Origin: Candidatus Curtissbacteria bacterium RIFCSPHIGHO2_12_FULL_41_17
GTDB taxonomy: Bacteria > Patescibacteriota > Microgenomatia > Curtissbacterales > GWA2-41-24
Length of the DNA stretch: 42,764 nucleotides
Direction: 5' to 3'
Assembly (NCBI GenBank): GCA_001774945.1
Contig: MFBL01000008.1
Location: forward strand, 9,310 to 52,073
Each line of letters starts with the position of its first letter. The first letter of the stretch is position 1. This document shows, one piece after another, positions 1 to 42,764 of this stretch. A model generated the notes under the pieces. It did not search any database. It had not been told where the DNA came from and saw only the letters and a program-made list of their open reading frames with translations. Made by a program: the position numbers and the translations under genes.

Positions 1-17
1 GAGTCCCTGTGCCCCCA
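1..17 (+). tRNA. 3' end of a tRNA truncated by the window edge, probably tRNA-Leu
   Basis: GAGT (end of T-loop), CCCTG (T-stem), TGCCCCC (acceptor strand), discriminator A. The anticodon is not visible; Leu is inferred from the discriminator and context. Confidence 0.65.
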
Positions 18-33
18 CCGAGTCAAGCTCGGC
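7..33 (+). repeat. Left copy of a tRNA-3'-end direct repeat (att-like)
   Basis: CTGTGCCCCCACCGAGTCAAGCTCGGC matches 1524-1549 except for one C indel and an AG/GA swap. Confidence 0.8.
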
Positions 34-79
34 TCAATAGTACTCCAAGTAGTTTGGTAAATTAGTGTATAATTTCACT

Positions 80-322
80 ATGAAGACATATATTACATCT
101 AATCCGAAAATAATGAATGGTGCTCCTGTAATATCAGAAACTAGGGTACCTATTGTTAAAATACTCTACCTACTTAAGGAAGGATTTACTCTTAAGGAGG
201 TAAGTAAGCAATATCCTCATGTCGGTATTCAAAAACTTAAAGGCGCAATTAATGAACTAGCTCACAAAGTGGAATCTAAACCCTATGCCACGCAAGTTTC
301 ACAAGCACAAACTGCTGCTTGA
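80..322 (+). CDS. DUF433 family antitoxin-like HTH protein
   Basis: ITSNPKIMNGAPVISETRVPI...LKEG motif typical of DUF433. ATG 80 lies 6 nt after TATAAT (68-73). Confidence 0.88.
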   Translation: MKTYITSNPKIMNGAPVISETRVPIVKILYLLKEGFTLKEVSKQYPHVGIQKLKGAINELAHKVESKPYATQVSQAQTAA

Positions 323-647
323 TGAAGGATTCCCAATCCGTTCCTATTTACCCATCTCAAACAGACGCTTTGATCTCAAACATATTTCCGCCGATCTTAA
401 ACAAAGCGGTTTGTCGGATGAAGAAATTCATAAACTTGCCGCAGAGCAGGGAAGAATTGTCATTACATTGAACATTAGGGATTTTAAACCGCTTGCTCCA
501 TTGCACAAAAATACTGGTGTCATCGGAGTATCAGCAGTTTTACCGTTTGATCAAGTTGATAAGAAACTTGACTCGCTGCTCTCTAAATCTTCCCCGAAGC
601 AGTTTTTAGGTAAGCTGATAATCATTAGCGGAGAATCAAAGAGTTAA
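285..647 (+). CDS. DUF5615 family PIN-like toxin
   Basis: LLLDE...DLKHI...SDEEI...RIVITLNIRDF. Overlaps the DUF433 gene, a known pairing. Confidence 0.82.
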   Translation: MPRKFHKHKLLLDEGFPIRSYLPISNRRFDLKHISADLKQSGLSDEEIHKLAAEQGRIVITLNIRDFKPLAPLHKNTGVIGVSAVLPFDQVDKKLDSLLSKSSPKQFLGKLIIISGESKS

Positions 648-667
648 ATAATTTTTGAAGCAGGGAA

Positions 668-1408
668 TTAAGCTGCCTTTGGAAGATAAAAGTCCGCTCT
701 AAATCTGGGATCGTAAGCCTGCCGTGAAATTCTGGTAAACGGAGTCAGTTGAATTTTGCCTTCAACTACAGCGGGCATAGTTACATCTCTCAGCCCATGA
801 AGTACTTGTTTGTTAAATTCAGCTTCTTTAAGTGCATTAGTCCAGAATGATGCGAAATCGGGGCTTTTGTACATTTCTATCAGGACTTCTCTATACCAAT
901 CATCTCTTATATCAAAAGGAGTGTCTGCTACAAAATAGGTAAGATGGTTTTGTAATTGTTCGTCCCAGCCAGGAATTTCTCTAAGTGTTCTATCGAATAA
1001 CACTTCCAACCATTGATGTCTCTTTCGCCTGATATCTGAGGCGAAGGGGAAAATGGCCCTTGCTCCTGAATTGGCATTTAATAGCATGCCTGTGAAATCT
1101 CTAAAAATTACTGGCCTATCAATGTCTGCACAAAATCCTTCTGTCTGCTGAGTCCACTCATCACGTTCTGCCTCTGTAGGAGGAATGCCTGCTAAAAAGC
1201 ATCCTTGTGCAGTATCTTTATCTGCAAGCTGGAGTACTCCAAAAAGCTGTCCAAGTTCCCTTCTGGTTGGCTTTACTTTCTCTCGCTCAATGTCGCTTAA
1301 ATGCCAAGGCTCCCAGCCTAGCATGTTGCAAACATCAGTCTGAGTTAATTTTAATTCTATTGATCTTCATTGCCACACAAGCGTTCCAACACCTATTGGT
1401 CTTTCCAC
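668..1408 (-). pseudogene. XRE-HTH + MmyB-like ligand-binding domain regulator with a premature in-frame TGA at 1367-1369
   Basis: From GTG 1408 the frame reads MERPIGVGTLVWQ*RSIELKLTQTDVCNMLGWEPWHLSDIEREKVKPTRRELGQL (XRE HTH). It continues into PVIFRD...LLNANSGARAIF...SPDFASFW (MmyB-like). TATAAT lies 7 nt upstream of the GTG. Confidence 0.7.
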
Positions 1409-1523
1409 AAGTGCGATTATACAAATTATAGACTCGATAAGTAAAATTCGATCGAGTTTCTAATTGTTAAATTGTTTGGTAAACTCTCATCATATCGGTG
1501 CACAGGTTGTTCCATTCCAAGGA

Positions 1524-1549
1524 CTGTGCCCCACCGAGTCAGACTCGGC
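1524..1549 (+). repeat. Right copy of the tRNA-3'-end direct repeat
   Basis: CTGTGCCCCACCGAGTCAGACTCGGC; see 7-33. Confidence 0.8.
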
Positions 1550-1551
1550 AA

Positions 1552-1577
1552 GTCGCGTTCGACGCGACACTTTTTTT
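1552..1577 (+). terminator. Intrinsic terminator-like hairpin
   Basis: GTCGCGT-TCG-ACGCGAC perfect stem followed by AC and T7. Confidence 0.6.
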
Positions 1578-2534
1578 ATGAATTGGGTAGATTTAATAAT
1601 AATATTAATTGCGATTATTTTTGCGCTTGAAGGACAAAGACGAGGTTTTTTTGTCCAGATAGCCGATCTTGTTGGATTTTTATTTTCTCTGATACTTGCT
1701 TTAACTTTTTATCCTCAAGCCGCCCAATTTATAATTAAAATCTTCAATTTGCCAAAAATTGCCGCCAATCCTGTCGGATTTTTACTGGTTTGGCTAATCA
1801 CCGAAACATTATTTTTCTCGGTTTTCGGGGGGTTAATTTCAAAATTTATAGCAAGGTTTTCAACATCAAAAGTCAACCGGCTGTTTGGGTTTATTCCGTC
1901 AACCGTAAATACTCTTCTTTTTATGTCATTTGTGCTTCTATTCGCAGTTTCTTTGCCGATAAGGCCGGATATAAAAAAGGATGTTTTTGATTCAAAAATC
2001 GGATCATTCTTAGTCGATAAGGCAACAGTTTTAGAGCGGCCCTTTAACAGTATCTTCGGTCCGATTGCCAAACAGGGCCTGACTTTCTTAACAATCAGAC
2101 CGGATGAAAAAGGTTCGATTCCTCTTGAATTTACCCAGAAAGAGTTAACAGTCGATTATCAAAGCGAAAAAGCGATGCTTGAGTTTGTTAATAAAGAAAG
2201 GGTAAACAGGGGAATTGCCCCTTTAGTTTGGAACGAAGGACTGGCTAACGTCGGACGCGCTCACTCTAAGGACATGTTTGAAAGAGGCTACTTTTCTCAT
2301 TATTCACCCGAAGGGAGGGATGTAGGGGACAGATTAGAGGAAGCGGGGATTGATTATTCATTCGCCGGCGAAAATTTAGCGCTGGCCCCAAATGTTGACA
2401 GAGCCAATACCGGGCTTATCAACAGCGAGGGTCATAGACGCAACATTCTGGATCCTGCTTTCAAAAAGCTCGGCATTGGCGCCATCGACGGAGGAATCTA
2501 CGGCAAAATGTTTACGCAGGTCTTTACAAATTAA
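1578..2534 (+). CDS. CvpA (colicin V production) family membrane domain fused to a CAP/SCP domain
   Basis: N-terminal MNWVDLIIILI...GQRRGFF with TM helices. C-terminal VNKER...RAHSKDMFERGYFSH...GENLA...SEGHRRNIL is the CAP signature. Start placed at ATG 1578. Confidence 0.88.
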   Translation: MNWVDLIIILIAIIFALEGQRRGFFVQIADLVGFLFSLILALTFYPQAAQFIIKIFNLPKIAANPVGFLLVWLITETLFFSVFGGLISKFIARFSTSKVNRLFGFIPSTVNTLLFMSFVLLFAVSLPIRPDIKKDVFDSKIGSFLVDKATVLERPFNSIFGPIAKQGLTFLTIRPDEKGSIPLEFTQKELTVDYQSEKAMLEFVNKERVNRGIAPLVWNEGLANVGRAHSKDMFERGYFSHYSPEGRDVGDRLEEAGIDYSFAGENLALAPNVDRANTGLINSEGHRRNILDPAFKKLGIGAIDGGIYGKMFTQVFTN

Positions 2535-2536
2535 TT

Positions 2537-2631
2537 TGTGAAGATCCCGAGTGCAATCGAGGGATCATGCTTACATTAGCAAACCCTGAGCACTTCGATT
2601 AACTCACTGTAAACTTGTCGAAGGGTTCACA
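2537..2631. repeat. Cluster of nested REP-like palindromes between convergent genes
   Basis: GATCCC-GAG-TGCAA-TCGA-GGGATC (2543-2566). AACCCTGAGC...GTCGAAGGGTT (2582-2627) carries an internal inverted CTTCGA..CTCA unit. Outer TGTGAA/TTCACA stem. Confidence 0.75.
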
Positions 2632-2652
2632 CAGGTTTTTACTAATTAACGT

Positions 2653-3888
2653 CTATCGAGAAGCTGTCCGATTAAGCACCCCACCTATAACCCAGGTCTG
2701 GGGATTACAAGCTACGGGAACCCCGTTTTCTCGGTAAGGAAAGACATTATTCTGGTCATCGACCTCGCTTAATTCTGGGAATCCCAGTTCACTTGAAGTT
2801 CGATAGACACAGTCATCAAAAACGACGGCCTCTTGGGTCAAACCGTATCTCTCACAGCCAGCTGCCGCAATTGCCGCAAGCTGAAACCAAACATTGCCGT
2901 TTTGATATTCGCCAGGATCATACTTAGTCGAGTGGCGACTTCTAGTTCTTAAACCCCACATGGTTAAAAGATCCGGCTGCACTAATCTCGCGACTACTCT
3001 TTCGGCCCTTTGGCTATCAGGAATTCCTACCCAAAGCGGAAAGACCGAATCACTAGTTTGGATGCTAATTGGCTTTTTGGCGGCATCAATTGCTGGCGCA
3101 TATAATCCAAAATCTTCTATCCAGAATAATTTGTTGATGAGTCTCCTTCTTTCCAGAGCTCTTTCTCGAAGCATTTGAGCCATGCGCAAATTGCCTTTTG
3201 ACTCATAAAGATCGGCGCTCAAAATATCTGAAAGATAAGCAAAGGAATTAACATCAAGAGTAGCTACAGGGTCAAGCGGCATTCTTCCCTGCTCGTCGAC
3301 AAGTGAAGTTTCTGAATCTTTCCACCACTGATTATGAGGACCCTCGATTAAAAGATCGCCATCGATATCGCCCTCTTCGGCTAACCATCTGACAGAAGCT
3401 TCTAAATTCGACCAAAGTTTGTCTCTAAAGGTCCAATCTCCTGTTAGAAGCACATACCTTGAAAATAGAGAATTCCACAATCCGTTAACGTCGCGGGCCC
3501 AGTAGGTAATCATTTCGAGATGGCCATTAATCTCAATGACAGGACCGCCATTTCTTTTTATTTCTGCTAGCCTTTCCTGATTAGATGTTTCACCATGCAT
3601 CTCATGAGGCATTTCACAGGGGGTCTCGCAAGTTGTGGGGTCATATTTCATACCCTGGTGTCGAGCTGAAGTTTCAAGACTGGTTTTGATTCCTTCCAAA
3701 ATTATTGGCAACTCGCCATTTTGAGGTTTCTCAAGAGCTAAAAGCCCAAAAGTGCAGTAGTCGCGGGTAAAGATGGCATTGCGAAATCTGCCTTCAGCGC
3801 TTGCTGGGTAGCCTTCTTCCGTAACTAGACCAGGAAGCTGTTTAACCGCTTGTTGTCTAATCCGCTCTATAACTTCAGGGCTGGCCAT
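2653..3888 (-). CDS. Amylo-alpha-1,6-glucosidase / glycogen-debranching-like (alpha/alpha)6 glycoside hydrolase
   Basis: Motifs IFTRD, WKDS, DSVFPLW, WGLRT, YQNGNVW, FPEL and ACNPQTW match this family. Confidence 0.75.
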   Translation of the reverse strand: MASPEVIERIRQQAVKQLPGLVTEEGYPASAEGRFRNAIFTRDYCTFGLLALEKPQNGELPIILEGIKTSLETSARHQGMKYDPTTCETPCEMPHEMHGETSNQERLAEIKRNGGPVIEINGHLEMITYWARDVNGLWNSLFSRYVLLTGDWTFRDKLWSNLEASVRWLAEEGDIDGDLLIEGPHNQWWKDSETSLVDEQGRMPLDPVATLDVNSFAYLSDILSADLYESKGNLRMAQMLRERALERRRLINKLFWIEDFGLYAPAIDAAKKPISIQTSDSVFPLWVGIPDSQRAERVVARLVQPDLLTMWGLRTRSRHSTKYDPGEYQNGNVWFQLAAIAAAGCERYGLTQEAVVFDDCVYRTSSELGFPELSEVDDQNNVFPYRENGVPVACNPQTWVIGGVLNRTASR

Positions 3889-3945
3889 AATATTATTATA
3901 GGCCTAATTATATCACTTTTACTGATAAAAATCACTGCTACGGGT

Positions 3946-4011
3946 CTAAAAAAAGAGCGCAGCCTTTCTTGATTGCGTTCTTTTCAAGGAAATGGCAGCT
4001 TTCCCCCTCAC
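3946..4011 (-). CDS. Candidate leaderless 21-aa small ORF / leader peptide
   Basis: TTGACA-N16-TAAAGT, 6 nt, then GTG...TAG giving MRGKAAISLKRTQSRKAALFF. It ends in an imperfect hairpin and U-tract. Confidence 0.3.
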   Translation of the reverse strand: MRGKAAISLKRTQSRKAALFF

Positions 4012-4186
4012 AATTCAACTTTACCAAGTGTACAGTCAATGTCAACCCCTAAATGATATAGTTACCCTTCTAAGGAGTCTCCTTGAAAGGTAGAGAGAAT
4101 TTGAGTCTGTAACTTTTTAGCCCGCCAATTTATTGGTTGCGCAAGAAATTTCCTAATCGAAATTTCTTTAGTCATCGCAAGAAGTA

Positions 4187-5464
4187 TTAATCTTGCTTAT
4201 ATTCTAGCTGATACTTTTTATCCCCGAAATAGCCTGTAACCTCTGGCCTGATTATCTCCATACCTAAAAGTTGGCAGGGGAAGATTGTATAGTCACCGAA
4301 GCGCTGATTGATAAGATCAATTGTTGATGTTAATTCTTGCCGGCGTCGGTCAGCAGGGAAAAGGGGAGTGGGTAAATAGTTGGTTTTAGTGAGCATTCCT
4401 AAAGTTACACCGCAAAAACGTACATATTCTCCAAACCAATCCTTGATTATATTGCAGCAAATATCAAAAAGTGTTTTCCCGTCGCAGATATAGGTTTTTA
4501 GGGTCCTGTGCCCATAGAATGAATCTCCCCCGCCTGCAAACGCCTGAGCATAGCGATGGCGGGCAGGCCCGCCGCGAAGACCAAATCCGATATATCTGCC
4601 AGCCATACCCATTCGCCGCGCTTTGGCGCTTGCTTCTTCACAAAGATTTCTAATAAGTCTTTTGATTTCATCCTTTCTGTACAAATTGCGGTGAGTTGTG
4701 TAAGTTCTACTAACACTTTTGGCATCGGCTATTTCAAAATAAGAAAATACCGGTGAGTTATCAATTCCACGACTTATATTATAAAGATGCATCGACCAAA
4801 AGGGCCCAAATTCGCGCCTTAAGAACTCAGGGCTTTTTGCCCTTATTTTGGCAAAAGAAGAAAGACCTTGCGCCATTAAATGATTGTATAAACCCCAGCC
4901 AAGGCCACAGACATCCATAAGATTGGTATCGTTTAAGATATCAAGGGCTATTGCCCTATCTATTACAAAAAGTCCATCGGCTTTAATTTTTGACGAGGCC
5001 AGTTTAGCCAAAAGCTTATTTTCGGAAATACCCACAGAACAACTCATATAATCACCAATTTCATTCCGTAAACGGTCCTTAATGGCCAGTGCAATGTTCA
5101 CGGCTCCGCCAAAAAATTTTTCGGTTTCTGTTACATCAATAAAACACTCATCTAGCGAAAACACTTCGCACATTGGGGAGTAGGTTTTGCAGATTTTTAT
5201 AAAACGGTAGGTTATATCTTCGTATTTTTCAAAATCTGCCGGTACTAAAATTATGCCAGGAGAAAGTTTTTTAGCTTCGGCAACAGCCATTCCGGTTTTA
5301 ATCCCCAGCTTCTTGGCCTCAATTGATGTTGCAATTAAACAACTTCTGCTGACTGCTTTAATAATCCCCACACACTTATTGCGAAGAGCAGGATTAGCCT
5401 GCTGCTCAGCCGTTGCAAAAAAACTGTTTAAATCGACATGAAGGATAACGCGCTGATCGTTCAT
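4187..5464 (-). CDS. dinB: DNA polymerase IV (Y family)
   Basis: HVDLNSFFA, SIEAKKLGI, SLDECFID and KLLAKLAS motifs. Confidence 0.93.
   Translation of the reverse strand: MNDQRVILHVDLNSFFATAEQQANPALRNKCVGIIKAVSRSCLIATSIEAKKLGIKTGMAVAEAKKLSPGIILVPADFEKYEDITYRFIKICKTYSPMCEVFSLDECFIDVTETEKFFGGAVNIALAIKDRLRNEIGDYMSCSVGISENKLLAKLASSKIKADGLFVIDRAIALDILNDTNLMDVCGLGWGLYNHLMAQGLSSFAKIRAKSPEFLRREFGPFWSMHLYNISRGIDNSPVFSYFEIADAKSVSRTYTTHRNLYRKDEIKRLIRNLCEEASAKARRMGMAGRYIGFGLRGGPARHRYAQAFAGGGDSFYGHRTLKTYICDGKTLFDICCNIIKDWFGEYVRFCGVTLGMLTKTNYLPTPLFPADRRRQELTSTIDLINQRFGDYTIFPCQLLGMEIIRPEVTGYFGDKKYQLEYKQD
4529..4567. repeat. 39-bp palindromic element inserted in frame in dinB
   Basis: CCTGC-AAA-CGCC-TGAG-CATA-GCGA-TGGCG-G-GCAGG hairpin, translating exactly as PARHRYAQAFAGG. 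Confidence 0.7.
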
Positions 5465-5485
5465 CGTCTATCGCAAATCGTTTGT

Positions 5486-5734
5486 TTACGCAGGTAGTAC
5501 TTTTTTTAATTTCCACGAGTAATTATTGCTGTTATATTCCAATTCAAAATTGGCACCTTCGCTTGCACAGACTAAGCTTACTAATTTTAGCTGACCAACT
5601 TGTTTGCTACTTGAGAAAATAACTTTCTCTAGTTTTATTAAGCGTCTTCGCCAAGAGATAGCAAGGGGAAAAATACCATTATCGAAAAATGCCCATACTT
5701 TTATTGGTTCGTTAACTTGCGTTTCATAACTCAT
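5486..5734 (-). CDS. Small beta-rich protein co-transcribed with dinB (DUF6504-like)
   Basis: 82-aa ORF 21 nt upstream of dinB, with the PxAxxWRRR and terminal WxL pattern recalled for DUF6504. Confidence 0.65.
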   Translation of the reverse strand: MSYETQVNEPIKVWAFFDNGIFPLAISWRRRLIKLEKVIFSSSKQVGQLKLVSLVCASEGANFELEYNSNNYSWKLKKVLPA

Positions 5735-5743
5735 TGCAACCTG

Positions 5744-5772
5744 ATTTTATCCGAATAAAACCCGAATGTCAA
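5744..5772 (-). promoter_or_regulatory. Sigma70 promoter with a candidate LexA operator in the spacer
   Basis: TTGACA (5772-5767), N17, TAAAAT (5749-5744). The spacer contains TTCGG-GTTTTA-TTCGG. Confidence 0.75.
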
Positions 5773-5822
5773 CGCCTATTTGCCAAATATGATCTCAACC
5801 TGCTAACCTAACAACCTAGCAT

Positions 5823-6482
5823 ATGTTTCCAATACGAGACACCAGAAATTCCGGCAAATTCCCAATTGTTAACCTAATACTTATAGGTTTCAATATTTAT
5901 GTTTTTATTCTGGAGCTGTTTTCGCCCAATATTGAAGTATTCATTGCCCAATACAGTTTAATCCCACAAAATGTAAATTTTTTTAATATTCAAACACTTA
6001 AACCTTTTGTTACTTCAATGTTTTTGCATGCGGGATTTTTACACATTCTTTCCAATATGTGGTTTTTATGGATATTTGGGGATAATGTTGAGGCGGCGAT
6101 TGGCCATATTAAATATTTAATCTTTTTTATTTTTTGCGGTGTAGCCGCCAGTTTTATTCAGTATCTATTTATCGCGAATTCTACTCTGCCAATGATTGGT
6201 GCCTCTGGTGCAATTGCGGGCGTTCTCGGAGCCTACCTGAAACTTTTTCCCAAAAATAAGGTTGATACGATTATTCCAATTTTCGGTCTGCCGTTTTTTA
6301 TCGCACTTCCGGCATATTTTATGCTTATCTACTGGTTCGTAATTCAAGCATTTAATGGTGTGGCTTCAATTATTGTAGCAACAGCGTCTGTAGGTGGTGT
6401 CGCTTACCTTGCACACGCGGGCGGTTTCTTGACAGGATTTTTAGTTTCTCGTTCACTGGTCTGGCAAAGACTTGGTAGATAA
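5823..6482 (+). CDS. Rhomboid family intramembrane serine protease
   Basis: HAGFLHILSNMWFL, GASG (catalytic Ser) and AHAGG (catalytic His). Confidence 0.93.
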   Translation: MFPIRDTRNSGKFPIVNLILIGFNIYVFILELFSPNIEVFIAQYSLIPQNVNFFNIQTLKPFVTSMFLHAGFLHILSNMWFLWIFGDNVEAAIGHIKYLIFFIFCGVAASFIQYLFIANSTLPMIGASGAIAGVLGAYLKLFPKNKVDTIIPIFGLPFFIALPAYFMLIYWFVIQAFNGVASIIVATASVGGVAYLAHAGGFLTGFLVSRSLVWQRLGR

Positions 6483-6504
6483 CTTACAATCAAATGGAAA
6501 GTCA

Positions 6505-7530
6505 ATGTTTGCCAGATCCTACAAGTATTATCTTAATATACTGGAAAAAAGCTCAAAAGCTTCACCGGTACAAAAATTCATACTTATTATTGTCGCAGCA
6601 TTTTTTATATTAATAGGTATTTTTTCATCATCGCTTTACTACCTATACCAAAAGGAAGCACCTATAAGAACACAAGGTCAATATCTTGAGCTTGCCAACG
6701 GCGGCTTTAATGCTATTGAGCAGTCACTCGGTGAAATACTTTCTTCATATCAGGTTGCAGGCGCAAAAGCTCAAATTATTGATACGTCCAAGGAATCATC
6801 GCCTTCGGCTTCAGGTTATTTTGTTTCGCTTGACGATGTACAAAAGATAATGTCAAGTCTTGAGAAGGTAAAATCTGACATTGATTATCAAAAAGGCCAT
6901 CTGCAAGAACAAAAAACTCCGCAAAAATACACAGGGCTTCACAATGATTTATTAAATTTTTATGCGCAGACTGGCACTCTTTTAAGTAGCCTTGCAGATG
7001 ACCAAAAATTTTTAAAAGACATGCTAATGGCTTTAGGACCCGATTTTTATTTGCCGGTGCTCACCAATCAAAAACTTTGGACTAATGGCAATAAAGATGA
7101 GATTATTAATTATTATGAAAAAAATAAATCCCTTGCCAACGTGTCCTTTACCAATCTTTCCAAAACATCGCCAGCTGCCAAATTCAAACCCTTTTATGAT
7201 GCCCAAATAGCCTATTTTGAGGTGGTAGTTAAAGTTTCAGACAATATCATAAGTACCCTAAAGCAAAATGATACAGTCGACAAGGATGCGGCTACTCAAC
7301 TGGAAAAAGCCTACCAAATATTGATAGGAGCCCAAAGAGAAAATGAAAAATATGCAGACAAGTTAACAGAAGAAAAACTTAAAATATTCGACCTTAAAAA
7401 GAATCTGCAGGATTTTTCTCCCGTTAGTCTTCCTCAAAACTCTTTAAGAACAGCTCTTAACGATCATTTAACGAACCAACCCCAACCCAAGTTTGACAAA
7501 ATTCCAAATTTTATAAAAAGATTTTTATGA
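6505..7530 (+). CDS. Hypothetical single-TM anchored helical protein
   Basis: Long ORF with one N-terminal hydrophobic segment and no recognised motif. ATG 6505 preferred over TTG 6472. Confidence 0.75.
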   Translation: MFARSYKYYLNILEKSSKASPVQKFILIIVAAFFILIGIFSSSLYYLYQKEAPIRTQGQYLELANGGFNAIEQSLGEILSSYQVAGAKAQIIDTSKESSPSASGYFVSLDDVQKIMSSLEKVKSDIDYQKGHLQEQKTPQKYTGLHNDLLNFYAQTGTLLSSLADDQKFLKDMLMALGPDFYLPVLTNQKLWTNGNKDEIINYYEKNKSLANVSFTNLSKTSPAAKFKPFYDAQIAYFEVVVKVSDNIISTLKQNDTVDKDAATQLEKAYQILIGAQRENEKYADKLTEEKLKIFDLKKNLQDFSPVSLPQNSLRTALNDHLTNQPQPKFDKIPNFIKRFL

Positions 7531-7607
7531 TTTAAGACTCCTTCTTTTTTGGAGGGTTTACAAACTACACATTAACTTTGTTAAAATTAATACAAAGGAG
7601 GATAAAT

Positions 7608-7850
7608 ATGGATCCAAACGATCAAAACACCGATGACCAAAATCAAAATGATTCTGCCGATTCTGGTCAAGGAGTAAATGTTGGACAGGACCAACCAAGT
7701 GATCAGGCTCAAACACCACCACAACAACCAGAGCCTTCTCCTGAAGGGGATGCCCCGGAGGCAGCTCCGCTACCTCCAGTAGCGGAAGATCAGCCGCAAG
7801 GAGAGAGTCAGACGGGCACAGTGCCGGAAGAGCCAAAAGACAGCCAGTAG
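7608..7850 (+). CDS. Small acidic low-complexity (D/E/Q/P-rich) protein
   Basis: AAGGAGG Shine-Dalgarno before ATG 7608; 80 aa with no aromatic residue. Confidence 0.7.
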   Translation: MDPNDQNTDDQNQNDSADSGQGVNVGQDQPSDQAQTPPQQPEPSPEGDAPEAAPLPPVAEDQPQGESQTGTVPEEPKDSQ

Positions 7851-7953
7851 GATAATTCCCAATAGTAAAAAATATTACATGTCCGTTTTGGTTGACAGGG
7901 AAACGGATAAATTCATATGCTTAAGTGAAGCCAGAAAAATTTAGGCAGGATTT

Positions 7954-8625
7954 GTGACTCTTAAAACATTTAAAAATCAGCTTGCTGTAAGTTTAATAAT
8001 AGTTTCTTTTATTCTCTATAGTTTTGGGTTGTTTATTGGTGGGCGTATTTCGCAAAGATTCAGCCTAAATTATTTTAAAAAAGCAAAAATACAAAATAAA
8101 ATTGTCCAGCCCATTCAAACTAATTTACCCTACAGTGACAATCAATCGTCAAATGTTATCTCGTCGTATGTCAAGCTTTGTTCAAATACTTTTTACTCAT
8201 TTGAAGTATCTTACCCTAAAGATTGGTTTACTACCTACAACTCTGAAGGCCAAAAATGTACTTATTTTGCGCCGTATTCTTTCGTAATTCCGCAAAACTT
8301 GGACTTGCCATTTGTCCCTATACAAATAGAAGTAATTCCCAGCGCGAAGTGGCTTGAAACTGTCAAGTTTCATCAAAACCCCAATGATTTTCAAAATGTG
8401 CTGTCTAGCCAAAATATGCAAATAAATGATAAGTCAGCGGTATTGGTAAAAGCAGAAACTACCGGTAATGGCTCAATGCAAAAAGGGCTGGTGATTTCGT
8501 CCTATTTAATTTTCAACAGCAGTAACCCCGTTATACTTTCTTATCACCAAACTGACCAAAAAGAGAATACAAAATTGTATGAAGATATTCTTGCACAAAT
8601 GGCCAATACCCTAAACTTTTTTTGA
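7954..8625 (+). CDS. Membrane-anchored PsbP-like-fold protein
   Basis: N-terminal TM helix and the FEVSYPKDW motif typical of PsbP-related domains. Confidence 0.6.
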   Translation: MTLKTFKNQLAVSLIIVSFILYSFGLFIGGRISQRFSLNYFKKAKIQNKIVQPIQTNLPYSDNQSSNVISSYVKLCSNTFYSFEVSYPKDWFTTYNSEGQKCTYFAPYSFVIPQNLDLPFVPIQIEVIPSAKWLETVKFHQNPNDFQNVLSSQNMQINDKSAVLVKAETTGNGSMQKGLVISSYLIFNSSNPVILSYHQTDQKENTKLYEDILAQMANTLNFF

Positions 8626-8630
8626 AGACT

Positions 8631-8688
8631 AAAGAAAAGGCCTCTCTTGCGAGAAGCCCTTTCAAGTTGCCTATCTTGCGATAAGCAT
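8631..8688 (-). ncRNA. Candidate ~60-nt small RNA with two GCAA-capped hairpins
   Basis: GCTTATC-GCAA-GATAGGC and GAAAGGGCTTCTC-GCAA-GAGAGGCCTTTTC pair with G-U wobbles only on the minus strand. TTGACA-N17-TATAAA lies upstream at 8722-8694. Confidence 0.4.
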
Positions 8689-8765
8689 CGATATTTATAC
8701 AACTAAAATAAAAGTCTGTCAACCCCCCAAATTAAGGCTGAGATGATATACTGAAACAAAATTGA

Positions 8766-10049
8766 ATGAAAGTCGTTGAAGGGAAAAAGGTTTATACGGT
8801 ATTAGAAGTTAATTATTTTGCAAAAATGACTTTGGAGGAAATGGCTTTCTGGGTTGAGGGGGAAATTACAAGCGCACGACAAAATTCTTCTTACAATTTT
8901 TTCTACTTAACCTTAAAAGACGAAAACGCAATTCTTCCGGCTATTGCAGATGCCCAAGTTCTAAATCAATTACCAGAACCGTTTGTTGGCCAAAAAGTTC
9001 TTGCTTTTGGACACCTTAGTCTTTATGAGCCAAGAGCTCAGTATCAACTTCGTATTTCGCAACTTGAAGTTTACGGTGAAGGCCTTTTGCAAAAACAACT
9101 CGATCAACTAATTTCAAAGCTAAGAGCAGAGGGGTTGTTTGATTCTCGATATAAAAAACCCATACCTCCCTATCCCAAAAAAATTTGTGTTGTAACTTCA
9201 TATGGCTCGGATGCGTGGAATGATTTCAAAACCCACACGACTGATAAATTTCCTATTATTGAATTTTTTACGGCAGATGTTCGGGTTCAGGGGTCTGAAG
9301 CAGCACCACAACTTTTAAGACTTTTGCCCAAAGTAGATAAAAAGGGCTTTGATGTAATTATTATTACGCGAGGTGGTGGATCCATTGAAGATCTTGCTGC
9401 CTTCAATGATGAAACGGTCGCCAGATGTATTTTTAAAATGAAAACACCCATAATTGTTGCGATCGGCCATGAAGCAAACGAGTCGCTTGCAGAATGGGTT
9501 GCCGATAAACGTGCATCTACCCCGACGGATGCTGCCCACATCGTAACAAGTGCTTATGGCAAAATTTTCGAAGTACTTGAAAAATATGAGCTAAAACTAA
9601 ATAGCAAAAGTGACACTTATTTTACCCGAAACTTGCAAAGGCTTGATTACCTTTACATTAAACTTGAGCAGGTGAAGCTAAGTTTTAAGGATCTGCCAGC
9701 AAGATTATCTACCATAAAGGAATCTCTCAGGCGCCATGAAAGGTATTTGATCGCTGATGCACAAGCAAGAGTTAAAGAACTTTTTGAAAGTCTTGAAAGA
9801 AAAATAAAAGTTACAATTGACAGTCAACAAAAAGGGCTAATAGTGCTAAATAAATCACTGACTATTCTTTCACCTAAAAATACTCTTGGCCGGGGATATT
9901 CCATTACATTCGACACTCAAGGTAAAATTATTAGAAATATTGATTCTGTTGTTGTTGGCCAAATGGTTGGAGTAAAATTAACAGACGGACTAATTAAATC
10001 AAAAGTTATTTTTAAAATTAAAAATGAGCAAAAATTCGAAAGACCTTAA
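8766..10049 (+). CDS. xseA: Exodeoxyribonuclease VII large subunit
   Basis: WVEGEI, YFYLTLKD-like OB fold, IITRGGGSIEDL, AIGHE and TPTDAA motifs. Confidence 0.95.
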   Translation: MKVVEGKKVYTVLEVNYFAKMTLEEMAFWVEGEITSARQNSSYNFFYLTLKDENAILPAIADAQVLNQLPEPFVGQKVLAFGHLSLYEPRAQYQLRISQLEVYGEGLLQKQLDQLISKLRAEGLFDSRYKKPIPPYPKKICVVTSYGSDAWNDFKTHTTDKFPIIEFFTADVRVQGSEAAPQLLRLLPKVDKKGFDVIIITRGGGSIEDLAAFNDETVARCIFKMKTPIIVAIGHEANESLAEWVADKRASTPTDAAHIVTSAYGKIFEVLEKYELKLNSKSDTYFTRNLQRLDYLYIKLEQVKLSFKDLPARLSTIKESLRRHERYLIADAQARVKELFESLERKIKVTIDSQQKGLIVLNKSLTILSPKNTLGRGYSITFDTQGKIIRNIDSVVVGQMVGVKLTDGLIKSKVIFKIKNEQKFERP

Positions 10050-10248
10050 TTTCACAAAAGCCCTAAAACGGCTTGAGGAAATTGTCGAAACCTTAGAAGA
10101 CCCCAACATGGACTTGGAAGAAGGATTAAAACTTTTGGAAGAAGGGGTTAAACTGCATAAGTTTTGCAAGAGTAAATTGACTGAGGCTAATATAAAGATA
10201 AGCAGCATTTTAAAAGATGGAGATTTTTCCAAAAAGGGGGTGAACTAA
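10024..10248 (+). CDS. xseB: Exodeoxyribonuclease VII small subunit
   Basis: FTKALKRLEEIVETLE...LEEGLKLLEEG; overlaps xseA. Confidence 0.93.
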   Translation: MSKNSKDLNFTKALKRLEEIVETLEDPNMDLEEGLKLLEEGVKLHKFCKSKLTEANIKISSILKDGDFSKKGVN

Positions 10249-10249
10249 C

Positions 10250-10507
10250 ATTAAAGACAAAAAAATTGGAGTGGTAACTCACTTTTATGACAAAATCGGT
10301 GTTGCCGTAGTTAAATTGAAAAACGCTGACCTTAAAGTGGGCGACAAAATTAAGCTTGTAAGCTCAGACGGATCAGAGTTTACTCAGAAGGTTGAGTCTA
10401 TGCAAATCGAGCATGCCGAAATTGAAATTGCCAAATCTGGCGACGAGTTCGGCCTTAAAGTAGATAAGAGCGTCAAGCCAAAAACAGAAATATTCAAAAT
10501 TTCATGA
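10250..10507 (+). CDS. Small beta-barrel protein (EF-Tu domain II / peptidase U32 C-terminal-like), probable ATT start
   Basis: KKIGVVTHFYDKIGVAVV...LKVGDKI...VESMQI pattern. GGGGGTGA SD lies 6 nt before the in-frame ATT 10250; the ORF track starts at GTG 10271. Confidence 0.7.
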   Translation: MKDKKIGVVTHFYDKIGVAVVKLKNADLKVGDKIKLVSSDGSEFTQKVESMQIEHAEIEIAKSGDEFGLKVDKSVKPKTEIFKIS

Positions 10508-11196
10508 TCTATATACTTCACGGGGAAGATACGCTCGCCTCATATAACTATCTTGTTAAAAGAGTAGAAAAATACCAAAACGATTACAAAATTAAATTGG
10601 CCGATAAAAATACAACGGCAGATTTTAATGTAGCTGTTGGCAATCTCGATATATTTGCAAAACAAAAAATATTAGTCTGTGAAAATTTTATATCCGCAAA
10701 CAAGGTAAAGACCAAAGATCTTCAAAATATTCCAGCAAATCTTCTGGTAATTTTTTGGGAACAGACCCAGCTTGCATCTTCAAAAATTAGTTCATTTAAA
10801 AAATTTGCCCAAATAGAAAACTTCAAGCCCAGATCATATTTATATTCCTTCCTGGATTCTCTTTCACCCAACCCTACAAGGGCCCTGAAATACTTTTTTA
10901 GTATGGAGGAATCTTCAAGTGGCGGTATTCTGTGGCACCTGGCAAACAGAACATTACTTATGATACTGGCAAAAAAAAATTTATCGCAAGATATAATCCA
11001 AACTCTAATTGGCAGAAGACTTGAAAAATGGCAGTGGGATAAAGTCAGGCAGCAAGCAAACCAATTTACTGATAACAACCTGATACCCTTATATAACGGA
11101 ATAATTAAATTGGATTTTATAATTAAATCGGGTCAAACTGCTTTTAAAGAAAAAGAATTAATCCCTATTCTGCTTTTAAAATATTTGAGGGGTTAA
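10504..11196 (+). CDS. holA: DNA polymerase III delta subunit-like (short form)
   Basis: MIYILHGED N-terminus and a C-terminal KLDFIIKSG collar motif. Confidence 0.7.
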   Translation: MIYILHGEDTLASYNYLVKRVEKYQNDYKIKLADKNTTADFNVAVGNLDIFAKQKILVCENFISANKVKTKDLQNIPANLLVIFWEQTQLASSKISSFKKFAQIENFKPRSYLYSFLDSLSPNPTRALKYFFSMEESSSGGILWHLANRTLLMILAKKNLSQDIIQTLIGRRLEKWQWDKVRQQANQFTDNNLIPLYNGIIKLDFIIKSGQTAFKEKELIPILLLKYLRG

Positions 11197-11260
11197 AATG
11201 ATACAATTAAATTACAATCCTGCCCAAACAGCTAGAATTGGCAGGTAAATATGAATTTCT

Positions 11261-13531
11261 ATGCAGGATATAGTATTGTTTTCAGACGTAGACAAAAATG
11301 ACTTAAATCTTGTCGGCGGCAAAGGAGCTAATCTTGGAGAACTCTATCGACATAAAATTCCCGTTCCTGATGGATTTATAGTTACTTCCCAAGTTTATTT
11401 TAATTTTTTAAAAAGTTCTGGTGCGCTTGACAGAATCAGGGGAATTCTTTATGGGCTTGACGTTAATGACCCAATTTCACTTGAGGCAAAAGCAAATGCC
11501 TGCAAAAATGAAATTAAAAAAATTCATCTTAGCAAGAAGCTAGTCAAAAATATTGTCAGACATTACCAAGATCTGGTAGCAAAGGGCAATTTCGATGTTG
11601 CTGTCAGATCTTCTGCCACTGCCGAAGATTTACCTGGGGCATCTTTTGCTGGACAGCAGTCTACATTTTTAAATATAAGGGGAGAAAAAAATTTAATCAA
11701 AGCGATATTAGATGCCTGGGCTTCGTTATTTGAAGCAAGGGCGATTTTTTACAGAAGCCAACAAAATTTTGACCATTTTAAAGTTGGAATTGCTATCCCC
11801 GTTCAACAAATGGTTCAGTCCGAGGTTTCCGGAGTTATGTTCACCATTGATCCGGTAACCCAAGATAAGGGAAAGATCGTAATTGAAGCAGTTTTCGGTC
11901 TTGGGGAAATGATAGTTAGCGGCCAAATAACACCGGATCATTATGAAGTAGATAAAAAAAAGTTCACAATTTTAATCAGAAATATTTCACTACAAAACGA
12001 ACAATTAGTCAGGGCAAAAAATGGCAATAAACTCATTAAAATCGCCAAACCATACAGAGAAAGTCAAAAAATTGCTGATGAAGTAATCATAAAGCTTGCC
12101 AAACTTGGCGCAAAAATAGAGGATCACTATTATTTCCCGCAAGACATTGAATGGGCCTTTCAAAATGGCAAGATATATATTGTTCAGACTAGGCCTGTTA
12201 CCGCTTTAAAAAAAGCTCCGGTAGAAAGTACTGCCGATTTTAAGGAAGCAAATTTAAAACCTATTCTATCGGGTGCGCCGGCTTCGCCGGTTATCGCTTG
12301 GGGCAAAGTGGTTATAGTTAAAACTCCCAAAGAATTATTTAAAGTACAAAAAGGGGATGTCTTGGTAACACCAATGACAAATCCCGATTATGTGACTGCA
12401 ATGAGAAGGGCAGTTGCCATAATAACTGATCGAGGCGGTCGAACCTCCCACGCGGCAATTGTTTCAAGAGAATTGGGAATTGCCTGTGTTGTTGGTACCG
12501 GCAATGCGACCAAAAAACTTCAAAATGGCATGCTTGTTACAGTTGATGGCTCAAAAGGATTGATTTTTAAAGGACAGATATTATCTACCCATAAGAAACT
12601 TGAGCGGGCCGCAGCAATTAATAAAAGGGAGTATCTCAAGACTGCAACTAAATTATATGTAAATTTAGCAGAACCCGAACTTGCTGCAGAGACAGCCTCA
12701 AAAAATATCGATGGTGTTGGACTATTGCGCGCAGAATTTATGCTGGCTGAAATTGGAACTCACCCAAAACAATTTATTTTCGAAAAGCGTCAGGATGATT
12801 TTATCGAAAGACTTACACACAACCTTTGTATTTTTGGCAAAGCTTTTGGCAGACGGCCGGTAATTTACAGAGCAAGTGATTTAAAATCCAATGAGTACAG
12901 AAATTTAAAAGGCGGAGACAAATTCGAACCATTAGAATCAAATCCTATGCTGGGCTATCGAGGTGCATTTCGTTATATAAAAGATCCTGATGTTTTTAAA
13001 TTGGAACTTGCTGCTATTAAATCAGCCAGGATTAAATATCCAAACATTCATTTAATGATACCGTATGTCCGAAACGTCAATGAACTTAGAATAGTCAGAG
13101 AAGTTGTTGATCAGGTAGGCTTGTTTAAAGATAAAGCATTTAAATTCTGGATGATGGTAGAAATTCCGTCGAATGTTATTTTACTCGAGGACTTTATTAA
13201 CGCGGGGATTGACGGAATATCGATAGGGTCCAACGATTTAACGATGCTTCTTCTGGGAACCGATCGGGATAACCAGGAAGTTGCTCAGGAGTTCAGCGAG
13301 CTTGACCCCGCAGTGTTGTGGGCTTTGGAAAAAACGATTAAAACAGCCGGCAAAAATCACATATCTTGCTCCATTTGCGGACAAGGACCTTCAATATATC
13401 CAGATTTAACTCAAAAATTAGTTTCATGGGGCATCACATCGATTTCAGTTAATCCTGATGCAATAGACACAACCCGTCAGCTAATTTATGAAGCGGAGAA
13501 AAAAATAGTTAATAATAAATGGCAAAAATAA
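11261..13531 (+). CDS. ppsA: Phosphoenolpyruvate synthase
   Basis: VGGKGANLGE, AVRSSATAED, QDIEWA, GGRTSHAAIVSRE (phospho-His), GVGLLRAEF and SIGSNDL motifs. Confidence 0.96.
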   Translation: MQDIVLFSDVDKNDLNLVGGKGANLGELYRHKIPVPDGFIVTSQVYFNFLKSSGALDRIRGILYGLDVNDPISLEAKANACKNEIKKIHLSKKLVKNIVRHYQDLVAKGNFDVAVRSSATAEDLPGASFAGQQSTFLNIRGEKNLIKAILDAWASLFEARAIFYRSQQNFDHFKVGIAIPVQQMVQSEVSGVMFTIDPVTQDKGKIVIEAVFGLGEMIVSGQITPDHYEVDKKKFTILIRNISLQNEQLVRAKNGNKLIKIAKPYRESQKIADEVIIKLAKLGAKIEDHYYFPQDIEWAFQNGKIYIVQTRPVTALKKAPVESTADFKEANLKPILSGAPASPVIAWGKVVIVKTPKELFKVQKGDVLVTPMTNPDYVTAMRRAVAIITDRGGRTSHAAIVSRELGIACVVGTGNATKKLQNGMLVTVDGSKGLIFKGQILSTHKKLERAAAINKREYLKTATKLYVNLAEPELAAETASKNIDGVGLLRAEFMLAEIGTHPKQFIFEKRQDDFIERLTHNLCIFGKAFGRRPVIYRASDLKSNEYRNLKGGDKFEPLESNPMLGYRGAFRYIKDPDVFKLELAAIKSARIKYPNIHLMIPYVRNVNELRIVREVVDQVGLFKDKAFKFWMMVEIPSNVILLEDFINAGIDGISIGSNDLTMLLLGTDRDNQEVAQEFSELDPAVLWALEKTIKTAGKNHISCSICGQGPSIYPDLTQKLVSWGITSISVNPDAIDTTRQLIYEAEKKIVNNKWQK

Positions 13532-14772
13532 AAAAAATTGTCGCCCGCGAAATCCTTGATAGCCGTGGTTATCCAACAATTGAAACGATTGTTCAACTGG
13601 ATGATTCTTCAGTCGGAGTTTTTTCTGTTCCTTCCGGTTCTTCAGTCGGCAAGCACGAAGCTGTGGAGCTGCGAGATGAAGACGCCAAGCGCTATGCCGG
13701 CAGGGGGATGCTTAAAAATCTTCAAAAAATCGTTGAAGTCATTGCACCGAAACTAATTGGTCTAAACGCATATAATCAGAAGTTAATTGATTCAACTCTA
13801 ATTACTCTGGATGGGAGTGATAACAAATCCAATCTTGGGGCAAATACTATACTTTCACTTTCCGGAGCAGTTGCCAAAGCAAGCGCGGTTTCCCAGAAAA
13901 TGTCTTTATATCAATATATTGCCGGACTTATCCAAGCAAGCATTAAAGAATTTACTATTCCCACCCCGATGTTCAATATTTTAAACGGAGGAATGCATGG
14001 CGGTGGAAATCTGGATTTTCAGGAATTTATGGTAGTACCTCCAAAGTCCAATTCGTACTCGACTAATCTGAAAATGGGAGTTGAGTTATATTATTCACTC
14101 AAAAATGTATTAATATCGCACAGTAGCACATTCCTTGTCGGAGATGAGGGTGGTTATGCCCCTACTTTATATTCAAATTTAGATGCATTTAAACTTCTGG
14201 AAGAAGCAGCATTAAACGCTCATTACAATATCGGACTTGATGTTTTCTTTAGTCTTGACGCGGCCGCGACGCACCTGAAGAAAGGCAGTTCATATAAGAT
14301 AAAGGATAGGCCGGTTGCAATGACTTCTGCAGATTTTGTCGACTTTTACATCTCACTAAACGAACAATATCACCTTCTTTCAATTGAAGACCCGCTTTCG
14401 GAAGATGAATGGGATAACTGGAGAGATTTAACCGAAAAATTAGGAGGAGAAACTCTTGTAGTCGGTGATGATTTAATATGTACCAGTTTAACAAGGCTTA
14501 ACAAAGCAATTTCCGAAAAGGCCTGCAATGCAACTATTATAAAACCTAATCAGGCGGGAACAATTTCTGAAACGCTCGACGTCATAAAAACCGCAAGATC
14601 CGCAAATTTTAAATTAATTGTTTCTCATAGATCGGGAGAGACAAATGACGATTTTATTACCGATTTTGCTGTAGGTGTTGGAGCAGACTATGTTAAATTC
14701 GGAGCTCCAGCAAGAGGTGAAAGAGTTGCCAAATACAATCGCCTTTTGGAAATTGAACATGATTTGTCTTAA
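13519..14772 (+). CDS. eno: Enolase
   Basis: REILDSRG, GDEGG, VGDDL, SHRSGET and ERVAKYNRLLEIE motifs. Confidence 0.97.
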   Translation: MAKIKKIVAREILDSRGYPTIETIVQLDDSSVGVFSVPSGSSVGKHEAVELRDEDAKRYAGRGMLKNLQKIVEVIAPKLIGLNAYNQKLIDSTLITLDGSDNKSNLGANTILSLSGAVAKASAVSQKMSLYQYIAGLIQASIKEFTIPTPMFNILNGGMHGGGNLDFQEFMVVPPKSNSYSTNLKMGVELYYSLKNVLISHSSTFLVGDEGGYAPTLYSNLDAFKLLEEAALNAHYNIGLDVFFSLDAAATHLKKGSSYKIKDRPVAMTSADFVDFYISLNEQYHLLSIEDPLSEDEWDNWRDLTEKLGGETLVVGDDLICTSLTRLNKAISEKACNATIIKPNQAGTISETLDVIKTARSANFKLIVSHRSGETNDDFITDFAVGVGADYVKFGAPARGERVAKYNRLLEIEHDLS

Positions 14773-16371
14773 ATGCCAAAAGTCGCAAGAAAGCCAAAAC
14801 CTTTAATTCTTTGTATTTTAGACGGATGGGGTATTGCTCAAGATAGTCCCGGCAACGCAATAACACGAGCAATCAGCACAAATTTTAACGAGCTCTGGTT
14901 TTCTTTTCCCCATACGTTTTTATCAACCGCTGGCCAGTCAGTGGGGCTTCCTGAAGGGCAGGTAGGCAATAGTGAAGTCGGCCACCTCAACTTGGGAACT
15001 GGACGTATAGTATTTCAGGAGTTACTAAGAATAAATATGTCTATCGCCGATGGCAGTTTTTACGAAAATGAAGCATTTTTAAAGGCGGTTAACCACGTTC
15101 GATCTTTCGGCTCCAATATCCACTTGTTAGGTTTGGTTGGATTTGGATCTGTTCACAGTGAAGTAGAACATCTTTATGCCCTTTTAGGGTTATTGAAAAA
15201 GGAAAGCATACCTTCATCACGCGTAAAAATCCATGTCTTTACAGACGGCAGAGATAGTCCGCCGACTTCAGCAAAAATTTACATGTCCACGCTTGCAGAA
15301 AAGCTAGAACGAGATGATTTGGGACAAATATCAACTATTAGCGGTCGCTATTTTGCTATGGATCGGGATAACCGCTGGGATAGAACTTTAAAAGCGTACC
15401 ATGCTCTTCTTGGCTATTCCCAAAGACATGATACGAGCGCAGTCTCATCTATTGAAAAATCATATATAGAGGGCAAAACAGATGAATATCTAGAACCAAC
15501 CGTAATTGTAGATTCGTCAGGTACGCCGCTTGGAGCAGTTTCTGCGAACGATGCAATCATTTTTTTTAATTATCGTCCGGATAGGGCAAGGCAATTGGTA
15601 AAAGCTTTTGTTCTTAAAGACCTGACTTCCCAAAAAACAGCAAGCGGCGAAAATATCAAAATCACAAAAAGAGAAAAACCGCCAGAGAATTTATCTTTTG
15701 TGACAATGACCAGTTATGAGAAAAATTTACCGGTAAGCGCGGTTGCCTTTGAACGAGAAGCTGTAAAGATGCCGCTGGCTCGAGTGCTCGCAGAAAGAAA
15801 CAATAGACAGCTGCACATTGCGGAAACGGAGAAATACGCTCACGTTACCTACTTTTTTAACGGCGGCAGAGAGTCACCTTTTTCCGGAGAAGATAGAATT
15901 TTAGTTGATTCTCCAAAAGTCGCATCTTATGACGAAATGCCTCAAATGTCGGCCGCAGAAATTACCAAAAGACTTATTAGTAAAATTAACTCCCGAGTTT
16001 ATGATTTTATTGTCGTCAATTTTGCAAATGCCGATATGGTTGCCCATACGGGTAATCTTGCGGCAACAATTCAAGCTGTAAATACGGTTGATTATTATCT
16101 TGGAATTGTTGCTAAGAATGTTCTTTCAGTCGGTGGCGGAATGATAATCACAGCAGATCATGGTAATGCCGAGGAATTAATTAATCTTAGAACTGGTCAA
16201 GTGGATACGGAGCATAATCTTAATCCCGCACCGTGCGTTTTTGTAATAAATGAGTTAAAGGGGTTAAATGTACAATTACCTCAAGGGCTTTTAGCCGATG
16301 TTGCCCCCAGTGTTTTAGCAATTTTGAAAATCCCTAAACCTTCTCAAATGACTGGCTCGAGCCTTCTTTAA
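14773..16371 (+). CDS. gpmI: 2,3-bisphosphoglycerate-independent phosphoglycerate mutase
   Basis: LCILDGWG, GNSEVGH, FTDGRD, AETEKYAHVT and TADHGNAE motifs. Confidence 0.96.
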   Translation: MPKVARKPKPLILCILDGWGIAQDSPGNAITRAISTNFNELWFSFPHTFLSTAGQSVGLPEGQVGNSEVGHLNLGTGRIVFQELLRINMSIADGSFYENEAFLKAVNHVRSFGSNIHLLGLVGFGSVHSEVEHLYALLGLLKKESIPSSRVKIHVFTDGRDSPPTSAKIYMSTLAEKLERDDLGQISTISGRYFAMDRDNRWDRTLKAYHALLGYSQRHDTSAVSSIEKSYIEGKTDEYLEPTVIVDSSGTPLGAVSANDAIIFFNYRPDRARQLVKAFVLKDLTSQKTASGENIKITKREKPPENLSFVTMTSYEKNLPVSAVAFEREAVKMPLARVLAERNNRQLHIAETEKYAHVTYFFNGGRESPFSGEDRILVDSPKVASYDEMPQMSAAEITKRLISKINSRVYDFIVVNFANADMVAHTGNLAATIQAVNTVDYYLGIVAKNVLSVGGGMIITADHGNAEELINLRTGQVDTEHNLNPAPCVFVINELKGLNVQLPQGLLADVAPSVLAILKIPKPSQMTGSSLL

Positions 16372-16376
16372 GACTA

Positions 16377-17063
16377 CTAAAACAGAATTGTTAATTCTCC
16401 CCTAACTGGTTTATTTTCTAATAAGATGATAACTTTCATGATACTGCCCCTTATAACTTCTTCATGCAGTTTAGTCAGCTCTTTGGCAATTACTATGTGG
16501 ATGTTTCCAAATATATCCTTAATATCTTTCATTGTACGCAAAATTCTATGAGGTGATTCGTAAAGAATAACGTTGGGTCTCAGTTTATTAACTTCCATAC
16601 TCTGTAGTATGGTAAATAAAGACGTAAGAAGTTTGCGGCGCTTTATTTCTTTTTTCGGCAAATAACCCAAAAATAGAAACTTATCGGGAGGCAATCCCGA
16701 TATGGTCAAGGCGGCAATAACCGCACTTGAGCCGGGAATGGACTCGACTCTAATTTGCGCTTTGATCGCTTCGCGCACGAGTTTAAATCCGGGGTCAGAA
16801 ACAAGCGGCGTGCCCGCATCGGAAACTAAAGCAATGCTTTTTCCCACCGTCAGATCTATGATAACTTGGCCAATCCGGCTCTCCTCATTAAAGTCGTTGA
16901 AAGAAACCATTTTCGCATCGATCTCGTAATTTTTTAAAAGTTTGCCAGTAACCCTAGTATCTTCTGCCAGAATGTAATCCACGGATTTTAAGGTTTCAAG
17001 AGACCTAAGAGTGATATCTTTTAAATTACCGATTGGTGTTGATACGATGTATAAGGTACCCAT
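16377..17063 (-). CDS. rsmI: 16S rRNA C1402 2'-O-methyltransferase
   Basis: GTLYIVSTPIGNLKDIT, AEDTRVT, VSDAGTPLVSDPG, YESPHR and KELTKLHEE motifs. Start placed at ATG 17063. Confidence 0.95.
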   Translation of the reverse strand: MGTLYIVSTPIGNLKDITLRSLETLKSVDYILAEDTRVTGKLLKNYEIDAKMVSFNDFNEESRIGQVIIDLTVGKSIALVSDAGTPLVSDPGFKLVREAIKAQIRVESIPGSSAVIAALTISGLPPDKFLFLGYLPKKEIKRRKLLTSLFTILQSMEVNKLRPNVILYESPHRILRTMKDIKDIFGNIHIVIAKELTKLHEEVIRGSIMKVIILLENKPVRGELTILF

Positions 17064-17075
17064 GGCATCTGAATT

Positions 17076-17191
17076 GTCAAATTTCAAATTTCAAATGTCA
17101 AATGCTTGTCTCGCACAAACGCCTCTCCGAGTCGAGGATGTAAACCTCGCGAGAAGGTAAGTTCTGTGCGGGGTCAATTGTAAACATTTGA
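17076..17191. repeat. Four tandem 7-mers plus a long nested hairpin
   Basis: (G/T)TCAAAT x4 at 17076-17103. Stems TCAAATG/CATTTGA, CGCACA/TGTGCG and CGAGG/CCTCG. Confidence 0.7.
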
Positions 17192-17197
17192 TAGGTC

Positions 17198-18478
17198 TTG
17201 TATAAAGATGTAAAGGTGAGAATAAAATTTAAAAAGCTCCTTTCAAAACTCGGGCCCGGAATTATCACCGGCGCTTCTGATGATGACCCTTCCGGAATCG
17301 CAACGTACTCGATTGCAGGAGCATCAGCCGGCTATAGCCTTCTTTGGACACCTTTTTTAACATTCCCTTTAATGGCTGCTATTCAGGAAATGTGTGCCCG
17401 TATAGGTCTGGTGACACAACGGGGACTAGCAGGAAACATCAAAACGCACGTCAGGCCAAAATTAATATTGTATGCATTTGCCATGTTAATAATTGCTGCA
17501 AATACAATCAATATCGGAGCAGACCTGGCCGGTATGGCTGCAGCGGTCAGACTTTTAATTCCGGTAAATAGTGCAATTATTTCTATAGTATTTACGATTT
17601 TAATTATAATTTTGATGGTTGCTTTTCCATATAAATTTATTGCAACGAATCTCAAATGGTTTACTTTTGCGCTATTTGCGTATATTGCATCGGCACTGGT
17701 AACTAAACAGGATTGGCTCCAAATCCTATACAGCACTTTTGTTCCAAATATTGATTTCAACAAGGAAACTATCACTCTAATTGTGGCGATTTTGGGAACC
17801 ACTATTTCGCCGTATTTATTTTTTTGGCAAACATCAGAGGAAGTTGAAGAAGTCAAGGAAAAAGAAAAGAGAACACATCATAAAATAATTGTTACCAAAC
17901 ATGAATTAAAGCAAGCGCAAGAAGACGTTAACTTAGGCATGCTTTTCTCCAATTTGGTAATGTTTGCCATTATTGCCACGACTGCCTCTACACTTTACCG
18001 TTTTGGCATTAATCAGATAACGACAGCGGATCAGGCTGCCAGCGCTCTTGCGCCTATTGCGGGGAATGCCGCTTCTTTACTTTTTACACTAGGAATCGTT
18101 GGTACTGGAATGCTTGCTGTACCTGTTTTGGCTGGGTCAGCAGCTTACGCAGTCTCGGAAATATTTGGCTGGAAAGAAGGCTTAAGTAAATCATTCAGGC
18201 AGGCACGGCCATTTTATTTAATAATTATCGCATCTACCTGTGTGGGGTTTTTGATGACGCTTTTAAATATAAACCCGTTTAAGGCCTTATTTTACACAGC
18301 AGTACTATACGGCTTAATATCCCCAATTTTAATACTTGCAATTCTTTTTATTGCTAACAGCCGAAAAATTATGGGAGTTAATACCAACACACCTGTTACT
18401 AATATTTTGGGAATATTAACCTTAATTATAATGACACTTGCTGCGGTATCCTTTGCAGTGGTATCTCTTAAGAGTTAG
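17198..18478 (+). CDS. NRAMP family divalent metal cation transporter
   Basis: LGPGIITGASDDDPSGIATYS, QEMCARIG and GTTISPYL motifs; multiple TM helices. Confidence 0.9.
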   Translation: MYKDVKVRIKFKKLLSKLGPGIITGASDDDPSGIATYSIAGASAGYSLLWTPFLTFPLMAAIQEMCARIGLVTQRGLAGNIKTHVRPKLILYAFAMLIIAANTINIGADLAGMAAAVRLLIPVNSAIISIVFTILIIILMVAFPYKFIATNLKWFTFALFAYIASALVTKQDWLQILYSTFVPNIDFNKETITLIVAILGTTISPYLFFWQTSEEVEEVKEKEKRTHHKIIVTKHELKQAQEDVNLGMLFSNLVMFAIIATTASTLYRFGINQITTADQAASALAPIAGNAASLLFTLGIVGTGMLAVPVLAGSAAYAVSEIFGWKEGLSKSFRQARPFYLIIIASTCVGFLMTLLNINPFKALFYTAVLYGLISPILILAILFIANSRKIMGVNTNTPVTNILGILTLIIMTLAAVSFAVVSLKS

Positions 18479-19095
18479 TTAAGGTATTTTCTGATTACGC
18501 CCACACACTTTCCCTGTATTACGACATTTTTTGCAAATATAGGCTGCATTGACGAATTTGCCGGCTCTAGGCGAATTCTGTCCTTTTCTTTAAAATAACG
18601 CTTTAGTGTGACCACGCCATTTTCAATCATTGCCACCACAATATCGCCGTCTCTTGCCTGATTTGCTTCCTCAACAATTACAAAATCTCCATCCAAAATA
18701 CCGTCTTCGATCATTGAGTCGCCTCTGACCTGCAAAACATAAGATTTTTTGTTTGCCGAAATCATATTGGAAGTGACCGGAAAGGTCACGTCAGGATCAG
18801 TGTAGGGCTCTATTGGCGAGCCGGCGGCTATATATCCCAAAAGGGGAACTTCTAGACCCTTTACAATTTTGCCGATTTGCGCATCAAGGATTTCGATCCC
18901 CCTAGCTATGCCAGAAGATCTTTTTATCAAACCCTTTTTTTCCAGTGTCTGCAGGTGCTCGTGAACAGTAGCTAAAGATTTGACTTTAAGTTTTTTGGCG
19001 ATTTCAACTAAAGTAGGCGCATTGCCATATTTTTCAATATAATTTCTTATAAAATCCAAAATTTGTTTTTGTCTGCGATAAAGAACAGTTGCCAT
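18475..19095 (-). CDS. lexA: SOS repressor LexA
   Basis: N-terminal wHTH, IAAG autocleavage site, VRGDSM (Ser) and VTLKRY (Lys). Confidence 0.96.
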   Translation of the reverse strand: MATVLYRRQKQILDFIRNYIEKYGNAPTLVEIAKKLKVKSLATVHEHLQTLEKKGLIKRSSGIARGIEILDAQIGKIVKGLEVPLLGYIAAGSPIEPYTDPDVTFPVTSNMISANKKSYVLQVRGDSMIEDGILDGDFVIVEEANQARDGDIVVAMIENGVVTLKRYFKEKDRIRLEPANSSMQPIFAKNVVIQGKCVGVIRKYLN

Positions 19096-19101
19096 ATCCT
19101 A

Positions 19102-19131
19102 ATACTACCAAAGAAAACCCGAAGATGTCAA
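19102..19131 (-). promoter_or_regulatory. lexA promoter with a candidate operator
   Basis: TTGACA (19131-19126), N18, TAGTAT (19107-19102). The spacer contains TTCGG-GTTTTC-TTTGG; the ATG is 6 nt after the -10. Confidence 0.72.
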
Positions 19132-19232
19132 TAAGCAACCCGATCTGCCATCCGGTTTTGCGCAAAGCCTAAAACCCCGGTGTTGTCAATATATTCATTA
19201 TTGCACTATAACTCCGTGGAGTCTGCCAGTAT

Positions 19233-20363
19233 TTATCTGGAAGGAAAAGCGGATCCAAGCCTGAATCTCAATTTACTTACCGTAGATCGCTTAGGCAATC
19301 CGGTTGTAGAAAGTGTAGCTGCCCCAAAGACAAGCCCGGCACCTAAGCTCGCGACGACGATCATTTCATCAGGGTTTAATCTACCCTCATAGTAAGCATC
19401 ATGCATAGCAAGGGGGATAGTTGCGGCCGAAGTATTTCCATATCTGTTTATATTTATATAGACCCGCTCAATAGGAAAATTTAGAAGTTTTGCAGTTTTA
19501 ATTATAATTTCCTTATTTGCCTGATGAGGAATAAATAACGAAATTTCCCCAGGCTTTAAATTAGCTTTTTTCAGTACTGCTTCAGTCGACTCAGCCATTC
19601 TTCTAATTGCTTGTGCTTCGATAATTGGTCCGTTCATTTGTAAGCAATGCATGCCATCTTCGACAGTTTGCATGGAAGTTGGATGTTTAGTACCACCCCC
19701 CGGGATTAATAAATCAGTTTGAAACTGCCCATCTGCACCTAAATGAAATTGAACTTTGGAGGCATCTCCCTGCCTGTCTTCGACCATATCAATTACCAAG
19801 GCTCCTGCCGCATCGCCAAATAGTCCATAAGTGTCTGGATGTGAGGGATGTATGTGTTTGCTTAAAACTTCAGCACCTATTGCAAGCTGGGGGCCGCCGC
19901 TTCCAAATTGACTTGTTAAATCTTTAAATACGTCGTGAAGAGCATATAGGGTTCCGGCGCAGGCAGCCTGAATATCTTTCGCCGGAATTCCGTTTTTAGT
20001 TTCAAGTCTGTATTGAACAACAGGTGCGACCGGAACACCAAGGTAATCTTGCGACATTGTTGCTAGAGTAATGGATGTTATTTCCCTGGGTGATTTCTCG
20101 GCCATCCTCAGGGCTTCTAAACTAGCTTCAGTAGCAAGATCAGAGGTGCATTGTTCCTCGTCTGCCCAATATCTCGTATCTGTACCGATAGGGCCAAGCA
20201 TTTTAAGAACAGAATTTCTTAATCTTGGTAACAGATCAGGGTTTCTGCCGCGCGATTCGTTTCTGTACTGGGCAACAGCCTCTGCAATGTCGTGGTTAGT
20301 TACTAATTTCCGGCCTACACTTTTCCCGATACCAATAATTCCGGGCATTTCTCGTTCGCTCAT
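19233..20363 (-). CDS. fabH: 3-oxoacyl-ACP synthase III (FabH-like ketosynthase)
   Basis: Catalytic triad intact: AACAG (Cys), FIPHQAN (His), GNTSAA (Asn). Also LFGDAAGA. Confidence 0.88.
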   Translation of the reverse strand: MSEREMPGIIGIGKSVGRKLVTNHDIAEAVAQYRNESRGRNPDLLPRLRNSVLKMLGPIGTDTRYWADEEQCTSDLATEASLEALRMAEKSPREITSITLATMSQDYLGVPVAPVVQYRLETKNGIPAKDIQAACAGTLYALHDVFKDLTSQFGSGGPQLAIGAEVLSKHIHPSHPDTYGLFGDAAGALVIDMVEDRQGDASKVQFHLGADGQFQTDLLIPGGGTKHPTSMQTVEDGMHCLQMNGPIIEAQAIRRMAESTEAVLKKANLKPGEISLFIPHQANKEIIIKTAKLLNFPIERVYININRYGNTSAATIPLAMHDAYYEGRLNPDEMIVVASLGAGLVFGAATLSTTGLPKRSTVSKLRFRLGSAFPSR

Positions 20364-20435
20364 TTAATTTGCTGTATGACTGAACATTTTATCACTGGAA
20401 TCAATATTTACAAAATCATATAATTAAGCTTTGAC

Positions 20436-22430
20436 ATGGAATTTAAACTGACGTCTTCATATAGGCCAGCCGGGGATCAACCTCAGGCGATTGAAAAACT
20501 GACAACTGGTGTTAATAATGGGTTCAAACATCAGACTCTTCTAGGTGTAACAGGATCGGGAAAGACATTTACGGTTGCCAACGTAATTGACAATACCGGC
20601 AAACCGACTTTGGTAATCTCGCACAACAAGACTCTGGCAGCCCAGTTGTACCAGGAATTTAGAGAATTTTTTCCAAAAAATGCCGTTTGCTATTTCGTTT
20701 CATATTATGACTACTATCAACCAGAGGCTTACATGCCTGCAACAGATACTTATATTGAAAAGGAGACCGAAGTAAATGAGGAGATTGACAAATTGAGACT
20801 GGCGACAACAACCGCACTTGCTACAAGGAATGACGTAATAGTGGTAGCTTCCGTTTCCGCTATTTATAACATTGGATCTCCACATGAATATCAAAATGCC
20901 CGTTTGCTGCTTGAAAAAGGACAAAAATGGGTAAGATCAGAATTATTAAGCGAATTTGCCAGACTTCAATATGAAAGAAACGATATAGATTTTACAAGAG
21001 GAACGTACAGAGTTCGCGGTGAAAATATTGAAATACTGCCCGCGTACGAAAACAGAGGGCTGCGGCTAAGCTTTAAAGAGGATTTACTAACTAAGCTGGA
21101 AGCGATTCATCCAATTACTGGAAAAACCGTTGACAATTTTGACAGTTTTGCCTTATATCCGGCAAAACATTATGTTGCTTCAGAAAAGTCAACAAAAAAA
21201 GCTATTGAAACTATAAAAGTAGAGCTTGAAGAAAGGCTTAAGGTTTTTACGGCTCAAGGAAAGCATTTGGAAGCTCATCGCTTAAGAGAAAGAACTAACT
21301 ACGATATCGAAATGATAAATACTATTGGGTACTGCAAAGGTATTGAAAACTATTCAAGACATTTTGACGGAAGGCTGCCGGGCGAACCGCCATATAGTCT
21401 GCTTGGTCACTTCCCCAAGGATTTTCTTTTGGTAATTGACGAATCCCATATGACGATTCCCCAAATTCAGGGTATGTACAGAGGAGATCGCGCAAGAAAA
21501 GAGATGTTAGTTGACTTTGGTTTCCGTCTGCCATCGGCTTACGACAACCGCCCTTTAAAATTTGAAGAATTTGCTAGAAAAATAAATCAGGCAATATATA
21601 CTTCAGCCACACCTGCTGCATACGAAATTTCCATATCTAATCAGACAGTGGAACAACTCGTTCGGCCAACAGGACTTATGGATCCCCAAATTTCAATCAG
21701 GAAATCCGCAGGCCAAATAGAAAATTTAATTGCGGAAATTGACAAAAGGGCAAACAAAAAACAAAGGGTCCTTGTGACAACCTTAACCAAAAGAATGGCA
21801 GAGGAACTAACCGATTATTTAAAGGAAAAAAATCTAAGAGTGCAATATTTACACTCTGACGTTCAAACCCTAGATCGATCTGATATTCTGGATGATTTAA
21901 GATTGGGTAATTATGATGTTCTTGTGGGCATTAATTTACTCAGAGAAGGATTAGATCTTCCCGAAGTATCTCTAGTAGCTATTTTAGATGCTGATAAAGA
22001 AGGCTTTTTAAGATCCGAAACTTCATTGATACAGACAATGGGTAGAGCAGCAAGACATATAGAAGGTAAAGTAATTCTTTATGCGGACAACATAACAGGC
22101 TCAATGCAGCGGGCAATGGCAGAGGTCGAAAGACGCAGAAAAATCCAGCTTGCATATAATAAAAAGCATGCAATTACTCCCCAGTCAATTGAAAAACCGA
22201 TTAGGGAAAAGCTTATAGAAAGAGAGAAAGTCTACGGAGAGGAAAAAAGGATTTTTGCAGATCAGATTCTTGCAAAAACTTTAGAAAGGGCACGAGCAGG
22301 CGATATCCTGCCTGAAGATAAAACTAAATTAATAAAAGTTTTAACCAGGGAGATGAAAGACGCAGCCAGAGTCTTAGACTTCGAAAGAGCTGCCGTTTTA
22401 AGAGATCAGCTATTAGAGCTAAAACTTTAA
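20436..22430 (+). CDS. uvrB: Excinuclease ABC subunit B
   Basis: LLGVTGSGKT, FVSYYDYYQPEAY, DESH and QTMGRAAR motifs; C-terminal UVR domain. Confidence 0.98.
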   Translation: MEFKLTSSYRPAGDQPQAIEKLTTGVNNGFKHQTLLGVTGSGKTFTVANVIDNTGKPTLVISHNKTLAAQLYQEFREFFPKNAVCYFVSYYDYYQPEAYMPATDTYIEKETEVNEEIDKLRLATTTALATRNDVIVVASVSAIYNIGSPHEYQNARLLLEKGQKWVRSELLSEFARLQYERNDIDFTRGTYRVRGENIEILPAYENRGLRLSFKEDLLTKLEAIHPITGKTVDNFDSFALYPAKHYVASEKSTKKAIETIKVELEERLKVFTAQGKHLEAHRLRERTNYDIEMINTIGYCKGIENYSRHFDGRLPGEPPYSLLGHFPKDFLLVIDESHMTIPQIQGMYRGDRARKEMLVDFGFRLPSAYDNRPLKFEEFARKINQAIYTSATPAAYEISISNQTVEQLVRPTGLMDPQISIRKSAGQIENLIAEIDKRANKKQRVLVTTLTKRMAEELTDYLKEKNLRVQYLHSDVQTLDRSDILDDLRLGNYDVLVGINLLREGLDLPEVSLVAILDADKEGFLRSETSLIQTMGRAARHIEGKVILYADNITGSMQRAMAEVERRRKIQLAYNKKHAITPQSIEKPIREKLIEREKVYGEEKRIFADQILAKTLERARAGDILPEDKTKLIKVLTREMKDAARVLDFERAAVLRDQLLELKL

Positions 22431-22573
22431 AAGAGCCAGTAACCTATATATAGCGCTTGAACAGATCCTGATTTTAGTGATACAATTTTTAATCTTTTTA
22501 GAACACTTACTTTGACTCAAGATCTACGTTCTTGCAGTCAAAGGGCGCGTCTACGGGGCAAGCAATCTTAAAA

Positions 22574-25453
22574 ATGGATCAATTAGTAATAAAAGGAGCT
22601 CGTGTACATAATCTTAAGAATATTGATGTAACGATCCCCAAAAACAAATTAATTGTTTTTACCGGAATTTCAGGCTCAGGCAAATCATCTCTTGCTTTTG
22701 ACACAATTTATGCTGAAGGCCAAAGGAGATACGTCGAATCACTTGCGGCATATGCAAGACAGTTCTTGGGCATTATGGATAAACCTGATGTCGATTCAAT
22801 TGAAGGACTGTCTCCGGCTATATCTATCGACCAAAAATCGTCTTCTCATAATCCTAGGTCTACCGTTGGGACTGTTACGGAGATATACGATTATTTGAGG
22901 CTCCTTTTTGCCAGAGTAGGGCATCCTCACTGTCCGGTATGCGGCAGAGAAATCTCTCACCAGTCGCCACAACAAATTGTTGATCAGATTCAACTGCTTA
23001 AATCGGACACAAAAAAACCTGCAAGAATTCTTATTCTTGCGCCCGTAGTTCGTGACCGCAAAGGTGAATTTAAAGACCTTTTTAAAGACATTGCCAAAAA
23101 AGGCTATCGTTTGGTGCGTGTTGACGGTAAGGTCCAAGATGTCGACGAAGATTTTGTGCTAATAAAAACAAATAAACACTCTATCGATGTGGTGGTAGAC
23201 AAACTCACACTGCCGGCTGAAAAAAGCAGGTTAATTGAATCGGTGGAACAGGCTTTAAAACTTTCCGAAGGTACCATTATCGCCGCCAAAATCCATGATA
23301 AAACCTTTGAAATTCCAAAGTATCCCCGCCAGTTAGAAGATCATATTTTTTCTGAGAGATTTATGTGTCCTGTAGATAATGTTTCCATTCCGGAGATAGA
23401 ACCCAGATCTTTTTCTTTCAATTCACCTCATGGAGCATGTAGTGTCTGCAACGGTTTGGGTGTAATCAGAAAAGTCGACGACGTGCTTGTTTTTAACACA
23501 AATCTTTCTATAGCCGAAGGCGGCATTCTTCCATGGTCTAGAATTATTGAAAGCGACACCTGGGCATGGCGAGTTCTTGAGCATTTTTGTAAGGAGAACA
23601 AAATAGACATCGGCAAACCTACCGGCGAACTTGAACCGAAAGCAAGACAGCTTTTACTCGATGGAGATGACAGGTTATATCGCGTAAAAGGTCCTAACCG
23701 ATTTGGGCGTCTTGTTACCATCGACACCGAATTTGAAGGAATTATTGCCAATCTTGAAACCAGATATGGTCAGACGGAATCCGATTTTGTCCGGGGAGAA
23801 ATAGAGAAATTTATGAGAATAGATACATGTAACCTGTGTAGAGGAACAAGGCTTAAAAAAGAGTCACTCTCTATAACAATTCTGCGCTCATCAATTGCCC
23901 AAGTATCCGAAAAATCAACAGTCAAAGCCTATGAATGGGTTTTGCAGCTTGAGGGCAAGGATATACTTTCTGAAAGAGAATTAACCATTGCCAAACCAAT
24001 AATCAAAGAGCTTTCAGGCCGAATTAAATTTTTACTGGATGTGGGTTTGGATTATATAACCATTGACCGTGCAGCGTCGACTCTTGCGGGAGGAGAAGCA
24101 CAAAGGATAAGACTTGCTTCGCAAATAGGCTCCGGACTATCCGGGGTGCTTTATGTTCTGGATGAGCCTTCAATAGGACTTCACCAAAGGGACAATAACA
24201 GGTTGATAGAAACCCTTAAAAGACTCAGGGATTTACAAAACACTGTAATAGTTGTTGAGCACGACAGGGAAATGATGCTTGCTGCAGACCATATTCTGGA
24301 TTTCGGGCCGGGAGCAGGAGAACATGGGGGAAAGATTATTGCCCAGGGCACACCGCAACAAATCGTGAAAAACCCGCATTCCCTGACAGGTAAATATCTT
24401 GCGGGCAAAAAAGACATAAGTATTCAAAAATTCCGGCAGACAATTAAAGGGGCAGAAGAAAAATTTTTAGTAATTTACGGCGCAAGCGAACATAACTTAA
24501 AAAATATAGATGTCGCATTTCCGCTTGAAAAATTCATCTGTGTAACTGGAGTTTCAGGTTCTGGAAAGTCTACATTAGTTCACGACATCCTTTACAGGGC
24601 TCTGGCCCGTTCCTTTTACCGCTCGAAAGAAAAACCGGGAAATCATCTTGACATTTCAGGGATAGAAAATCTGGACAAAGTAGTTCTTATAGACCAATCA
24701 CCTATCGGTAGAACACCCAGATCAAACCCTGCTACTTATACGGGTGTTTTCACTCACATTAGAGAGTTATTTGCCAAAACTACCGAAGCACGTATTCGCG
24801 GATATCGTACCGGTCGGTTTTCTTTCAATGTAAAGGGAGGCCGCTGTGAAGCGTGTGAAGGTGAAGGCCAGGTAAAAATAACCATGCAGTTTTTGCCGGA
24901 TGTATATGTAATATGCGAGGTTTGTCAAGGCAAACGCTACAACGAAGAGGCACTGGAAATCCGCTTTAAGGAAAAAAATATTTACGAGGTATTGGAAATG
25001 ACTGTTGAGGTTGCTCTTAATTTTTTTGCGAATATCCCGCAAGTCAAACAAAAGTTAGAAACAATTTACGATGTTGGACTGGGATATATCAAGCTTGGAC
25101 AACCCGCCCCGACACTTTCAGGAGGAGAAGCACAAAGGGTAAAGCTTGCGACCGAACTTTCCAAAAGAGCAACCGGCAGAACGCTTTATATTCTGGACGA
25201 GCCGACAACAGGGTTGCATTTTGCAGACATTGAAAAATTACTGCTAATTTTAAGAAGACTCGTAGACGTAGGCAATACAGTAATAATAATAGAACATAAC
25301 ATGGAAGTTATTAAAAATACTGACTGGATTATCGATTTAGGACCAGAAGGGGGAGACAATGGAGGCAAAGTAATTGCAGCCGGAGCTCCTTCTCAAATAA
25401 TGAAAAATCAGCATTCATACACCGGTCTTTATTTACGAAAGTATTTTAAGTAG
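22574..25453 (+). CDS. uvrA: Excinuclease ABC subunit A
   Basis: Two ABC domains ([32 protein letters not shown]) and Zn fingers. Start placed at ATG 22574. Confidence 0.98.
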
Positions 25454-25501
25454 ATCTCAATTATCTTGTATTAACCGCAGCCAGGTGGGATACTAAATTT
25501 A

Positions 25502-27385
25502 ATGAATTTTTGGCGTCTTGCGGGAATTTTTTTGTTTTTTAGCGCTATTTTTTTATTTGCCCAAACAAAAGTATTTGCACAAGGTGAATTCACTTCAGAT
25601 TATAAAGTAAACTATGCAATTGAACCATCAGGTCGAACAAACGTGGTTCAGGAAATTACCCTTAAAAACAATACTCCTAATTTTTACGCTGATAAATTCG
25701 AATTAAAAATAGGATCAACAAAAGTAGACAATGTAAAAGCCCAAGATGCATCGGGCCCTATGACTACAAATGTCAGCTTCGATAATAACGTAACAACAAT
25801 TTCGGTGAAATTTAACCAAAGAGTCATAGGTCTTGGAAAAACACTTCCATGGAAACTGTTTTATAGTTCGTCGGAACTGGTTACAAAATCAGGTCAAATA
25901 TGGGAAATATCAATACCAAAAATTGCCAAAAACCCGGATATCGGAATTTATCAGGTACAAGTTTTTGCACCCATCACGTTTGGCCCTGTAGCTGCAAGTG
26001 TTCCAACCCCAAAGTTAACAAGCCGCCAAGGAGAAAATCAAATATTCGAATTTGAAAAGGATCAGCTTCTTAACTTGGGTATTTCAATGCTACTTGGAGA
26101 AAAACAAATTTTTCAATTTACCCTCTCATATTATCTGGACAATAATAATTTAACAGCAAGAACAAAAGAAATTACGCTTCCTCCTGACAATAATTACCAA
26201 AAGATAGTAATTAGTTCAATTAATCCCGCACCTATCAATGTAAGGGTCGATTCCGAGGGAAATTTCCTGGCTCAATATAAATTGTCCCCGCGAGAGCAAA
26301 CTAGCATCGTTGTTTCCGGTTACGTGGAAGTTTTCACAAGACCTTTTAGAAACACAACCCCAAAACTTTCATCGGAAGACCGCAAAAGATATATTCAACC
26401 CCAGCGCTATTGGGAAACAGATTCGGCAATTATCAAAGACAAAGCAAATGAACTAGCTGGCCCCAAAGAGATATACGATTTTGTATCTAATTATTTATCG
26501 TACAGCCAAGAGCGCCTAAATACTGCCAACATTGAAAGGAAAGGTGCACTAGCGGCTTTTAACGACCCCAAAGATTCTGTGTGTATGGAATTTACCGATC
26601 TGTTCATCACTCTTGCCAGGGCAAAAGGCATCCCTGCAAGAGAAGTGGTTGGCTATGCATATAGCCAAAATGAAAGGCTAAGACCGTTATCGTTTACAGC
26701 CCAGGGCGACCTGTTACATGCATGGCCTCAGTTTTGGGACGACAAATTGGGCTGGATTCAAGTTGATCCGACCTGGGGATCAACTTCGGGCGGCCTGGAT
26801 TACTTCGATAAGATGGATTTTAACCACATTACACTTGTCCAAAGAGGTGCATCATCAACAACTCCCTTTCCGGCAGGTTCATTCAAAAAACCTTCTCAAT
26901 TAAATAAAAAAGACGTTATTGTGTCATTCGCTCAGGATTTACCAAACATAACAAATGCTCCACAGTTGTCTCTGATCACTCCGGAAAAAATTATTGCCGG
27001 GATTCCGGTTAAAATTCTTGCCCAGATAAAAAATATCGGAAGCACTTCTATTATCAGCGGCATGTTAATACTGGAAAGTAATGCACTGGCGGGGAACAAG
27101 TCCCAAATAACAGAGGTTGGCATTTTACCTCCCTTTTCCAAAAAAGAGTTTTCTTATAATTTTCAGACCAAAAGTTCATTTTCAAAGGTTTTTGATGTCA
27201 TATTATTAAGTTTTGCTGATGCCCAGATTTCAAAACCTATAACCATAACACCCCTCTATTTTCTGATAGCTTCAAAGTTATTTTTAATAAGCTTGGTATT
27301 TGCGCTTCTGATCATAATAGTAGGCCTGGTTCTCTACAAAAAACTTCACCAAACCAAAGTACCAAAAACCAAAGATTTACTGTAA
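25502..27385 (+). CDS. Membrane-anchored transglutaminase-domain protein
   Basis: Signal peptide, triad motifs VCMEF, LHAW and QVDPTW, and a C-terminal TM helix. Confidence 0.85.
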   Translation: MNFWRLAGIFLFFSAIFLFAQTKVFAQGEFTSDYKVNYAIEPSGRTNVVQEITLKNNTPNFYADKFELKIGSTKVDNVKAQDASGPMTTNVSFDNNVTTISVKFNQRVIGLGKTLPWKLFYSSSELVTKSGQIWEISIPKIAKNPDIGIYQVQVFAPITFGPVAASVPTPKLTSRQGENQIFEFEKDQLLNLGISMLLGEKQIFQFTLSYYLDNNNLTARTKEITLPPDNNYQKIVISSINPAPINVRVDSEGNFLAQYKLSPREQTSIVVSGYVEVFTRPFRNTTPKLSSEDRKRYIQPQRYWETDSAIIKDKANELAGPKEIYDFVSNYLSYSQERLNTANIERKGALAAFNDPKDSVCMEFTDLFITLARAKGIPAREVVGYAYSQNERLRPLSFTAQGDLLHAWPQFWDDKLGWIQVDPTWGSTSGGLDYFDKMDFNHITLVQRGASSTTPFPAGSFKKPSQLNKKDVIVSFAQDLPNITNAPQLSLITPEKIIAGIPVKILAQIKNIGSTSIISGMLILESNALAGNKSQITEVGILPPFSKKEFSYNFQTKSSFSKVFDVILLSFADAQISKPITITPLYFLIASKLFLISLVFALLIIIVGLVLYKKLHQTKVPKTKDLL

Positions 27386-27398
27386 AATTCCACTTGTT

Positions 27399-28658
27399 GT
27401 GGATCCAAAGCTTAAAACTAAAATTTCAAAACTTCCAAAAGAACCCGGTGTTTATATTTTTTTCGACAATACCGGTAGGGTAATTTATGTCGGAAAATCC
27501 GTTTCATTAAAAAAAAGAGTAATTTCATACTTCTCCTACAAGAATTTGGGGCCAAAAACAGCCGCCATGGTAAAAAAAATTGCCGATATTAAATTTATTA
27601 AAGTCTTTTCCGAATTTGAAGCTTTGCTTTTAGAATCAGAACTTATTAAAAAATACAAACCATTTTTTAATGTGCAGGCAAAAGATGATAAAAGTCCTCT
27701 TTATATCAAAATTGAGGACAACCAAATTCCCCTTATTACCACCGTCCGAAAAGGCAAGATGCAAAAAAGTGTCTTCGTTAAAGGACCGTTCCCGTCTAGC
27801 GCTAAAACACGGGAAATACTAAAAATAATTAGAAAAATTTTCCCCTATTGTCATCATAAAAACCCCAAAAGACCTTGCCTATACGTCCATTTAGGCCTTT
27901 GTCCTTATCCATACCAATCGCAAGAAGCACAAACAGAATATCTGTCAACTACTAAGAAGATAAAACAACTGCTTTCTGGCAAAACTTTCACGTTAATAAA
28001 GAAATTAACCAGTGAAATGCAAAGTTTATCAAATCTCCAAAGATATGAAGAAGCCCAAATAGTCAAAAATCAGGTCGACAACATTCAAAAAATTTTAAGA
28101 GAAATCCACAACCCCTTGGAGTTTATCAAAACTCCCACATTGGTAAGCGATCTTACTCTTTCGCGCCTTAAAGACTTAAAAGTTAAACTCGGTCTTTCTA
28201 AAATACCCAAAAGAATGGAATGCTATGACATTTCAAATTTAGGAGGTCTGCACGCAACGGGATCGATGGCTGTTTTTACAAATGGCCTGCACGATAAAGC
28301 GCAGTATAGAAGGTTCAAAATTAAGTTTACCAAAAGACCCAACGATTACGAAATGCTAAGCGAGGCAATGGCACGTCGTCTGAAAAACGCGTGGAAGTTG
28401 CCTGATTTGATAATAATTGACGGGGGACGAGGCCAACTTAATGCAGCACTTTCAATAATGGACAAGTTCAATGTAAACATTCCTGTTGTTTCTCTGGCAA
28501 AAAAGTATGAGCATATATATACACCTAAAAAAGTGCTTCCAGTATCACTTACCAAAGAAAGTCCCGCAAGGCAATTGCTCCAATCGATAAGAGACGAAGC
28601 CCATAGATTTGCCGTTAACTACCATCGTCATCTGAGGTCAAAGGCGTTTTTCAACTAA
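27399..28658 (+). CDS. uvrC: Excinuclease ABC subunit C (short form, no C-terminal HhH domain)
   Basis: PKEPGVYIF..IYVGKS (GIY-YIG), MECYDISN, IIDGGRGQL and RDEAHRFA; the ORF ends shortly after the last motif. Confidence 0.92.
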   Translation: MDPKLKTKISKLPKEPGVYIFFDNTGRVIYVGKSVSLKKRVISYFSYKNLGPKTAAMVKKIADIKFIKVFSEFEALLLESELIKKYKPFFNVQAKDDKSPLYIKIEDNQIPLITTVRKGKMQKSVFVKGPFPSSAKTREILKIIRKIFPYCHHKNPKRPCLYVHLGLCPYPYQSQEAQTEYLSTTKKIKQLLSGKTFTLIKKLTSEMQSLSNLQRYEEAQIVKNQVDNIQKILREIHNPLEFIKTPTLVSDLTLSRLKDLKVKLGLSKIPKRMECYDISNLGGLHATGSMAVFTNGLHDKAQYRRFKIKFTKRPNDYEMLSEAMARRLKNAWKLPDLIIIDGGRGQLNAALSIMDKFNVNIPVVSLAKKYEHIYTPKKVLPVSLTKESPARQLLQSIRDEAHRFAVNYHRHLRSKAFFN

Positions 28659-28718
28659 CTATTCTCTTAATATTGCAATCTAGTGTCTTTAAATGTAAAA
28701 ATCAAAAGTAACAGGAAA

Positions 28719-29120
28719 ATGCGTCATTACCTAAAAGCAATAATCGTTTCGGCTGTTTCTTTCTACACAGCATACACTCTTGTTCCAACAATAAAGATAG
28801 GTCAGGATCCCAAAAATATTCTTCTTTTGATAGGCGGCATCTTTATTATTTCCCAAATAATCAACCCGATTTTCTCGCTGGTTCTTCTACCTATTAACCA
28901 TCTAACATTCGGTCTGGTAATGTTTGTCTTAAATGCAGCCTTATTTTTTGCCCTTTTAAACTATCTGCCGGGTTTTGTTATTACCCCTTACGATTTTGCT
29001 GGGGCAAGTATTGCCGGCATCATTCTTCCCCCGATGAACTTTGACAAAATTACAACGATAGTTTTGGCGGCAGCGATAATAACTATAGTCCAAAAAATTC
29101 TTCACATTATTTTTGAATAG
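28719..29120 (+). CDS. YvlD-like 4-TM membrane protein (phage holin family IV-like)
   Basis: INPIFSLVLLPINHLTFGL..LN motif. Start placed at ATG 28719. Confidence 0.8.
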   Translation: MRHYLKAIIVSAVSFYTAYTLVPTIKIGQDPKNILLLIGGIFIISQIINPIFSLVLLPINHLTFGLVMFVLNAALFFALLNYLPGFVITPYDFAGASIAGIILPPMNFDKITTIVLAAAIITIVQKILHIIFE

Positions 29121-29159
29121 AAAGCTTTAGGGGTAAATACTACTTGTCCGGTGGGTTGA

Positions 29160-29405
29160 TAAACTTCCGAGGACTAAGAGTCCTCGGCCTTGCCTGCCGG
29201 CAGGCAGGTTTTGTTCTCTAAGTTTTAGGCCCGCAGTCCTGAGTCCTGAGCCAGTCGAAGGATCGAAGGACGAGGACCGCATGGCACTGTATACAAGAGC
29301 GTAGAAAACCACACCTTACGTGTTTTTTTGGTATACTCTCGGAAGTATGTAATCGCATTTTTGCATTCATCCCCACTTTAAAAAAGTGGGGTTTTCTGCA
29401 AGCGA
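29160..29405 (+). mobile_element. Gene-less IS200/IS605-like miniature element carrying nested palindromes
   Basis: Left hairpin CCGAGGACT-AAG-AGTCCTCGG followed by CCTTG. Right hairpin TTCAT-CCCCACTTT-AAA-AAAGTGGGG-TTTTCTGC. Both resemble IS200/IS605 end structures from recalled consensus; no transposase ORF lies between them. Confidence 0.45.
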
Positions 29406-29429
29406 TTATAACGGTTAAGATAACAATCA

Positions 29430-30425
29430 ATGCTTGGCAGCTTTTTTAGACACTATCTAGAACTGCCCCAAAAGAACAAAAACATCGTTTGCTTGGGTGG
29501 CGGTGTAGGTACGGCCCAAATATTAAAAGGACTTAGGAAATTACCCTTTAATTTAACTGCAGTGGTTTCGATGGCAGACGATGGCGGATCCGCAGGAAGG
29601 TTAAGGAGGGCATTTTCCATCCCGCCTCCAGGAGATATAGTCAATTGTTTGGCCGCACTCTCGGATGAGGAATCAATCCTAAAAGAGCTATTTATTTACC
29701 GATTTTCAGGCCAAAGATACGGTAAGGATACTGATCTTGGAGGCCAAAAATTAGGAAATTTAATTTTTGTAGCTCTTTCCGACATTTATAAAGGAGATAC
29801 CAACAAGGCCTTAGAAGAATTTTCATTGATAATTTCTTCCAGGGGAAGAGTTTTGCCGGCAACTGCAGGTGATGTCAATATCTGGGCAAAAACTAAAAGC
29901 GGCAAAAAAATTGTGGGGGAAGAGAGTATAGATTTGGGTAAATATAACGGAAACCACACATTGGAAAAAGTTTTTCTAGATCCGCCTAACATAAAGGTAT
30001 ATAAGCCTACGAGTGATGCTATAAACAAAGCAGACCTGATAGTGATCGGGCCGGGTGATCTTTTTAGCACTATTTTGCCTGTTTTAATTGTTCCTGGAAT
30101 AAAGTCTTCATTGAAAAAATCAAAGGCAAAGAAGGTTTTTATTATTAATATTGCCAATAAACCCTACGAAACTCCCAACTTCAAAGTATCCGATTATATA
30201 AAGTCTGTTAAAAACCACTTGCAGGAAGACATTTTTGATACAATAATAATCAATATTAACCAAAAACCACAAATTCCCAAAAAACTAAAATATAAATATG
30301 TCCAAAATGACAAAGAAGTTCTAAACAACTTTAAAAGCCAAGTTATTGAGGGGGATTTTGTAGACGAGAAATATCCTCTTCATCACGATAGCCATAAAAT
30401 AGCCTATGCCATAAGCAGACTTTAA
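29430..30425 (+). CDS. yvcK: YvcK/UPF0052 family UDP-GlcNAc-binding protein
   Basis: VCLGGGVGT, MADDGGSAG, PPGDIVNCL, GNL, IGPGDLFSTILP and HDSHK motifs. Confidence 0.9.
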   Translation: MLGSFFRHYLELPQKNKNIVCLGGGVGTAQILKGLRKLPFNLTAVVSMADDGGSAGRLRRAFSIPPPGDIVNCLAALSDEESILKELFIYRFSGQRYGKDTDLGGQKLGNLIFVALSDIYKGDTNKALEEFSLIISSRGRVLPATAGDVNIWAKTKSGKKIVGEESIDLGKYNGNHTLEKVFLDPPNIKVYKPTSDAINKADLIVIGPGDLFSTILPVLIVPGIKSSLKKSKAKKVFIINIANKPYETPNFKVSDYIKSVKNHLQEDIFDTIIININQKPQIPKKLKYKYVQNDKEVLNNFKSQVIEGDFVDEKYPLHHDSHKIAYAISRL

Positions 30426-30643
30426 TGAAAATTATACTCATAGTTGCCCAGCTTATTGTTTCGATATCTCTAATAATTGTTATTTTATTGCAGTCAGAGG
30501 GCACAGGTTTGAGCACTGTCTTTGGAGGTTCCGGCTCATTTTACAGGTCAAAGAGGGGCATAGAAAAACTTTTTGTATTTATCACCATTTTTCTTGCCTC
30601 ATTATTTCTGGTTCTTTCAATACTGCAGGTAGTTATTAAATAG
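30425..30643 (+). CDS. secG: Preprotein translocase subunit SecG
   Basis: ILLQSEGTGLSTVFGGS...RGIEK between two TM helices. Confidence 0.92.
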   Translation: MKIILIVAQLIVSISLIIVILLQSEGTGLSTVFGGSGSFYRSKRGIEKLFVFITIFLASLFLVLSILQVVIK

Positions 30644-30649
30644 TTATTT

Positions 30650-32026
30650 ATGCAGTCAGCAAAAATTCTTACAAGGAGAATAAAGTTTTGGCGGCATATA
30701 TCTGGCGCTTATATCACAAGGTATAGGTTTTGGATTGTCACAATTGTACTTTTATCATTTTTAACATTCATAACTGTTAGCCAATTTTGGCATAAAATAT
30801 CCAGGCACAATCTAGTTTCAATCGGTTTTGTCGGTTCATATAATCTAGAGTCCCTACCAACAGAAGTCTTATCTCTGGCAACACAATCATTAATAAGAAG
30901 TGATAAGATGGGCAATCCTGTTGCCGCTCTTGCTTCACACTGGACAGTTGCAGATGACGGTAAAACTTACGTAATCTTCTTAAAGGATAATCTTAAATGG
31001 CACGACGAAACTCCCGTTGACGCCAAAGATATTTCTATTGCAATTTCTGGCGTTAATATTACGGCATTAAACAATAAAGCATTGGAGTTTAAATTGCCAA
31101 ATCCGATTTCATCATTTCCTCTGGCACTGGATAAACCTGTATTTAAAGCTAAAAGTTTCTACGGAACAGGAGTTTTTAGAATTGTAGATATTGACCAAAA
31201 AGAAAACATTGTTAAAAAAATCAGTCTTGTTTCCAAAGATAAAAGCTTACCTAGAGTCGATATTAAATTTTATCAGTCACAGGATCAAGCCACAGAGGCT
31301 TTAAAGATTGGGGAAATTAAAACTGCAAGGGTTACCAATGCAAAAGATTTGCAAAATTGGCCGAATTTAAATGTTGAAAAATATGTAGATAACTTGGAGA
31401 TTATTACCATTTTTTATAATACAAGCGACCCGCTTCTCGCATCTAAGGATTTTAGACAAGCCCTTGGTTATTCCATTAACAGATCAGAATTTGACGGGAT
31501 CCTGGCAACAAGTCCTCTATCACCTGACAGCTGGGCATATAACGACAGTGCAAAAAGATATGAATATAACCCGGGCAAGGCAAAGGGTTTGCTTACGAAA
31601 ACGGAAGGTGGTTCTAATAAAATTGCTTTAAGTGTCAGTCCCGGTTTAGAGCAGGTGGCAGAATCTATTAAAAAAGATTGGGAGTCAGTTGGTATTGAAA
31701 CTGTCTTAAAAAAGGAAAAAACCGTACCTTCCGATTTCCAGGTTCTTCTGGCTGTTAATAAATTGTCTGCGGATCCGGATCAATATGGCCTTTGGCATTC
31801 TACTCAGAAGGATACAAACATTACCGGATATAAAAACGTTAAAATTGATAAATTATTGGAAGATGCCAGAAATACACAAGATCAGGACAAAAGAAAAGAA
31901 TATTATTTTGATTTCCAGAAATTTTTAACAGAAGATGCACCGGCGGCGTTCTTATATCACCCTTACAGATATAAGATATCCTACGGCAATATCTCCTCTA
32001 TATTAGAAAGATTGCCTCAATATTGA
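30650..32026 (+). CDS. ABC transporter substrate-binding protein, family 5 (OppA-like)
   Basis: LASHWTVADDGKTY..LKDNLKWHD, FRQAL, LLEDAR and DAPAAFLY motifs. Confidence 0.85.
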   Translation: MQSAKILTRRIKFWRHISGAYITRYRFWIVTIVLLSFLTFITVSQFWHKISRHNLVSIGFVGSYNLESLPTEVLSLATQSLIRSDKMGNPVAALASHWTVADDGKTYVIFLKDNLKWHDETPVDAKDISIAISGVNITALNNKALEFKLPNPISSFPLALDKPVFKAKSFYGTGVFRIVDIDQKENIVKKISLVSKDKSLPRVDIKFYQSQDQATEALKIGEIKTARVTNAKDLQNWPNLNVEKYVDNLEIITIFYNTSDPLLASKDFRQALGYSINRSEFDGILATSPLSPDSWAYNDSAKRYEYNPGKAKGLLTKTEGGSNKIALSVSPGLEQVAESIKKDWESVGIETVLKKEKTVPSDFQVLLAVNKLSADPDQYGLWHSTQKDTNITGYKNVKIDKLLEDARNTQDQDKRKEYYFDFQKFLTEDAPAAFLYHPYRYKISYGNISSILERLPQY

Positions 32027-32054
32027 TTGATTAGCAAAGAGGAATCAAGCTGTG

Positions 32055-32128
32055 GGTGGTTGAGGGGATTTGAACCCCCGACCCTTCGCTCCACAAGCGA
32101 ATGCTCTAACCGCTGAGCTACAACCACC
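32055..32128 (-). tRNA. tRNA-His(GTG)
   Basis: Cloverleaf GGTGGTTGTAGCTCAG...TTCGC-TTGTGGA-GCGAA...GGTTCAAATCC; encoded G-1 opposite C73; CCA not encoded. Confidence 0.95.
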
Positions 32129-32129
32129 T

Positions 32130-32194
32130 CGTTTCACTCGGTGTAAACACCAAAGAAGCGTTCACGCTGAGTTCTGCATTCGCAGAACGAAACG
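32130..32194. repeat. Multi-branched hairpin cluster abutting the tRNA-His 5' end
   Basis: Outer CGTTTC/GAAACG stem enclosing GGTGTAAACACC, AGCGTTCACGCT and TTCTGCATTCGCAGAA hairpins. Confidence 0.65.
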
Positions 32195-32362
32195 CACTTG
32201 CACACCCAAAATTCGAACTCTCTTGAGTGCATAGTTCGCACATATGAAAAACTACAGGAAATTATACCAGAATTTGAGTACCAGTTTGCTTAAAATTAAT
32301 AAGGTAGGATTTAACAAAAGATATTTGTAAGCACATATATCTATACTGTACAATACTAACAA

Positions 32363-32788
32363 ATGGAAAATATAAAACTGAATTATCTACACCTTTGTGA
32401 CGCTGCTAGCGTAGATGCTCTAGGAAAAATAAATATATTAGGTATTTTTACTAAATTATTTCTAACTACGGTGCCAAGTAAATTTTTAAAATTTACTGCT
32501 GTCGGCAATATTTCTTTTAAGAATGTGTCTGAATCGCAAATAAAGATCGAGATCAAAATTTTTGATCCCAAAAAGAATGAGATTGAAATCAAACCAGCAA
32601 TTGTGCTAACAATATCTATTCCAGATACGAACAGAGGAAAAGAGGGAGATATAAATATCATCCTGGATTTGGGGAATATTGAATTTAAAGTTTTCGGCAA
32701 GCATAATTTGTCGGTTTATGTGAACGGGAAAGTAATTGACAGTAAATCTTTTATAGTTGAAGAAAGAAAAGGAGGAGAAAAAGTATGA
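32363..32788 (+). CDS. DUF6941-like hypothetical protein
   Basis: YLHLCDAASVDALGKINILGIF N-terminus and an all-beta pattern. Confidence 0.65.
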   Translation: MENIKLNYLHLCDAASVDALGKINILGIFTKLFLTTVPSKFLKFTAVGNISFKNVSESQIKIEIKIFDPKKNEIEIKPAIVLTISIPDTNRGKEGDINIILDLGNIEFKVFGKHNLSVYVNGKVIDSKSFIVEERKGGEKV

Positions 32789-33018
32789 CATTTATTTATT
32801 ATCCAACTGTATCGGCAGGTGATACAAAAGATCTTACGAAAATTTTAACAGCTATTGGTGCCGGTGTTAGTGGGGTGAAAGAAGGAGTTACCTCTGGCAA
32901 AGGAGTAGACACAGATTATTTGATAATTAAAGCTTCAGCGTCAGATATAGACTTAACAGAAGAGGAGACATACGACCTCATTGATGCAATAAGAACAGAT
33001 TTACCTATAAATCAATAG
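32785..33018 (+). CDS. Small acidic protein, putative antitoxin
   Basis: ATGA overlap with the upstream gene; lies directly before a PIN gene; acidic helical C-terminus. Confidence 0.55.
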   Translation: MTFIYYPTVSAGDTKDLTKILTAIGAGVSGVKEGVTSGKGVDTDYLIIKASASDIDLTEEETYDLIDAIRTDLPINQ

Positions 33019-33023
33019 AATGA

Positions 33024-33452
33024 ATGAGGGTTATTTTAGATGCGAACATTATCATTGGTTTTTTATTGACAAAAGGTTACATCATTTCTTCTATATTTGA
33101 TTACTGGGAGAACAATCGTTTTACTCTTTTAATCTCAAACGACATTTTAGATGAATACAGGTTTATTTTAGATAGATTAATTGAGTTAAAAATGATCGAC
33201 AAATATAAAGCCAACACTCTACTGAGAATAATTAACAAAAAAGCTGTCAAAATTAATGTGGCATCAAAATTCAACGCATCACCTGATCGAAAGGATAACC
33301 GTTACCTTGAATGTGGGAAGGATGGTAAGGCTAATTATTTAGTGACAAGGGACAAAGGAGATTTACTATTTATGAAAAATTTCAAATATACTAAGATTAT
33401 TAGCGCGAGTGAATTACTAGAAATACTTAAAGGTTTAGATTACACAGGTTAA
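33024..33452 (+). CDS. PIN_3 family putative toxin
   Basis: MRVILDANII, DILDEY, PDRKDNRYLECG and YLVTRD motifs. Confidence 0.88.
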   Translation: MRVILDANIIIGFLLTKGYIISSIFDYWENNRFTLLISNDILDEYRFILDRLIELKMIDKYKANTLLRIINKKAVKINVASKFNASPDRKDNRYLECGKDGKANYLVTRDKGDLLFMKNFKYTKIISASELLEILKGLDYTG

Positions 33453-33485
33453 ATTGAATAACCTATTCTCAAGACCAAAATTTTG

Positions 33486-33558
33486 CGCGCCTGGAGGGAT
33501 TCGAACCCCCAACCGATCGCTTAGAACGCGACTGCTCTATCCGTTGAGCTACAGGCGC
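33486..33558 (-). tRNA. tRNA-Arg(TCT)
   Basis: GCGCCTGTAGCTCAACGGATAGAGCA GTCGC-GTTCTAA-GCGAT ...GGTTCGAATCC CTCCAGGCGC G. Confidence 0.92.
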
Positions 33559-33564
33559 TTACAG

Positions 33565-33635
33565 AGCGGGTGAAGGGAATCGAACCCTCGTGTCCAGTTT
33601 GGAAAACTGGTGTTCTGCCATTGAACTACACCCGC
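33565..33635 (-). tRNA. tRNA-Gly(TCC)
   Basis: GCGGGTGTAGTTCAATGGCAGAACA CCAGT-TTTCCAA-ACTGG ...GGTTCGATTCC CTTCACCCGC T. Confidence 0.95.
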
Positions 33636-33706
33636 AAAGCCCTATTATTCTATCAAAAAGTGCTAGTCTCTTGAAGATGCAACCTGAATTTAGGTAACAT
33701 TAAACT

Positions 33707-34027
33707 ATGGAAGTAATTCAGAGTGTTGGAGGGATTGCATTTGGATTTTGGTTTTACAAAATATTCAGCCATCCTCTCAAGCTCAAGAAGAAAATCCCGA
33801 AAATTCGTTTTTTTAAAACCGTAGAAATCTTACCAAATCTTAGAATTCACCTTAAAAAACATATTCTTCACGTTCATCATTGGATTTTTTTAAGCGCTAT
33901 TTTTGCCCTGTTATTTATTATAACTTCCAGTTTTTCCCAGCTTTTACTAGTAAAAAGCCTTTGCCTTGGTGGAATTATTCAGGGATTTACCTTTAAAGAT
34001 CGTTTCACAATACTCACAAAAATTTAG
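33707..34027 (+). CDS. Small membrane protein, unknown function
   Basis: 106-aa ORF with hydrophobic segments and an HVHHW motif. Confidence 0.65.
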   Translation: MEVIQSVGGIAFGFWFYKIFSHPLKLKKKIPKIRFFKTVEILPNLRIHLKKHILHVHHWIFLSAIFALLFIITSSFSQLLLVKSLCLGGIIQGFTFKDRFTILTKI

Positions 34028-34791
34028 CCTTTGTATTCTATAGAAGCAATAACGGGTAAATGGTCAGAAACTGTTATATTTGGAACGGATAGTTTAACAA
34101 GATCAAAATGACTGGAAGTAAATATGTAATCGACCAAATAAGCTCTTGGTGCAATCTTGTGTATCTTGACGTTAGTTGTAGCAAGAATGCCGGAATCCAT
34201 CATTAGATTCCTTGCCACCCTATTGATATTACCAACAGTCTTGCTTTGAGGGATAGCATTTAGATCACCACCCATTATAAAAGGCTCCTTTAATGATTTT
34301 AGGTGATTTGAGACGATTTGCGATTGTCTTAGAGTCTCCACTGTATCGGTAGGTGGTGCCGTCCAAGCACCATGCCAACTCATTATGCGGAATTTCTCGC
34401 TACCGATTTGAACCGTAACGTCAAGCAAATGTCTCGGTAAGAATGGAAAAAATCGTGGATCATTTACCTGATCCTTCGTATATTTATTTTTCTCTTTCAA
34501 AAAAATTGCCTTGTTCGATAGGATTTTAAATTTACTAAATACTGCGTTTCCCATTGTTCCTTTCCCGTCGGAAAGCGTAATGTCAACAGAACATACGCCG
34601 TCATAACCCGTCTCTCTTTTTATATGCGCGAATAAGTCACTACCGATTTTAGCAAAATTAAGTTCACCGCTTGTTACTTCCTGCATAGAAATAAAGTCCG
34701 GATTCTCACTTTTCAAAAAATCCAAAAGGTCGTTTAAGTATTTGCCCTTGTAAATATTAATCTGAACAAACTTATACGTTTTACCTGTCAT
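34024..34791 (-). CDS. Endonuclease/exonuclease/phosphatase family protein
   Basis: QINI, SMQEV, GNAVFS, MGGDLNA, VDYIF and SDHLPV motifs. Confidence 0.88.
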   Translation of the reverse strand: MTGKTYKFVQINIYKGKYLNDLLDFLKSENPDFISMQEVTSGELNFAKIGSDLFAHIKRETGYDGVCSVDITLSDGKGTMGNAVFSKFKILSNKAIFLKEKNKYTKDQVNDPRFFPFLPRHLLDVTVQIGSEKFRIMSWHGAWTAPPTDTVETLRQSQIVSNHLKSLKEPFIMGGDLNAIPQSKTVGNINRVARNLMMDSGILATTNVKIHKIAPRAYLVDYIFTSSHFDLVKLSVPNITVSDHLPVIASIEYKG

Positions 34792-36143
34792 TTTTTTGAG
34801 AGTACAAATTCCCTAAATAAGTTTCCTCTTTCTTCGTAATTCTTAAAAAGCCCGAAGCTTGCGGCTCCGGGTGAAAGCAGACAAGTTTTGCCTTTGGGTG
34901 TATTCGCAAAGGCAATATCAACAGCCTCTTGCATAGAGTTTGCCTTAAATTTTCGAAAAGATCTACCTTTAATTTTAGCTGAAGCGATAATCGACCAAAT
35001 TTTCTCGCCTGTTGTCGGAAACAAGATCAAGTTCTGGATGTTTTGCAAAGCTATATATTTTCCAAGCTGTGTTAAATCCAGCCCTCTGTCATAACCACCA
35101 ATAATTAAGGTACCAACGTCAGGTGAAAGCCCCTCAAGGGCATTTATTACAGCCATTGGATTGGTGGCCTGCGAATCGTTGTAAAATTTTATGCCATTGA
35201 CATTGGCCACGAATTCTAACCTGTGGGGCAAACTCTTAAATTTTTTGACGATCTGTTTAATCTTAGCTGACGAAATTTTAAATAAGGAGGCAACACAAAC
35301 AACAGCCAAAACATTTTCGATATTTCCGGGCCCCAATAGGGGAATATCAGATCTTTCTAGAATGTGCTTCTTTCTATGGTCTTCCTTAAGAAAGACACTG
35401 TCTCCTCTGATAAAACATAAGCCTTTGTATTTTTCATCACTAGCAAAAGGAATCTTTTTGGCGAGGCTCATTTGTCCTAGCTTTGAGGAATTTGTATTTC
35501 CAGCGTTAAAGATGACAAAATCGCCAGTTTCCTGAAACTTAACGATATTACTTTTGGCAGAAAGGTACTGGCCGAAGGTCTTGTGACTATCCAGATGTTC
35601 CGGGTAAATCACATGGACTACAGCTACATGTGGACTGTACCTTAAATCTTCAAGCTGCTGGCTTGAAAGCTCGCAAACAAAAATTGTTTTCCTGTCTGCC
35701 CCCTTAAGATAATCAAGAGCAGGCCTACCGATATTGCCAACAAGTCTTACATCGTTAAGTTCACTGGCAAGAACATCTGCTATTAAAGAAGAAGTTGTAC
35801 TCTTTCCTTTGGTTCCGGTAACACCAACGATTACACCCGGACTAATTGAAAAAAAGATATTAGTTGCAGAAGTTACGATTTTTCCTGCTTTTGTAAAGTT
35901 TTTTAACTGGGGAAGGCTAGACGAAATTCCCGGAGATCTGATAAGTACATCATATTTTTCTATGTCCTCAAGGTAATCTTTTCCCAGATGCAGGTCAACA
36001 TTTTTATCAATAGGTTTAATTTTGGCAATGTCAGCAATGCCAATTTTTAAATTTGGATGGTGAGCTAAAAGAAATCTGTGAACACTTTGGCCTTCACGTC
36101 CGTAACCGACAATTAGAGCGGATTTGCCATTTATTTCCTCCAT
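34788..36143 (-). CDS. murD: UDP-MurNAc-L-Ala:glutamate ligase (MurD; possibly the L-Glu-adding MurD2 type)
   Basis: RSPGI, GVTGTKGKSTT, GNIG, CELSSQQL, HRLE, NDSQATN and LSPGAASF motifs. Confidence 0.93.
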   Translation of the reverse strand: MEEINGKSALIVGYGREGQSVHRFLLAHHPNLKIGIADIAKIKPIDKNVDLHLGKDYLEDIEKYDVLIRSPGISSSLPQLKNFTKAGKIVTSATNIFFSISPGVIVGVTGTKGKSTTSSLIADVLASELNDVRLVGNIGRPALDYLKGADRKTIFVCELSSQQLEDLRYSPHVAVVHVIYPEHLDSHKTFGQYLSAKSNIVKFQETGDFVIFNAGNTNSSKLGQMSLAKKIPFASDEKYKGLCFIRGDSVFLKEDHRKKHILERSDIPLLGPGNIENVLAVVCVASLFKISSAKIKQIVKKFKSLPHRLEFVANVNGIKFYNDSQATNPMAVINALEGLSPDVGTLIIGGYDRGLDLTQLGKYIALQNIQNLILFPTTGEKIWSIIASAKIKGRSFRKFKANSMQEAVDIAFANTPKGKTCLLSPGAASFGLFKNYEERGNLFREFVLSKK

Positions 36144-37462
36144 TAATTCATCTGCTTCCTTAAAAGATTTTGATAAGTTGCCGGTAAAAAATTAATTTTA
36201 TTCCACGAATTTAAAATATTACTATCCATTTTAACTCTGCCTTCTATTTTTTTCTTTAAATCCTTTTCCCCATATTGTTCAATTGCCAGTTTAGCAGCCA
36301 GTCTTGATTCGGCAATAGTCCCGACACAGTCAAAAGGCTTATTCGCAGTTACTCCAGTTAAAGTATTAATATGGTCGACGAGATGTTTGTTTCTGAAATA
36401 ATCCGATCCAAAAATTTTAATCAGTTGCCCGCGCGAAATAAACGGCGAAAGTGCAAGATAGGAAAAAGCACATTTGGCGCAATTTCCGCACCAAATATTT
36501 GCTTTTTGTCCGGCATTACAGCTTTTAAATACTCCAAAATACTTGGGGGATCTGGCAAAAATTTTAGTGACCTGCAGTTCATAAAGAGGCCTTAAGAAAC
36601 TGAAATAGTTAATCTGCGCACTAAGATATTTACTGCAATAATTCCTAAAAAGTTTTTCAAATCTTGTGCTTTTTGAATACTGATGGTTAACCTCCATGTC
36701 GTGATAGCGGATGTTTACTTCATCGGCGCTTCTTTCATTTGAAACAATAACATTTTGATAATTCAATAGTGCAGCGGCTAAAGTTCCCAGAAAAGCAAGG
36801 TACGCTGAAAATGGCGTATGTCCGTTTAAATATCCATGCGAATTTAAATCTAAAAGTTTTGGGTCGATTTCTCTTGTTGCTATAAGAAGTTTTGTATATC
36901 CTGCTAATTTTGCAATTTCTATTGCAGACCTTGTAGGATTAAGGAGAAATACTTCTCTTTTCTGTTTTGATTTTTTTAGCAGTTCTAAAGTTACAGCTGA
37001 ATCTATTCCACCTCCAACCAGAATCAAATCACCGTTTGGTTTTTTTAAATCCTGCTTTTTAAATCTTGTTTTTGATTCTAATTTAATCTTTAAAAAGTCT
37101 TTCGGCCTAAAATCAATTTTGTTCTGATAAAAAAATTCTCCGAGTCCGTGAATAAAAAGATCCCTCCACCAGCTTATTTGCTCAACCGTTAAAAATCCGG
37201 CTTTGATAACAAACTCTTTTGGGCAAGCAGCCTTCCAATAACTTATAGACTCTACAAGTCCCAAGTTAAAGGCGAAAACTTTAAGAGATTCTGCTGAAAT
37301 TTTTGTGTCGCATGGAATGGAAATTTTCGGCTTAAAGAATATATTGGGCTCAAGCTTAAACAAATATTGTACGTGAATTGTATTTTTACTTTTAGTTATA
37401 TCGAAAGACTCGTAAACAAACCGAGCGTGTTTTTTGCGAAGCTGTTTAAGTGTTAGTGGCAT
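36143..37462 (-). CDS. murL: UDP-MurNAc-L-Ala-L-Glu epimerase (MurL family)
   Basis: SYWKAACP, PP-loop GGGIDS, NGHTPFSA, SNERSA, NHQYSKS, WCGNCAKCAF and KPFDCVG motifs; abuts murD. Confidence 0.8.
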   Translation of the reverse strand: MPLTLKQLRKKHARFVYESFDITKSKNTIHVQYLFKLEPNIFFKPKISIPCDTKISAESLKVFAFNLGLVESISYWKAACPKEFVIKAGFLTVEQISWWRDLFIHGLGEFFYQNKIDFRPKDFLKIKLESKTRFKKQDLKKPNGDLILVGGGIDSAVTLELLKKSKQKREVFLLNPTRSAIEIAKLAGYTKLLIATREIDPKLLDLNSHGYLNGHTPFSAYLAFLGTLAAALLNYQNVIVSNERSADEVNIRYHDMEVNHQYSKSTRFEKLFRNYCSKYLSAQINYFSFLRPLYELQVTKIFARSPKYFGVFKSCNAGQKANIWCGNCAKCAFSYLALSPFISRGQLIKIFGSDYFRNKHLVDHINTLTGVTANKPFDCVGTIAESRLAAKLAIEQYGEKDLKKKIEGRVKMDSNILNSWNKINFLPATYQNLLRKQMN

Positions 37463-37468
37463 ATTTAT

Positions 37469-38602
37469 TTAGATGACTTCTCTGCGAATGGAAGAACTAA
37501 TTCGCACCAGAATATCGTAAGGGATGGTATTTGCGGTCTTTGCCAAATTAGAGATAGAGTTTGCATCCTTACTATTATTTGAAATGACAGTTACCTCATC
37601 GTCTTCTTTGGCACTGTCGACGTTTGTCAAGTCAATTCCTGTTATATTCATACTAACCATTCCAACTATTTTGCATTGTTTTCCATTGACTAAAACCACA
37701 CCTTTATTTGAAAGCCTTCTGTCAATAGCATCATTGTAGCCGAGAGGTAAAAGTCCTATTTTCAGCGGTTTTATAGCTTTAAATGTACCATTATAGCCAA
37801 CCTTTTCTCCGATAACCAAGTCCTTAATCTGAACTATTCTGCTCTTAAGGGAAAGTACCGGTTTTAATTTTACTTTTGTATTTTCTCCATTTATCCCGTA
37901 GAGAGCCAGTCCGACCCTTGCCAAATTGCTAACCTTCTCAAGACTGTTACTGTCTAAATTTAAAAGCGAGGAAGAAGAAGCGATATGACTCAATTTAAAA
38001 TTAATGGCGAATTTTTTAGCAAGGCTCAATGCTTTATTAAAATTTCTCAGCTGCAGCTTTACCGCTTCATCTTGACCGTTACCGGCCGATGCAAAATGAG
38101 ACATGATTCCCTCAACAGTTATGTCTGGGAAGTTTCTCAACTGTGTAAAAAATGCTTCAAGATCATTAATTTTAATCCCTAACCGATTCATTCCTGTATC
38201 GACCTTTATATGAACACCTGCTCCCTTTTGGTATTTATTTATTACCTCAAGAAGTTTTAGATCATACACTGCATACGAGAAAGGCAGTTTTTTAACCTTG
38301 AGATTTTCGGGATCTATGTATCCCATGATTAGTATTTTTGATTTGATTTTTGCCATATAAAGCTCATAGGCCTCATATAAACTGTCAACACAAATAAAAG
38401 GCGGTGCAAATTCGTCGACAATTTTTGCAATCGCTAAAAGTCCATGACCGTAAGCATTACTTTTCAAAACCGGCGCGATTTTAATTTTATTGCTGATTTT
38501 AGAAAGTTGAAGATAATTAGAAATCAGATTCTTTTTATTAATTTCCACGCGGTTTAGGGGATAATAGGTCCGACCCAAAAATTTACGGATTATATTGCGC
38601 AT
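37469..38602 (-). CDS. alr: Alanine racemase
   Basis: VLKSNAYGHG (PLP Lys), HIKVDTGMNRLG, SHFASA, VGYNG and IPYDIL motifs. Start placed at ATG 38602; GTG 38626 is the alternative. Confidence 0.92.
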   Translation of the reverse strand: MRNIIRKFLGRTYYPLNRVEINKKNLISNYLQLSKISNKIKIAPVLKSNAYGHGLLAIAKIVDEFAPPFICVDSLYEAYELYMAKIKSKILIMGYIDPENLKVKKLPFSYAVYDLKLLEVINKYQKGAGVHIKVDTGMNRLGIKINDLEAFFTQLRNFPDITVEGIMSHFASAGNGQDEAVKLQLRNFNKALSLAKKFAINFKLSHIASSSSLLNLDSNSLEKVSNLARVGLALYGINGENTKVKLKPVLSLKSRIVQIKDLVIGEKVGYNGTFKAIKPLKIGLLPLGYNDAIDRRLSNKGVVLVNGKQCKIVGMVSMNITGIDLTNVDSAKEDDEVTVISNNSKDANSISNLAKTANTIPYDILVRISSSIRREVI

Positions 38603-38632
38603 ACAAAGGTTGTTATATTTTCTCAAAAAAAC

Positions 38633-38692
38633 TTGACAAGTACAAAGTTAGGTTGTACTATTATCTCAGATCGCGTGAAAAGCGGTCTTTTT
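38633..38692 (+). promoter_or_regulatory. Promoter with an inverted-repeat operator and a 5'-UTR terminator-like hairpin
   Basis: TTGACA-N17-TACTAT; AGTACAA-N7-TTGTACT at 38639-38659; AGATCGC-GTGAAAA-GCGGTCT followed by TTTT. Confidence 0.6.
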
Positions 38693-38705
38693 GTAAGGAA
38701 AAAAT

Positions 38706-39425
38706 ATGGGCAGAGAACGAAGAGATCAGAATCCGCAACCAGATAAGCAACCAACCGAAATTACTTCAACGGCAAGGGTGTTTGCTCTCGTAGAACCAGA
38801 AGAGTCTGCAACAATCAGTTACGAAGACTTGGTCATGCGTGATTGCCCAATTGTTATAGATCAAGGATCTGTCGAGGCAGTTGCTGGTAAAATGCTTAGA
38901 CAGCTACTACACTTGCATCGCGTAAATGGCCAATCCAAAACCACTCATGAAAAATCACGAAAGAGTCCCTGGAAGCATAAAGTAAACGAGGTAAGATTAG
39001 GCAAAAAATATCGAAGGCCTAATCCATTAGAACCTGATCAAGCCTTGTTTGTGGTGTCAAGCCGCATTATTGATCCCCCTCCGCCTAGCCATGATGTAGG
39101 TGATTTTGGGATACACGAGCTGGCGGAATTATCCCTCGACCCTGAAGTTCTAGATATTTTTGCCAAATCACAATCAAATTCAGGTACATTAGTATGCCCC
39201 GATCAACTCGAAGGCGGCTTTTCTATAATTGACTTAGCCATGCAGACCGAAGATACAGAAGCTATAGAGCAGGTCGATACGGATGATTTAGATCTACTAC
39301 TTGAACCTGAGGAAGCTGAAAAGATGGTGACGTCAAGGCCTGCCAATAATCCGTATATTTTCAGCAGTCTTGAAGAAGACGATCTTCCCAATGAAGACGA
39401 CTACTCGGAGAATTCCAGAGCGTAA
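38706..39425 (+). CDS. Hypothetical protein with an acidic C-terminus
   Basis: 239-aa ORF with an AAGGA SD and its own promoter; no recognised motif. Confidence 0.65.
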   Translation: MGRERRDQNPQPDKQPTEITSTARVFALVEPEESATISYEDLVMRDCPIVIDQGSVEAVAGKMLRQLLHLHRVNGQSKTTHEKSRKSPWKHKVNEVRLGKKYRRPNPLEPDQALFVVSSRIIDPPPPSHDVGDFGIHELAELSLDPEVLDIFAKSQSNSGTLVCPDQLEGGFSIIDLAMQTEDTEAIEQVDTDDLDLLLEPEEAEKMVTSRPANNPYIFSSLEEDDLPNEDDYSENSRA

Positions 39426-39470
39426 AAACTGCACCCAACATCCAAAGCTTGTTATACTTAAATTAGGTAA

Positions 39471-39986
39471 ATGCTGCAGAACACAAATTCCACTTTTGTG
39501 GCCATCGCAATAGGCACTCTTGGTCTTGCATCAATCATCGGATCCTACAAACTGGTAAAAATGGAAAATGTCAGTACCGCATACCTGGCAGAAGCAAGGC
39601 AAACGTCTGTCGTCAACAATTATAAAGTTTCTTCAAATCAGTCGCCCGAAAACTTACCAAAAGGATTTGTAACGGGTAAACTTTGCTACCCCGGGGATTT
39701 TTTACCGGAAGGAAAAATTGCAGCTAAAAACATTGACTCCGGCACAATTTATACCCTTTATTATCCCGGCAGTAAAAATGGGGCCAGATCGTCATATTAT
39801 TTTGTATTAATCACCGGAAAATATAAGTTAAGATACGAAACCTTCATTGGCACAAATCAGATTAAACCCTTTTCCGGTTATTACAAAGGAAACTCGCAAG
39901 TTGTTGAAGTAGAGAACGGAAAAACAATTAAAAACATAGATCTTTGTGACTTCTACAATTCTGCCAACGACGAGCCTGATTTTTAA
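39471..39986 (+). CDS. Hypothetical membrane-anchored or exported protein
   Basis: N-terminal hydrophobic segment; GKLCYP and IDLCDFY Cys pair. Confidence 0.7.
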   Translation: MLQNTNSTFVAIAIGTLGLASIIGSYKLVKMENVSTAYLAEARQTSVVNNYKVSSNQSPENLPKGFVTGKLCYPGDFLPEGKIAAKNIDSGTIYTLYYPGSKNGARSSYYFVLITGKYKLRYETFIGTNQIKPFSGYYKGNSQVVEVENGKTIKNIDLCDFYNSANDEPDF

Positions 39987-40014
39987 AAATTCTTCTTTCT
40001 GCTAAAATTATTAA

Positions 40015-40476
40015 GTGCTAAAATCACAAAATTTTAAATTCACTAAAGAAGGTTTTGCAAATCTTAAAAAAGAACACGATGCGCTCATTTCAAGGCGTCC
40101 CCAAGTAGTCATTAATTTATCCAATGCCAGAGAGCAGGGGGATCTTTCCGAAAATGCCGGCTACCATGCAGCCAAAGATGAGCTTTCGCAAATAGACAGC
40201 AGAATTAGGGAATTAAAGTATTTACTAAGAGTCGGAAAAGTAATTGATAAAACTCAAAGCGAAATTGTGTCTTTTGGAAGCAGAGTAGTTGTTGAAATAG
40301 ATGGAAAAAGGATGCCGTTTCAAATTGTTGAAGAGTTAGAGGCCAATCCTACAAAGGGAAAAATTTCTACCAGTTCGCTTATTGGCAAAGCATTGATGGG
40401 CCACAAAGTTGGGGAAGAAATCGCAGTTGAAGTTCCCAATGGCAAAGTAGTTTACAAAATTCTCGAGATAACTTAA
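40015..40476 (+). CDS. greA: Transcription elongation factor GreA
   Basis: AREQGDLSENAGYHAAK and ISTSSLIGKALMG motifs. Confidence 0.95.
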   Translation: MLKSQNFKFTKEGFANLKKEHDALISRRPQVVINLSNAREQGDLSENAGYHAAKDELSQIDSRIRELKYLLRVGKVIDKTQSEIVSFGSRVVVEIDGKRMPFQIVEELEANPTKGKISTSSLIGKALMGHKVGEEIAVEVPNGKVVYKILEIT

Positions 40477-40561
40477 GACAGATCAGGTTTATAGGACGAT
40501 GTTCGAACATTTCTATCAAACGATAAGGAAATGATTGAAAAGTTGACTAAAATTTTGAGAG

Positions 40562-41230
40562 ATGAGATATTCAATCAGCATGGAAGGTGAAGTTTCAAAT
40601 GTTCCACCAGTTGAAAAAACAACTGCAGCAAAAAAATCTAGATTTATATCTCGAGTTCCACAAGCGGTTAGAACTTTAATAAGAAGATCTTCAAAAAAAG
40701 AAGGGGTAAATGACAAACAGGAAATTTTTTATTACGGTACCCCATTCGATTTTCAAGGATTACCCAAAATTGGAGATGGCGAAGGCTGGGGAGCCGGTAT
40801 TTATCTAACAAAATCGAGAAATTATGCTGAATCATACGCAAGAGGAGGAGAATCATATCGTCAGCATATTGCAGCTGAGGCAAAAGGTAAGCCACGCAAT
40901 CCTCAACTGATAAAAATCACAGTTGCAGGTCAGGCAAATATTGTTAACTTAGAAATTCCTACACCCAAAGAGCTTGAAAATGCCATCTTAGAGAAATTAA
41001 ATGAAGCTGAAAGAACAAGTTTTTTAAAGAGGTATAGTGCCTTTGGAAGTAATACTGAAGCTTTTAAAAACGCTCTTGCACAAACTGTTCCTGCTGAGCG
41101 TTACGTTGCAATGCTGCGAGAAGCAGGAATAGACGGATTCAGGGATCTAACGAGAGATGAGATTGCTATTTTGAATCCAGCAGTTTTAAAGAGAGTTGGT
41201 ACCGAAAAATTGACTGGTTTTGAAAATTAG
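40562..41230 (+). CDS. Hypothetical protein with an ADP-ribosyltransferase-like motif set
   Basis: FYYGT...GEGWGAGIYLTKSRNYAESYA...AGIDG resembles ART-PolyVal-like domains. Confidence 0.5.
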   Translation: MRYSISMEGEVSNVPPVEKTTAAKKSRFISRVPQAVRTLIRRSSKKEGVNDKQEIFYYGTPFDFQGLPKIGDGEGWGAGIYLTKSRNYAESYARGGESYRQHIAAEAKGKPRNPQLIKITVAGQANIVNLEIPTPKELENAILEKLNEAERTSFLKRYSAFGSNTEAFKNALAQTVPAERYVAMLREAGIDGFRDLTRDEIAILNPAVLKRVGTEKLTGFEN

Positions 41231-41255
41231 AATAACTGTTCTTCCTTTGAAGTTT

Positions 41256-41331
41256 AGGAGAGGGGACTTGTCAACCAGAGCATGATCCGCCTTTGGTGGA
41301 AACCTCCGACCTCACCATCTCAAAAAGCGCT
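41256..41331 (-). repeat. Decayed copy of the tRNA-Pro 3' half with a 30-nt insert in the T-loop
   Basis: 41256-41270 matches 42061-42075 at 12/15 positions and 41301-41313 matches 42076-42088 at 13/13. They are separated by TCAACCAGAGCATGATCCGCCTTTGGTGGA. Confidence 0.75.
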
Positions 41332-41343
41332 TTTATAAATGCC

Positions 41344-41724
41344 TTATGTAGGAGTATTTAAAATTTTTATGTCATTCATAGGAAAATGTTTTATGTTGAG
41401 TGAAATGAGAGTAAGATTGTTCACATTTGCTGTTGCGGCTATTAAACAGTCTGTCAAGCTTAAATTTTTTAGTTGTTTTACGTATTGCTGCCAATACAAA
41501 CCCGCTTGTTTTGCAATAGATTTTGTCACATCCCACGTTAGAAATTCCTCCAAGACGCTTTCAGTTTTTAGCAATTCAGAAGGGTAAATATTTTTGTATA
41601 TTTCAGCTATAGTTACAGTGGATATCGAAAACGCGTTTTTGTCTTTTAAACTTTGTAAAAATTCTTCGTACTTTTCATTTCCTCGCAGAACCCAAATAAG
41701 AATATCTGTATCGATTAAATACAC
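41344..41724 (-). CDS. vapC: VapC-type PIN toxin
   Basis: YLIDTDILI, TIAEI, SLTDCLIAATA and LNIKHF motifs. Confidence 0.9.
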   Translation of the reverse strand: MYLIDTDILIWVLRGNEKYEEFLQSLKDKNAFSISTVTIAEIYKNIYPSELLKTESVLEEFLTWDVTKSIAKQAGLYWQQYVKQLKNLSLTDCLIAATANVNNLTLISLNIKHFPMNDIKILNTPT

Positions 41725-41726
41725 GC

Positions 41727-42005
41727 TTAAAAGCTACGGTCTGCGGCTTTTCTACCTCTTTGCACCCAATTGATTACATCTTTTTTTGTTCGCCATTCAG
41801 GATGATTTCTGGCCGCAAAAATACCGCTGGCCGCTTTAAGCGCTTTCCCAAATGCGTCGGGGCTAAACTTTTTCTTTACTTCAAGTTGAACTATTTGCTG
41901 GCCCTTTTTTTCATCTTTTAAAATAACCGTATGGCCTTTTTTAGCTTTCTCGATATAATCTGCAATATGCTGCCGAAATTGGCTTACAGATACAATAATA
42001 GTCAT
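41727..42005 (-). CDS. Phd/YefM family antitoxin
   Basis: IVSVSQFRQHIADYIEKAKKGHTVIL motif; 2 nt upstream of vapC. Confidence 0.85.
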   Translation of the reverse strand: MTIIVSVSQFRQHIADYIEKAKKGHTVILKDEKKGQQIVQLEVKKKFSPDAFGKALKAASGIFAARNHPEWRTKKDVINWVQRGRKAADRSF

Positions 42006-42011
42006 GTTTTA

Positions 42012-42040
42012 ATATTAGTACATTATGTACATATTGTCAA
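42012..42040 (-). promoter_or_regulatory. TA promoter with a palindromic operator
   Basis: TTGACA-N17-TAATAT with the ATG 6 nt downstream; GTACAT-T-ATGTAC at 42018-42030 in the spacer. Confidence 0.7.
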
Positions 42041-42057
42041 CCAGCTTTTTTAAGCTG

Positions 42058-42131
42058 TCGGGGAGAGAGGACTCGAACCTCCGACCTCTGCGTCCCAAAC
42101 GCAGCGCTCTAGCCAACTGAGCTACTCCCCG
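42058..42131 (-). tRNA. tRNA-Pro(TGG)
   Basis: CGGGGAGTAGCTCAGTTGGCTAGAGCG CTGCG-TTTGGGA-CGCAG AGGTC GGAGGTTCGAGTCCTCT CTCCCCG A. Confidence 0.96.
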
Positions 42132-42372
42132 TTAGTAATATTTTCTTTAAAGTATTAAAACCCTTATGAGTTTTAAAAAACTTCTCTCGTAACCTTGCAT
42201 CGATCTCCGCAGTAAATTCCTCTTTATAAATCAGCACAAACGGTCTTCTGCTCTTAGTCGATGGTACTTTTCCCGAATTATGTTCACTTATTCTTCTTTT
42301 TAAATTGTTAGTTGACCCGATATATCTTTTTTTATCTTTCTCGCTTTTCAAGATATAAAGGTACCATTTCAT
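42109..42372 (-). CDS. Small GIY-YIG nuclease family protein
   Basis: WYLYIL...YIGSTNNLKRRISEHNSG..STK.RRP..LIYKE...A..REK motifs. ATG at 42372; the stop codon lies inside tRNA-Pro. Confidence 0.9.
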   Translation of the reverse strand: MKWYLYILKSEKDKKRYIGSTNNLKRRISEHNSGKVPSTKSRRPFVLIYKEEFTAEIDARLREKFFKTHKGFNTLKKILLTGSSSVG

Positions 42373-42374
42373 TT

Positions 42375-42432
42375 GCGCTCTAGCCCCTGGGCCTTTGGCC
42401 CGAAGGGCCAGGGCCAACTGAGCTACTCCCCG
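42375..42432 (-). repeat. Copy of tRNA-Pro nt 1-28 with a 30-nt palindromic insert in the D-loop
   Basis: CGGGGAGTAGCTCAGTT-GGC-[CCTGGCCCTTCGGGCCAAAGGCCCAGG]-GGC-TAGAGCGC; the tRNA-derived parts are identical to tRNA-Pro. Confidence 0.9.
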
Positions 42433-42435
42433 CTA

Positions 42436-42693
42436 TTATATTCTCCAATAATTACGTCCGTGTCTTTGAGCCGCTGCTCTTATGCCGCTTTCTTTAATCC
42501 GAGTAATTACTTCGTCAGCAATCCTCTCCGAATCCGGAACTGGGGGTCTATCTATTCCACTATTAAATCCACCTGCCTTAGGGCAGCCTCCACAACCATT
42601 CTCTCTGATCGAATCAAAGAGTACCGGACACGTTGTCCTGCCTCCAGACGCTTTTACTAAATCTGGATTAATGCACAATCTGTCTTTGCCCAT
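42436..42693 (-). CDS. Small hypothetical Cys-containing protein
   Basis: 85-aa ORF between two tRNAs with C-x14-C-x11-CGGC; no SD seen. Confidence 0.4.
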   Translation of the reverse strand: MGKDRLCINPDLVKASGGRTTCPVLFDSIRENGCGGCPKAGGFNSGIDRPPVPDSERIADEVITRIKESGIRAAAQRHGRNYWRI

Positions 42694-42736
42694 TTTCTGT
42701 TTTTATTCACCCAAAATTCTACGAATTTTGGAGTAG

Positions 42737-42764
42737 TGGGCGGGGTGGGACTCGAACCCACACG
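42737..42764 (-). tRNA. 3' end of a tRNA truncated by the window edge, probably tRNA-Leu
   Basis: CGT-GTGGG-TTCGAGT-CCCAC-CCCGCCC-A; the anticodon is outside the window. Confidence 0.75.

Follow-up and report, generated by a model that had tools for sequence, protein, structure and literature searches.

How does a bacterium with a genome of about 0.9 Mb make the D-glutamate of its peptidoglycan? The question is raised by a three-gene locus in a 42,764-nucleotide stretch (the window) of contig MFBL01000008.1 from Candidatus Curtissbacteria bacterium RIFCSPHIGHO2_12_FULL_41_17, a member of the Patescibacteria. A first-pass annotation had proposed that the organism follows the Xanthomonas route, which relies on the proteins MurD2 and MurL. 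The Xanthomonas work dates from 2017 and 2019 and is summarised in PMC8788868; the orthologues assayed come from Xanthomonas, Micromonospora and Salinispora (PMC8788868), and from these we infer both enzyme activities in the window. The proposal is supported by family, fold, residues, gene linkage and complementarity with glutamate racemase (MurI). Very probably, the locus is an operon for D-amino-acid supply in which MurD2 and MurL stand in place of MurI and canonical MurD. Between them, its three genes would cover the two D-amino acids in the stem peptide of peptidoglycan. Alr would convert L-Ala to D-Ala. [quoted passage not shown] The murL-murD2 pair would thus replace glutamate racemase together with canonical MurD. 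MurI is unrelated to MurL. It is a cofactor-free two-Cys racemase of free Glu, and its reaction is reversible and needs no ATP.

The genes lie on the minus strand. The first, alr (37469–38602), encodes an alanine racemase matching TIGR00492 at 279.6 bits, above the cut-off of 168, as well as Pfam Ala_racemase_N and Ala_racemase_C (PF01168 and PF00842). Its longest open reading frame (37469–38626) opens with a TTG at 38626, and translation probably begins at the ATG at 38602; alignments of the relatives' Alr proteins begin at residues 9 to 13 of the long frame. The murL homologue (36143–37462, 439 residues) starts 6 nt after the alr TAA. It is followed by the murD-family ligase gene (34788–36143, 451 residues), with one base common to the murL TAA and the murD ATG in the junction TAATG. 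The murD TGA in turn overlaps the ATG of an Exo_endo_phos-family gene (34024–34791, minus strand; PF03372, E 3.9e-16) by 4 nt in the sequence ATGA, and that gene is probably co-transcribed with murD, judging from the junction. The operon reading is based on this close spacing, with overlaps of 1 and 4 nt and a gap of 6 nt. Scans of 33400–39000 gave 11 promoter-like sites against 14.6 expected from shuffles and 7 terminator-like sites against 3.9, neither judged to be above the shuffled sequences. The open reading frames and junctions thereby confirm the arrangement first reported, a MurL-like PP-loop protein abutting murD behind alr. The three-gene operon stands within the window; beyond it the adjacency of alr is a local feature, alr lying about 2.3 kb upstream in the relative G166. 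The joining of alr to the operon also differs from Xanthomonas. The murL-murD pair itself is arranged as in Xanthomonas, both genes on one strand and murL immediately before murD.

The assignment of the 439-residue protein to MurL was the first point to settle. The NF041275 model (MurL_Xanthmoales) aligns to the protein through positions 8–391 of its 447, at E 5.6e-80, so the profile hit on which the first reading depended is found; the score of 269 bits falls far under the equivalog cut-off of 700 bits, which is tuned to Xanthomonadales. The same search of 14 control genomes returned zero matches. The exact window sequence carries precomputed Pfam matches to MurL_N (PF26299) and MurL_epimerase_C (PF26298), as do its nearest Atlas clusters. 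Our local Pfam-A copy assigned no family to the protein. That copy predates both entries, and therefore the missing match is not evidence against membership. The window protein thus has the domain pair of the Xanthomonas enzyme, an N-terminal MurL_N and a QueC-like PP-loop domain, with the conserved motifs, at about 34% identity to MurL of Xanthomonas vasicola. One difference is in the PP-loop motif, GGGIDS at residues 150–155, where Ile takes the place of Lys in the family consensus GGGKDS.

A search of the PDB by sequence gave nothing meaningful (best E 0.19), and the protein became informative only by fold comparison. In its AlphaFold model (pLDDT 95.8), GGGIDS sits between a strand at 145–148 and a helix at 153–162. 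The best structural match is QatC, with Z 19.1 over 312 residues, an alignment that extends over the N-terminal domain of MurL. QueC (Z 13.0–13.4) and Cap9 (Z 12.8) come next, and TtuA, NAD synthetase and ThiI score lower, with Z of about 8. All of these are PP-loop enzymes. The description of MurL as a PP-loop protein therefore holds. QueC, QatC and Cap9 have the same PP-loop ATP-pyrophosphatase core as the window protein, in which the loop follows the first strand and precedes the first helix. Behind this core they all have a C-x(n)-C-x2-C-x2-C cluster, in the window protein C315/C325/C328/C331. The three differ from the window protein in sequence (9–18% identity) and in substrates and outcomes.

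QueC adenylates a carboxylate. In MurL, such chemistry would agree with the reported use of ATP with formation of AMP; the protein has been described as without known domains (PMC8788868). The modelled QueC-like fold supports an adenylation step without demonstrating one, and it agrees with the mechanism proposed for MurL. The predicted core would act as a QueC-like ATP pyrophosphatase, with the four Cys residues placed like the QueC zinc site. MurL would likely adenylate the Glu alpha-carboxylate (ATP to AMP), and bring about inversion at C-alpha in the activated ester; hydrolysis of the ester would come last and make the step unidirectional.

The ligase might at first sight be taken for an ordinary MurD. 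It passes TIGR01087, the canonical murD model, with 322.5 bits where 212 are required, and it is the single MurD homologue in the assembly. Its gene lies outside the dcw cluster; in that cluster, on contig C51, mraY and ftsW are not separated by a murD. The specificity columns were taken from X. oryzae MurD2, in which E197 and R358 correspond to E. coli D182 and K348, with P433 and F435 as further positions. The columns were validated on MurD2 of X. vasicola and X. hortorum, which gave E/R/P/F at a constant offset of +3 from the published numbering. The window ligase has E182, R353, A428 and F430 in these columns. It shares with Xanthomonas the Glu/Arg pair and the Phe, in keeping with the MurD2-type reading, and it differs by Ala in place of Pro433; its identity to the X. 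vasicola ligase is about 30%. The double mutant E197D/R358K of MurD2 uses D-Glu, and P433A and F435L leave the stereospecificity unchanged (PMC8788868), so the latter two positions are not decisive.

The Arg tracks MurL closely within the Patescibacteria. At the K348 column, Arg is found in 32 of 35 MurL-linked ligases and Lys in all 22 ligases of MurI genomes and all 20 from genomes with neither protein. The D182 column had been expected to separate the groups; it was dropped as a marker within the phylum, Glu or Asp occurring in every one of the three. An Arg at the K348 column is not enough to make a ligase specific for L-Glu, since the closest solved relative of the window ligase, Streptococcus agalactiae MurD, carries it too and goes by the name of D-Glu ligase. 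The Streptococcus mutans enzyme, which likewise has the Arg, shows only slight acceptance of L-Glu (PMC8788868).

It might be that the ligase is relaxed and uses either enantiomer, for example D-Glu from host walls, with MurL correcting the L-Glu fraction. Such an enzyme would be in line with the slight use of L-Glu by a streptococcal D-Glu ligase that has this Arg, and with the Ala at the P433 position and a Gln at the K319 position of the window ligase, given that K319T lets E. coli MurD take L-Glu (PMC8788868). About 70 sampled genomes that bear MurD and have neither MurI nor MurL, and hence no recognisable source of D-Glu, also hint at scavenging in the phylum. We nevertheless consider a relaxed ligase improbable. 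The E/R pair is reported to be decisive and P433A to be without effect (PMC8788868), the Arg column follows MurL, and the fusion of MurL and MurD into one protein in 7 of 37 sampled MurL-bearing Patescibacteria argues for an obligatory two-step route.

The phylogeny also speaks for a MurD2-type ligase acting with MurL. The window ligase falls inside a clade made up only of MurL-linked ligases (UFBoot 99, SH-aLRT 96), away from the MurI-linked MurD of its family. This clade is sister to the Xanthomonadales MurD2 at 86/95 in the careful tree, a moderate bootstrap; the union of the two received 96 in a 79-row quick tree and was not resolved in a 41-row quick tree. Forcing the window and G166 ligases together with the MurI-linked MurD of their family-mates was rejected (p-AU 5e-5), the alternative group having been named only after the tree had been seen.

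The genome itself was searched for other sources of D-Glu. As the first-pass annotation had anticipated, no match at E<=1 was found to glutamate racemase TIGR00067, to Asp/Glu racemase PF01177 or to the class IV aminotransferase family of dat, PF01063, in an assembly of 836 kb and 58 contigs that is 87% complete. The other steps of the Mur pathway are all covered, with murC, ddl, murF, mraY, ftsW, murG, murE and ftsI in the genome. The lack of both glutamate racemase and D-amino-acid transaminase is another likeness to Xanthomonas, within the 87% of the genome that is assembled. At this completeness and in this many contigs, a murI could lie on missing DNA if the window genome is taken alone.

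A rival view is that the ligase is a canonical D-Glu MurD served by a murI on the unassembled 13%, and that the MurL-like protein has a different function, for example a further PP-loop adenylation of a wall precursor. Besides the incomplete assembly, its proponents could point to the MurL score under the curated cut-off, to the passing of TIGR01087 and to one genome, G134, in which a MurL gene is paired with a canonical-type K348 MurD. The wider survey makes this view highly unlikely. Among 251 sampled Patescibacteria genomes, MurL occurs in 37 (about 15%), MurI above cut-off in 79, and both in none. A real MurI is missing from every one of the 37 MurL genomes, among which 34 reach 90% completeness or more and five consist of a single contig. 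The one-base overlap of murL and murD, the fusions elsewhere, and the position of the ligase in the MurL-linked clade, apart from the MurI-linked MurD of its family, likewise stand against it. The roughly 70 genomes with neither protein show that absence of MurI is by itself no proof of a need for MurL. A class IV aminotransferase was rejected as an explanation of the pattern; PF01063 is scattered over all three groups of genomes, those with MurL, with MurI or with neither, and it also covers enzymes other than Dat.

The two gene pairs alternate at one chromosomal position. In the family-mates G215 and G230, murI-murD occupies the position at which the window genome and G166 have murL-murD, murI likewise lying upstream of murD, and the ligase partnered with MurI has Lys at the K348 column. 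Swaps between MurL and MurI are seen inside this family and inside three genera (g52, g82 and g132). The suggestion that the route suits scavenging of host L-amino acids adds nothing: sister genomes of the same lifestyle use MurI, MurI also starts from L-Glu, and the MurL route costs one more ATP. It is reasonably likely that murL-murD2 is a mobile cassette of two genes that has repeatedly displaced murI-murD in place within CPR families and genera, sometimes as one bifunctional protein, that MurL is a QueC/QatC-type PP-loop carboxylate adenylase, and that the pair forms a major D-Glu route in uncultured bacteria. If so, the fold would give the first structural rationale for the AMP-forming, one-way epimerisation by MurL, and the importance of the pathway would reach well beyond a few genera.

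For the window alone, the result amounts to the correct annotation of a known pathway, and proteins of this kind already carry labels from Pfam and JGI pipelines. In Xanthomonas the enzymes were assayed, whereas the patescibacterial pair is known here from sequence, and the Patescibacteria are missing from the published list of carriers. In Saccharimonas, glutamate racemase activity has reportedly been observed. No paper assigning the pathway to the Patescibacteria came up in literature searches that paired MurL or MurD2 with this group, with CPR or with glutamate racemase. The route has been held to be confined to a few genera, namely Xanthomonadales, a few Alphaproteobacteria and rare actinomycetes, and on this basis was proposed as a narrow-spectrum drug target (PMC8788868). 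The MurD2-MurL pathway turns out to be common in uncultured Patescibacteria. A search from a 7-sequence alignment in a one-genome-per-species collection found at least 587 loci encoding a relative, including loci in MAGs labelled Weeksellaceae, Solirubrobacteraceae and Alphaproteobacteria. Together with the Patescibacteria, these widen the range of MurD2/MurL and weaken the narrow-spectrum premise. The gene order is kept across several phyla, Xanthomonas included: of 80 loci, 76 have murL immediately before murD in the same orientation, and one more is a fusion. The natural MurL-MurD2 fusions offer material for structural work.

The window carries four closely spaced genes, all on the minus strand. 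The alanine racemase gene alr (ORF 37469–38626, likely ATG at 38602) matches TIGR00492 with 279.6 bits (cut-off 168) and both alanine racemase Pfam domains. After a gap of 6 nt follows the murL homologue (36143–37462, 439 residues), and then a gene for a MurD-family ligase of 451 residues (34788–36143; TIGR01087, 322.5 bits, cut-off 212). As read from the sequence, the murL TAA and the murD ATG have one base in common, exactly as the first-pass annotation had placed the operon (34788–38602) and its 1-nt overlap. The murD TGA overlaps by 4 nt the ATG of an Exo_endo_phos-family gene (34024–34791), which is therefore probably co-transcribed with the cell-wall genes; none was found beside murD in three family-mates checked. 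Alr from the same operon would supply D-Ala. Four tRNA genes (Rfam RF00005; 32055–32127, 33486–33558, 33565–33635 and 42058–42131 (-)) flank the operon region.

The operon had been proposed to provide D-Glu without glutamate racemase, and the expected absence of murI and dat was borne out: TIGR00067, PF01177 and PF01063 gave no match at E ≤ 1 in the window's assembly (G000; 836 kb, 58 contigs, 87% complete). The remaining peptidoglycan pathway is present as judged from gene content, with murC, ddl, murF, mraY, ftsW, murG, ftsA and ftsZ on contig C51 and murE and ftsI on contig C32. The window ligase is the sole MurD homologue in the assembly and lies outside the dcw cluster. In the cluster on C51 (about 7245–9251) ftsW directly follows mraY with no murD in its usual slot, which would fit relocation of murD to the murL locus.

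Because a single incomplete genome proves little, 251 Patescibacteria genomes were surveyed. MurL is found in 37, of which 34 are at least 90% complete and five are single-contig, and MurI above the cut-off in 79; none of the 251 has both. The only TIGR00067 matches in MurL genomes are partial (29–47 bits) and probably represent another Asp/Glu racemase paralogue, and MurD is present in all 37. A canonical MurD in the window, with murI left on unassembled DNA, is thus very improbable. The two enzymes alternate among close relatives: MurL in G134 versus MurI in G067, G091 and G113 (genus g52), MurL in G102 versus MurI in G078 and G144 (genus g82), MurL in G193 versus MurI in G140 (genus g132), and, in the window's family, MurL in G000 and G166 versus MurI in G215 and G230. 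The unpublished G154 of g52 is also MurI-positive, and the alternation is independent of it. These are counts without statistics, because relatives are not independent. In G215 and G230 the gene directly upstream of murD is murI, and alr lies a few kb beyond it; G166 has murL in the position of murI, and in the window alr adjoins murL. The earlier remark that the route suits scavenging of host L-amino acids does not follow, since L-Glu is the starting point of MurI too, the enzyme that close reduced-genome relatives use.

Of 80 loci recovered from a species-level genome collection, 76 have murL as the immediate upstream neighbour of murD in the same orientation, and one further locus is a fusion. 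MurL and MurD form one ORF of 812–939 residues, MurL N-terminal, in 7 of the 37 sampled MurL genomes. Single-ORF fusions were seen at loci L006, L012, L014, L016, L017, L019, L022 and L093, the last running off the locus end.

E. coli MurD and X. oryzae MurD2 differ at D182/E197, K348/R358, A414/P433 and L416/F435; E197D/R358K switched the latter to D-Glu, and P433A and F435L did not (PMC8788868). We aligned the window ligase with E. coli MurD (L002), 76 Patescibacteria ligases from the sampled genomes and 25 MurL-adjoining ligases from other taxa, Xanthomonas vasicola and X. hortorum among them. The columns are validated by the two Xanthomonas species, whose ligases show E/R/P/F with every position shifted by +3 relative to the published numbering. 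In the window ligase the residues are E182/R353/A428/F430. Within Patescibacteria, 32 of 35 ligases of MurL genomes have Arg in the K348 column; the 22 ligases of MurI genomes and the 20 of genomes lacking both enzymes all have Lys. The Asp/Glu column does not separate these three groups. Two points caution against over-confidence in a MurD2 reading: Pro433 is absent from the window ligase, and its best solved relative, Streptococcus agalactiae MurD, named a D-Glu ligase, also has the Arg. It is unlikely that the ligase is relaxed and that MurL serves as a corrector, and the window pair is best read, from its sequence, as MurL with a MurD2-type ligase.

The MurD versus MurD2 phylogeny agrees with this reading. 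A quick tree of 78 rows puts 34 of 35 MurL-linked ligases in one group. With Xanthomonadales added, a 42-row clade (SH-aLRT 96) holds MurL-linked ligases only: Xanthomonadales, one alphaproteobacterial MAG, one Weeksellaceae MAG and 32 Patescibacteria, the window among the latter. A careful tree of 41 rows gives the window's Patescibacteria clade support of 99/96 and places it as sister to the Xanthomonadales clade (86/95). Forcing the window and G166 ligases together with the MurI-linked MurD of G215 and G230, a group chosen after the tree had been seen, lowers the log-likelihood by 160 units (p-AU 5e-5).

MurL-linked ligases also form a second, distinct clade in which murD precedes murL (L032 of G218, L035 of G010, L010, L015, L021, L036). 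Two of these ligases still have Lys in the K348 column, and the L032 MurL has lost its CxxCxxC cysteines. At L011 (G134:C3:26000-29700) the genes for MurL and a canonical-type (K348) MurD are convergently oriented, and this MurD falls together with the MurI-linked MurD of genus-mates; MurI was not found in G134 (96% complete), whose state may be a recent, incomplete swap. About 70 of 207 MurD-bearing sampled genomes have neither MurI nor MurL (e.g. L062-L081), and a class IV aminotransferase is missing from most of them as well. MurD in these genomes carries the canonical Lys of the K348 column, and their D-Glu could come from scavenging or an unrecognised racemase.

The window MurL scores 269 bits against NF041275, below the 700-bit equivalog cut-off; the profile matched nothing in 14 control genomes. 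About 8000 relatives in a large protein collection, mostly unnamed or "hypothetical" and from Patescibacteria, Microgenomates or Levybacteria, all carry precomputed PF26298 and PF26299, named MurL_epimerase_C and MurL_N in the Atlas. Our Pfam search of the window MurL, with a copy older than these entries, returned nothing. MurL "lacks known conserved domains", uses one ATP and forms AMP, works from L to D only, and is hypothesised to adenylate the alpha-carboxylate (PMC8788868). Across 67 family members the motifs GGGKDS (GGGIDS in the window), NGH-P, SNE, NHQ-SK, SCN, WC-x2-C-x-KC and KPF-CVG are invariant or nearly so. A sequence search of solved structures gave no match. An AlphaFold model built on the 67-member alignment (mean pLDDT 95.8) has as its best fold matches PP-loop ATP pyrophosphatases without exception: QatC of the QatABCD system (Z 19.1, 312 residues, both domains covered), QueC (Z 13.0–13.4) and Cap9 (Z 12.8), then TtuA, NAD synthetase, ThiI, LarE and argininosuccinate synthase at Z 7–8. 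As GGGIDS also sits between strand 145–148 and helix 153–162, the PP-loop placement, the first-pass label of PP-loop protein was right. QueC adenylates a carboxylate, so the QueC-like core of the modelled MurL would fit the hypothesised adenylation.

The MurD2-MurL pathway is already known, and Pfam and JGI labels for such MurL proteins already exist. Patescibacteria are absent from the review's list of carriers (PMC8788868), and our literature search found no paper placing the pathway there. MurL-MurD2 pairs also occur on contigs labelled as Weeksellaceae, Solirubrobacteraceae, Alphaproteobacteria and Gammaproteobacteria MAGs (L109, L135, L158, L124), which could reflect gene transfer or mis-binned CPR contigs. 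A MurL from a cyanobacterial culture assembly (Gomphosphaeria; protein record P0095) is 47% identical to that of the window, and the ligase of L124 clusters with one from Patescibacteria at support 100.

Follow-up and report, generated by a model that had tools for sequence, protein, structure and literature searches.

An intact tRNA-Pro(UGG) gene and a decayed partial copy of it bracket a self-contained, predicted type II phd-vapC toxin-antitoxin (TA) cassette, which has its own promoter and a presumed operator, in the 42,764-nt stretch of Candidatus Curtissbacteria DNA analysed here (the window). The T-loop of the partial copy is interrupted by a double-hairpin mini-element, one member of a family found across the class, which entered after the duplication (Table 1). 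We favor the reading, at a probability of roughly 0.55, that this locus represents TA cargo residing in a recombinase-free, GIY-YIG-associated tRNA insertion hotspot.

Table 1. Features of the phd-vapC locus and its surroundings, in window coordinates
Feature	Position	Strand	Evidence and remarks
Partial tRNA-Pro copy, distal part (tRNA nt 56-69)	41257..41270	-	Reads CAAGTCCCCTCTCC; 12/14 identical
Double-hairpin insert, exactly 30 nt, between T55 and C56	41271..41300	+	TCAACC-AGA-GCATGA / TCCGCC-TTT-GGTGGA; family element in canonical orientation
Partial tRNA-Pro copy, proximal part (tRNA nt 23-55)	41301..41331	-	26/33 columns identical; reads AGCGCT..GAGGTCGGAGGTT
vapC, PIN-domain toxin, 126 aa, intact	41344..41724	-	Pfam PIN PF01850, E = 6.2e-14, 53.1 bits vs cut-off 23.6
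Putative phd/yefM-type antitoxin, 92 aa, intact	41727..42005	-	Pfam PhdYeFM PF02604, 2.7e-5
Cassette promoter (TTGACA, 17-nt spacer, TAATAT)	42012..42040	-	Core nearly invariant among 8 cassettes
Short hairpin CAGCTTAAAAAAGCTG, between tRNA and cassette promoter	42041..42056	-	Sequence
Intact tRNA-Pro(UGG)	42057..42131	-	Rfam tRNA, 68.8 bits
Single-domain GIY-YIG nuclease gene, 87 aa	42109..42372	-	Pfam PF01541, 8.6e-18, residues 2-73
tRNA-Pro 5′ partial copy, nt 1-17 + nt 18-28	42375..42432	-	All exact; split by insert
ORF85, small, Cys-rich	42436..42693	-	Slot varies among near-identical strains
tRNA-Leu(UAA) 3′ end	42736..42764	-	Sequence; contig end truncates gene

The two genes of the cassette are separated by 2 nt. 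The product of vapC scores below the cut-offs of the NCBIfam VapC equivalog models, and the match of the antitoxin to PF02604 is confined to its N-terminal 28 residues, at 24.3 bits against a curated cut-off of 29.8, with a weak match to TIGR01552. A conserved palindrome in the promoter spacer, GTACATAATGTAC, is the presumed operator. The tRNA-like segment that follows starts 13 nt beyond the vapC stop codon.

This segment (41257-41331, minus strand) is the distal copy in a partial duplication of tRNA-Pro(UGG) that extends from nt 23 to approximately nt 70, or about two-thirds of the gene. Its local alignment to tRNA-Pro scores 40, compared with 14.2±2.7 for 3000 dinucleotide-preserving shuffles, none of which reaches that score (maximum 27.7), and it is the top genome-wide match to tRNA-Pro nt 20-75 once the genome's own tRNA-Pro genes are excluded. 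The initial annotation had aligned this segment to tRNA-Pro, an assignment that holds against these shuffled controls, but had limited it to the 3′ half of the gene, which must be revised given that the homology starts in the D-arm. Within the proximal part, GAGGTCGGAGGTT is an exact 13-mer at 41301-41313 and AGCGCT occupies 41326-41331; the anticodon arm has decayed. An Rfam E-value scan of 40900-42764 recovered the intact tRNA only, with neither partial copy scoring as a tRNA. A split tRNA assembled jointly from the 5′ and 3′ pieces was rejected by eye: the 3′ piece lacks a stem in its anticodon arm, and the acceptor stem could form no more than 5 of its 7 pairs.

Comparison with relatives ties the duplication to the cassette. 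In three genera, represented by the window genome (G000), G022 and G011, phd-vapC resides at tRNA-Pro(UGG) with an identical junction between vapC and (TAG)AGCGC. The tRNA-like segment is present in 3 of 3 genomes whose cassette is flanked by tRNA-Pro(UGG) on one side and a partial copy on the other, and is absent from 10 relatives that have tRNA-Pro without the cassette, a distribution that identifies it as an insertion footprint. Uninterrupted versions exist in both relatives: the copy in G011 is a perfect 51-nt repeat, and that in G022 derives from a different tRNA lineage. In a further genome, G017, the cargo differs and the remnant is shorter, spanning nt 52-75, and in G001, which belongs to the same genus as the window genome, tRNA-Pro(UGG) is not in the assembly and greA occurs in a different context. 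The earlier proposal of an att-like scar left by a TA islet thus stands with respect to a duplication junction tied to the cassette, but nothing supports an integrase-type att site: there is no integrase in cis, and the repeat begins in the D-arm.

The cassette is not restricted to this position. It occurs directly behind ftsZ in 5 genomes, and on further contigs 2-32 nt behind tRNA-Pro genes of the UGG, CGG or GGG type, with promoter-to-stop boundaries that are constant in every context, the ftsZ sites included. Between G001 and G017, the cassettes are 88% identical and the adjoining ftsZ genes 70%. The cassette is therefore a discrete, mobile unit among Curtissbacteria-type Patescibacteria, and its boundaries at ftsZ match those at all three tRNA-Pro isoacceptors. 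The three tRNA-linked cassettes share a mutual identity of 70-73%, a level that could also reflect ancient vertical inheritance followed by repeated clean losses. As a separate observation, G023 and G016 harbor a complete second tRNA-Pro gene within an anticodon loop.

The interruption of the T-loop was described correctly as 30 nt in length, and its site shows no target-site duplication. The hairpin initially reported, TCCACC-AAA-GGCGGA, is indeed present on the tRNA-sense strand, where it forms one of two tandem 15-nt modules, the other being a degenerate TCATGC-TCT-GGTTGA. Modules of this family consist of a 6-bp stem and a 3-nt loop, and the copy in the window no longer folds well (z = -0.9 as RNA, -0.3 as DNA). 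The 5′ partial copy contains a 30-nt GC-rich hairpin insert of its own (42386-42415), which separates nt 17 from nt 18. When both whole inserts were searched against their own genome with blastn-short, no second full copy was found, but a structure-aware scan together with a degenerate pattern brought the family to light: in this class of ultra-small bacteria, 109 of 301 genomes contain the core hairpin TCCRCC-WWW-GGYGGA, versus 3 for a reversed control, and 15+15 doublets are present at about 8 of 27 sampled sites. The element at 41271-41300 belongs to this family as defined here, comprising two tandem 15-nt hairpins of which one is TCCRCC-WWW-GGYGGA. We have found no description of such a family in the literature. 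Because the distal copies of G022 and G011 lack the insert, it is secondary to the duplication, in agreement with the original suggestion of a later hit by a palindromic element.

An unrelated contig (L084) offers a second example. Here the order is tRNA-Pro, GIY-YIG gene and disabled tRNA-Pro copy, and the disabled copy also carries a doublet between T55 and C56, in reverse orientation, whose modules match those of the window at 15/15 and 11/15 positions, the first hairpin being identical. Insertions into tRNA loop-coding DNA are site-exact, falling at nt 12/13, 17/18 and 55/56. The occurrence of the insert as a mark of disabled tRNA copies beside GIY-YIG genes suggests an insertion process other than that of an integrase.

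The nuclease gene in the window abuts the intact tRNA so closely that its TAG stop codon falls inside the D-loop, and the nearest solved structures of its product are the UPF0213 proteins 1ywl and 1zg2. Small GIY-YIG copies number 8 in this genome, with 3 of them directly 5′ of a tRNA gene, and a GIY-YIG gene is located directly upstream of tRNA-Pro in 7 of 16 genomes of the family. Partial copies of at least 12 nt occur near 9 of the genome's 33 tRNAs, and GTCATTGCGAG-type repeats accompany the GIY-YIG genes on contigs C38 and C1. One further locus (L045) presents a trio of GIY-YIG gene, tRNA-Pro(GGG) and TA cassette.

These associations are consistent with a model in which the tRNA-Pro gene serves as an insertion hotspot for which small single-domain GIY-YIG nucleases, rather than an integrase, would provide the activity. 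Such nucleases may cleave the DNA of tRNA genes within or close to the segments that encode loops, whereupon repair or recombination with foreign DNA would use the tRNA sequence as portable homology. The outcome would be a restored intact tRNA, cargo, and displaced partial tRNA copies bearing hairpin doublets; in the window, the cargo would comprise the nuclease gene 5′ of the tRNA and the TA operon 3′ of it. The GIY-YIG genes are connected to the tRNA duplications by association only, and their participation is putative. Counting against the hotspot model, the distal copies of G022 and G011 are free of hairpins. In addition, the tRNA-Pro cassettes of G011 and L039 have no adjoining GIY-YIG gene, and the SRM motif published for Ssn-type GIY-YIG nucleases is not enriched in this genome.

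Homologous recombination might instead account for the arrangement without any nuclease, if the cassette carried a tRNA-Pro segment (nt 20-75) behind vapC and a circular or linear copy recombined with any resident tRNA-Pro in a RecA-type Campbell insertion. The conservation of the vapC-to-AGCGC junction in three genera implies that cassette and partial tRNA form one unit, and nt 40-43 read GGTG in the distal copies of both G000 and G022 but GCAG in the intact genes. Exchange breakpoints also coincide with tRNA borders, which speaks for the hotspot model as well: on contig L056, 100% identity to the window begins with nt 1 of the 5′ partial copy and continues for more than 2.1 kb, and the ORF85 segment between tRNA-Leu and this copy is replaced. 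We nevertheless judge this route improbable, as RecA acts poorly on 50 nt of diverged homology, and as the route leaves unexplained both the cassettes that lack a distal copy, at tRNA-Pro CGG and GGG genes and in L039, and the gathering of hairpin doublets and GIY-YIG genes at one tRNA.

No more probable is the arrival of GIY-YIG gene, replacement tRNA-Pro and phd-vapC together, as a composite element, within an old tRNA-Pro gene whose halves would survive as the 5′ (nt 1-28) and 3′ (nt 23-75) pieces with an AGCGC overlap. The pieces overlap by no more than 6 nt (G000), 9 nt (G022) and 38 nt (L084), both pieces of L084 have the same 18-nt hairpin substitution and hence derive from one old copy there, the anticodon stem and T-arm of the old 3′ pieces do not match those of the intact gene, and hairpin inserts are found in both pieces. 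Joint arrival is difficult to reconcile with GIY-YIG proteins of G000 and G022 that are only 36% identical when their TA cassettes are ~73% identical at the DNA level, with the presence of the TA side only in G011 and of the GIY-YIG side only in many genomes, or with the trio of L045 being built around tRNA-Pro(GGG).

Somewhat less likely again is a classic integrative islet, the reading of the initial annotation, in which a tyrosine-integrase element at tRNA-Pro would have eroded to an addictive TA pair and an attR, as in a CIME. The cargo is bracketed by a direct repeat of the 3′ part of the tRNA, and empty sites exist in relatives; moreover, the distal copy of G022 represents a foreign tRNA type and the sequence beyond it resembles the native flank, a pattern that Campbell-type integration would give if the crossover fell close to the 3′ end. 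Against this, at least six tRNA-linked loci (the window locus, G022, G011, L039, L045 and L085) contain no tyrosine or serine integrase in cis, and a single tyrosine recombinase was detected in the whole genome (a PF00589 match on contig C29), although a second may be missing from an assembly that is 87% complete. In every context the cargo has identical promoter-to-stop limits, which would not be expected from random erosion, and the repeat begins in the D-arm (nt 20-23) rather than at the usual integrase sublocations, reportedly the anticodon loop or T-loop. Finally, the tRNA-like piece and its hairpins are very improbable as a functional RNA of the TA operon (a 3′ stabiliser, terminator or decoy for the VapC RNase): the piece would be co-transcribed, and its anticodon and T arms are intact in G011 and G022, but the anticodon arm is destroyed in G000, the insert folds no better than shuffles, no terminator-like site was found at the partial copy, and the piece is missing from the ftsZ-site cassettes, L039, L045 and L085, a lack of conservation across cassette copies that largely refutes the idea.

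Returning to the insertion hotspot, the fate of the module after its acquisition can also be considered. Point changes, in addition to the doublet, have decayed the distal copy, such that its longest identity to tRNA-Pro is now 13 nt, as opposed to 51 nt in G011, and loss of the cassette by recombination between the repeats would now be unlikely. The proposal of the initial annotation, that the doublet would disable excision and lock the TA module in place, is plausible, although point changes have eroded the copy in any event.

Parallels to this locus exist among known systems. As in tRNA-gene islets and CIMEs, cargo lies between an intact tRNA and a direct repeat derived from the 3′ part of that gene, relatives have empty sites, and no recombinase is present in cis; unlike those elements, the locus has no detectable cognate integrase, a repeat that begins in the D-arm, a single promoter-to-stop cassette that is also found at non-tRNA sites, and a hairpin doublet in the displaced copy. 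The TA cassettes of chromosomal (super)integrons likewise consist of a minimal, discrete TA operon with a hairpin-forming 3′ end, in an accretion zone of small cassettes. The phd-vapC locus, however, has no IntI, attI or attC, and its structured 3′ end is a tRNA fragment. REP sequences, Rickettsia palindromic elements and Correia-type MITEs resemble the doublet in being short, structured, multi-copy elements that occupy many sites, including the interior of other features, but the unit described here is only 30 nt long, lacks a target duplication, and is site-exact in tRNA loop-coding DNA.

Two nuclease systems are also pertinent. SegB of bacteriophage T4 differs from the nuclease in the window in being phage-encoded and in having additional DNA-binding parts. 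This free-standing GIY-YIG homing endonuclease is encoded within a tRNA cluster, a tRNA region that is preferentially inherited in co-infection with a related phage (PMC2330249), and its gene shares with the one in the window a position among tRNA genes; partial tRNA duplications, hairpin doublets and TA cargo are not described for SegB in the abstract. The Ssn family comprises single-domain GIY-YIG ssDNA nucleases flanked by SRM/NTS hairpin repeats (Chenal et al., 2025; PMC11893778), and similarly combines nuclease genes of ~90 aa containing only the GIY-YIG domain with short hairpin repeats, scattered genome-wide in many genomes. The Ssn paper makes no mention of tRNA genes (PMC11893778). 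The SRM consensus (HGTCWY...RNCYNB) does not fit the doublet and shows no enrichment here, with no match at the locus and 3 matches genome-wide versus 3 in shuffles. The solved structures nearest to the nuclease in the window are of the UPF0213 type.

TA cassettes found beside tRNA genes are usually taken for remnants of integrase-borne islands, a view with which a minimal cassette that has identical boundaries at three tRNA-Pro isoacceptors and at ftsZ, always without a recombinase, stands in contrast. More tentatively, and with the odds against it, the class may carry a new recombinase-free mobile system in tRNA genes, in which a minimal GIY-YIG nuclease and the 30-nt doublet would act on loop-coding DNA (the D-loop at 12/13 and 17/18, the anticodon loop, and the T-loop at 55/56). 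Each insertion would replace the part of the tRNA that it displaces and so become indispensable, with phd-vapC or a second tRNA-Pro riding along and the T-loop doublet representing a footprint of the machinery. Should the GIY-YIG link prove false, the locus would be an ordinary decayed tRNA islet containing a small palindrome. If the link is true, tRNA-gene DNA and the doublet would be candidate natural substrates for these tiny nucleases, with possible ssDNA use, and the locus would exemplify a testable route by which genome-reduced, integrase-poor bacteria may acquire and fix accessory genes.

The partial tRNA-Pro copy that lies distal to the phd-vapC toxin-antitoxin (TA) cassette aligns in two parts on the minus strand. 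Positions 41331 to 41301 correspond to nucleotides (nt) 23-55 of tRNA-Pro, beginning with AGCGCT and containing the exact 13-mer GAGGTCGGAGGTT, and positions 41270 to 41257 match nt 56-69 at 12 of 14 positions; between them lies an insert of exactly 30 nt (41300 to 41271). Gapped local alignment to tRNA-Pro yields a score of 40, compared with 14.2±2.7 (maximum 27.7) for 3000 dinucleotide shuffles, and the segment is the best genome-wide match to tRNA-Pro nt 20-75 once the genome's own tRNA-Pro genes are excluded. The tRNA-Pro derivation proposed in the initial annotation is therefore confirmed, although its description as a 3′ half is too short, as the copy starts in the D-arm.

Features of the locus, in order along the minus strand (5′ to 3′), and small GIY-YIG genes on other contigs of the same genome
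Feature	Position	Strand	Remarks
tRNA-Leu(UAA)	first in locus order	-	at contig end
ORF85	after tRNA-Leu(UAA)	-	small Cys-rich ORF
5′ partial tRNA-Pro copy	42375-42432	-	nt 1-17 and nt 18-28, all exact; 30-nt GC hairpin insert between
GIY-YIG gene, single-domain, 87 aa	3′ of 5′ partial copy	-	TAG stop is the tRNA D-loop
tRNA-Pro(UGG), intact	42057-42131	-
Hairpin, 16 nt	between intact tRNA-Pro and promoter	-
Sigma-70-type promoter	TTGACA, 17 nt, TAATAT	-	palindrome GTACATAATGTAC within spacer
phd, 92 aa	3′ of promoter	-
vapC, 126 aa	3′ of phd	-	PIN domain, E = 6e-14
12-nt spacer, then decayed 3′ tRNA-Pro copy	3′ of vapC	-
ORF222	40562-41230	opposite	just outside the decayed copy; convergent with vapC
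greA	beyond decayed copy	opposite	convergent
Small GIY-YIG genes	C35:7931-8131, C28:450-647, C35:12674-12874, C38:10660-10869
Small GIY-YIG genes, continued	C1:6644-6859, C49:3482-3688, C23:10141-10359

The window (contig C8, 9310-52073) ends where the contig does, within the tRNA-Leu(UAA) gene; the genome (836 kb, 40% G+C, 58 contigs, 87% complete) is, like all those compared here, metagenome-assembled. Judged by its sequence, the putative TA pair is an unremarkable module of the Phd/VapC type, with a recognizable PIN domain and a weak match of the antitoxin to the Phd type, and the relatives named by a VapC protein search belong to Candidatus Curtissbacteria and other Microgenomates/Patescibacteria. 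For ORF222, neither Pfam nor NCBIfam gives a match, and the 16 related tRNA-Pro loci contain no homologue.

A DNA search of 60 relatives found the cassette in seven genomes at 70-76% identity. In two of these, G022 and G011, it lies directly 3′ of tRNA-Pro(UGG), as in the window, and a partial tRNA-Pro copy that begins (TAG)AGCGC and reaches nt 73 follows immediately after the vapC stop. The distal copy of G011 repeats 51 nt of the resident gene without a mismatch, and that of G022 is uninterrupted and represents a different tRNA lineage (anticodon stem CGCCG/CGGTG, T-arm CCGGG-TTAGAAT-CCCGG). Five genomes, the congeneric G001 among them, carry the same promoter-to-stop cassette right behind ftsZ, without a tRNA piece. 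No distal copy occurs in ten family members that have tRNA-Pro(UGG) without the cassette, these empty sites lying outside the genus of the window; the tRNA-like segment therefore goes with the inserted cassette, as the initial annotation had supposed.

In the cassette tree, the ftsZ-linked copies form one clade (support 99/98), and each of the three tRNA-linked copies has a long branch of its own. G001 and G017 are 88% identical across the cassette and 70% across the adjacent 600 nt of ftsZ, and the pair of g17 genomes, G017 and G030, gives 78% and 77% for the same two comparisons. As judged from sequence comparison, the cassette is a mobile TA unit that moves independently of its flanks and is bracketed in the window by a partial tRNA duplication. 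Elsewhere, in other genomes and metagenome contigs, it follows tRNA-Pro genes (anticodon UGG, CGG or GGG) at a distance of 2-32 nt; the majority of 80 metagenome copies examined have no nearby tRNA. The same cassette also ends directly upstream of tRNA-Ser(GGA) (L103 1930-2771; L104 701-1542) and abuts tRNA-Leu(CAA) (L129 3485-4293), and G017 has other cargo at its tRNA-Pro, a reverse 92-aa ORF, with a shorter remnant (nt 52-75). Downstream of ftsZ-linked cassettes is a conserved non-coding block with ATTGTGCGACGC (L024 4850-5040, L025 4520-4700, L026 4460-4560), followed in L024 and L026 by a nucleotidyltransferase-type (MNT-like) gene; the region behind ftsZ is a possible second, small accretion site for TA modules.

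The insert in the decayed copy consists of two 15-nt modules, each with a 6-bp stem and a 3-nt loop, which read TCAACC-AGA-GCATGA followed by TCCGCC-TTT-GGTGGA on the plus strand of the window. This doublet sits exactly between T55 and C56 without target duplication and is now degenerate, folding no better than shuffles. It is absent from the distal copies of G022 and G011 and is thus secondary, in agreement with the late entry originally proposed. The insert is one of a repeated kind: the genome holds 32 hairpins of the 6-3-6 type with CC...GG at the loop, compared with about 7 in shuffles, and perfect doublets at C14:3336 and C34:2034. Of 301 genomes drawn from across the class, 109 contain the core hairpin TCCRCC-WWW-GGYGGA, at 1-24 copies each (reversed control pattern, 3 genomes). 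About 8 of the 27 sites sampled are 15+15 doublets built as [NNNNCC-AGA/AAA-GGNNNN][TCCGCC-TTT-GGCGGA]; some sites fall within or beside tRNA genes or fragments, and many fall elsewhere. One TCCGCC-TTT-GGCGGA hairpin lies within a 16S rRNA gene (L168 about 1441-1575, G183), in what we take by eye to be the variable region around positions 830-850, where it could have been inserted or could be a native helix.

Metagenome contig L084 has a tRNA-Pro quite unlike that of the window in sequence and carries a 5′ partial copy, the intact tRNA-Pro, a GIY-YIG gene directly downstream, and a disabled 3′ copy in which TCAGCC-ATA-GGCTGA followed by TCCGCC-TTT-GGTGGA separates T55 from C56. The element is that of the window (15/15 and 11/15 identical), and it occupies the same site in opposite orientation relative to the tRNA. 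The insert in the window is a later copy of a widespread doublet. L084 10005-12158 is itself an accretion zone, in which the 5′ partial copy has a duplicated 25-nt flank and the disabled 3′ copy an 18-nt hairpin substitution; beyond the latter are an AbiEii/AbiEi-like pair (named by eye only) and then phd-vapC.

Doublets also mark the other side of the tRNA. In G022 (L013 2573-2660), G016 (L016 about 3055-2965) and G017 (alignment row), a 5′ partial tRNA-Pro copy before the GIY-YIG gene bears two 30-nt doublets, exactly between nt 12 and 13 and between nt 17 and 18, so that nt 1-12, two 15-nt hairpins, CAGTT (nt 13-17), two 15-nt hairpins, nt 18-28 and the start codon follow one another; the copy in the window has one 30-nt insert, at the 17/18 site. 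These doublets fold strongly as RNA (z about -2 to -4), and their stems vary by genome yet stay paired, which suggests selection on structure rather than decay.

Contig L056, from a near-identical strain, is 100% identical to the window for more than 2.1 kb, starting at the first base of the 5′ partial copy and covering the GIY-YIG gene, tRNA, TA module, decayed copy with insert, ORF222 and greA; the decayed copy with its doublet is therefore the same in both sequenced haplotypes. The segment from tRNA-Leu to the 5′ copy, roughly 330 nt with ORF85 in it, is replaced by a very divergent homologue (window 42436-42736, L056 4480-4790); both breakpoints coincide with tRNA sequence borders, one at the 3′ end of tRNA-Leu and the other at nt 1 of the partial copy of tRNA-Pro. 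A homologue of ORF85 with 33% identity occupies the same position in G013.

Of the genome's eight small GIY-YIG genes, three sit immediately on the 5′ side of a tRNA gene (that for Pro, Ser-UGA or Asn), and a fourth is downstream of tRNA-Ser(GGA), past a partial 3′ copy of that gene. At tRNA-Asn, the upstream 5′ tRNA copy is split by a perfect 20-nt palindrome, CCTGCCTGCCGGCAGGCAGG. The genes on C38 and C1 are flanked by Ssn-like GTCATTGCGAG/CTCGCAATGAC repeats, and those on C49 and C23 by long direct repeats. Across the family, a GIY-YIG gene directly precedes tRNA-Pro(UGG) in 7 of 16 genomes, and this tRNA has been invaded repeatedly by GIY-YIG cassettes accompanied by displaced, doublet-bearing tRNA copies. 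Of the 33 tRNA genes in the genome, 9 are accompanied, no more than 2.5 kb away, by partial copies 12 nt or longer (chance estimate well under one), for example at C19:8487-8510 (tRNA-Thr), C46:11981-11993 (tRNA-Leu) and C20:4229-4298 (tRNA-Leu). Behind tRNA-Phe (C20:4468-4600) is an insert of roughly 110 nt with a TCGTCC-GTA-GGACGA hairpin, bounded by the 13-nt repeat GACTCCCGGCACA. In G023 (L015 2129-2312) and G016 (L016 2533-2744), both on the minus strand, a tRNA-Pro(UGG) with a GIY-YIG gene directly upstream is split in the anticodon loop, right after UGG, by about 110 nt apparently identical in both genera: a complete tRNA-Pro(UGG) gene, different from the interrupted one, between a 19-nt arm and an 18-nt arm, in which GAAATGAC and GTCATTTC can pair. 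Because the two genera do not share the same outer, interrupted tRNA, this insert looks recently mobile.

The nuclease-hairpin association resembles the Ssn/SRM system, but the SRM motif is absent at this locus, and the paper describing that system makes no mention of tRNA (PMC11893778). The nearest precedent is T4 SegB, a GIY-YIG protein in a tRNA cluster (PMC2330249). Full-text searches turned up no account of TA cassettes, or of hairpin doublets, within partial tRNA copies in Patescibacteria.

We favor, at a probability of roughly 0.55, a route in which small GIY-YIG nucleases would cut tRNA-gene DNA and tRNA sequence would serve as portable homology in the repair or recombination of the break with incoming DNA, restoring an intact tRNA and leaving cargo and displaced partial copies behind. 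With nt 28 as the end of the 5′ duplication and nt 20-23 as the start of the 3′ one, both borders fall within TAGAGCGC of the D-arm. The two tRNA pieces overlap by 6-38 nt, and in L084 one hairpin substitution is common to both, which would suit a single composite of GIY-YIG gene, new tRNA and TA module put into an old tRNA gene; the GIY-YIG proteins of the window and G022 are 36% identical, which speaks against this reading, and we consider it unlikely. Plain RecA-type Campbell insertion via a tRNA segment carried by the cassette is doubtful to a similar degree. The locus resembles the tRNA islets and CIMEs but shows no integrase: no recombinase lies in or beside any tRNA-linked locus, and the single PF00589 match in the genome is on a different contig, leaving an eroded integrase island slightly less probable again. 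A functional RNA role for the tRNA-like piece is very improbable.

Loss of the cassette by repeat recombination would now be improbable, since repeat identity is 13 nt here compared with 51 nt in G011. The initial annotation proposed that the insert would lock the module in place; the reduced repeat identity owes as much to point decay as to the insert.

Follow-up and report, generated by a model that had tools for sequence, protein, structure and literature searches.

Thirty-nucleotide hairpin inserts in two tRNA-Pro fragments around a minimal GIY-YIG nuclease gene, and the E30 family of short elements in related bacteria

Introduction

Short palindromic repeats and tRNA genes meet in several described systems. 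Genomic islands that target tRNA genes are bounded by attL/attR repeats of the 3' part of the tRNA. Rickettsia palindromic elements, reportedly described by Ogata et al. in 2000 and 2002, are said to lie in frame within protein genes and also in RNA genes. These elements are mentioned in PMC1779305. REP and REPIN sequences are short, GC-rich hairpin repeats of 20 to 40 nt, often arranged as doublets, which are thought to be moved as single-stranded DNA by an enzyme supplied in trans (PMC3116915, PMC5581495, PMC3733652). Two systems involve GIY-YIG nucleases. The Ssn proteins are single-domain GIY-YIG proteins of ~90 aa encoded by genes that are bordered by NTS/SRM hairpin repeats of 20 to 50 nt, and tRNA is mentioned nowhere (0 occurrences) in the paper describing them (PMC11893778). 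SegB of phage T4 is a free-standing GIY-YIG homing endonuclease encoded in a tRNA gene cluster (PMC2330249).

Here, we analyze a tRNA-Pro locus in a 42,764-nt stretch of DNA from a Candidatus Curtissbacteria genome (hereafter, the window), in which two tRNA-Pro fragments are each interrupted by a 30-nt insert. We suggest, with a probability of roughly 60%, that each insert is a hairpin mini-element which settled in a dead half of an older tRNA-Pro gene.

Results

Layout of the Locus. The assembly is a fragmented MAG with a genome size of 836 kb, in which 330 nt separate the locus from a contig end. Read along the minus strand, the locus consists of nt 1 to 20 of tRNA-Pro, a 30-nt GC hairpin, nt 21 to 28, the gene for an 87-aa GIY-YIG protein, an intact tRNA-Pro(UGG), a Phd-VapC pair, nt ~22 to 55 of an older tRNA-Pro, a second 30-nt insert, and nt 56 to 69 (Table 1). 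The intact gene is the only one for a UGG isoacceptor found in the assembly. As the first-pass annotation of this DNA had it, this functional gene is free of inserts, being returned as clean by both ARAGORN and Rfam; alignment to it likewise confirmed that both fragments are interrupted by inserts of the same length. The same annotation took the fragments for two partial copies. Comparison between loci points instead to two ends of one older tRNA-Pro, which are not independent of each other: of two nested insertions that split the gene, a toxin-antitoxin islet lies on its 3' side and a GIY-YIG cassette on its 5' side.

The 5' fragment is preceded by a TATAAT hexamer that ends 3 nt upstream of it, as read from the sequence by eye, and a simple promoter scan called no sigma-70 site upstream of this fragment. 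The ATG of the nuclease gene follows nt 28 of the tRNA after 2 nt, and the same junction (GCGC, 2 nt, ATG) is present at loci L026 and L053. The 3' fragment reads GAGGTCGGAGGTT, the insert, and then CAAGTCCCCTCTCC. Its first portion contains AAAGCGC, a decayed anticodon arm that is identical at 13 of 17 positions to that of the homologous L026 fragment, the variable region and the 5' strand of the T stem; its second portion has one mismatch in the 3' strand of the T stem and has lost the last 4 nt of the acceptor. This fragment is longer than first delimited and starts at ~41333.

Two trivial origins of the fragments were rejected. Chance is ruled out by exact matches of 20 and 13 nt to the adjacent tRNA and by the recurrence of the same anatomy at four other GIY-YIG paralogues of this genome and at dozens of loci elsewhere. 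A split or intron-bearing tRNA is ruled out as well: the host is a bacterium (GreA, Alr), neither fragment has a working anticodon arm, the gene between them is complete, and Rfam detects that intact gene only.

Table 1. Positions in the window of the features of the tRNA-Pro locus
Feature	Position	Strand	Basis
Older tRNA-Pro, nt 56-69 (rest of T loop, T stem 3' strand, partial acceptor 3' strand)	41257..41270	-	Alignment to tRNA
T-loop insert, E30 copy, TCAACC-AGA-GCATGA TCCGCC-TTT-GGTGGA	41271..41300	+ (canonical orientation)	Model R2 match
Displaced 3' part of older tRNA-Pro, nt ~22-55	41301..41333	-	13/13 match of GAGGTCGGAGGTT
VapC (PIN-domain) toxin gene, 126 aa	41344..41724	-	PF01850 E=6e-14; VapC NCBIfam models
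Phd/YefM-like antitoxin gene, 92 aa	41727..42005	-	PF02604 E=2.7e-5; TIGR01552
Promoter-like site of toxin-antitoxin pair (TTGACA, 17 nt, TAATAT; internal palindrome)	42012..42040	-	Conserved in L026
Intact tRNA-Pro(UGG)	42057..42131	-	ARAGORN; Rfam RF00005 68.8 bits
GIY-YIG single-domain nuclease gene, 87 aa	42109..42372	-	PF01541 E=8.6e-18
tRNA-Pro 5' fragment continued, nt 21-28 (TAGAGCGC)	42375..42382	-	100% identical to intact gene
D-loop insert of 5' fragment, 30-nt GC-rich composite hairpin	42383..42412	-	Alignment to tRNA
tRNA-Pro 5' fragment, nt 1-20 (acceptor 5' strand, D stem 5' strand, D-loop start)	42413..42432	-	20/20 identical to intact gene

The T-Loop and D-Loop Inserts. If the older T loop read TTCAAGT, as in the tRNA-Pro of L026, the T-loop insert is exactly 30 nt long and lies between T55 and C56; measured against the window's own tRNA, 32 nt stand in place of CG. 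Model R2, which was built without the window copy, scores this insert at 25.3 bits (E=9.2e-5 over the window). Comparison thus identifies it as a decayed copy of the element that we call E30, with the decay in its first hairpin. The copy is located 811 nt from the nuclease gene. The 55/56 site is also filled in the tRNA-Val pseudo-copies of L042 and L112.

The D-loop insert is exactly 30 nt long too, with a junction that is ambiguous by 3 nt (GGC) and therefore falls between nt 17/18 and nt 20/21. Neither model supports it as an E30 copy, a half-unit match being all that was returned (9.8 bits, E 0.75), and a search of 150 loci and of the genome gave no similar copy; a second copy of either insert is absent from the 836-kb genome. 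A GGCCC/GGGCC multi-arm hairpin of similar type is present in the D arm of the fragment beside L143, the nearest relative of the window nuclease. We therefore describe the D-loop insert as a 30-nt composite that probably belongs to a related GC-hairpin type, a kinship for which its length, one 15-nt unit and its site argue. Both inserts had been called palindromic. The D-loop insert is strongly self-complementary and includes a perfect 15-nt hairpin (TGGCCC-TTC-GGGCCA, 42396-42410), whereas the T-loop insert is made of two imperfect 15-nt hairpins. In terms of folding energy, the D-loop insert was not significantly better than shuffled sequences (z of −0.5 and −1.4), and thermodynamic support for the hairpins overall was uninformative (z against shuffles from −1.4 to +0.75).

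The E30 Family. E30 is 30 nt long and consists of two adjacent 15-nt hairpins with the consensus TCnnCC-ARA-GGnnGA followed by YCnnCC-TYT-GGnnGR. In the consensus of 47 copies, the ends are TC...GA, and the element is mostly preceded by YY and followed by RA; some flanks resemble GAYTTT duplications. Matches to the E30 model occur in 24 of 41 related genomes (83 listed sites), and of 301 genomes of the phylum 63 contain E30, so that the family of tiny hairpin elements proposed in the first pass does exist. The equal length of the two inserts is not due to chance: repeats of this family have a fixed size of 30 nt. Some genomes carry at least 10 copies of identical score, which indicates, but only indirectly, that E30 is mobile at present. 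A copy at orthologous sites is kept between genera (C34:2034, L107 and L108); therefore, many copies are old. The site C34:2034 was also considered as an in-frame protein insertion, which is unsupported, as its open frame of 103 aa looks noncoding; it has no Rfam match. At the same sites in L026, L050 and L053, the E30 stems differ by compensatory changes. A generic scan for any double hairpin of 15 + 15 nt gave 28 hits against 17 to 23 in shuffled sequences and was not counted as above them; the GC-rich class alone stood out. A literature search returned no published description of E30 or of the nuclease cassette, and E30 is apparently an undescribed element.

tRNA pseudo-copies hold ~17 of the ~51 E30 sites that were inspected, at nt 17/18 (8 sites), nt 12/13 (3 to 4), the anticodon loop (2) and nt 55/56 (3), and these positions recur in tRNA-Pro, -Val and -Ser of different genomes. 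E30 is also found in frame within protein genes, where it adds 10 codons (at least 8 copies; gaps of 8 to 10 residues relative to the G000 orthologues), inside tmRNA genes (2 copies) and in the loops of other palindromes. The same module occurs in both orientations, including far from any cassette. The idea that these elements target conserved tRNA loops thus captures strong hot spots at nt 17/18, the anticodon loop and nt 55/56, but it is too narrow, since protein genes, tmRNA and palindrome loops are also hit. Likewise, survival in redundant copies only is true for tRNA genes, whereas copies persist in protein genes and tmRNA. The targeting of loops is deduced from the ~17 sites in a tRNA context together with the hairpin-loop sites. 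For the numerous sites within protein genes, no hairpin host is evident.

The Nuclease Cassette. PF01541 covers residues 2 to 73 of the 87-aa protein, and the whole protein is a single domain. Residues Y6, Y17, G19, R27, H31 and E63 are conserved in 84 to 90 of 90 homologues, and the best sequence matches in the PDB are the UPF0213 proteins 1ywl and 1zg2. The stop codon is the TAG at nt 21 to 23 of the intact tRNA-Pro. Stop codons of such nuclease genes lie inside a tRNA at about 20 loci, and all 88 of 88 tRNAs neighbouring GIY-YIG genes are on the same strand as the gene. The proteins group by tRNA identity (32 label changes compared with a mean of 46.9 and a minimum of 41 in 300 shuffles); grouping by genome is absent (74 label changes vs. 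74.8). In most cassettes, hairpins are located upstream of the nuclease gene and a tRNA usually downstream, while L024 and L080 have inverted hairpins on both sides of it. At the C28 locus, a foreign tRNA-Asn allele is nested within the resident gene, whose matching halves flank it. The genome of the window also has separate Ssn-like paralogues, accompanied by GTCATTGCGAG-type repeats (C1, C38).

The homologous locus L026 (genome G022) contains tRNA-Pro nt 1 to 28 with two E30 copies, a GIY-YIG gene, an intact tRNA, the Phd-VapC pair and then nt 21 to 76 of the old tRNA with a clean T loop. The nucleases of the two loci are 38% identical, and their toxin-antitoxin DNA is 74% identical. The 3' part of the tRNA is directly repeated at the far end of the islet in the window (41257-41333), in L026 and, exactly, in G011, a genome in which the tRNA and the toxin-antitoxin pair are accompanied by an exact copy of nt 24 to 76 and a GIY-YIG gene is absent from this locus. 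In G001, G012, G015 and G017, the toxin-antitoxin pair follows ftsZ. Between the tRNA repeats, only phd, vapC and GIY-YIG genes were found and no tyrosine or serine integrase.

Discussion

Altogether, these findings support a history in which a Phd-VapC islet entered a tRNA-Pro gene and left a working tRNA behind, with the old 3' part (nt ~22 to 76) displaced 0.8 kb downstream. A minimal GIY-YIG gene fills the slot between a 5' duplicate (nt 1 to 28) and the working tRNA, borrowing the stop codon of the tRNA, and the ORF in this slot has been swapped between lineages. We suggest that insertion of E30-type elements is precise, costs no target bases, mostly occurs directly 3' of TT and is directed at the unpaired loops of DNA able to fold into hairpins; tRNA genes would therefore be hot spots at nt 17/18, 33 to 36 and 55/56. 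An insert in a working tRNA is presumably lethal and would therefore be seen in spare fragments only. Interrupted fragments may also be favoured in that the direct tRNA repeats, through which recombination could otherwise delete the cassette, are disrupted by an insert.

The GIY-YIG nuclease is the leading, although unproven, candidate for the enzyme moving E30. That the neighbouring nuclease spreads the hairpins, by cutting the single-stranded loops of folded tRNA-gene DNA where repair would then install them, is a possible but doubtful scenario; it would pair a nuclease with a hairpin of its own, comparable to Ssn/NTS or to the RAYT/REP pairing that the first-pass annotation invoked. E30 lies within 110 nt of a GIY-YIG gene at 6 loci, to which the more distant window copy can be added, and 11 of the 83 listed sites are within 1 kb of such a gene as against ~0.7% expected, while none of the ~95 Y1-transposase genes has an E30 at that distance; even so, ~87% of the listed sites are away from any GIY-YIG gene. 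The suggestion that the two would co-occur across genomes receives a divided answer. Among 301 genomes of the phylum, E30 and GIY-YIG genes do co-occur (52/63 vs. 105/238; OR 6.0, p=3e-8, with kinship ignored), also after stratification by Y1, whereas within the family of 41 genomes they are uncorrelated (rho 0.19, p=0.23; Fisher OR 1.07). Moreover, E30 is missing from G023, G025 and G036, which have 6 to 8 GIY-YIG genes, a match to this nuclease is missing from G265 and G043, in which E30 copies are numerous, and the E30-laden tRNA pseudo-copies of L112, L094 and L099 lack a GIY-YIG ORF. The hairpin type nevertheless seems to track the nuclease lineage, the Pro(UGG) clade of L026, L050 and L053 together with L042 going with E30, and the window nuclease and L143 with GGCCC/GGGCC multi-arm hairpins. 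The catalytic residues are conserved, but GIY-YIG enzymes cut DNA by hydrolysis without rejoining it, so that further factors would be needed. A precedent comes from the single-domain Ssn enzymes, which cut single-stranded DNA beside the hairpin repeats flanking their own genes (PMC11893778). A broader proposal, which we regard as rather unlikely, is that hairpin units of 15 nt, both those of E30 and those of its GC-rich relatives, are the cognate DNA partners of minimal tRNA-embedded GIY-YIG nucleases. They would form a transposase-free mobile system of a kind not recognised before, in which an ~85-aa nuclease reads folded single-stranded loops (the D, anticodon and T loops of tRNA and the tips of other hairpins), repair installs 30-nt modules and tRNA genes serve as universal landing and homology sites for the spread of the cassettes among ultra-small bacteria that are only distantly related.

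Two other explanations do without a nuclease that moves hairpins. E30 could be a minimal IS200/IS605-type (REP- or PATE-like) derivative that is moved in trans by RAYT-like Y1 transposases, with the GIY-YIG gene merely generating dead tRNA fragments. Its two-hairpin build, its precise insertion without loss or clear duplication of the target, its preference for a short T-rich motif and its apparent taste for single-stranded loops would all fit Y1/HUH chemistry, which is established for IS608 and ISDra2. PF01797 genes of ~200 to 260 aa occur in 31 of the 41 relatives (G000 has two), an E30 lies 1.5 to 2.3 kb from each of three Y1 genes of one subgroup, and Y1 and E30 counts correlate (family, rho 0.36, p=0.02; phylum, OR 4.0, p=3e-6; kinship ignored). 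However, these correlations are weaker than the GIY-YIG ones, the E30-rich genomes G331, G047 and G080 have no Y1 match, E30 lacks the GTAG or CGTC tag of the REP superfamilies (PMC3733652), and Y1 genes are never flanked by E30 while REPs normally flank RAYT genes; we consider this origin unlikely. Alternatively, the hairpins could be functional parts of the cassette transcript, stabilizing its 5'-UTR or blocking its processing, and be selected as RNA rather than being mobile DNA. They do lie in the leader of the nuclease ORF, which is probably cotranscribed with the tRNA because its stop codon so often lies inside it; in L026, L050 and L053, which share the same layout, differing stems remain paired, and the second module of L026 has G-U pairs on the sense strand. 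Yet the module occurs in either orientation, in protein genes, in tmRNA and far from cassettes, some genomes contain many copies of identical score, and the T-loop copy of the window is decaying, 0.8 kb downstream of the nuclease gene and antisense to it, all of which makes selection as RNA highly improbable.

If hairpin mini-elements did land in the halves of this tRNA-Pro and elsewhere as proposed, tRNA pseudo-copies, tmRNA and essential proteins in a phylum of ultra-small bacteria can take up an element of 30 nt without being broken, because 30 nt equal 10 codons, and E30 would be a compact natural example of structure-targeted insertion. Should the partnership of nuclease and hairpins hold, few known mobile DNA units would be as small as E30. 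The tRNA loci preserve a record of nested invasions, tRNA inside tRNA, with nuclease or toxin-antitoxin genes as cargo, which bears on gene flow in organisms that have few classical mobile elements, on tRNA and tmRNA genes that annotation pipelines miss or miscall in these genomes, and on the role of stand-alone GIY-YIG proteins, which are very common. For biochemistry, the hot spots at nt 17/18 and 55/56 offer concrete substrates.

Among known systems, E30 resembles the Rickettsia palindromic elements in being palindromic, in its in-frame presence in protein genes, in its occurrence in RNA genes, in its persistence and in that the mobilising enzyme is not identified. However, those elements are ~100 to 150 bp long and confined to Rickettsia, whereas E30 has 30 nt in two side-by-side 15-nt hairpins, is found phylum-wide and has hot spots in tRNA loops. 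Like REP and REPIN sequences, E30 is an imperfect palindrome in many copies. Unlike REPs, it carries no GTAG/CGTC tag (47 copies and their flanks) and is not extragenic; unlike in REPINs, its hairpins are adjacent rather than an inverted pair that forms one long hairpin; and unlike in REP-RAYT pairs, the nearest E30 to any PF01797 match is 1.5 to 2.3 kb away. An affinity with IS200/IS605-derived PATEs would be tentative: the two-hairpin layout and the preference for a preceding YY fit and Y1 genes are present in the genomes, but some flanks, as noted above, look like duplications of GAYTTT.

The window protein is comparable to Ssn in that it is a single-domain GIY-YIG protein with catalytic residues intact by sequence, but among solved structures it is nearest to UPF0213, and the downstream neighbour of its gene is a working tRNA rather than a second repeat. 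As for SegB, the gene is lodged among tRNA genes and coinherited with them, and the lineage is tied to one target tRNA across genomes. SegB, in contrast, is a multidomain phage protein that acts in coinfection, without a duplicated tRNA fragment, a hairpin module or a stop codon borrowed from a tRNA, while the window protein lacks a C-terminal DNA-binding domain (TIGR01453, 22.8 bits vs. a cut-off of 56). Finally, as in tRNA-targeting genomic islands, the toxin-antitoxin islet has a working tRNA at one end and, at the other, a displaced copy of the 3' part of that tRNA; it differs from them in its size of 0.8 kb, in having no integrase and in being accompanied by a mirror-image 5' duplication that carries a nuclease gene.

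Layout of the tRNA-Pro locus

The first-pass annotation had reported two partial tRNA-Pro copies, each interrupted by a 30-nt insert in a conserved loop, beside an intact gene. This description holds, but the 3' fragment extends further than had been stated. The D-loop and T-loop inserts are alike in length at exactly 30 nt, and no further copy of either was found in the 836-kb genome. Because of an ambiguous GGC trinucleotide, the D-loop junction can be placed from between nt 17/18 to between nt 20/21, while reading the old loop as TTCAAGT, as in a relative's tRNA-Pro, places the T-loop insert between T55 and C56. The second remnant consists, in order, of AAAGCGC, a decayed anticodon arm, GAGGTCGGAGGTT, the 30-nt insert (41300-41271), and CAAGTCCCCTCTCC.

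Features of the tRNA-Pro locus and tmRNA genes carrying the E30 repeat
Feature	Position	Strand	Remark
tRNA-Pro nt 1-20	42432-42413	minus	
D-loop insert, GC-rich	42412-42383	minus	30 nt
tRNA-Pro nt 21-28	42382-42375	minus	two bases after
GIY-YIG ORF	42372-42109	minus	87 aa; TAG stop is nt 21-23 of the intact tRNA-Pro
Intact tRNA-Pro(UGG)	42131-42057	minus	Rfam 68.8 bits
Promoter-like site	42040-42012	minus	
Phd-like antitoxin	42005-41727	minus	
VapC PIN toxin	41724-41344	minus	
Second tRNA-Pro remnant	41333-41257	minus	
tmRNA gene with E30, L114	G001:C2:25248-25977		
tmRNA gene with E30, L116	G022:C39:4121-4850		

The assembly is a fragmented MAG of an ultra-small bacterium (58 contigs, 836 kb, 40% GC), and the locus lies 330 nt from a contig end. 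Both the window and its contig stop inside a further minus-strand tRNA gene, in its 3' end (42739-42764; GGGTTCGAGTCCCACCCCGCCCAC), which would fit a break of the assembly at tRNA sequence that is repeated. Between the 5' fragment and this tRNA is an 85-aa ORF (42436-42693, minus strand) with no match in Pfam or NCBIfam; because relatives have tRNA-Leu(UAA) immediately before the tRNA-Pro locus, this ORF may be a further insertion.

The GIY-YIG cassette

Across 94 homologous loci in 35 related genomes, a tRNA lies within 400 nt of the GIY-YIG gene at 67, and all 88 neighboring tRNAs are on the strand of the nuclease gene. At ∼20 of the 48 loci with a downstream tRNA, the ORF ends inside that tRNA, eleven of these ORFs stopping at the invariant U8-A9-G10 read as TAG (ORFs without a stop of their own include those at L026, L035, L044, L050, L051, L056, L058, L059, L079, L087, and L089). 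Given this shared stop, the nuclease mRNA would lose its stop codon once RNase P cleaves the 5' end of the tRNA, and nuclease expression would thereby be coupled to the unprocessed precursor. The nucleases group according to which tRNA they adjoin (32 label changes, whereas 300 shuffles averaged 46.9 with a minimum of 41) and not by genome (74 versus 74.8). Catalytic residues are kept in 84-90 of 90 sequences, and the ORF is broken at four of the 94 loci. The nearest relatives phylum-wide, at 52-58% identity, are arranged in this way at tRNA-Lys, -Val, -Thr, -Leu, -Gln, -Cys, and -Ser.

Three more GIY-YIG paralogues in the window's genome are Ssn-like and not adjacent to tRNAs (C1:6659-6859, C38:10669-10872, and C23:10141-10338); they are flanked by repeats of their own, either of the GTCATTGCGAG / AGATTGCTTCG type or, on C23, 60-nt direct repeats.

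Origin of the fragments by nested insertion

Comparison of loci shows a nested history for this region. The layout of the window recurs at other GIY-YIG paralogues of the same genome, most clearly on contig C28, where the 5' and 3' pieces of one tRNA-Asn allele, whose acceptor strands pair (TCCCCGG / CCGGGGA), enclose a GIY-YIG gene and a complete tRNA-Asn of a different allele. The fragments are therefore the two ends of a resident tRNA gene split by an insert that brought a replacement tRNA with it.

At the window locus, two separate events can be told apart from relatives, the toxin-antitoxin islet being the first and the GIY-YIG slot the second. The Phd-VapC pair, at 74-76% DNA identity between genomes, follows ftsZ in four relatives (G001, G012, G015, and G017) and adjoins tRNA-Pro in the window's genome, G022, and G011. 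In G011, it is flanked by the tRNA on one side and by an exact copy of nt 24-76 on the other, and the nuclease gene is absent. In G022, the displaced part comprises nt 21-76 and belongs to another tRNA-Pro allele; its T loop is uninterrupted. The slot between the 5' duplicate and the working tRNA holds a GIY-YIG gene in G022, G016, and G017; its ATG is at +2 after GCGC in G022 and the window and after GTGC in G016, and the G017 fragment is shorter (GGCTA + AGT + ATG). The window nuclease is only 38% identical to that of G022 and falls outside the tRNA-Pro(UGG) clade. Thus, the slot ORF has been exchanged between lineages, and we infer that the identical tRNA sequences flanking it served as sites of recombination.

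Elsewhere, at L053 (G016:C39) and L043 (G023:C21), an older tRNA-Pro that lies downstream of a GIY-YIG gene is interrupted in its anticodon loop (36/37) by a long hairpin (CCCGCCTGACTTG..tRNA..CAAGTCA..GGCAGGG), whose own loop holds an intact tRNA-Pro. The same insert is found in two genera, and these loci represent nested tRNA-in-tRNA invasions.

The E30 repeat family

The equal length of the two inserts is accounted for by a 30-nt repeat family, here named E30, that consists of two adjacent 15-nt hairpins, each with a 6-bp stem and a 3-nt loop (consensus TCnnCC-ARA-GGnnGA plus YCnnCC-TYT-GGnnGR). Three tRNA-Pro cassettes of the same layout (G022, G017, and G016) have two E30 copies each, at nt 12/13 and at nt 17/18; the stems vary in sequence with pairing retained, although E30 pair counts are partly circular because pairing was required to find most copies. 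A covariance model lists 83 distinct sites in 24 of 41 relatives. Against a second model, built from 47 copies with the window copy left out, 41271-41300 scores 25.3 bits (E = 9.2e-5, E-values of such short models being rough). Thus, the T-loop insert belongs to a dispersed family: it is a decayed E30 whose canonical orientation is on the plus strand. The D-loop insert matches half a unit only (E = 0.75) and contains one perfect unit, TGGCCC-TTC-GGGCCA. In style it is similar to a multi-arm GGCCC/GGGCC hairpin at L143, which lies in the D arm of the fragment next to the nearest relative of the window's nuclease; this is suggestive only. Across the phylum, E30 is present in 63 of 301 genomes sampled. 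In some of these genomes, at least ten copies have the same score, which points to recent bursts.

Insertion sites

Among ∼51 E30 sites classified by inspection, ∼17 are in tRNA pseudo-copies, while tRNA-like DNA makes up well under 1% of these genomes. Eight are in the D loop at nt 17/18 (L026, L050, L053, L042, L092, L094, L099, and L112), three or four at nt 12/13 (L026, L050, L053, and probably L092), two in the anticodon loop (L006 and L112), and three in the T loop at nt 55/56 (the window and the tRNA-Val copies L042 and L112); L112, from the sister species, has E30 in all three loops. The same loop positions thus recur as insertion sites. The suggestion that the inserts target conserved tRNA loops holds insofar as both window sites are genuine recurrent hot spots, but E30 is also found in protein genes, tmRNA genes, and the loops of other palindromes (several copies). 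At least eight copies are in frame in protein genes, where they encode S(A/S)KGG..SG(R/W) or SQPKAGRPLDE and correspond to 8- to 10-residue gaps in the orthologues of the window's genome. The conserved proteins concerned (L095, L096, L109, L130, L121, L113, L103, and L123, a TopA-like Toprim region) gain ∼10 residues of the SAKGGSSSGR or SQPKAGRPLDE type absent from those orthologues. Two copies occupy the same site inside tmRNA genes that are full-length (Rfam 100-112 bits). In most cases, the sequence around E30 reads YY|E30|RA, often TTT|E30|GAYTT.

In the window's genome, ARAGORN found no tmRNA; on contig C49, a tmRNA-like 3' end (..TCCCGCCATCTCCACCA) is duplicated, with one copy on each side of a GIY-YIG gene.

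The D loops of fragments also receive other hairpin families. A 20-nt perfect palindrome, CCTGCCTGCCGGCAGGCAGG, has about ten copies in the window's 836-kb genome (window 29191-29210 and contigs C15, C17, C18, C20, C28, C31, C34, and C55), one of them in the D loop of the C28 tRNA-Asn 5' fragment. In the tRNA pseudo-copies at L148 (G086:C33), L004, L027, and L015, a single 15-17-nt hairpin unit replaces a stretch between two loop hot spots, e.g., nt 38-55 of tRNA-Cys, as though recombination between two inserted units had removed the intervening sequence.

Mobilization and retention of E30

The GIY-YIG nuclease is the leading candidate for moving E30. Eleven of the 83 listed sites are <1 kb from a GIY-YIG gene compared to ∼0.7% expected; they represent seven loci, at six of which E30 is within 110 nt of the gene, the seventh being the window T-loop copy, 811 nt away. 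Co-occurrence with GIY-YIG genes, for which the first-pass annotation had proposed a test, is found phylum-wide, where 52 of 63 E30-positive but 105 of 238 E30-negative genomes encode the nuclease (OR 6.0, p = 3e-8, shared ancestry uncorrected), and persists upon stratification by Y1, but the two are uncorrelated within the family (rho 0.19; Fisher OR 1.07). Several genomes with 6-8 nuclease genes have zero E30, several E30-rich genomes have no match to the window-type nuclease, and E30-laden tRNA pseudo-copies without a nuclease ORF exist. Alternatively, E30 could be moved by RAYT-like Y1 transposases, whose genes are common in these genomes and correlate with E30 in the family (rho 0.36) and phylum (OR 4.0, ancestry uncorrected); however, the correlation is weaker than that of GIY-YIG, and no Y1 gene has an E30 within 1 kb. 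Co-occurrence gives a mixed picture, and because none of these statistics is corrected for ancestry, we regard the GIY-YIG nuclease as no more than the leading candidate.

Y1 homologues (PF01797), whose open frames span ∼200-260 aa, occur in 31 of 41 relatives with up to eight copies per genome, and in the window's genome at C44:2168-2428 and C27:9920-10144; one subgroup is 1.5-2.3 kb from an E30 in G010, G004, and G015.

We suggest that the elements enter unpaired, T-rich loops of foldable DNA, i.e., tRNA arms and other hairpins. Because a hit in a working tRNA would be lethal, they would be retained only in spare fragments. Interrupted fragments, in turn, may be retained longer, since an insert disrupts the direct tRNA repeats that flank the cassette and otherwise would promote its deletion.

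Comparison with known systems

No published description of the cassette or of E30 was found in the literature. The cassette shares with SegB of T4 (PMC2330249) only residence among tRNA genes. Its nuclease-plus-hairpin layout recalls Ssn/NTS (PMC11893778), a paper in which tRNA is not mentioned. E30 is similar to REP/REPIN in size but differs from these in tag, location, and RAYT flanking. It is most like the Rickettsia palindromic elements, with which it shares in-frame survival in genes, except that E30 is several times smaller and phylum-wide.

Follow-up and report, generated by a model that had tools for sequence, protein, structure and literature searches.

The tRNA-Pro locus described here lies in the window, by which we mean the whole stretch of 42,764 nt of DNA that was analysed. 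With moderate confidence we interpret it as one of a widespread set of selfish cassettes of about 0.3 kb that reside in tRNA genes, each combining a single-domain GIY-YIG nuclease with a hairpin of its own. The architecture of the locus, its recurrence across phyla and tRNAs, its presence or absence in relatives, the horizontally distributed nuclease clade and the co-inheritance and covariation of hairpin and nuclease are set out below. In the model that we favour, the cassette would consist of a nuclease gene encoding about 80-90 aa (UPF0213/Slx1/Ssn-like) and a short GC-rich hairpin that is specific to the nuclease clade. The hairpin would occupy a loop of a partial tRNA copy, with the nuclease gene 11-19 nt further on, and the host would retain its tRNA because a complete copy of the same tRNA, on the same strand, abuts the nuclease gene.

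Along the minus strand, tRNA-Pro nt 1-20 are followed by a 27 nt hairpin, tRNA nt 18-28, AA, the GIY-YIG ORF and an intact tRNA-Pro(UGG) (Table 1). This confirms the layout reported in a preliminary description of the locus, namely a plugged tRNA-Pro copy, AA, a GIY-YIG ORF and the intact tRNA. Positions 42432..42413 read CGGGGAGTAGCTCAGTTGGC, which is tRNA-Pro nt 1-20 and identical to the intact tRNA. The insert at 42412..42386 reads CCTGGCCCTTCGGGCCAAAGGCCCAGG (27 nt) and is followed at 42385..42375 by GGCTAGAGCGC. As this second fragment is exactly tRNA nt 18-28, the GGC of nt 18-20 is present on both sides of the insert. The insert length of 30 nt given previously is equivalent, but is better expressed as 27 nt plus a 3 nt duplication. 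The AA separates the copy of tRNA nt 28 from the nuclease ATG at 42372. At the other end of the gene, tRNA nt 2-23 encode the final six residues and the stop, and the TAG itself (42111..42109) is nt 21-23 of the intact tRNA-Pro(tgg). No other tRNA with this anticodon was found in the assembly, which is 87% complete and yielded 33 tRNAs. The whole nuclease and hairpin unit is about 300 bases (about 0.3 kb) long, holds only the one ORF and resides in a very small genome.

Table 1. Features of the tRNA-Pro locus in the window
Feature	Position	Strand	Remarks
tRNA-Leu(taa) 3' end	42737..42764	-	T-arm and acceptor 3' strand; clipped by the end of the window and contig
Four-Cys small ORF, 85 aa	42436..42693	-	Occupies the tRNA-Leu/tRNA-Pro spacer
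tRNA-Pro nt 1-20 copy	42413..42432	-	Exact; acceptor 5' strand, D-stem 5' strand and part of D-loop
Three-arm hairpin, 27 nt	42386..42412	-	In D-loop; 3 nt GGC target duplication
tRNA-Pro nt 18-28 copy	42375..42385	-	Exact; remaining D-loop, D-stem 3' strand and nt 26-28; abuts ORF junction
GIY-YIG nuclease gene, 87 aa	42109..42372	-	Pfam PF01541
Intact tRNA-Pro(tgg)	42057..42131	-	ARAGORN; Rfam tRNA 68.8 bits
Phd/YefM-VapC(PIN) toxin-antitoxin cassette	41344..42040	-	Pfam PF02604 and PF01850; own promoter-like site
Decayed tRNA-Pro 3' fragment, about nt 24-76	41256..41332	-	T-loop broken by hairpin pair

There are two independent metagenome assemblies with an identical structure, one (L065) at 100% identity over 1221 bp and the other (L066) at 96%, and the structure is also retained in the diverged orthologues L067-L070. 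Since independent assemblies and diverged orthologues agree, the layout is neither chance nor mis-assembly, and the concern about mis-assembly raised in the preliminary description is not borne out. There is no integrase in the 5 kb downstream of the cassette; the neighbouring genes are Phd, VapC, an unknown ORF, GreA and Alr, with no tyrosine or serine recombinase among them. The idea of a minimal mobile unit that sits at a tRNA gene, has no integrase and leaves the tRNA intact holds.

An Rfam scan of the leader matched tRNA only, with no other family and no intron family among the matches. We considered a tRNA intron (group I or bulge-helix-bulge) and discarded it because an uninterrupted tRNA-Pro follows the ORF and there is no Rfam intron match. 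No sigma-70-like promoter was found between the tRNA fragment and the nuclease ATG, nor was a promoter consensus found upstream of the tRNA-Pro fragment. It is plausible that a promoter further upstream is used and that the tRNA fragment serves as the leader, which as RNA has a predicted fold of -37.2 kcal/mol (z -2.86).

The 87 aa protein matches the Pfam GIY-YIG domain PF01541 over residues 2-73 (E 8.6e-18; 64.9 bits against a cut-off of 22.6), and Y6, Y17, R27, H31 and E63 are invariant in an alignment of nine cassette proteins. With a domain match above the curated cut-off and the catalytic residues (two Tyr, Arg, His and Glu) in place, it is a member of the GIY-YIG superfamily. Only 14 residues follow the domain, six of them encoded by the tRNA, and there is no C-terminal DNA-binding domain. 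The closest solved structures are the UPF0213 proteins 1ywl (E 1.7e-5) and 1zg2, followed by SLX1. There is no specific NCBIfam family for the nuclease, and its match to TIGR01453 (22.8 bits) lies below the cut-off of 56. No family relative has the nuclease at more than 56% identity; MAGs labelled Doudnabacteria and Calditrichia have it at 64%.

The hairpin is not the simple palindrome that had been described but has three arms (GGCCC-TTC-GGGCC-AAA-GGCCC, framed by CCT...AGG). A seeded Hamming scan counted a single copy in the genome of the window. The same three-arm hairpin accompanies the same nuclease clade in L043, L065-L072, L074, L076 and L078. It is found with this clade at tRNA-Pro genes of the tgg, cgg and ggg types, where it occupies either the D-loop or the anticodon loop and may precede or follow the ORF; in most lineages it has target duplications of 2-3 nt. 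The arms covary between loci, being GGCCC, GCGGC or GCCAC in all three together. Hairpin type follows the nuclease phylogeny: on the protein tree hairpin class changes three times, the minimum possible, against a mean of 17.6 for shuffled classes (0 of 200 as low), a result that is inflated by near-copies among the loci. Because hairpin type tracks the nuclease phylogeny and the three arms covary, the hairpin is not an incidental palindrome. Nor is it an accident in a decaying tRNA copy; it belongs to the cassette as a conserved component and is specific to the nuclease clade. We propose the 27 nt hairpin as the putative cognate site of the nuclease. In a comparison across loci there were no conserved non-coding element ends besides the hairpin. 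Fold-back repair of the P-nucleotide type was considered as a source of the palindromes and dropped, as they are not complementary to their flanks. The genome also has a 20 nt palindrome, CCTGCCTGCCGGCAGGCAGG, which is a dispersed repeat with about 13 copies, mostly away from GIY-YIG genes.

Relatives have both empty and filled versions of the tRNA-Pro site (layouts in the G-numbered genomes were read by eye from the sequence). G013 has the empty site that the preliminary description proposed to look for: there a Cys-rich ORF is followed directly by tRNA-Pro, and this tRNA-Pro is 99% identical to that of the window. The site is filled in the window, in L065-L070 and in G022, G017 and G016, the last three of which have the same layout with a nuclease of another GIY-YIG clade (36-38% identity) and four hairpins in the D-loop. 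L043, L066-L070, G022 and G016 likewise have the junction at nt 27/28, with the ATG 0-6 nt beyond it. Three further loci speak for the replacement of resident tRNAs. In L072 the remnant derives from tRNA-Pro(ggg) and is different from the intact copy, the 3' remnant in G022 belongs to another tRNA-Pro type, and G015 has a hairpin-plugged remnant beside a different tRNA-Pro, without a nuclease gene. There are eight GIY-YIG copies in the genome of the window. A second cassette is located at tRNA-Asn, with a 20 nt palindrome in the D-loop; four of the eight copies do not adjoin a tRNA, and an Rfam scan around these found none. We dropped the suggestion that the duplication at tRNA-Pro reaches into the tRNA leader, as the match (88% over 34 nt) falls mostly in the tRNA part and is too weak.

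Using the single nuclease protein of the window as query, we gathered 91 homologous loci from many phyla. A same-strand tRNA adjoins 53 of these, lying directly downstream in 27, directly upstream in 25 and on both sides in one. Many of these tRNA-adjoining loci contain hairpin-plugged tRNA fragments, and the predicted arrangement, a small GIY-YIG gene between a fragment and an intact copy of one and the same tRNA, recurs very often. A 5'-end duplication, which had been taken as atypical, is not so in this family, where the 5' and 3' types occur in similar numbers (27 versus 25 of 91). Copies of GIY-YIG genes number 2-15 per genome of about 1 Mb and their distribution is patchy and non-vertical. 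Horizontal distribution of the nuclease clade is indicated by the identities given above (at most 56% in family relatives, 64% in the MAGs labelled Doudnabacteria and Calditrichia) and by L065, which is 100% identical to the window from nt 1 of the fragment. In the literature we found no paper that describes a tRNA-splitting nuclease-hairpin cassette.

The cassette has probably spread by break-induced recombination with the tRNA sequence as homology, and we infer that a partial or whole replacement copy of the tRNA keeps the host alive. The nuclease would bind its own hairpin in single-stranded DNA and, like SsnA, cut from a few to about 15 nt away; cutting at such an offset would give rise to the short target duplications and to the junction between ORF and fragment. 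The break would be repaired by recombination for which the conserved tRNA sequence and the hairpin supply the homology, and repair would copy the ORF together with a replacement tRNA piece, or the whole tRNA, into a naive tRNA gene. Mitochondrial mobile endonuclease ORFs, which bring a replacement gene end, follow the same logic. The hairpin plug would inactivate the left-over fragment both as a target and as a recombination partner, and the nuclease gene would have no promoter of its own and be transcribed together with the tRNA. As a counterpoint, the intact tRNA shares nt 1-28 with the plugged copy and with the empty-site allele, so a nuclease aimed at the bare D-loop would also cut the tRNA of its own host. 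Furthermore, each fragment agrees with the tRNA at its own site even where the tRNA-Pro isoacceptors differ (L043 and L044). This is not explained by simple homologous homing, and a pure Campbell-type or pure homing origin was dropped for this reason; the agreement calls either for a duplication on the spot whenever the cassette inserts anew or for gene conversion afterwards.

More tentatively, the locus could belong to an unrecognised form of minimal autonomous mobile DNA of about 300 bp, made up of an Ssn-like nuclease specific for single-stranded DNA and its own 27-30 nt hairpin, which alone it would recognise. Its landing sites would be tRNA genes, which are universally conserved, form hairpins and are heavily transcribed. 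A tRNA loop would be opened, the hairpin installed with a 2-3 nt duplication and a replacement piece of the tRNA copied along with it, and the host would then depend on the tRNA copy that arrived with the element. Inserts of the 'tRNA inside tRNA' kind and the dispersed palindromes without a gene would be its non-autonomous relatives.

The nuclease might instead be a free-standing homing endonuclease of the SegB type, which cuts double-stranded tRNA-Pro and spreads by ordinary homing, with the hairpin as a passive disruption of its site. Its gene adjoins tRNA genes, as T4 segB does, presence/absence polymorphism exists, and target duplications of 2-3 nt suit the staggered cuts of GIY-YIG enzymes. 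We nevertheless think this unlikely, since a protein of 87 aa with its Pfam match at residues 2-73 is without a DNA-binding domain like that of Seg proteins or I-TevI, and the adjacent intact tRNA would stay a target. A passive scar, moreover, would lack sequence conservation, covariation of three arms and agreement with the nuclease tree. Another alternative is a coincidental association, in which small palindromic mini-elements insert themselves into hairpin loops of any dispensable DNA, tRNA pseudo-fragments included, and the GIY-YIG gene is an ordinary host gene of tRNA operons. The dispersal of CCTGCCTGCCGGCAGGCAGG, in about 13 copies mostly away from GIY-YIG genes, is consistent with such an association, as are the hairpin pairs nested in hairpins (C14:3337) or beside Phd/VapC cargo and the four of eight GIY-YIG copies without an adjoining tRNA. 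We find it improbable all the same: the genome has only one copy of the three-arm hairpin, which always accompanies the same nuclease clade, 2-15 patchily and non-vertically distributed copies in a genome of about 1 Mb do not suggest an ordinary host gene, and the ORF is itself flanked by partial tRNA duplications.

The preliminary description had proposed that the element enters at the tRNA 5' end and that RNase P, by removing the stop codon, couples expression of the nuclease to tRNA maturation. Part of this is recurrent: of the 28 loci that have a tRNA immediately downstream, 16 have their stop codon within it (at nt 8-10 or about nt 19-23), and there is no promoter-like site between fragment and ORF. 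In the other 12 of the 28, however, the ORF stops 0-31 nt ahead of the tRNA, so coupling through RNase P is at most a side effect and not a design feature. One half of the family follows its tRNA instead of preceding it, and breakpoints across the family fall within tRNA loops and at nt 24-48 rather than at the 5' end; in the window, too, they are internal, the D-loop being interrupted by the hairpin at nt 20 and the junction with the ORF coming after nt 28. We therefore hold out little prospect for this model. An assembly artefact or the scar of an integrase island could be suspected from a contig that stops 300 nt upstream of the cassette, within tRNA-Leu(taa), but the same structure in independent assemblies and diverged orthologues effectively refutes it. 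With no integrase nearby and an insert of only about 300 bp, we give this explanation almost no credence.

Among known systems, T4 SegB, the Ssn nuclease/hairpin pairs and the mitochondrial mobile endonuclease ORFs (mORFs) come closest. SsnA of Neisseria meningitidis is a single-domain GIY-YIG protein of 94 aa with catalytic Y6, Y17 and E64 (Chenal et al., 2025; PMC11893778). The enzyme binds the hairpin repeat solely as single-stranded DNA and cleaves upstream of the repeat, and the authors remark that the layout of gene and hairpin resembles an insertion sequence (PMC11893778). The Ssn family (cd10448) and the cassette are alike in having a single GIY-YIG domain of about 90 aa with Tyr6, Tyr17 and Glu63/64, and in both a hairpin-forming element of 20-50 nt (the NTS/SRM repeats of Ssn) flanks the gene and co-evolves with the enzyme. 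In the cassette, by contrast, the hairpin lies inside a tRNA loop, in a partial copy beside the intact tRNA, and the Ssn paper never mentions tRNA (PMC11893778). The cassette hairpin is three-armed and single-copy whereas the Ssn hairpin is repeated hundreds of times. The SRM motif published for Ssn is not enriched in the genome, with three sites compared with 1-7 in shuffles, and none is at any GIY-YIG locus; a different 27 nt hairpin stands on one side of the nuclease gene.

SegB is roughly 220 aa in size, and Seg proteins and I-TevI possess a DNA-binding domain besides the GIY-YIG domain. T4 SegB recognises the T-psi-C motif of tRNA and leaves 2 nt overhangs (PMC2330249). Like the cassette, segB is a GIY-YIG gene among tRNA genes that is present or absent among relatives, its site holds a conserved tRNA stem-loop motif, and it is co-copied with neighbouring tRNA genes. 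Unlike the cassette nuclease, SegB is multi-domain, has a double-stranded site of 27 bp and belongs to phage genomes, without tRNA fragments or hairpin plugs. The mORFs make 'gene hybrids' in Allomyces atp6 and in Glomus atp6, atp9, cox2 and nad3 (PMC3630166). Here the likeness is an endonuclease ORF within an essential gene that brings a replacement gene end and leaves the native end as a remnant. The mORFs differ in that their hosts are protein-coding genes, the enzymes are mostly LAGLIDADG, only 3' ends are replaced and there is no hairpin, whereas the cassette uses a 75 nt tRNA in both 5' and 3' versions.

REP/RAYT and IS200/IS605 share with the cassette a small enzyme gene, short palindromes recognised as hairpins (in their case in single-stranded DNA) and gene-less miniature palindromes spread through the genome. 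Theirs are HUH enzymes with a covalent intermediate, without tRNA targeting or target regeneration, in contrast with the hydrolytic GIY-YIG enzyme of the cassette. Integrase-mediated islands also insert into tRNA genes and preserve the tRNA by a duplicated piece. They depend on an integrase of the tyrosine or serine type, extend over kilobases and in nearly every case duplicate the 3' end; the cassette has no integrase, measures about 300 bp and is equally common in the 5' and 3' types.

If the proposed explanation is true, the tRNA genes of many bacteria, notably the ultra-small Patescibacteria, would be routinely split, replaced and rebuilt by an agent that is among the smallest self-contained selfish units known. 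It would account for the many genes annotated as 'GIY-YIG nuclease family protein' beside tRNAs, and also for the tRNA pseudo-fragments and the GC-rich palindromes of AT-rich genomes. The Ssn-type hairpin-specific nucleases, only recently described, would gain a natural role as engines of mobile elements, and the family would offer a large natural collection of matched nuclease/hairpin pairs for use in single-stranded-DNA tools. It would also warn that tRNA genes can transfer horizontally piece by piece.

The upstream neighbour of tRNA-Pro was ancestrally tRNA-Leu(taa): in G018, G004, G005 and G034 a complete tRNA-Leu(taa) is followed by tRNA-Pro(tgg) after a gap of 1-84 nt. The four-Cys ORF, which has no Pfam match and has a homologue at the empty site of G013, lies outside the cassette and marks its left border. 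L065 and L066 have a strongly diverged allele of this ORF although the DNA to its right is 100% and 96% identical, respectively, to the window, and the homology between the window and L065 starts exactly at the first base of the tRNA-Pro fragment (nt 1).

On the other side of the intact tRNA, the Phd/VapC cassette, with a promoter-like site (TTGACA-17-TAATAT) at 42040..42012, is a second insertion into the same tRNA-Pro locus, of the 3' type. In G011 a homologous Phd/VapC cassette is located between the intact tRNA-Pro and an unplugged copy of nt ~24-76, and in G001 and G017 the cassette is located elsewhere in the genome. In the decayed 3' fragment of the window the T-loop is split after GGTT by two 15 nt hairpins, TCCACCAAAGGCGGA and TCATGCTCTGGTTGA (41300..41271). 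This type of hairpin pair is shared with the D-loop fragments of G022, G017 and G016 and with L057, L109 and L113. Here the pair adjoins cargo that is not a nuclease, and hairpin pairs also sit nested inside other hairpins, as at C14:3337.

The tRNA-Pro locus of the window lies on the minus strand, with a partial tRNA copy interrupted ('plugged') by a hairpin insert, a small ORF and the intact tRNA following one another (see table). The insert has GGC on either side, which amounts to a 3-nt duplication of D-loop nt 18-20, and the ORF encodes a GIY-YIG domain (PF01541, E 8.6e-18, residues 2-73). Since the intact tRNA begins upstream of the end of the ORF, the TAG of the ORF is nt 21-23 of that tRNA, which is the sole tRNA-Pro(tgg) found in the 836-kb genome (58 contigs, 87% complete). 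There is no sigma-70-like promoter between the tRNA fragment and the ORF in the window, and the ORF is likely to be co-transcribed with the tRNA. The structure is also present in L065 and L066, two metagenome contigs from other samples (100% identity to the window over 1221 bp and 96% identical, respectively), and the orthologous loci L067-L070 keep the plan at 68-75% protein identity; together these rule out an assembly artefact. The preliminary description of a minimal mobile unit that lacks an integrase and preserves its tRNA stands, as the intact tRNA-Pro is kept and no integrase was found in the available 5 kb downstream.

Features of the cassettes and related loci (window coordinates unless a locus, L, or a contig, C, is named; G, compared genome, G000 being that of the window)
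Feature	Coordinates	Strand	Remarks
tRNA-Pro nt 1-20 copy	42432..42413	minus	CGGGGAGTAGCTCAGTTGGC
27-nt insert	42412..42386	minus	CCTGGCCCTTCGGGCCAAAGGCCCAGG
tRNA-Pro nt 18-28 copy	42385..42375	minus	GGCTAGAGCGC, then AA
87-aa ORF	ATG at 42372, TAG at 42111..42109	minus	
Intact tRNA-Pro(tgg)	42131..42057	minus	Rfam 68.8 bits
Four-Cys small protein	42436-42693; L065 520-815; L029 587-850	minus (window)	tRNA-Leu/tRNA-Pro spacer; motif C..C..CGGCPK
Phd/VapC cassette	41256-42040; L027 (G011) 978-1880; L033 (G022) 1011-1840		
Decayed tRNA-Pro 3' fragment	41332..41256		beyond Phd/VapC; T-loop split by two 15-nt hairpins
Palindrome	29189-29208 (= C8:38498-38517) and ~12 other places, on C15, C17, C18, C20, C28, C31, C34, C55, C58		CCTGCCTGCCGGCAGGCAGG
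Hairpins resembling Neisseria NTS/dRS3	G000 C15:42122-42149, C31:10341-10368, C14:3325-3375		GTCATTCCCGCGAAAGCGGGAATC; match published Ssn-related motif
tRNA inside tRNA	L025 (G023) ~720-530; L026 (G016) ~725-535	minus	
tRNA inside tRNA	L135 (G276) 1425-1650; L134 (G279) 1500-1640		
Other GIY-YIG clade	L035 (G021) 350-680; L135 (G276) 1133-1425		between tRNA-Leu and tRNA-Pro, no tRNA fragment
First six nuclease codons	L071 886-915		ATG TTT TGG GTA TAT GTT; overlap mutated tRNA-Pro anticodon-arm copy

The window and its contig both terminate within tRNA-Leu(taa). In the same-family relatives G018, G004, G005 and G034 this gene is adjacent to tRNA-Pro(tgg), with a gap of 1 to 84 nt; in the window an 85-aa four-Cys ORF and the cassette separate the two. 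An empty site was sought among the relatives, as the preliminary description had suggested, and was found in G013, where the tRNA-Pro directly follows the Cys-rich ORF with neither fragment nor nuclease gene. Despite this empty site, G013 has 15 small GIY-YIG matches genome-wide (1.1 Mb). Such genes number 2-15 per family relative, none of which has a protein more than 56% identical to the window's nuclease, and 64% identity is found in MAGs labelled Doudnabacteria and Calditrichia. Between the window and L065, identity starts precisely at base 1 of the tRNA fragment; from there back to tRNA-Leu the two are unrelated and carry different Cys-rich ORF alleles. Thus tRNA sequence marks a recombination border, and the spacer may be a variable cassette slot with borders of this kind. 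The Cys-rich ORF alleles are nearly unrelated between populations although the DNA just right of the ORF is 100% identical, and the MAG contig break falls at this ORF.

The arrangement recurs. The same-family genomes G022, G017 and G016 carry a different GIY-YIG clade (36-38% identity) in identical position and layout, the fragment being CGGGGAGTAGCT, two hairpins, CAGTT, two hairpins, GGCTAGAGCGC, 2 nt and the ATG; the stop is T8-A9-G10 of the intact tRNA-Pro, and from one genome to another the four hairpins vary by paired changes that preserve the stems. There are eight GIY-YIG matches in the window's own genome. One copy precedes tRNA-Asn and is itself preceded by a 5' fragment of tRNA-Asn, with the perfect palindrome listed in the table in the D-loop of this fragment. 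Another is flanked by two tRNA-Ser genes, a third comes after a duplicate of a tRNA-Ser 3' end, and four lack a nearby tRNA.

Scanning public genomes and metagenomes retrieved 23 + 68 loci, which belong to Patescibacteria and to MAGs labelled Calditrichia, Ignavibacteria, Omnitrophica, Verrucomicrobia, Proteobacteria and Bdellovibrionales. The proposed association with tRNA genes and fragments was borne out: a same-strand tRNA lies directly downstream of the ORF in 27 (5'-type), directly upstream in 25 (3'-type) and on both sides in 1, the flanks of 11 being too short for adjacency to be judged, and K-mer comparison showed that the neighbouring tRNA is partially copied on the opposite side of the ORF. 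The 5'-type fragments typically have GC-rich inserts of ~20-42 nt in the D-, anticodon or T-loop; at 3'-type Gly, His and Trp loci the 3'-end copies are short and unplugged. Entry at the tRNA 5' end, as first proposed, does not fit these data, because the breaks are internal and the 3'-type is as common as the 5'-type. Nor is the stop codon within the tRNA, although frequent (16/28 loci with a downstream tRNA), indispensable, so the suggested coupling of nuclease expression to RNase P is a possible side effect and not a demonstrated design. At L071 the Trp codon of the nuclease occupies the position of the TGG anticodon, and an M-x-W start is common among proteins of its clade.

The insert in the window is three-armed (CCT-GGCCC-TTC-GGGCC-AAA-GGCCC-AGG) and occurs only once in the genome. 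Together with the same nuclease clade it is found at tRNA-Pro(tgg) (L065-L071, L076 and L078), tRNA-Pro(cgg) (L043) and tRNA-Pro(ggg) (L072 and L074), in the D-loop or, in L072 and L074, the anticodon loop, and upstream of the ORF except in L072, where it is downstream. It is flanked by local tRNA sequence in every case. All three arms covary (GGCCC/GGGCC/GGCCC, GCGGC/GCCGC/GCGGC or GCCAC/GTGGC/GCCAC), the target duplication is 2-3 nt in most lineages (GGC, CCG, CC, GG or TGG) and in 8/9 loci with 5'-type copies 11-19 nt separate the end of the hairpin from the ATG. When hairpins of four classes (three-arm, hairpin pair, 20-nt palindrome and tRNA-3'-end inverted repeat) were mapped onto a tree of 76 cassette proteins, they required 3 changes, the minimum possible, against a mean of 17.6 in label shuffles (0/200 as low), a test that near-copies inflate, although the three-arm clade nevertheless covers several candidate phyla and three isoacceptors. 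Judging from these sequences, the palindrome represents a functional component of the cassette and not decay. The 20-nt palindrome is not private to one cassette, with ~13 dispersed copies in the window's genome, often alongside A/T runs, and it lies in tRNA D-loops of other phyla (L052, a Paceibacteria MAG; L064, a Bdellovibrionales-labelled MAG; and L118). One of the NTS/dRS3-like hairpins, that on C14, has a ATTCCCGC/GCGGGAAT stem and a loop holding a nested pair of 15-nt hairpins.

The intact tRNA and the remnant can differ in origin, as in L072, G022 and G015. In G022 the 3' remnant is from another tRNA-Pro type, and in G015 a hairpin-plugged remnant adjoins a different tRNA-Pro and the nuclease gene is gone. 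Additionally, a 110-nt insert at anticodon loop nt 36/37 of a resident tRNA-Pro(tgg) is a complete second tRNA-Pro(tgg) within inverted repeats (CCCGCCTGACTTGAAATGA ... AGTCATTTCGGGCAGG). It is identical across two genera and 88% identical in two further families. A GIY-YIG gene lies immediately upstream in G023, G016 and G276; in G279 the outer tRNA is reduced to its anticodon stem.

The nuclease is a bare catalytic domain; among solved structures, UPF0213 proteins and SLX1 are its nearest relatives. Its best biochemical precedent is SsnA, a 94-aa single-domain GIY-YIG enzyme (catalytic Y6, Y17 and E64) that binds its own hairpin repeat only as single-stranded DNA and cleaves a few nucleotides upstream of it, and whose gene is flanked by that repeat (PMC11893778). 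Because of this precedent, we propose that the cassette nuclease would recognise its own hairpin in single-stranded DNA, a form favoured since tRNA genes are heavily transcribed and self-folding, and would cut nearby. The break would be repaired by recombination, homology being provided by the hairpin and by conserved tRNA sequence, and a copy of the ORF would thereby enter a naive gene together with a replacement tRNA piece or an entire tRNA. Mitochondrial mobile endonuclease ORFs follow the same logic and bring a replacement gene end along (PMC3630166), and SegB likewise targets a tRNA stem-loop motif (PMC2330249). We infer all of these steps, the observations being those of architecture, recurrence, gain and loss, and nuclease/hairpin coupling. 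It is a problem for the mechanism that the D-loop of the intact tRNA is the same as that of the plugged copy, that at new isoacceptors, too, the fragments agree with the local tRNA and that the published Ssn motif was not found at the locus.

The known kinds nearest to the cassette are selfish GIY-YIG endonuclease genes and Ssn nuclease/hairpin pairs. A full-text literature search turned up no account of bacterial tRNA genes in which small GIY-YIG genes are lodged alongside hairpin-plugged fragments, and 'tRNA' occurs 0 times in the Ssn paper (PMC11893778). There is a substantial chance that the cassette forms a class of its own among minimal mobile elements.

Downstream of the intact tRNA-Pro in the window, a second insertion consists of a Phd/VapC pair that has a promoter-like site of its own, followed by the decayed 3' fragment. 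G011 has this second insertion in pristine form, in which tRNA-Pro is followed by Phd/VapC and an exact copy of nt ~24-76. In its behaviour the Phd/VapC cassette resembles cargo of the same mode of insertion. It is flanked by intact tRNA-Pro and a tRNA-Pro 3' fragment beginning at ~nt 24. In G011 this fragment is identical and has no plug, in the window it is plugged by hairpins, and in G022 it is of another tRNA-Pro type; G001 and G017 have the cassette at other genomic positions. The GIY-YIG genes of the other clade, in L035 and L135, lie between the halves of an 11-bp inverted repeat (CTGCAGAGCAG ... CTGCTCTGCAG), and loss of the ORF from such a locus would leave a 22-nt palindrome.
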